A DNA stretch of 64,000 nucleotides from Eledone cirrhosa (Eukaryota), in NCBI GenBank assembly GCA_964016885.1, contig OZ024758.1, forward strand, positions 19,406,001-19,470,000, given 5' to 3'. Positions 1-64,000 of this stretch are shown here, one piece after another. Position numbers and translations under genes: made by a program. The stretch's first letter is position 1. Each line of letters opens with the position of its first letter. The notes beneath the pieces were generated by a model. The model saw nothing but the letters and a program-made list of their open reading frames with translations. It was not told where the DNA came from and did no database searches.

Positions 1-14680: not shown

Positions 14681-16812
14681 ACCATGGAGACCCTATTAAT
14701 AATTACTAATTATGAAAATTTAATTAACAAAAAAAGTGAATTATTCTTAAACTGCCTTCATGTCTACATTCCTAGTCTCGCAAAAAGTCAGGAAAAAACA
14801 CTAAATAAACACGTTCTAATTGTTGACATCTCTTATCATCTGTGTACCTAAAACGATTATAAAACTTTAATAATTTTTTTTTTTTTTATTCATTTATGAT
14901 ATGATTAATGTTAGATTAAAGGGTCCTATATAGGTATATAAACATATTATTTGTTAACATGATCTCTTGATGAATGTGCATATCATTTGATTGTTTAGAT
15001 ATATTTCATTTAGATTGGGATTCTTGTATTTTTTTTTCTTATATATGGTTTATATGCTTAACAGTTATAATGAACTGTAAATCATTCATGCATTGATGTT
15101 TTTGTATATTTATTCATTTGGAGTATGTTTTACCTTTCAGGAAGTTTTATTTATATATTTTTATTTATATATATTTATGGTATATGCGTCACATACGATA
15201 CTAGTAGACAAACCTTTTTTTTCCACTTAACTTGATGTAAAACTTCAATTATAACATTACTAAGAATGATTGTACTTTATATTTATTATATGTATATAGA
15301 TTACTAATATGTGGGATACTCTCTCTATCTATATATTTGAACAAATCTGTAAATCTACTATAATAACATGCTTCTAGTTACATTTATAAGTACTTTAGAT
15401 ACTTTAATGACGTTCTAGCGTTATCATCGTTAAATATTTTCTAAATATTTTCTAAATTTTCTAAATAATATAACGATTATTATTTAATTTAATTTAATTA
15501 AAATCGGGTTGCTTTCGGGTCAATGAAATCCTTAGGTTTTCTCTTTCTCATGTTTGCAGACACATTATACTACTATATAACTTGTTTTAAACAAATTTTT
15601 ATTGTATTTTTAAACTATATAGCACTATATATTTGGCACTTTTAAGATCGCAAACACTTCACTTTTTTATTTTGAATCTGGTTCTTATCCTATGATTCAT
15701 GAAGTTTGACTTGTATATTTATAGTATGTATTACATGATCCTATTATAATAATTGATCTAAAACCTTAATTTTTAAAAATATTATCAGTAACTTATTTAT
15801 TGCATAGTATTATGTTATACGTAACTGATACGTATCATCTTAATATTTAGACAATATAATCTTTGTTTATATTTAGACAAATCCAAATATGTAATTTAAT
15901 AATAAACTTTTTTTAAGTTTAATTATAAGGCCTTTAGAAGCTTTAAGGCATTCTAATTGTTAATCTTAATTTTTAAAATTATAACTGTAATTATTTTATA
16001 AATTATATGATTTGAATTATTTTCAATATAATATAAATAATTAAATATAATATAATAACATGTAATAAGAATTACCTTCGTGAGGATGAAAATATTATGT
16101 CTTCCTTCTTATGTTTGCAAATAGTTTAAATATGATAGTATACTTTAATATTAATACAGATATTTATAAACTGTTATAGCCTGAAATATTATACACTTTG
16201 ATTAATTCATTACTCTGAACTAACTTAAATGATTTGAAAGTTAACGGTCAACCAGTTACGTTTGGATAGTATATATAACTAATTAACTAAGGACAGGAAA
16301 TTAATCTTTATATAATTACACCCAGTTATATTTAAGATTAAGATTTAGATCGATGAATACTTCTATATAATTCAGTAATTCAAAGATTCGAGTTTACTCT
16401 TTCGCAAAGCTATGCCCAAATGTATGGTTCTGTATAGATATATATAATTCATCCCTCTCTATAAAAAGGATTCCACTTTGCCTCTCTCTCCTTGATCAAT
16501 TATCTTTTGCTCTCTATACTTCTACTAGCTATATTATACCCCATTGAATAGAGTAGTCTATACTTGAGTCCTTAAGGGATCATACGTGGCTAGCGCGTTT
16601 CGTGGATGATCTTTTGTCCGGGTTCCTAAAGGTCGACTGATGGGATGAGGAAGCGTTCCTTAAATCGGCCGTCCGCCATACACACATATGATGTGACCTC
16701 CTGTGTGTGTGTATAACATTTAATATTTGTCAAAATAAAGAAACCTATTAGTGAAACATATATGGTAATTGTAAGAAACAATAGAAATGGAAACAATAAA
16801 TCTATAAATTAC

Positions 16813-16952
16813 CTGAGTGTAATGTCCAACCATTTGTGTCGTCGTGTGATTATATTTAAATTGTTTTTCCTCATTAAACCATGCATTTACAGCGGATATC
16901 CACCCACTTTTGTGGCTTGAAACCATAATATTCTGACCAATACCGACATACC
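16813..16952 (-). CDS. CAP/CRISP gene exon 4 (GYVGIGQNIMVSSHKSGWISAVNAWFNEEKQFKYNHTTTQMVGHYTQ)
   Basis: GQNI, W-x2-E and GHYTQ CAP signatures; tacag acceptor, CAG|GTAATT donor, 140 nt phase 1/0. Confidence 0.95.
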
Positions 16953-17009
16953 CTGTATAAAATATGAAATTGTCGCCAATGAACAATGATACCGAACAAT
17001 GATACCGAA

Positions 17010-17790
17010 GGGTGGTTTTCTGCTAATATGTGTAATGTGCATATTGATATTATACGCAAATATATATGCATGTAGATATGATACAACAACAAAAATCGTA
17101 ATTGCCAATATACACACAAATTGAACAAAGACTGCGTTACACTGTCTTAATCAGTAACGTAATCCATGATACGTTAAACAAAATAACGATATTATATATA
17201 AACAGCATCCGCGGAAAATTAGTGACGGAAATATATGAATGTTTATTTAACCGATCGCTAACCGGAAGTGTTTACATTTGAACATTTTAAAGAAGTGAAT
17301 CTTAAAATAACCAACACGATTATTCATATCAAATCAAGAATAACGAAATTTAGTAGATTAATTATGTACTATTCATTCATTATTTATTCAAAGTAATCCA
17401 ACTTATTTTACAAGCGGGATAAACAAATATATTCTGGGCGCTCAACCGCGCTCCTTACATAATTATAGTTTACACTACCAGAAAAAAAACACACTTTGGG
17501 ATGTTTTTCTCCTAGCATGAGCAGTGTGCATATTGATATTATAGGCAATATAAACATTATGATACAACGATGCAAAACCGTTATAATATAGCTTCCGTTA
17601 TATCATAACCGGAAATATTGATATTAGAAAATTTTAAAAGAAGTGAATTTTAAAGTAAGCAATTATATATAAGAATATTCATATTAAATCAACAGCTATG
17701 AAATATAGTAGATAAATTATGTAATATTCATTTATTATTTATTCAAAGTAATCCGACTTATTTTACTAACGGGATAAACAAATATATGCA
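17010..17790. repeat. Dispersed repeat: 17010-17460 matches 57663-58110, with a degenerate tandem partial copy at 17505-17790
   Basis: Shared blocks GGGTGGTTTTCTGCTA, CGCTAACCGGAAGTG, ATTCAAAGTAATCC. Confidence 0.88.
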
Positions 17791-17815
17791 GGACACAGTC
17801 CTTCACTATTCCCAT

Positions 17816-18215
17816 TGGTGGATTGGCAGTATCGGTGGAGGGCCGGACGCCATGCTTTCCAGCATAGTTACGTCACTTTACGATCTGAGTTCAAATCCCG
17901 TCGAGGTTGACTTTGCCTTTCATCCTTACGGGATCGATAAAATAAAGTACCAGTAATGCACAGGGTAATTGCTGGCCTTGTGCTTACAGTAGACACAATT
18001 ATTATATTATGATACGATTGGCGGTGGATTGTCAGTATCGGTAGAGGGTCGGACGCCATGCTTTGACGCAAAGTGTTACATCCCTTTCCATTCTGAATTC
18101 AAATCCCGCCGAGGTTAACTTGGCCTTTAATCCTTACGGGGTCGATAAAATAAAGTACCACTAATCTACTGGGTAATTGCTGGCCTTGTGCCAAAAGTAG
18201 ATACAGTTATATTAT
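17816..18215 (+). mobile_element. Two head-to-tail family A SINEs (17816-18010, 18019-18215)
   Basis: Both align to 8822-9012; the second begins in the ATT tail of the first. Confidence 0.9.
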
Positions 18216-19779
18216 GATTACAATGTTCGTTGTCTTGTGGTTTCTTTTTGCATCTAACCTGTATTTAGAATATTAACTTAGTTTTACACATCATTACTAC
18301 AGCAGGTCATGTATAATATATATATATATATACAAAATTAAACTAAGGATGTCATGTCCGAGTGACCTGCACCATATCCACTGTATATGCTCAAAGATTC
18401 CAATGAATAGATGCGAGCATGTTATATCAAATAGAAATTGATTGGCATATATGTATATCTAAAATAAACATATGAAACAATCACAGGGAATAATGTGTGT
18501 AAGCACACACAGCTAGGTAGGTGACTAATTAAATTTAAGAACTTCAAATATATATACCTTTTAAAATGATTAGAACTGCGAAACCGGTAAATGAACCAAA
18601 TAAATATATATATATTTAAAATAGACTCCAGTTGCATTTTCGATTTCAACTTTTTTCCCTATTTATATAGATTCTTTACATTTTTCGCAGTTCTTGTGCT
18701 TTTCAATAAAAGAATTGAGATGGAGTGTTTGAGGTTTTTCCCACAAAACCTCTATCTCAATTCTACTATTGAAAAGCACATTGAACATTACGACTCGAAT
18801 CTACATTAATTATCACCTGATACCACTCCAACTCTTCCATCATATATATCCATATGTATAACCTTGTATTCTCCAACCGTGTTATATATTGTTCTTTTAC
18901 TGCACCTTGATCTGTATCTTATTTCTTCTGTATTTTGATTTCATCGATATGTTTTTATATACTTCCACGTTACTCCCTCATTTACTACCCTAGGTAAGAC
19001 TGCATTTAATTTATGCATTTTATTTTTTGTTTTTATTTATGTACTTATTTATTCACTATACTTTCCTTGTACTCATCTGTTACCTAAAATTAGCACACGA
19101 CCCTAGAATATTACACTATGTACCCTTTATATCTGTTTACCTTTAATCACTCCCCCTACCCACTCAAGAATCGCACTACTTATAACCCGGACTAAATGGG
19201 ACTAAATATAGTGTATTTACATATTTCATCGGATTTTACCACGTTTAAACTTCACATCACGAGTATGGATAACTAATAATCGTTTGGTTTGCTTGGAAAA
19301 ATAAATTTGCCGTTCTTTCGGTAAACGAAAATATTCGGAACGGCTGTCTCGCCCTAGGGCCCTTCTCAAGCATGGAATCCGCCGTACCACTGGTTATTGA
19401 CCACGAAACAGTACTTTTAAAGTCTAAGCTTAATCAGAACTTTAAAATTGATCATGCTTCCATCTACTAGCCCTTTAATTAAATCCCCCACCAGTGTGAA
19501 TAACTAATTAATCGTTTGGTATATACGATAACCAGCCGGCGGTGGCGGACATCCCGCAGTACCCCGGCGCTTGGGACAGTTAGCATTCCTGGAGTGCTAG
19601 GAAAAATACATTTCCCTTTCTCTCACTAGACGAAAATTCTCGGAACGTTTGACACGCCATTGTGCCCCGAACCGGCTGGGAGTCCACAATGTCGCTGGTT
19701 AATTGACCGCTAAGCATGGGCTTAATCTTTACTCTACATTCTACCCAGAAAATGTATTGTGACTATAATACACTTTAAC

Positions 19780-20260
19780 ATTTTCCTAAACGCCTCCTTC
19801 TGTAAATTCTTTGACTAAATCTCCCAACTTTAAACCTAAATTTTACATTTATAATTTTATCTTAAATGGCATCTTTTAATTCTAAACATGAATATTACAT
19901 TTCTAATTGTTAATCGTAATTTATGGCCCTACAATATACTGTGCAGACCATATATAGTTTTGTTAAAGATATTTGTTTTTTGAAAAAATATATTTCGTAG
20001 CACTTTCTTGCACACCTGACCAGCTTGAATGAAACCTGACCTCACTGCTAGCCTGTGTCTTTGACGGGGTGGTAATAGTACACTATAAGCCTACGCCCCT
20101 ATACCAGAAGGACATAAGAAGACTTAATAATCACCATGTGAGGGCGACTGACCGGGCTAGAAGCTGCTAAATGTTCGGCCGCCCACCTGTCTCTGCTTTT
20201 CAGGACCACGGATTTGGTCTATTATATTCCTTTGTTAAATTTCGAATACCTCGAAGGAAT
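19780..20260. repeat. Dispersed repeat matching 31770-32290; probable PLE 3' UTR/pLTR
   Basis: Shared AGACTTAATAATCA, TAGAAGCTGCTAAAT, TATATTCCTTTGTTA; the 32 kb copy ends in CTGATGA...GAAATGGTCATA (32232-32289). Confidence 0.7.
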
Positions 20261-20514
20261 CCGATGTACTCAGGCCTTGAGAGGGATGGGCTTCGCCATG
20301 TTTAAAATGACCAAGAAACAATGTATGTCAATACGGCACTCCTACGAATCTATCAGGTGTTACGGGACCATATATATACATAAACATATATCAACGCTAT
20401 AAAAAAAACAATGTAATACAGAATGTATAAAGATTTGGAATTTTCTGATGCAATTTTTCTGATAAAATATATATGCAGACAATATGTAAAGTAATAAGTA
20501 AATTACAACCATAC

Positions 20515-20605
20515 CTCCTACTTTTCTGTTTTCTAATTTATCGTGTTCGAATGAGCATTGCATGGCCCATTTTGAAGCCAGCACAGCCATTTCATCACTC
20601 CATTC
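20515..20605 (-). CDS. CAP/CRISP gene exon 3 (EWSDEMAVLASKWAMQCSFEHDKLENRKVG)
   Basis: aacag acceptor, W-x3-(L/M)A-x2-A-x2-WA-x2-C-x-F-x-H CAP motif, GAG|GTATGG donor, 91 nt phase 0/1. Confidence 0.92.
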
Positions 20606-20930
20606 CTGTTAACATAAATACGCAAGAAATATTAAATGGACATCTGGGTTGATCGTCTCCGGGAAAAATGCTGGCCATATTTTTCGGGCAAAATCAACAT
20701 AGAGAAGAACAAGGGGTAGCTTTCTAGTCACGTTCAGGGATGCTGTGGATCAGTTGGAGATGGTTGCTTCTGACAGTACCCACTGAAGGGAATTTTTGAG
20801 GGATTGTTAATCTTCGGGAGGGCCAGGGTACCATTAAAAACACACGCACCTTTTCGTTATCACTTCAATTAATTTTCTGTTCAACAATATATATTTTAAC
20901 ACCGGTTTTCAGATGAGGAAAGTTGTAAAG

Positions 20931-24642
<3,712 letters not shown>

Positions 24643-24696
24643 CAATTATATATTAGACAATTAAACAATTAAACATGTATGCTATTCTGAACATAC

Positions 24697-24837
24697 CTTA
24701 GGCTTCGGTTCGACCTCTCTTCGGGCTTCGTTATGTATTTCTGTAATGTTGTATTTGTCTACTTCAGTCACTTCAGTGGCTGTCGCATTTGGTTTATCCG
24801 TTAGGCATATTGTACTTGCAGTGTCAATGGCACAATC
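24697..24837 (-). CDS. CAP/CRISP gene exon 2 (DCAIDTASTICLTDKPNATATEVTEVDKYNITEIHNEARREVEPKPK)
   Basis: ttccag acceptor, CAP N-terminal motif HNxxRxxVxP, AAG|GTATGT donor, 141 nt phase 0/0; 3' boundary uncertain (see findings). Confidence 0.85.
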
Positions 24838-24929
24838 CTGGAATATAAATGAGGAATGAAGATCACCTAAGACCAGCAATACGAGATGTCCTACACGGGT
24901 GAATGTATGTGGAAAAGAAACCGAACATT

Positions 24930-25110
24930 TAACTGGAGTCTTTTTAAGAGTATTTATGTGTCTCCTTTACCAGTTTCACATGTCTGATGCTTTTCAAAAG
25001 TAGAATTGAATGGACGCGTTGTGGTATTTCTCGCCAGAAAACCACGATCCCCTCATCTCAGTTCAACGTTTGAAAAGCATAAGAACTGCGAAACCGGTAG
25101 AGGAAACATA
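24930..25110. repeat. Fold-back element (relative at 18550-18785) with decayed hammerhead 3' half GCGAAACCGGTA
   Basis: TTGAAAA-gca-taagaac-tgc-GAAA-ccggt-A; inverted arms around about 25040. Confidence 0.6.
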
Positions 25111-25267
25111 TATATATATATATAAATTTCAAGTTATCAATAATGTAGTGTTAATATATCGTCACGTCAGAGCAAGCAGCGATACCTAGGTATTCCGTCT
25201 GTTACAGAAACATATGTCAATACCTAAAATATTCCTTTATAAAAGCACTTTCATTTTATATTCATCC

Positions 25268-25359
<92 letters not shown>

Positions 25360-25362
<3 letters not shown>

Positions 25363-25499
25363 CGAAGGAAATGTGGTAAGGAACCAGGTGGACCATAACG
25401 CACCAAAGTACTCAATACTTAGGGTAGTAGAGTGGGTAATAGGAACAAGTAATTAGCCGTCGAAACAGCTTGAGCTCAGCCGTCGGAGTCTTACTTGTT

Positions 25500-25503
<4 letters not shown>
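25360..25503 (+). mobile_element. Short (TA)n-targeting repeat family with 3' hairpin (relatives at 12621-12768, 28600-28667, 32620-32815, 42328-42397, 58920-59090)
   Basis: Shared ACCAGGTGGACCAT...CGCACCAGAGTACTC and AGCCGTCGAAACAGCTTGAGCTCAGCCGTCGG blocks; AGGAACAAGTAA/TTACTTGTTCCT inverted pair. Confidence 0.8.
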
Positions 25504-25541
<38 letters not shown>

Positions 25542-26390
25542 CACACCCACAGACACACCCACATTAGTTACAACGCTTGAAATGGCAGGAACAGAGTCGT
25601 AACGTTTCGAACACTAGTTTATTGTCAGTAAGTAGAGTTAAAAATAGAAGGCATATAGAAAGTAAAGAGTGATGAGCGTAAGAAAGAGTGTTGAGTACAT
25701 GCGAAGAAAAAAAAACACACGGACATATTCAGTCAGCTAAATTGGAGAGTGGCTGGAGAATGGAACATTCGTCGTAAAATCAGTCCTTATTCTGGATACT
25801 ATGGCCTCGGAGCACCCTCCTCCCTTACTAATCTGATCACCTAGGTATCGAAAGCTATACATGTGCTTATATATTCTCGGCTTTTCGGCTGTCAGATAGT
25901 AATAAGTGACAACAAAGAATGGAAGCCGGAATTGTTTGGTCAGGTCAGTTTATCGGCTTTCAGACATTTTATTTCTGTATTTTATCGCTTACATTCAGAT
26001 GAGCAAACATTTCCTTTCACTTATCATGGGCGCAGTTTTGTATTTTTCTAAAATTACCGTCACATTCTGAAGCCATATAACGATATATCTTCATTTTGGA
26101 GACGGATTTATTATTAAAGTAATTTAGGTTGGTAAGTAGGTGTCGTTAAAATATCGAAGTGTCGTTAGAAATATCGATGTGTCGTTAAAATATCGAACTT
26201 GGGGGTATAGAATATTATATTGTCCTGTTAGGCTTTGCTTTCATGTCTCACAAAGGTTAATTTTGCCTTTCATTCACATGAAGCAAACAAATTCTGAATG
26301 TGTTATTTTTAATAACTCTATGGGAAAATTCATTATGGTTAGAGATTATGACAAAATCTGAAATAATATTGAAATGTATACGATACTCAC

Positions 26391-26450
26391 ATCGGCATAG
26401 ACAAAGCAACACAGCGCGAAAAGCAAATAAGTTTTCAACAGATGAAACAT
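26391..26450 (-). CDS. CAP/CRISP-family gene exon 1 (signal peptide MFHLLKTYLLFALCCFVYAD)
   Basis: ATG at 26450, 20 codons with hydrophobic core and V-Y-A cleavage-like motif, followed by GTGAGT donor; phase 0 matches next exon. Confidence 0.8.
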
Positions 26451-26475
26451 GATTATTCTTGGATGTAAGAAGTTT

Positions 26476-26510
26476 CAATGGTAAGTAACCATTGAGACGC
26501 CAAATTTATA
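26476..26510 (-). promoter_or_regulatory. Candidate TATA box and initiator of the CAP gene
   Basis: TATAAA at 26510-26505 and a CCATT Inr-like motif with its A 31 nt downstream (26479), 29 nt before the ATG. Confidence 0.4.
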
Positions 26511-27118
26511 GAAGAAAATTGGATCATAATCAATATCGAAAACATCTTTTTACGGCAGATGTTCTGGAGGGACAGACATCGATTGTGTATGTCGATATGT
26601 TTGGACACGAGGACACAATAACTATATGAAATTACTTTATCATCTGTGGAGTTGTATCATTGAAATATGGAATACATTAGTTAAAACACTTTCTATGTTA
26701 AATCCATAATTATCTTTAATTTAAAAGCTAAATAAATCGTTTCGGCTTCGATCATGATACAAATTGAATAAAATACGAGCATATTGTCGATAAATACATA
26801 TTTCTTAACATCATATGGTCATTTAAGAATTTAAGTATAGTTTCAATGCTCAAAGGAGCATCCTCGTATATTTTTAAATTATAAATTTAACATTCTACGT
26901 GAAATTCTGATTTGTGTCGGATTTCCTTTAAGTAAATTGGGGTTGGCGCTTGTCAGTATACGCCTCATTCTGTCATTGAGTGAGCTACATGAAACCACTT
27001 AAAACATTCATAGCTGGATTGGAAATATATTCGGCATAATGCAGATTACATTAACGTGCCTGAGTCTCTCTTGAAATTTCGTCCCTCGATTGATATAATC
27101 AGAGAGCGTAACATGATT

Positions 27119-27159
<41 letters not shown>

Positions 27160-27325
27160 AAATGTTACCCTATTGTGAGAGAGAATAGAGAGAAGAAGCG
27201 TTATAGAAAGAGACGATACAGATAATTAATTGCCATAAGCAGGTGCATTCGTGCTCGATGCTGGTGCAAACGGTTAAATATTAGAAGCCTTAATATTTAG
27301 TGTGCGAATTTAAACAGAGCAATTA

Positions 27326-27698
27326 TAATCGAAGAAATTGATGAAAGAGAAGGAAGCCGTTAAAATGCATTTATAGGAAGTTCTTTCACACGTTACGCCA
27401 TTGTTGGGCTCCTCAGAGGCTTACAAGAAAATAAAGGATTTAATAAAGAACCCTGAATGGGTATAAGTACGATTTTAACATCGAAATTCATAATTGGGGT
27501 TACAAAGTTAAATTCAACTTTGTAACACCGATATATGATTTCGATGTTAAAATCGTAATCATACACGTTGAGGATTCTTTATTAAATCCTTTATTGTCTT
27601 GTAAGCCTCTGAGGAGCCAACCTGGGCGTAACATGTGAAAGAGCTGCTTATAATTATATATTAACGACTTGCTTCTCTTTCATCAATTTCTACGATTA
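27326..27698. repeat. About 370 bp diverged palindrome with variant hammerhead-like motif in each arm
   Basis: Centre GTTACAAAGTT-aaattc-AACTTTGTAAC; CTGAGGA-gcc..ggc-GTAA-catgt at 27609-27636. Confidence 0.88.
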
Positions 27699-27847
27699 AA
27701 TATATATATAATGAGGCTAATAGAGTGAAATACTTTGGGTTCATAGCTCATTTGGGTTACCATGAACCAATCATCTGCGATACATGCGTAACAGGTGGAT
27801 ACACGATAAATAACTTTCATATATACATGAATTTCCTCGTTTTTTTC

Positions 27848-27878
<31 letters not shown>

Positions 27879-27882
<4 letters not shown>

Positions 27883-28111
27883 AGGGCATCAACATACGTT
27901 AACCTCGGTCTTCCACTTCTAGTGTGTCCATGTAGGGGCTCCCAAAGGAGCACTGAGTGTAATATCAACTGTGGATGTCGGTGAGCATGTCCAGCTAACC
28001 TCAGTCTTCTCTGATCTGTTGGAGACGCAGGAAATGGCAGCGATAATGAGGGACAGAGACCGCTGGAGAGAACCCGTCCATGGATCTCGGAAATTTTACC
28101 CGCCTTAGAAC
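27879..28111. mobile_element. RTE-clade LINE 3' fragment with 5' inversion, flanked by an inverted repeat (about 27720-27850 / 28120-28258)
   Basis: Minus part encodes VLLWEPLHGH...GRPRLTYVDAL, plus part continues LLETQEMAA...; matches 29885-30290. Confidence 0.85.
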
Positions 28112-28721
28112 ATATATATGATAGAAAAAAGGTGGAAATTTAGTGTATATATGAAAGTTATTTATCGTATATCCACCTGTTACGCATGTTTCGCAGAGGA
28201 TTGGTTCAAGTTAACCCAAATAGTTATGGACCCTACCCTACACCAGTATTTCACTATAATGTTTGTGTGTGTGTACTATTAACAATTGCAATAAATGGAA
28301 AATATGATTATATGATCATATTTATTTTATTATACACATTTCAAAGATCCTAAATCATACTATGCTTTCAACAGGTAAAATACAATATTTGATGAATCAG
28401 ATAGTGACATATCCAAAATATCGACCTCCACGGTCAGCTTACAATGGATATGTGAAATAAAATCTCAAAATTTGTAGGATATAACTTAATAGGGATATAT
28501 TAAACAGATAAAAATACCGTATTCATAGACGCTTGAAAACTTTGAAAAACAACTTAGTTATTTATCAACAAGCATATACCTAAATGATTATATATATATA
28601 TGAGTATGAACGAGTATGACTCCGACGGCAGAGCTCAAGCCGTTTCGACGGCTATTTCTGGTCTAAATATATATATATACAATATATTAACAAATGGAAA
28701 CTATATTTATAAAACCATATT

Positions 28722-28787
28722 TATTTCATTATACATATTTCAAGGGCCACCCAAGCAAACTATGGTGCGATTTCATCAGATAAAATA
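28722..28787 (-). ncRNA. Type I hammerhead motif, AU-rich family
   Basis: tattttat-CTGATGA-stem II-GAAA-tatgtat-A-atgaaata. Confidence 0.72.
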
Positions 28788-28925
28788 TAATATAGGTTAG
28801 TTTTATAAATACATATTGACATACCCTGAACAAATGCAACCATTCTGTTTGGAATCTCCTGTTATAATTTAAATAATATATATATATATATACATTATTC
28901 TACACTCTGTACGTCTCGTTGTACA

Positions 28926-28992
<67 letters not shown>

Positions 28993-29088
28993 TTATATAT
29001 GTATATTAGGTGAGTTTTATTGTAGTACAATAAAGCAATGCAGATATCGGATAAGAAGCACTCTACAGTTTGTAGGACTGGAGTATAC

Positions 29089-29421
29089 ATAATATAAGAT
29101 CAAAAGATGGTTAAAGGAGTTCCATGTATTTTATTATGCGCATTTCAAAAACAAACATCATCATGCACTAATATTTGTGTTTTCCTCAGATAAAACAGGA
29201 GAACATGATATGAAGGCTAAAAAACACTTGTGGATAGTGCAGTTTCAAATCAACATATGTTGATTTAAAACTGCACTATCCACAAGTGTTTTTTAACCTT
29301 CATATCATGTCCTCCTATTTTATCTGATGAAAACACAAATGTTATTGCATGATGATATTTGTTTTTGAAATGCGCATAATAAAATACATGGAACTCCTTT
29401 AACCATCTTTTGATCTTATAT

Positions 29422-29424
<3 letters not shown>
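29089..29424. repeat. 336 bp near-perfect spacerless palindrome
   Basis: Centre CAACAT|ATGTTG at 29256/29257, arms colinear to both ends. Confidence 0.97.
29316..29386 (+). ncRNA. Intact type I hammerhead motif (mirror copy 29127-29197 minus, core CTGAGGA)
   Basis: tattttat-CTGATGA-long stem II-GAAA-tgcgcat-A-ataaaata; 8-bp stem I, palindromic ATGCGCAT stem III. Confidence 0.85.
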
Positions 29425-29454
<30 letters not shown>

Positions 29455-29485
29455 TATTATTACTATATATATATATATGTAGAGT

Positions 29486-29742
29486 AATAATAATTGTTCC
29501 TACCTTTGGAACAAGGCCAGCAATTACTCAGTGCATTACTGGTACTTTATTTCATCGACGCCGTAACGATGAAAGGCAAAGTTAACCCCGGCGGGATTTG
29601 AACTCACATCATAAAGGGACGTAACACTATGCTTCAAAGCATTGTGTCCGATACTGCCAATAGTAATTATAATTGTTTCTCCTTTAGGCAAAAGGCCAGC
29701 ATTTGCTCAGTGCATTACTGGTACTTTATTTTATAGACTCCG
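29486..29742 (-). mobile_element. Family A SINE plus partial second copy
   Basis: Reverse-complement match (GGCGGGATTTGAACTCA, GGTACTTTATT). Confidence 0.85.
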
Positions 29743-29830
29743 TAATAATAAATCTGAAGAAGACCTCGTTAAGGGTGAAAGCAGCGATTGTTTGCTTAAA
29801 ATTTAATCTGTTATTTTAATAAATATACAC

Positions 29831-29884
<54 letters not shown>

Positions 29885-29888
<4 letters not shown>

Positions 29889-30290
29889 AAAGACCTGAAA
29901 ATCCACCTCTTCATTGCTGTAGTCGAGTATGTGCTGTTGTACGGGTCTAAGACTTGGACACTGAACAAGAAACTCACTCAGATGGTGGATGGGTGCTACA
30001 CGAGAATGCTAAGGATGGCTCTGAACATTAATCAGTATACACTGAGGATGAACATCTCAGAGCTGTATGGTAGCCTCCCAAAAGTCCAGAGTAGACATTG
30101 CACTCAGTGCTCCTGTGGGAGCCCCTACATGGACACATTGGAAGAGGAAGACCAAGGTTAACGTATGTTGATGCCCTAAGGACAGACACTGGTCTGTTGG
30201 AGACGCAGGAGATGGCAGCGATAATGAGGGACAGAGAGTGCTGGAGAGAACTCGACCATGGATCTCGGGAATGTTACCGGCCCTAGACAT
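29885..30290 (+). mobile_element. RTE-clade LINE 3' fragment in (TA)n
   Basis: LFIAVVEYVLLYGSKTWTL...DGCYTRMLRMALNI and LWEPLHGH..RGRPRLTYVD..MRDRECWR. Confidence 0.9.
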
Positions 30291-30783
30291 ATATATATAT
30301 AAATATATATATATACGGTAAAACAAGTATCCTTATAGGCAATCCACTTAGAGTTAGTCCAGTTAGAGTACTCTGTGTTGTGGATGGTATTAACACATGG
30401 TTTAGTTTGACTCAACAAGACGCTTCCATAGTGATGCATCGAGTTCACGGTGATTTCTATATAGGTTATACTTGGAGTAATAATAATTCAAGACATAAGA
30501 GTTACATTGTTGTCTGTACTATAAAGGGCTTTATTCACAGTGCTGACATTTTTTTCTTTGATCTTGTAGGTCTAGAGTTCCCTAAACGCTATATGTTGCG
30601 TCAATCGAACTCCAATAGTTTGTTTATAACCAGTTAATTCATCAGACCAAGCTTTGATATAATCAAAGAAACAATTGTCAGCACTGTAAATAAAGCCCTT
30701 ATTGTACAGACAACTATCCCTTGAATGATATATATATATATATATATATATAAAGGTGGTAACACAACAGTGTTTCACCCTAC

Positions 30784-45169: not shown

Positions 45170-47019
45170 CATGTGTGTGTATGTATATATACACATCATA
45201 TATATATATATATATATAGCTTATATATATATGTATATATATATATATATATAAATACATATATATGTGTGTGTCTGTGCGTGTGTGTGTGTGTATGTGT
45301 GAGTGTGTGTGTGTAAATATATATGTATAACAACATATATATGCGTATGTGAACGCGTTACCTTTTTTATCATGAAACGTCAAAGATTTACAACTCTATT
45401 CCTTGATTATGCAACGCGCTATATCAGTTGGAAAAGGATGGAGATTAAAAGGAAAAGAAACACAAAATAACACGTCTGATATCTTGACAGAATCAATTTT
45501 CGTACAGCATACATATTCTGCTCTCGAAACTGTATTGAAATCTTGTGATTTGCATTTGATCCTTAAAGTTTTCCAATATTCATTTTCGTTGACCTGCCTT
45601 GACCCAGCCTGCAGTCATCAAATTATCTGTGGGATGTTCTAGCTTCACTTTCAAAGAGAAATCTTCCTCCAAAGAATATTGCCTGTGGTGGGTTGCCAAG
45701 CTTTGATGGAGATATGCCAATATTCAGCTGTCATCGGTGATATTCTTAGCTCAGTCTAAATAATTAGTGAGATGAGACCCATACAAGTTCAGGTTATAGG
45801 ATCAACAAAGAATACTTTTACATTCTTTTTGAAATGACAATATTTCATGAACATTTTGTTGGATATTTGCCAACTATATATTTTATTCGTCCGTGTATTT
45901 TGCATAATAGGTATTTTGGAATATCGCATAATATCGTTGATCTATACCGAATAAATAAGTGAAATATTTTTTTTTTCTTTTTATGTCAATTACAGATTCA
46001 ACGCTGCAAGTGGTGGTGTGAAATCTATTGTTGAAAAAATATTATAGTTCATTGCTCTAAATTGTAATGTTGCCTTCACAATGTATGGGAATATATGTTC
46101 GGCCTTCATGTTCAACAACTTCTCAAGAAAATTCGTAAAAACAGATAATGTAGCGCTGACCATATTTATCGACCTGAAGCACGTACATTCATATATAAAT
46201 ATACTTACATCTATATAAAGCATTTTCCAAAGAATGATTGATATAGATCTATTATAAACTTACTGATACATGCAACCTGTCATAGGGAAGAATGGGTACA
46301 CTATTCCAGATTCGAAAGGAATGCCACATTCGAGACCTAATATATCTTTAAACGAATTATTTAATCGGTCAGATTTGCTAAATATCTACGTCTCGGTCTT
46401 AATGTTTTCTTTCGTCAACATTACAGCGTAAATCGTATTTGTATATTAAGAATTAGTTAACATTGTTACAACATTCTATTTATTTATTACGGGAATTATA
46501 ATGAAATGAATTTCCATGAATTATTCTGTTATATTTCGCCTCTAGTATGTTTAATGTGTATACAACCCATCAACAAGATGCGTTATCATTCATAATCTTG
46601 GCTAAAACAAATATTATATTTTAACATCATTAAATAGTTCAACACATAGTATATATGTTCACAAACTTCATGAATTTGATTACGTATTCATGTAGAGATG
46701 CATATGTCATATACGAAACTCTTTTGTATATTAAATTATTGCCAATCAATATATTGAACAACAAGTAAGGTATCGATACACTAAATGGCACAGTAGTAAT
46801 TTGGTTAGTATCTTCATGCACTTGATTTAATCCCATACGATTCTATTAAAATCCATAATCTTCTCCATTCGATAATGTTATCTCTATTCAATTGCTGATG
46901 TATGATAAGAAGATTCTACTCTACCATATCAATTTGTGTGCAAGTGTCTAAAATAGAAGAAATTGTATGCTATGCATTGGTATATAGATTTATGCAAATT
47001 GCATCGGTCTATCACAATA

Positions 47020-47140
<121 letters not shown>

Positions 47141-47173
47141 TAAGTGTGTGTGTGTCTGTCTGTATATATATAC

Positions 47174-47204
<31 letters not shown>

Positions 47205-47353
47205 AGTAGTGTATGAAACCAATATGCTGAACGTGACACAATTTTTAAACTATACATTATTTTTTTGTGAATTTCCATAACTATGGAAGAAATAATATTG
47301 TACATACTTAACGCTGTATTATAATTTTACATTTAACTATCATTCTATCTATA

Positions 47354-47812
47354 TTAGTCAAAATCCTCCTCCTTTGAATCTGACGCGTATCTGTATATTA
47401 GCAGGTAATCGTTGAAATCTTGCCATATTACTGCGATACCCTGATCAATATATACTTCCTTACTACCATCCACCAATAAATGAATTAATAGACCCCCACA
47501 AAAAACCTGTAAAATACCTAATGTAATCCTACACAAAGCCCTGTGATCGCCAAAAGAAAATCAAATATCTTCATCAACCTTCTTAAAAATAATTTCTACT
47601 CAACGACCGTTACCAGAATACGTCAAGAAAACATTGTCAAAATCCTTTGCAACTCTTTTCCCAACTTCTGAAGGAACATCGATTGCTGTAACATGGCGAA
47701 ACTCAAGACAAGTAGAACAAACACAGACCTAGACTTAAACTTCTCCAAGCAAATCAACTGCACCAACAAATACATCTGTCCATTTAACGCTATGTAATGG
47801 TAAAGAAATCAT
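47354..47812 (-). pseudogene. Decayed intronless 153-codon reading frame of unknown family
   Basis: ATG to TAA in one frame with 4 internal stops, protein-like composition, strong T-ending codon bias. Confidence 0.4.
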
Positions 47813-48778
47813 GTATATAAGTGTAACGTAGAAACAAAGGTTACGCAGGTTTGATAGCTTGTGAAATAAAAACAATATTTTACTAGCATCAATTCAGCTT
47901 CAGGATCTCGACTCGAAAACAGGCAACCATTATCCAACTACATATGGGATCTAAGTGAACACGATATAATTTCTCAAGTTGCAATTGATTAACTTCATCA
48001 AGTCATTGGTATACAACTGGAGATGCCTCGCATGAAACCTCTGTTCCGAGAAACTATGTTCTTGTTAGATCATACAACCACCGCATAGAATAAATATACC
48101 TCATCCAAGGGCCCCATCAATATATAAATTGTAGTCATGAAGTGAATGTTATTTACTTCTCGAGATTGTAAACGATTGAGAAATCAATTGAAATTGTGTA
48201 ATAATATACGACCGGTTCGAGAAGAGCTTACACGAAAGTATATATTTTATAAATGTCCGTCTTATATTTATTTTTTTCAAATGAGTCAGGGAAACTGATT
48301 GGATAAACATAACTAGTTACGTAAAGCAAAACAATATGAAAGGTAAAGAATATTAAGAAAATCGAAGAAATGATTGCCATTATCAATAAATGCGTGGTGT
48401 TAAATGTATCATTAATAGTAAAATAGAATGAGAAATTTAATTAATTTTAATGGCAGCTGGGGCACGTTGATTTGTAATTAATTTTCGTTCAGGAAATTGC
48501 CTCTAGTGACAATAAATAGAAACAATAAGTTATGATGATATAAAGCGATTATGCTTTTGTTATGATTTTACTTTATTTATATTTACGTCGTTACCGTCCT
48601 TTCTGTTATGGTTATGCGCAATTATATAACAGCATACGTAGACTTTAGATATCGTAGGAACAGGGGCAGTAGTGCTTTGACTTAATTCATGGTACGTTAC
48701 CAGAATATTCCAGATTTACACTGGTATATTCTAAAAGTGTTTCTCAATTAATTTAATTTTTTTGGTTTAAAACATATA

Positions 48779-48854
<76 letters not shown>

Positions 48855-48965
48855 ACGTACGTCAATACTCATCTTTTTCCATTTCTCCGAGGGTTCTTAA
48901 CGCCACTATCAGACTAAATGATTTCTTTAATTTCCTTAGTAAACAAACGGCGATAGCTTACATTT
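48855..48965. repeat. Short (TA)n-flanked dispersed repeat; inverted copy at about 59145-59255
   Basis: GAGGGTTCTTAAC..CACTATCAG and TTTCTTTAATTTC shared. Confidence 0.8.
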
Positions 48966-48967
48966 CT

Positions 48968-49013
<46 letters not shown>

Positions 49014-49017
49014 CATA

Positions 49018-49096
<79 letters not shown>

Positions 49097-49769
49097 ATAT
49101 ATATATCTATATATATATATATATATACGTATTTTGAAATATATATATATATATATATATATAGTTATAGGAATAACCAAAGAGTGCTTACAAAAATACA
49201 TTGTTTTATTAGCTAACAGTGTTTCATCCATACACCATGGCAGGAACCTTAGAGCCTATAAACATGAGTATATTAGTAGTTGAATGCTCCATCGAGCTGC
49301 ATCACCAGAACAAGGTTAAATGACCAGCAGGGGGGGGGGGGTTCCCGAGGCCAGCGCTATATGGAAAAAGACAGAATACATGATGTACATAATGTCATAA
49401 AATGTCTTTAAAAGTTTAAAAATTAAAAATTACACCAAACATTTATCACTTAAATGGAGCAATAGATGATAAAGAGGTTGGGAGAGGGTAGCAAGGGATG
49501 AGTCAGGGTATCACTCAGCATGATCAGAAACAATAAGAAAATAAAAAAAAATGTATAAAAAAGTACAAAAATACAGGGATAAGAAAAGAGATAAATATAA
49601 AAATACAAAACAATAAAAGAACAAAAAGCCCGGAAACCCACCAAAAAATATAAGACAAAGCAAAGCATAGATGCATCAAGGCACAAGCAGTGCTAACAAG
49701 AGGGTGTACAGGCAGATCAAGAGAGTTTGCAAACATGTGTCTGTTAAAAGAATAGTTGGTTAGCAATGG

Positions 49770-50230
49770 TGCAGCCTTACATTTATGATAGTCCATATGA
49801 GGGAGGGTGTACTCCAATTATATCGCCTTGTAACAGATCGATTCTCCTTATCATATCCGCACATTACGAACCACATCGATATGTTCCAGTTCCGAACGTT
49901 AAGTGAGATAACACTATTTTTCCAAAACCTATACCCAAGGGATCTATCACCATAGGCGGTCTGGGATATACACCTACAATCTTCAATAAAACATAAAAGA
50001 AAGTACGACGAGTTAAAGAGATGTATGGCACATATACAGCCGGCACAGATGTGAGGAAATTGAAAACGTGCCAGGTGAAATTCACTGTATGTCCAAGTTG
50101 GCATTCAATCAATGTATCGCACCGCATACAACTGTACCACTGTAAATACAAATCATGATGGCAATCCCGTTACATATAGAGAACAAGTGTATACAGGAAA
50201 CTCCGCTTCCAGAATCACATATGGCAGAAT
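49770..50230 (-). pseudogene. Possible relic of an LDLa/LRR receptor (GRL101-like GPCR) exon
   Basis: CDSGSGVSCIHLFSICNGI resembles an LDLa repeat; CFIEDCRCISQTAY...VISLNVRNWNIS resembles an LRR N-cap and first repeat; frames broken. Confidence 0.3.
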
Positions 50231-51893
50231 GAGCATATATTGTTATAATAATAGGCTGGTTTATTATAGTGAGTGCAAATTTCTGTAGAATATATATATA
50301 TATATATAGAAGAGATTCCTCACAACCAAACCTGTCAATGACAAGTATGTTATTTATATTTCCGCCACGTGGCTTTCGTTTAGATTATTGACTTTGGAGG
50401 TTGCAATCCATTCACAGTCGGGTGTGATCCCTCCTGGGTCGGCGGGAGTTCATTACCCAGTGCTGCACTTTGCCTTGTGTGTGGTTCCATAATTCATCAA
50501 AGCCGGAACACAATTCATATTCAACTAACTGCAAGCTTGAAAGATTAGTCTCTCGCTAGTAACACATAACGGTATTCTGAATATAAACACAGGATGTCGT
50601 AGTGTAGGTATGAAAGGTATGGGAGGCAACTCGCGTCATAAAGGGCGGATTATTTTGATATCCAACGGGATGCTAGAGGCGACTCTTTTGTTTGATTCGA
50701 AGCCCTCAGCGATCAACCTCACCTCCCCCCTGGGGCTAGGTCGATTCAGCGGCGCCCAGCATACACGATTTGCTACCATAGTTATATATATATATATATA
50801 TGTATATATTAAAATATATATATATATATATGTATATATTAAAATACACACACATTTATATATATATAAGTGTGTGTCATACATATAATTAATACAATGG
50901 TTCAATGGCAAGTTAATAAATTAGCCAGAATAAAATCAAGGGAGTGCAAATATAAAAAGAAATTTTAAATAAATAAATAAAAAAATCACTGTACTTCCTA
51001 TATGTGCCCTTACCACGGTTTCAAATCCCAAACGAATAGATAACCCAGGCGAAAGAAGTTATCGTCAGAAGGCATTTCTCTCTCGGAAAATATTAAATTC
51101 CCGAGTTAAAAATTACAAATGCCGCCATTCCAAACTGCCTCGGAATGAGAGCAAATGAATGATAAAGCAGTTTTGTCATGGTACCGTGTGCAAAGTCAAA
51201 AGTACGGTCGACAAGTCAACCCTGTACTGCTAAAAATAGCAGCCATTCAGACGACTAAAGGTTTCTCTACCATTGAGGAGAATAATAGTATATATATGTA
51301 TGTGTGTGTGTGTCTCTGTGTCCGTGTTTGTGTTTGTGGCTGTGTGAGTAGGCGGTTGTCCATATATATGTGTATTTGTACGATGAATCCAGGTTAATGC
51401 ATTTAAATACATAATATATTAATATTGATGATAATGAAAAGGATATGAGAGATGATGCTGACAATGATGATGATATTGAAGATGAAGGATTAAGATGAAG
51501 TTTACGATACAGTTTATACCACAGAACCAGAGTTGCAGGCACATTTAACGAGAAAAGATTGGAAATATAAGATCACATGCAGATAGGGAAGGATGAATCA
51601 TGTAATTTCTATAATTTAACTTCATTAATTATATTTACCTGTATCATATGCTTCACTCTCAACGTGATAATAAGATGTTAAGTCTAGGTTATCTCAAATA
51701 TAATATATACAAATAACTGTTTAAATGGACCGGAGAAAAAATATTACATGAATTTAAAAACAAAAGTCTGTATAAATTTAGATGAAGGCACGCATGTGAA
51801 CATTATACTTTTGTGTATATCTACACATATATTCCCACACACATACACACACACTCACACACACACACACACACACACATATATGCATATACA

Positions 51894-51926
<33 letters not shown>

Positions 51927-51942
51927 GTATATATATACATAA

Positions 51943-51977
<35 letters not shown>

Positions 51978-52008
51978 TATATATATATATATATATATAA
52001 CTAAATAA

Positions 52009-52097
<89 letters not shown>

Positions 52098-52113
52098 TAT
52101 ATATATATATATA

Positions 52114-52660
52114 TTGGAATAAATGCTCTGAAATAGCGATATATATATGTGAATATAGACATAGAATATTCGAAAATATTCTGTATGTTTATAATAAACA
52201 TTTTGAAGACCTAATCGCTATAGAATAGAATACGTCACGTATTACAATTAGATTCTTGTAATACGTGACGTATTCTATTCTATAGCGATTAGGTCTTCAA
52301 AATGTTTATTATAAACATACAGAATATTTTCGAATATTCTATGTCGATATTCATATATATCGCTATTTCAGAGCATTTATTCCAATTTCTAATTTCTGCC
52401 GGACCGGCAACCGCTCTTTCAAACCAGTTCCTGTACACAGCTAAGTATTCTATAAGTCTCTAGCTGTGTCATTCTCCATAAAAGCACTGGATATGTAGTC
52501 CTGAAGATTTCTAATAAGAATGAAACGCGTAGATTACTTCCCTTGCTTTTATCGAGAATCTAATTGTAATACGTGACGTATTCTATTCTATAGCGATTAG
52601 GTCTTCAAAATGTTTATTATAAACATACAGAATATTTTCGAATATTCTATGTCTATATTC

Positions 52661-52665
<5 letters not shown>
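52114..52665 (+). mobile_element. Young pLTR/retrozyme-like element: inverted partial unit + 308-nt unit + partial direct repeat, in (TA)n
   Basis: 52256-52357 repeated almost exactly from 52564; 52114-52255 is the reverse complement of the unit junction; hammerhead inside. Confidence 0.88.
52495..52537 (+). ncRNA. Intact minimal type I hammerhead motif
   Basis: gtagtc-CTGAAGA-tttctaataagaat-GAAA-cgcgt-A-gattac; palindromic ACGCGT stem III, GUA triplet. Confidence 0.88.
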
Positions 52666-52747
<82 letters not shown>

Positions 52748-52938
52748 TATATATATATAAATAAATATATATATATATATAAATATATAAATAAATATAT
52801 ATATATATATATAATATATATATATATATTTATATATATATAAATAAATATATAAATAAATATATATATATATAATATATATATATGTTTATATATATAT
52901 ACATAAATATATAAATAAATATATATATATATATTTTA

Positions 52939-52970
<32 letters not shown>

Positions 52971-53004
52971 ATAAATAAATATATATATATATATATATAA
53001 ATAA

Positions 53005-53039
<35 letters not shown>

Positions 53040-53214
53040 CATAAATATATATATATATAAATAAATAAATATATATATATAAATAAATAAATATATATAA
53101 ATAAATAAATTTATATATATAAATAAATAAATATATATATATAAATAAATAAATATATATATATATATATATAAATAAATATATATATAAATAAATATAT
53201 ATATATATAAATAA

Positions 53215-53275
<61 letters not shown>

Positions 53276-53395
53276 CGTGTGCGTGTGCGTGTGAGTGTGT
53301 GTATACATATATATATGCATATATATGACGTTTTTCTAAATGTATATATATATATATACTATATATATACATATACATATATATATATATATAAT
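52660..53395. repeat. (TA)n array with AAATAAAT interruptions and (TG)n
   Basis: Direct inspection. Confidence 0.98.
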
Positions 53396-54318
53396 TCCTA
53401 TTTCATACTCAAGTGATTTATAGTGGACTACAAATGTTTATACCATTCTCAACACTCCTCTTTCTCTATCTACCTCTATCTCTCTCTCTCTCTCTCTCTC
53501 TCACTCTCTCTCTCTGTATATATACCAGTAACATGTGATTATTGTGGATGTTCAATGGTCTACTACGTTGAAATTGTTAGTTAGTTTTATCATTCGATTG
53601 ATGTTCCTTCATAATATAATATGGTCAATCAAATACCTGTCATATTTCTGTATATTAACTTTGACAGCTAAAATCTCGTTTTCCTTACCTATACAATTCA
53701 TCGTAAAATACGACAGATTCTTATATTGTTCGTTAATACTATAGTAACAAGATACGTTAAGCAGAATATCGTATTTGATTAGGAAGTTCTCACTGTTTTA
53801 TCAGATTTCAAAGAATGAATTTTATCACTATTCTTCATATTAATTCTAGAAGATATAGAATATTTTTTGTAACTTTCTTTCCTTTATCACCAATTTCTAT
53901 TCTCATACTCATGCATTATGATCTCATGACATAATGCTTCAATTATTCTGTCGAAACAGAAAGCAGCCCATGATCGTTATTTCAAAAGATCTTCCGTTCT
54001 GTACGTACAGAATTTTCGCAGAGAAAAAAAATGGTATTCTTGTACACCCTGTTCGAGCATCATCTCCAATATAGGTTTACATCTGAGCTGTAAAAGATAC
54101 AGGATTATATTGAAAAATATTCGCCAGATTTGGGTTTATTATACATAGAAATGCACACACACATACACACACGCACACACAGACATATAAGCAAACACAA
54201 ACCTACACACACACATACATATATGTATATATATATATACACATATTGTCATTGAGAATATTTACGCAATTAATTTGGACCCTAGTATGAAAGCATCATG
54301 CTCATTCTCTCTATCTAT

Positions 54319-54419
<101 letters not shown>

Positions 54420-54695
54420 CCATGGTGTGTAACATGGAGTTACTGTTGGTTCACCTGGCTGAACACTCGCTGTTTAGGTTCACTTCTGTGTCGTGGTGTT
54501 GAGCTAGACAGAGTGTATTATTATAAAATAAAACGCGGGCGAGTGGTTACTCCTTCATTATGTTTATTGGTTGTTGACGCGTGTTTCATCAGCTCAAAGT
54601 TCGATCTGTATCGACCTAGCCCGACTCTGTAATCCACGTCTCGCTAGACCCCTTTATCTATACTTCTATCTATCCATCTATATATAAATCTCTGG

Positions 54696-54881
54696 GGCGG
54701 TGAATTGGTAGTATCGGTAGAGGGTTGGACGCCATGCTTTCTAGCATAGTTACGTCCCTTTACAGTCTGAGTTCAAATCCCGCCGAGGTTAACTTTGCCT
54801 TTCATCCTTACAGGGTCGATAAAATAAAGTACCAGTAATGTACTGGGTAATTGCTGGCCTTGTGCCAAATGTAGAAACAAT
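54696..54881 (+). mobile_element. tRNA-derived SINE, family A
   Basis: Full-length match to family A. Confidence 0.9.
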
Positions 54882-54886
54882 ATATA

Positions 54887-54967
<81 letters not shown>

Positions 54968-56619
54968 ATACTACCATAATCATAGGAACTATTTCTATAA
55001 TTCACGTTTGATAAACGCTGTCAAACACCCTTTGATACAACCCCATTTCTCCACTATTTTACAAATTCATCCATGTTTCTGTATGAAAATTTAATTGATT
55101 ACATAAGACTCACTCCTTATATTCTCTGTCTAATTAGAATCAGGATGTGTATTTAACGTTTGTGAAACTGTTCCAGATTGTCGTTGTATAGTTTTGGTTA
55201 TCCTTTCCTTATATTATGGAATTAAGGTAATTTTCTGTCAAAGTGATTGTCAGGTAATATCTCCACTATTCCATTATACTGCCCGTACTTGCATTGTTTT
55301 TAAAAATTATTAACATGAAAGTCATGCTATTATTGGTATTTTTCATATTAATACTGTGGCTGTTATTATTTATTTTAACATAACAAATGTTATCATTATC
55401 ATACCAGCATGGACATCAGCTTCTACTACATCTTTATCACCATCACCAGTATTATTAATACCATTTTATGTCATCCGTTTATTTCAATTTCATAATTTAC
55501 GTATCTTTTTTTAAATATTTATTTCCTATTTTATAGTAATTTAATCATGTCAGTTTTTAATAATTTGTCGAAATACTAGAAAACAATTTGAAATTATGGA
55601 CATTTTCGTGAGGAAAATGACAAGTTGGCATTAGCTTCTTTCTTAATCAAATGGATATTTGAAATTGTTTAAAAGCGTGCCATGGTTGTTTTTAATATTT
55701 ATATATTAATTTAAAAACAAAATGTGTCACACGTATGATTAAAACATTTCGCAATTAATTAAGGTTCATAATCAATATTTCTTTGTTTTCTAGAATCAAT
55801 TTCAAAAAAGGTATTATTGTATTGAGGTGTAGCGTAATGGTAAGTTCTTAAGGAATGGCATGCGTTGGTGAATAGCATACAGATTCCTACTAAAATATCG
55901 TGTTTATTAATAACCTATAACAAAAGTGATATTTTGTTTAATGGGACGCAACTCCGTGTGCGCTGTTGGTGCAGGTAAGCAGCAGGAGAAAAAATAGAGG
56001 CTATATGCAGGGTGGTAGCTGAATGAAAAGAAGTTGCCTGTGAGGCTCGAACTGAGGGTCATAAATGAAACCTCCTTAACCATGAGAATCCCATGAGTGA
56101 GTGGCGCATATGCGAAAATAGTTTCTTCTAGTCGTGCAGGTGTTGGTGTCAAACGGCTGATACATGGACAGCCCCAGTCCTTCTACGAAGAGAGCGTGGG
56201 AAGCTCTGGGGACCCTGTTGGTAACTCTGCCGCGTAGTATGGGCTAACATCGTTAACAATACCTTATCCGGGTTGTGGAAGGTTAGTTTACTTTAGTGCC
56301 ACACTCCTCTCTCTATTTATGGCGTATAAAGTATTTAAAAGCGTAAGCCGTATCACCAATACAGAGATTCCAAGGATGCCTGGTGAGATGATACTAAAAG
56401 GTAGTAACAATATCATACGCTGAACTATTCACGTCTGCTGATGTTTGATTGTGGTGCATGGGTAGCACCGCCTGCCGTCTTGCTTAGAGGGGGGTTGAGA
56501 CGTGGATGAATGTGGAGAAGCCCGTGCATTATTATGTCCTTCTTTAAATCGTTTCCATCCTTCGGAAATAACCTTAATCTTAAATTTCTGGAATATGCTC
56601 TCTCTCCGACGTTTCTATA

Positions 56620-57100
56620 TATATCTGAAAAATGTGTCACTAAACCCTGGAAAATATAAGTACTGTACAGAAATAAAGATACCTCAAATTTACTTCAGTG
56701 TAATTTTCAAAGCAACAGTATATAATCCTACAAACCTGTAGTAAAATAATGTTTCCTTTAATCGTTCATGTGTCTTTGAAAAAAAAAGAATATTTAAAAC
56801 CTAGAAAACGGTATACCTCTTATTGAAATAACATCAACATTTCTTAAAATCAACAATGTATAACGTTAGGTGCTGTAATGAAATATTTTTTCTTTAAATG
56901 GGTCTTGTCTCTTTGAAAAACGAATATGCTTTTCAATACTGGAAAACGGTACGATTAGTACTGAAATAACTGCTTCAAATTTACTTTACTTTATTTTCAT
57001 TAAACATAAAGCATTATGTACTCTATTGAAATAACGTTCCTTTATATCGTATCTTTAAAAAACAAATGTGTCTTTAAATCCTGCAAAACAGTATGTTTAC
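56620..57100. repeat. Degenerate tandem repeat, about 140-150 bp period, 3-4 copies
   Basis: Recurring TCTTTGAAAAA...CCTGGAAAACGGTA...TGAAATAAC blocks near 56640, 56800, 56940 and 57080. Confidence 0.7.
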
Positions 57101-58864
57101 TATTTTGCACCTCTATGCAGATAGAGCTACATCATTCATTGAATGATAAATATTAATGTATGCTAAAGACGGTTTGCTATTTCGAAGTGAAGTTAAAATA
57201 AAGCCAGTGGTTGTTACAATGGATCGGTAAATCTCACAGCCTATTTAAATCAACGCATGATTGAAGGCAACATTGTTAAAGAATGTCGACCTTATCAAAA
57301 TACGTATTTGAGCCAATACTTTACTGAAGCTCTGACTCTAATAAACCATTTACAGTTTCTCCATTGCCTTATCCATTTCGCGTGTTTTTTTTTCAACGCT
57401 ATGTAATATATCTTAATAACAATCATAGAAGAAAATAGGTTGTTTCCTTCCATATAATATATTTACGTATGAACATTTATATGGATATCTGCCAAGAAAT
57501 ATATAAAATTATGCTCGCATAAAATAAAAACTCAAAAGCCAACCAAATTATTTATCATACTGACGTATTCCAACATGAGAACTTTTGCATATCAAACCTG
57601 AATATATATTACGTATACTAATGTGGATATATATTACGTACACTACAGAAAAACCACCCTTTGGGTGGTTTTCTGCTAGCACGTGTAGTGTACATATTGA
57701 TATCATACGCAAGTATATATGCATGTAGATATGATACATGAAATAAAATCGTAATTGACATTTTACAAAGAAATTGGACGAAGACTGTGTTACACTCTCT
57801 TATGTAATCAGTAACGTAATCCATGAAGCATTTAAAAAATACGATATTATATATAAACTGCATTAGGAGAAAATTAGCGATGGAAATATATGCGATATTT
57901 TTATAATATGAAGGCCGCTAACCGGAAGTGTTAACATTTGAAAAGGCTAAAGAAGTGAATATTTAAATAAGCTATAAAATATATTTAATCAACAGCCACG
58001 AAATTTAGCACATATTTTATGCAATATTCATTCATTATTTATTCAAAGTAATCCGACTTATTTTACAAACGGGGTAAACAAATATATTCTGGACGCAATC
58101 CCGCACTTCTTTCTGTATTATAGTTAAGATATATATTACGTCCATATTGTCACGTTATTTGGATTCACGATTTTGACTAAAGACCACATCAACATCGATA
58201 TTTATTTTCATTATTGTCCTCAAAATTAAACCTCAAGGAAGTGTTCAGTATTTTTTTTTTCTCTCATTTGTTATTTATAGATTTTAAAATTACACTCGAA
58301 TTTAGTGCATTTTTTTACCGGCTTGCTCAGGATACGATATTGAATAGATTTAGTTATTGAACTGGAGACATATAGTGCTCACTTAAGTTTGTTATGCTCC
58401 CACCTGTTGCGCTAGTGGCTTATCCTGATATGCTACTTTGCTTTGCTTCATTTTCGTTGGAGATATCTGGTTGGAGATTATTTCTTGGGTTATTTTGTTT
58501 TTTTTCTGTAGTTGTAATACAGGGTAATTAATGTGGATGTGGTCGCAGAATGTTAAGCTAGAGATCTTGTATTACATTGTCTGACGGTTGTGAACGTCTC
58601 TCATTCCGTCTCTTACACATTAATTGTTGTTTCGAAGTTTGGTGACGTTGCCCATGGATTTGGAGCGGGTGTTTAGTTCTCATTTGTTTTGGGTTGTATG
58701 TGGTTGCTACGTGGTTTTCTTTTACTGGATTGGGTTAACTTGAGAATGGATAGTATCGATTTTGTATGCATTTGCTTGCGCTGGCACTTCATATTAACAA
58801 TTATATATATTATCCGGGTAGTATGTACGTGTGTATAGAAACGATGTATATTGCCATATATAAA

Positions 58865-58924
<60 letters not shown>

Positions 58925-59283
58925 AGTGTCAGCACCCCGACCGCTAAGCTCCGGCAGTTTCGACAGCTAAATCCAGGGCTCAACCGTCGGGGTCCTGTCT
59001 CATTTCATATTACCCACTCTACTCCCCTAAGTATCGAGTACTCTGGTGCGTAATGGTCTACCTGGCTTCTCACCATACTTGTTTTGTTATATATATATAT
59101 ATAAAGTAAGAATATTTTCGAAACAGCGAGCTATTTTGAAATTATAAATATAACTATCGCCGTATTTTGACTAAAGAAATTAAAGAAAATTATTTAACCT
59201 GATAGTGGGGTTAAGAACCCTCTAAGAAATGGAAAAAGAACAGTATTGACGTACATGGGAGTCGAACCCACATATTTGGAGAT

Positions 59284-59348
<65 letters not shown>

Positions 59349-60392
59349 CCAGGGAGTTTAATAATAGAATGTAATAGTTTCATTGACGCATTGTATATAA
59401 TATACACTGAGAGAGATAAAAGGCTAAACAATGCAGATTAGACTGCAAATTGAGGTAACCAAAAGTAAAAGTAAGTTACCTGGGAATGTGTTGTTTGTTG
59501 AGGGTTTTTTTGTTCTTTAATCTGCCCACTATTTCGATGGAGGGGGCTGGAATAATATCTGAATATGTTTCTATATACATTCAAATTCAAGATACAATAT
59601 AAAGGATGGCTGTCAAGCAATAAATAACAGACTGAAATGAAATACGATGTAATCATATTTGAAAATTTGTAGATGATCAGACGTAAAAAATATAGATTAA
59701 ATGGGCTGGGCGTAAAGAACCATTTATTATGAAATCAAATAATATGTGAATAAATGAGACGATGCTAATATTAAAGTTTAAGTAAATCGCATACGTTAGT
59801 GATATTTTCTATAAATATATTTATCTTACATTCATTGGATCTTGCTTCAACCAGTTTTCATAATATATGGATTCATATACAAATTTCAATTATTATGTAA
59901 TTGGGTTGGATTTATCAGAAATCCTATTATTTAACATGTAATCAGATACAGGATAATAATATCTTAACAGATTATTCTGATGGGGAATTATGAGAATTTT
60001 GAGAATACTGATTGTTTTGATAAGAACAGCTAATTTATTTTGAAATCCAAGGAAATGAGCGGCATAAAATGATAATAAAATCTCGTATACGACTGACATT
60101 TCCATAATTTCAGCAACACCATTTGTCAATTGCGTAAAGTTCCCACACATATTTGCTTAGATTTCAATAATGATATTATTATATCAGGTCTTTAATAATT
60201 TATGGAGATATGTTAAAAGGATATGTCTTCTCCTCTATCAAATCTAGACAGCAGGTGTCTGTATTCCGTAATTACAATGAAACATTTCCTGTGAATGTTG
60301 ATTTATTTACATCGAAGACAAGGTTATCAGCACTTAAGCATATTTATAATTTATTCTATGGCAACTTATAGATCATGGCACTTATGATATAA

Positions 60393-60585
60393 TTAAATGT
60401 TTCTACTTTTGGCACAAGGCCAGCAATTATCCCAGTGCATTTCTGGCACTTTATTGTATCGATCCCGTAAGGATGAAAGGCAAAGTTAACATCGGCGGGA
60501 TTTGAACTCAGACCGTAAAGGGCCGTAACTCTATGCTGCAAAGCGTGGCGTCTGACCCTCTACCGATACTGCCAATCCACTGCCC
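60393..60585 (-). mobile_element. tRNA-derived SINE, family A
   Basis: Reverse-complement match to family A. Confidence 0.9.
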
Positions 60586-61384
60586 TGATATTATTATTAT
60601 TAAATGGAGATTAGATTCGATATAATTTTATGAAGGCTTACTACATTTCATAGGTCAATGAAATATATCAAGCTGAAATAATCTGATATATTTAAAGGGA
60701 TATCTAGAGCATATTTATTACAGTGGTTTCTATAGAGATGTGGGGATATTGAATAAGACACAGATGAAATGGTAGAAAAATTACCGTCAAACTGTGCACT
60801 AAAATGTTAAAAAGTTGAAGGCAAATTTGATCCCAAAGGAAATGAAATGATTAAAGTGTCGCTTGATAATTTACCTTTTTGTCTATATACTTAGACCTCA
60901 ATAGCAACACAAACATACACACAACATCGTATTTGATTTTTCTAACAGGTCAAATCGGCTAAACTTCAGTACTATTCAAGCAGTAGGTATACGCCATTAA
61001 GTATGAAGTTAGGCTAAAGATAAACTAACATGTTATTTTGATATCGAAAACCACTGCCGACGATTTAGCCCTTAAGGCAGAATAGTCTGCCTTGATGTAT
61101 TGAGATGGTCAAATATGGGTTTTTTTGTGTGCTCATGAAGCTGCTGTAGGGGAGTATCTGTTGAGCCGTCTAGCTTTAGGTTGCTTAACAAATATTCTGC
61201 GATCTCCTTAGCGTAAGGTGATTGCGGAGTTCCTTTCTTATTTTAGATTAACTTACTGGGAACTACACGTTGTTCAGTGTGTACATTTGTTTAAGACACC
61301 TCAATATTCATTACCTTCACCAAATTCTATGTTCAGCAAGGATTTTGTATCGATATGTAAAATATATTGCTGAGAAGTTACACT

Positions 61385-61419
<35 letters not shown>

Positions 61420-61504
61420 AAGAGCGTGAAATTAATAAACATTCGTTGTACTGCCTCTCTGTTTTGTTCCTGTTCAATTTTTCATTATATATATATATAT
61501 ATAG

Positions 61505-61579
<75 letters not shown>

Positions 61580-62520
61580 GTAGGATGGCTGGAACAGGTA
61601 AAAGAGTAAAAGAGTATATAAACATCTATAGTTACATATATCATTGAACTCGTACGTCTACCTTTGCATTTGCATTCATGGAGTCTTCCGTTGCTCCCCT
61701 CTAAATCATTATATGATATACGTATTCATATCAATAAATGTGATGGTTATGTATGCGTAACTATATCTGTCTTTGTCTGTTTATGCATATGTATTCGGCT
61801 AAACTATAATGAAATAAATGATATGGAAGTACTAATCATACAATACGCTATGCTTTCTTGAACAGTATTTTCTTCCCATCGATATTAGCTATGCGTGGAG
61901 AGAAACTCCTGCCAAAAGTTATGAGGCTTTAAATAAATTCACGAGATCTTATTGCAGACATAACGTAATGGAGGTTTTTAATGGAGTGAAGAATATGCTT
62001 AATGATGTGCAAAATAAAATTGATTAATTAAGCATAATATACCATTAACTGATAATAAACAGAAAATATAGGATTATGTAAAATTATTATCTTCAAACGA
62101 ATTAACTAACTCGAGGAAGCGATAAATCATTTGCTCGTGTAATATGTGTGCCAAATATTTATTACATTGATCAAGATGAAATAGAAAGCGATTTTACTTT
62201 TACTTTTCAAAGATTAATGTTTTGATAATAGTCGTTTAAGGATCGATAATTTTTTGCAACTTAAATCTTGAAGCAACGGTTACTTAACTACATATGGTCT
62301 ATTCACATTGAAGAATAATAATTGATATTATAAATAGTAATAACTCATATTTTCTATTAATTTTACTACTATTACTTTACTTGGTCTGGCTTCCTGGTTT
62401 GACAAATAAACTACGTTATAGATTTAGGAAGTTCAGCTGAATAGTTGAAAGACTAACAATGAGAGCATGATGCTAGAGCTGTGGAATCTTGCATGTAATA
62501 CTTATAACACTACATATGAT

Positions 62521-62703
62521 AAATTCATTGAATCTGTCCAGGGATGATGCTGAATTGTAACCTCATTTGGTCATTCCATGAAAACATCCTGAACATCTTT
62601 TGAATGTTTCACCTGATAAACATTTTACCCAGCACTCCTACCTCTGTTAATATGTTAATTAGTGTAGCACTATATAATTATACACACACACACACATACA
62701 CAG

Positions 62704-62736
<33 letters not shown>

Positions 62737-63154
62737 TATCTGTGTATGTGTGTTTGTATGTATGTGTGTGTGTGTGTGTGTGCGTGTGTGTCGGATGGTA
62801 GCTAAGATGCTTCCATAGGCGGTATGCTGGTTGAGCACGCTATGCTCTTACAGAGCAGAGTATGATATAATATAAAACAAAAAATCAATGATGCATCTGA
62901 AATCAATTTATTGTGTGTTACAATTGTTTCGCCGGCGGACAGCTCGAGACGCGATCATTGTGTGGATCTGTCTGATTCTGGACCCGCAGGTTCGACGGAC
63001 ATGTCTAATTATTCCGGAGCTTATGCTTTCGGAGAATATGCTCCAATATCATTAGACGTGTCCGTCAAAATTCAAAAGATGTTCCAGATGTTTTCATGGA
63101 ATGACAAAATGAGGTTATATTTCAGCATCATCCCTGGAAAGATTCAATGAATTT
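62521..63154. repeat. About 88 bp inverted repeat pair (62521-62608 / 63067-63154)
   Basis: GTCATTCCATGAAAACATC / GATGTTTTCATGGAATGAC and flanks. Confidence 0.85.
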
Positions 63155-64000
63155 ATATGTAGTGTTATAATTATTGTATTGCGTCTCGATTTCTTCAAAG
63201 TATTGCTTTAATATTTTCGTTCACGAACATTTAGCCGATATTATGGTTTCAATTTATCATTATTTTGAAAAAATAAAGAAATCATTATTTTGAAATAATT
63301 ATCACTTGATTAAAGCGTTTAACTTTAAACTGAAGTTTTCGTATGACGAATTCTACACTTCATCTTTCTACTTGATCATAGTGTAATTATTATATTTTTA
63401 ATGTGTTATTTTGTACATCTGGTTGGTGCATCCGCTGTGTTCAAGAACCATCTTGAAACCCTACATTTAAATTAACGATGTGATATTAATCGTCTCTGCC
63501 CCATGTTCTGAAACGCCCAGTTGCTATATTGTATGATATTAATATTACGACTTTTACCTCGCCCTCATTTATCCTTGATAGGTTTGCTTCCAATATTCAT
63601 TAGCATCATCCATATTGACCATCGAAATCGTTCTATACCGCTGTAGGTTTGGCTGTCTGGAGGGACGACGTCAAGAAGTGTGTTACTGGGGATTTGGGTG
63701 TGACACTGTCACAGAAATGTCTGGATGTACATGTACTGATTTCTGTCCTGTCTTCTCCTGCATCTCAGTAGATGACCTCAGAGTGTACTGTATCTGTGGC
63801 AACTTATTTTCACAGATGACCCAGGTTTGGTGCAGACTAAACACATTTCTATTCTTACAGATTCTACCGCAGTGAGAGATTACTTCTAATACCCATCCAT
63901 ATTTTATTGCATGTATAATCAAGCTGCTTTTTTTGAACGAAATTATGTTTTCTTCAGTTCTTGATTCCAACCTTTTGAGTTCCTCATTATACGCATCCTA

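What the first reader, a model, noticed from the sequence alone, without database searches (positions are those of the whole stretch)
52114..52665. 308-nt hammerhead-containing unit in partial tandem plus inverted copy: candidate active retrozyme or circular RNA
Seen: near-identical repeats with a 308-nt period, one intact hammerhead (52495-52537) per unit, no coding capacity, and an inverted copy that includes the unit junction sequence (ATTACAATTAGATTCT versus AGAATCTAATTGTAAT). Near-identity implies a recent insertion. Inference: greater-than-unit-length copying fits reverse transcription of a circular or tandem RNA by a Penelope RT.
Basis: partly seen in the sequence, partly recalled or inferred. 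Interest (0 to 1): 0.75.

Follow-up and report, generated by a model that had tools for sequence, protein, structure and literature searches.

The report
Two-armed Penelope-pasted hammerhead retrozyme, short copy
This is a short, likely inactive copy of a young 310-base repeat with a hammerhead-ribozyme motif that occurs about 18,000 times in this animal genome as back-to-back arrays with two fixed outer ends, a layout that suggests a Penelope-type jumping-gene enzyme copied a likely circular RNA round and round into TA repeats.

Summary
The repeat, the inverted copy and the hammerhead motif are real. They form one 548-bp insertion (52114-52661) of a non-coding family whose true unit is 310 nt; 308 comes from a private deletion. 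The genome holds 18,403 exact hammerhead-pattern hits. Insertions sit in (TA)n as two divergent tandem arms. One arm ends at unit position 164, the other near 130, which leaves the 34-nt 'tail' of Penelope-like elements (55 of 59 loci picked by the long end). No sampled locus is joined to an RT ORF. Units of both arms usually share one haplotype. Variants shared by all units spare the ribozyme fold (0 of 11 break it), while single-unit variants do not (12 of 19). Best reading: a non-LTR retrozyme whose self-cut, likely circular monomer is reverse-transcribed from two start sites by a Penelope-type enzyme acting in trans. Some templates were multimers. This copy has only one ribozyme and cannot release a monomer, and the 'unit junction' argument is wrong. 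Cleavage, circular RNA and the helper element are not shown. The scan already found this family on other DNA of this genome.

The parts
52114..52256 (-). Inverted arm, unit positions 24-164 (numbered from the predicted cleavage site); ends at the 'long' fixed end CCAA|TA
   Evidence: the same junction occurs 1,041 times in the genome
52114..52149 (-). Penelope-type tail (unit positions 131-164, 34 nt, here with 2 extra nt), present at this outer end only
   Evidence: tail concept from PMC11167929 and PMC8557442
52256..52661 (+). Forward arm, unit positions 33-310 then 1-130; ends at the 'short' fixed end TTCA|TA
   Evidence: strict short-end junction 693 times in the genome
52256..52256 (.). 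Head-to-head inner junction of the two 5'-truncated arms, 1-nt overlap
52495..52537 (+). Type I hammerhead motif: stem I 52495-52500/52532-52537, core 52501-52507, stem II 52508-52521, GAAA 52522-52525, palindromic stem III, predicted cut at 52531/52532
   Evidence: cleavage not tested
52472..52558 (+). Extended stem closing the ribozyme (52472-52486 with 52544-52558); one pair broken in this copy by G>C at 52477
51879..52113 (.). (TA)n target microsatellite, left flank
52662..53262 (.). (TA)n target microsatellite, right flank

Best explanation
The locus is a short two-armed insertion of a young, non-coding 310-nt hammerhead repeat family (a non-LTR retrozyme), likely pasted into a TA repeat by a Penelope-type RT/endonuclease working in trans, likely from a self-cut RNA monomer that would be closed into a circle. 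Shown: the two divergent arms, fixed outer ends 34 nt apart, scattered inner ends, TA targets, one haplotype per locus in most loci, and the absence of a linked ORF in the sample. Inferred: tandem arrays are transcribed; paired hammerheads cut out 310-nt monomers, probably as dimers through the palindromic stem III; monomers are ligated; a PLE protein nicks both strands of (TA)n and starts cDNA at unit positions 164 and about 130; each RT runs round the template for 0.3 to about 20 turns; the two cDNA ends join by short homology. A minority of insertions were copied from multi-unit RNA, and a few long arms later grew by DNA duplication. The window copy has only one ribozyme, so it cannot release a monomer itself.
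For: Scale: 18,403 exact hammerhead-pattern hits, reversed control 0. Ends: long junction 1,041, strict short junction 693, an internal TA-compatible control junction 0. On contig C1, 42 of 100 listed long ends pair divergently with one of 72 listed short ends, with 0 long-long and 0 short-short pairs. Of 59 distinct stretches picked by the long end, 55 have an inverted arm ending at the short site, 3 are single-armed and 1 hits a gap. In the 17 loci taken from the first hammerhead hits, 13 are two-armed, 12 of them with both fixed ends. Two autonomous PLE families of this genome show the same long/short/inverted/TA layout, and two internal RT start sites bound the tail in vitro (PMC11167929). 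Template: 115 of 130 arms exceed one unit. Inner ends show no pile-up at the cut site (4 of 142 within 5 nt, 4.6 expected). There are 23 majority haplotypes among loci with 3 or more units, with sample-private variants in all 14-20 units of both arms at L184, L201, L227, L232 and L238. 60 single-unit variants stand against 11 entries at intermediate frequency. Selection on the ribozyme: 0 of 11 all-unit substitutions break the core or stems, against 12 of 19 single-unit ones (Fisher p 6e-4). Stem II has two double changes between families A and B. Arm lengths are correlated (rho 0.44, n 65).
Against: No cleavage, RNA or circle was observed. At L221 and L203 a variant confined to the outer units recurs in step in both arms, so those templates were multi-unit (2 of 64 loci). 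L194 and L230 are mixed in one arm. The three long lopsided arrays (27, 45 and 19 units in one arm) repeat variants in blocks, which shows DNA-level duplication can lengthen arms. In the anole PLE the ribozyme is not needed for insertion in vitro (PMC11167929), and 8 of 9 predicted Xenopus retrozyme dimers did not cleave (10.64898/2026.07.22.740005). None of four PLE families inspected shares pLTR sequence with the unit, so the helper is unidentified. Single-unit variants include assembly errors, and polarity was set against one reference unit.
Confidence: 0.75

Rival explanations
1. Same PLE-driven insertion, but the template is mostly a long uncut linear multimer transcribed from existing arrays. 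Arrays are homogenised and lengthened as DNA (satellite-like), and circles, if any, are by-products.
For: In-step mosaics in both arms at L221 and L203. Block-repeated variants in L183, L184 and L207. Unprocessed RNA is the main substrate for the anole PLE in vitro. The ribozyme here looks weak as a monomer.
Against: 5' truncation shortens arrays at every round (median arm about 1.0 kb). New variants fixed in 14-20 units of both arms need a one-unit bottleneck followed by amplification. Intermediate-frequency variants, expected under gradual homogenisation, are rare. Single-unit variants are not matched in the other arm. This model gives no reason for selection on the catalytic core.
Confidence: 0.17
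2. The unit is the ordinary pLTR of an autonomous Penelope-like element, and these are 5'-truncated copies of it.
For: Same tail, inversion, TA target and hammerhead as PLE ends. Only 59 of at least 1,041 long ends were inspected.
Against: Reading inward from the long end always gives more 310-nt units or the inverted arm, never an ORF (0 of 59). Arms run up to 45 units. The unit is collinear over its whole length with ORF-less relatives of about 317 nt (66% identical) and 320 nt.
Confidence: 0.04
3. Linear monomers with repeated end-to-end template jumping by the RT, or a DNA mini-circle intermediate, build the arrays.
For: Either would give a one-unit bottleneck. Haplotypes with a 1-nt insertion next to the cut site exist.
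Against: Junctions at the cut site are exact and identical within each of the 20 dispersed loci checked, and inner ends do not pile up there. The 1-nt insertions are fixed haplotypes that fit stem I. A DNA circle does not explain the two RT start sites without a further RNA step.
Confidence: 0.04

Closest known systems
Metazoan non-LTR retrozymes (coral, mussel, axolotl; Cervera and de la Pena 2020, PMC7229834: passages, Results part 1 of 3 and Discussion read; Li, Clavereau and Pollet 2026, 10.64898/2026.07.22.740005: parts 1-3 of 5 read)
   Same: Non-coding tandem repeats of about 300 nt, low GC (35%), one type I hammerhead per unit, thousands of copies, structured monomer (z about -5 as a circle), coexisting PLEs.
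   Different: The text I read describes head-to-tail tandems and proposes PLE mobilisation and circle-templated RT from co-occurrence and pLTR similarity. It does not describe two divergent arms with a fixed tail, one haplotype per insertion, or selection on the ribozyme among founders. Here no RNA data exist and no pLTR homologue was found.
Endonuclease-positive Penelope-like elements (Frangieh 2024, PMC11167929: parts 1-2 of 4 read; Craig 2021, PMC8557442, and Arkhipova 2013, PMC3846280: passages read)
   Same: Inverted 5'-truncated copy, 30-40-nt tail at one end only, two internal RT start sites, (TA)n targets, hammerhead with small palindromic helix III (PMC4209133, passages).
   Different: No RT or GIY-YIG ORF. 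The whole element is one 310-nt unit repeated many times per arm rather than a partial tandem of a 3-4 kb element.
Non-autonomous PLE derivatives such as Chlamydomonas MRC1 (PMC8557442, one passage)
   Same: Non-coding, PLE-dependent, multicopy head-to-tail insertions.
   Different: Those resemble their helper at the 3' end, and Chlamys elements mostly lack hammerheads. This unit has one and matched none of four helpers inspected.

Membership tests
Metazoan non-LTR retrozyme | Short (150-450 nt) tandem repeat, low GC, dispersed in many copies | tested here: met
   310-nt unit, 35% GC, 18,403 motif hits, 526 full units in 65 loci; the window copy itself has only 1.3 forward units
Metazoan non-LTR retrozyme | Type I hammerhead motif in each unit | tested here: met
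   Core and stems present; all-unit variants spare them; Rfam score below gathering
Metazoan non-LTR retrozyme | No protein coding, non-autonomous | tested here: met
   Longest ATG ORF 30 aa; 0 of 59 loci joined to a PLE ORF
Metazoan non-LTR retrozyme | At least two consecutive hammerheads in the copy (criterion for an active element in Li et al. 2026) | tested here: not met
   The window copy has one; most other loci of the family meet it
Metazoan non-LTR retrozyme | Self-cleavage of the RNA | not testable with these tools
   Only indirect support from the pattern of variants
Metazoan non-LTR retrozyme | Expression as linear and circular monomer RNA | not testable with these tools
   No raw RNA reads were available to lay
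PLE-type insertion | Inverted 5'-truncated copy and a 30-40-nt tail on one end only | tested here: met
   Ends at 164 and about 130; 55 of 59 loci; no long-long or short-short pairs
PLE-type insertion | Microsatellite (TA)n target | tested here: met
   target duplication cannot be read inside (TA)n
Autonomous PLE | RT plus GIY-YIG ORF between pLTRs | tested here: not met
Derivative of a known PLE pLTR | Sequence similarity to the pLTR of an autonomous PLE in the same genome | tested here: inconclusive
   No match in four families inspected; more PLE families exist in this genome

The most novel reading that the evidence does not exclude
Each insertion is a one-step record of a PLE RT dimer rolling round a single ribozyme-made RNA circle from two start sites, and only circles with a working hammerhead found new insertions. 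The family would then be a viroid-like RNA lineage evolving under selection, possibly with A-to-I editing as a mutation source, that is archived in the genome by a helper it shares no sequence with.
Probability: 0.5. Interest if true: 0.72.

Novelty: new member of a known kind. Interest (0 to 1): 0.5.

Why it matters
That PLEs move animal retrozymes, and that circular RNA is the template, is proposed in the papers read but rests on co-occurrence and pLTR similarity. The role of the hammerhead in PLE biology is called unclear. This family gives countable genomic footprints for all three points: the PLE tail on more than a thousand insertions, a one-unit bottleneck per insertion, and selection on the ribozyme among founders. 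It also gives exact predicted RT start sites (164 and about 130) and a 310-nt substrate for an in vitro test. The window copy itself is an unremarkable short member.

Tried and rejected
Rfam at gathering: no hit. The miRNA hits at E-value threshold are hairpin artefacts of the inverted arms. The first DNA search gave only 6 matches and badly undercounted the family; pattern counts corrected this. An apparent pile-up of inner ends at the cut site was an artefact of the query starting there and vanished with a rotated query. The 1-nt insertions beside the cut site were considered as ligation scars and rejected as evidence, because they are fixed haplotypes that fit stem I. Sequencing runs: no RNA holder listed. 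Two runs of unrecorded kind gave one 340-letter contig (310 + 30) matching the commonest haplotype, which a collapsed DNA array would also give; laying the same runs on a PLE ORF did not settle their nature. Helper search: two Neptune-like families with long open frames (775 and 777 aa), an older Neptune-like family and a Hydra-like family (clade labels from my recall of motifs, not from a tree) showed no similarity to the unit. A relative next to a PLE at L290 is a separate neighbouring insertion. No consensus Pol III A or B box in the unit. The Hydra-like PLE at window 1636-4136 has no match to the unit. Literature searches for this architecture in retrozymes or cephalopods found no paper describing it; the library lacks most subscription journals, and supplements of the 2020 paper and of the 2026 preprint were not seen.

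Full report
Observation. The window comes from a 3.0-Gb animal genome rich in TA microsatellites (it looks octopus-like to me, an untested impression). Between two (TA)n runs lies a 548-bp insert, 52114-52661. It has a direct repeat at spacing 308 (104 of 105 identical), an inverted arm, and one hammerhead motif at 52495-52537 with a predicted cut at 52531/52532. Numbering a 310-nt unit from that cut, the inverted arm covers positions 24-164 and the forward arm 33-310 plus 1-130. The arms meet head to head at 52256 with 1 nt of overlap. The copy has four private changes, including the 2-nt deletion that gives 308.

The family. A degenerate 26-nt hammerhead pattern has 18,403 exact hits, reversed control 0, about 0.2% of the genome. 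Full units are 310 nt in 441 of 526 cases, the rest 299-311. The unit is 35% GC, non-coding and folds better than shuffles on both strands (z -5.0 and -4.8). Older ORF-less relatives exist: about 317 nt, 66% identical along the whole unit, and 320 nt with a U3-A8 core.

Insertion anatomy. Insertions are two tandem arms pointing away from each other. One outer end is at position 164 followed by TA: 1,041 exact junctions. The other is at about 130, blurred to 126-139 by TA homology: 693 strict junctions. A control junction at another TA-compatible position has 0 hits. Among listed hits on contig C1, 42 of 100 long ends pair divergently with a short end, with no long-long or short-short pairs. 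I fetched 60 consecutive long-end sites and dropped one overlap. Of 59, 55 have an inverted arm ending at the short site, 3 are single-armed and 1 meets a gap. None is joined to a PLE ORF; PLE hits lie beyond the TA flanks. In 17 loci chosen by hammerhead hits, 13 are two-armed and 12 of these have both fixed ends. The 34 nt between the ends match the 30-40-nt PLE tail (passages in PMC8557442 and PMC3846280), which in vitro is the stretch between two internal RT start sites (PMC11167929). Two autonomous PLE families here show the same layout with longer tails, roughly 60 and 135 nt by eye. Inner ends are spread round the unit (chi-square p 0.07), with 0-6 nt overlap in 44 of 71 junctions and no excess at the cut site, 4 of 142 against 4.6 expected.

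What the template was. 115 of 130 arms exceed one unit and the two arm lengths correlate (rho 0.44). Within a locus the units of both arms usually share one haplotype, while 23 majority haplotypes occur among loci with three or more units. Variants seen at only one sampled locus are present in all 14-20 units at L184, L201, L227, L232 and L238. In 51 loci (499 units) there are 26 distinct all-unit variants, 60 single-unit variants and 11 intermediate entries from 5 loci. This star-like pattern fits amplification from one unit at insertion. Results against a pure monomer model: at L221 and L203 outer-unit variants recur in step in both arms, so those templates held several units (2 of 64 loci); L194 and L230 are mixed in one arm; and the three long lopsided arrays repeat variants in blocks, as DNA duplication would.

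The ribozyme. Core nucleotides are present. Stem II is 4 bp plus U-U (A-U in a common haplotype), and stem III is a palindrome of the kind proposed to need dimers (PMC4209133 passages). All-unit substitutions in the ribozyme and its closing stem fall at free positions or keep pairs (0 of 11 break; two 1-nt insertions in stem I were left out of the count), whereas 12 of 19 single-unit changes break the core or a pair (two indels in stems left out; Fisher p 6e-4). So founders of insertions appear selected for the fold. Stem II shows two double changes between families A and B, each a single event. A>G is over-represented among all-unit substitutions (8 of 23 against 6 of 50, p 0.03 uncorrected), a weak hint of RNA editing. 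With one hammerhead and a 137-bp fold-back, the window copy cannot excise a monomer.

Mechanism. Shown: layout, ends, targets, haplotype structure, no linked ORF in the sample. Inferred: transcription, dimer cleavage, ligation to a circle, two-strand nicking and twin priming by a PLE protein, rolling RT, and joining of the two cDNA ends. The helper is unknown: four PLE families inspected, two with many long open frames, share no pLTR sequence with the unit.

Comparison and novelty. It works like, and by the testable sequence criteria is, a metazoan non-LTR retrozyme (PMC7229834; 10.64898/2026.07.22.740005) inserted with PLE geometry. Those papers propose PLE mobilisation and circle-templated RT; the parts I read do not show them. 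Six searches found no description of tailed two-armed retrozyme insertions; supplements were not seen. Earlier notes of this scan describe the same 310-nt family and similar families. I read them after the main analysis; they are not independent support.

Verdict. A real but short and likely inert copy of a new retrozyme family whose genome-wide footprints make an open mechanistic question testable. New member of a known kind, interest 0.5.

Noticed in passing
window 1636-4136 (-): Broken Penelope-like element (RT and GIY-YIG-like frames split by stops or frameshifts), Hydra-like by my recall of motifs; no match to the 310-nt unit.
   Followed up: partly
window 7854, 27609, 29754, 37040, 38297, 41847 (+); 24997, 27416, 37434 (-): Further hammerhead-like motifs of other repeat families, some in inverted pairs.
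   Followed up: no
L174-L182, L244-L267, L271-L290: Neptune-like PLE families carry a hammerhead variant with U3-A8 instead of C3-G8; one has a 409-aa upstream ORF with no Pfam match overlapping the 775-aa RT/GIY-YIG ORF.
   Followed up: partly
L058:5860-6225, L085-L113, L175:6000-6330, L290:220-770: Older ORF-less relatives of the unit (about 317 and 320 nt) with the same inverted-arm and tail layout and a conserved motif inside the tail, a candidate RT-binding signal.
   Followed up: partly
G000:C14 near 25.04-25.06 Mb and 25.30-25.32 Mb (L013-L016): Clusters of unit arrays nested in each other and repeated as multi-kb segmental blocks.
   Followed up: no
inner junctions of 71 arm pairs, including window 52256: 11 of 71 junctions are nearly symmetric (arm starts within 10 nt; p 0.008), perhaps joining at RNA hairpins or by fold-back.
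   Followed up: partly
window 16723-17022 (-): Probable exon of a CAP (cysteine-rich secretory) family gene, weak Pfam hit E 0.007.
   Followed up: no
window 17817-18210: 208-nt tandem of a SINE-like repeat (the label is my recall).
   Followed up: no
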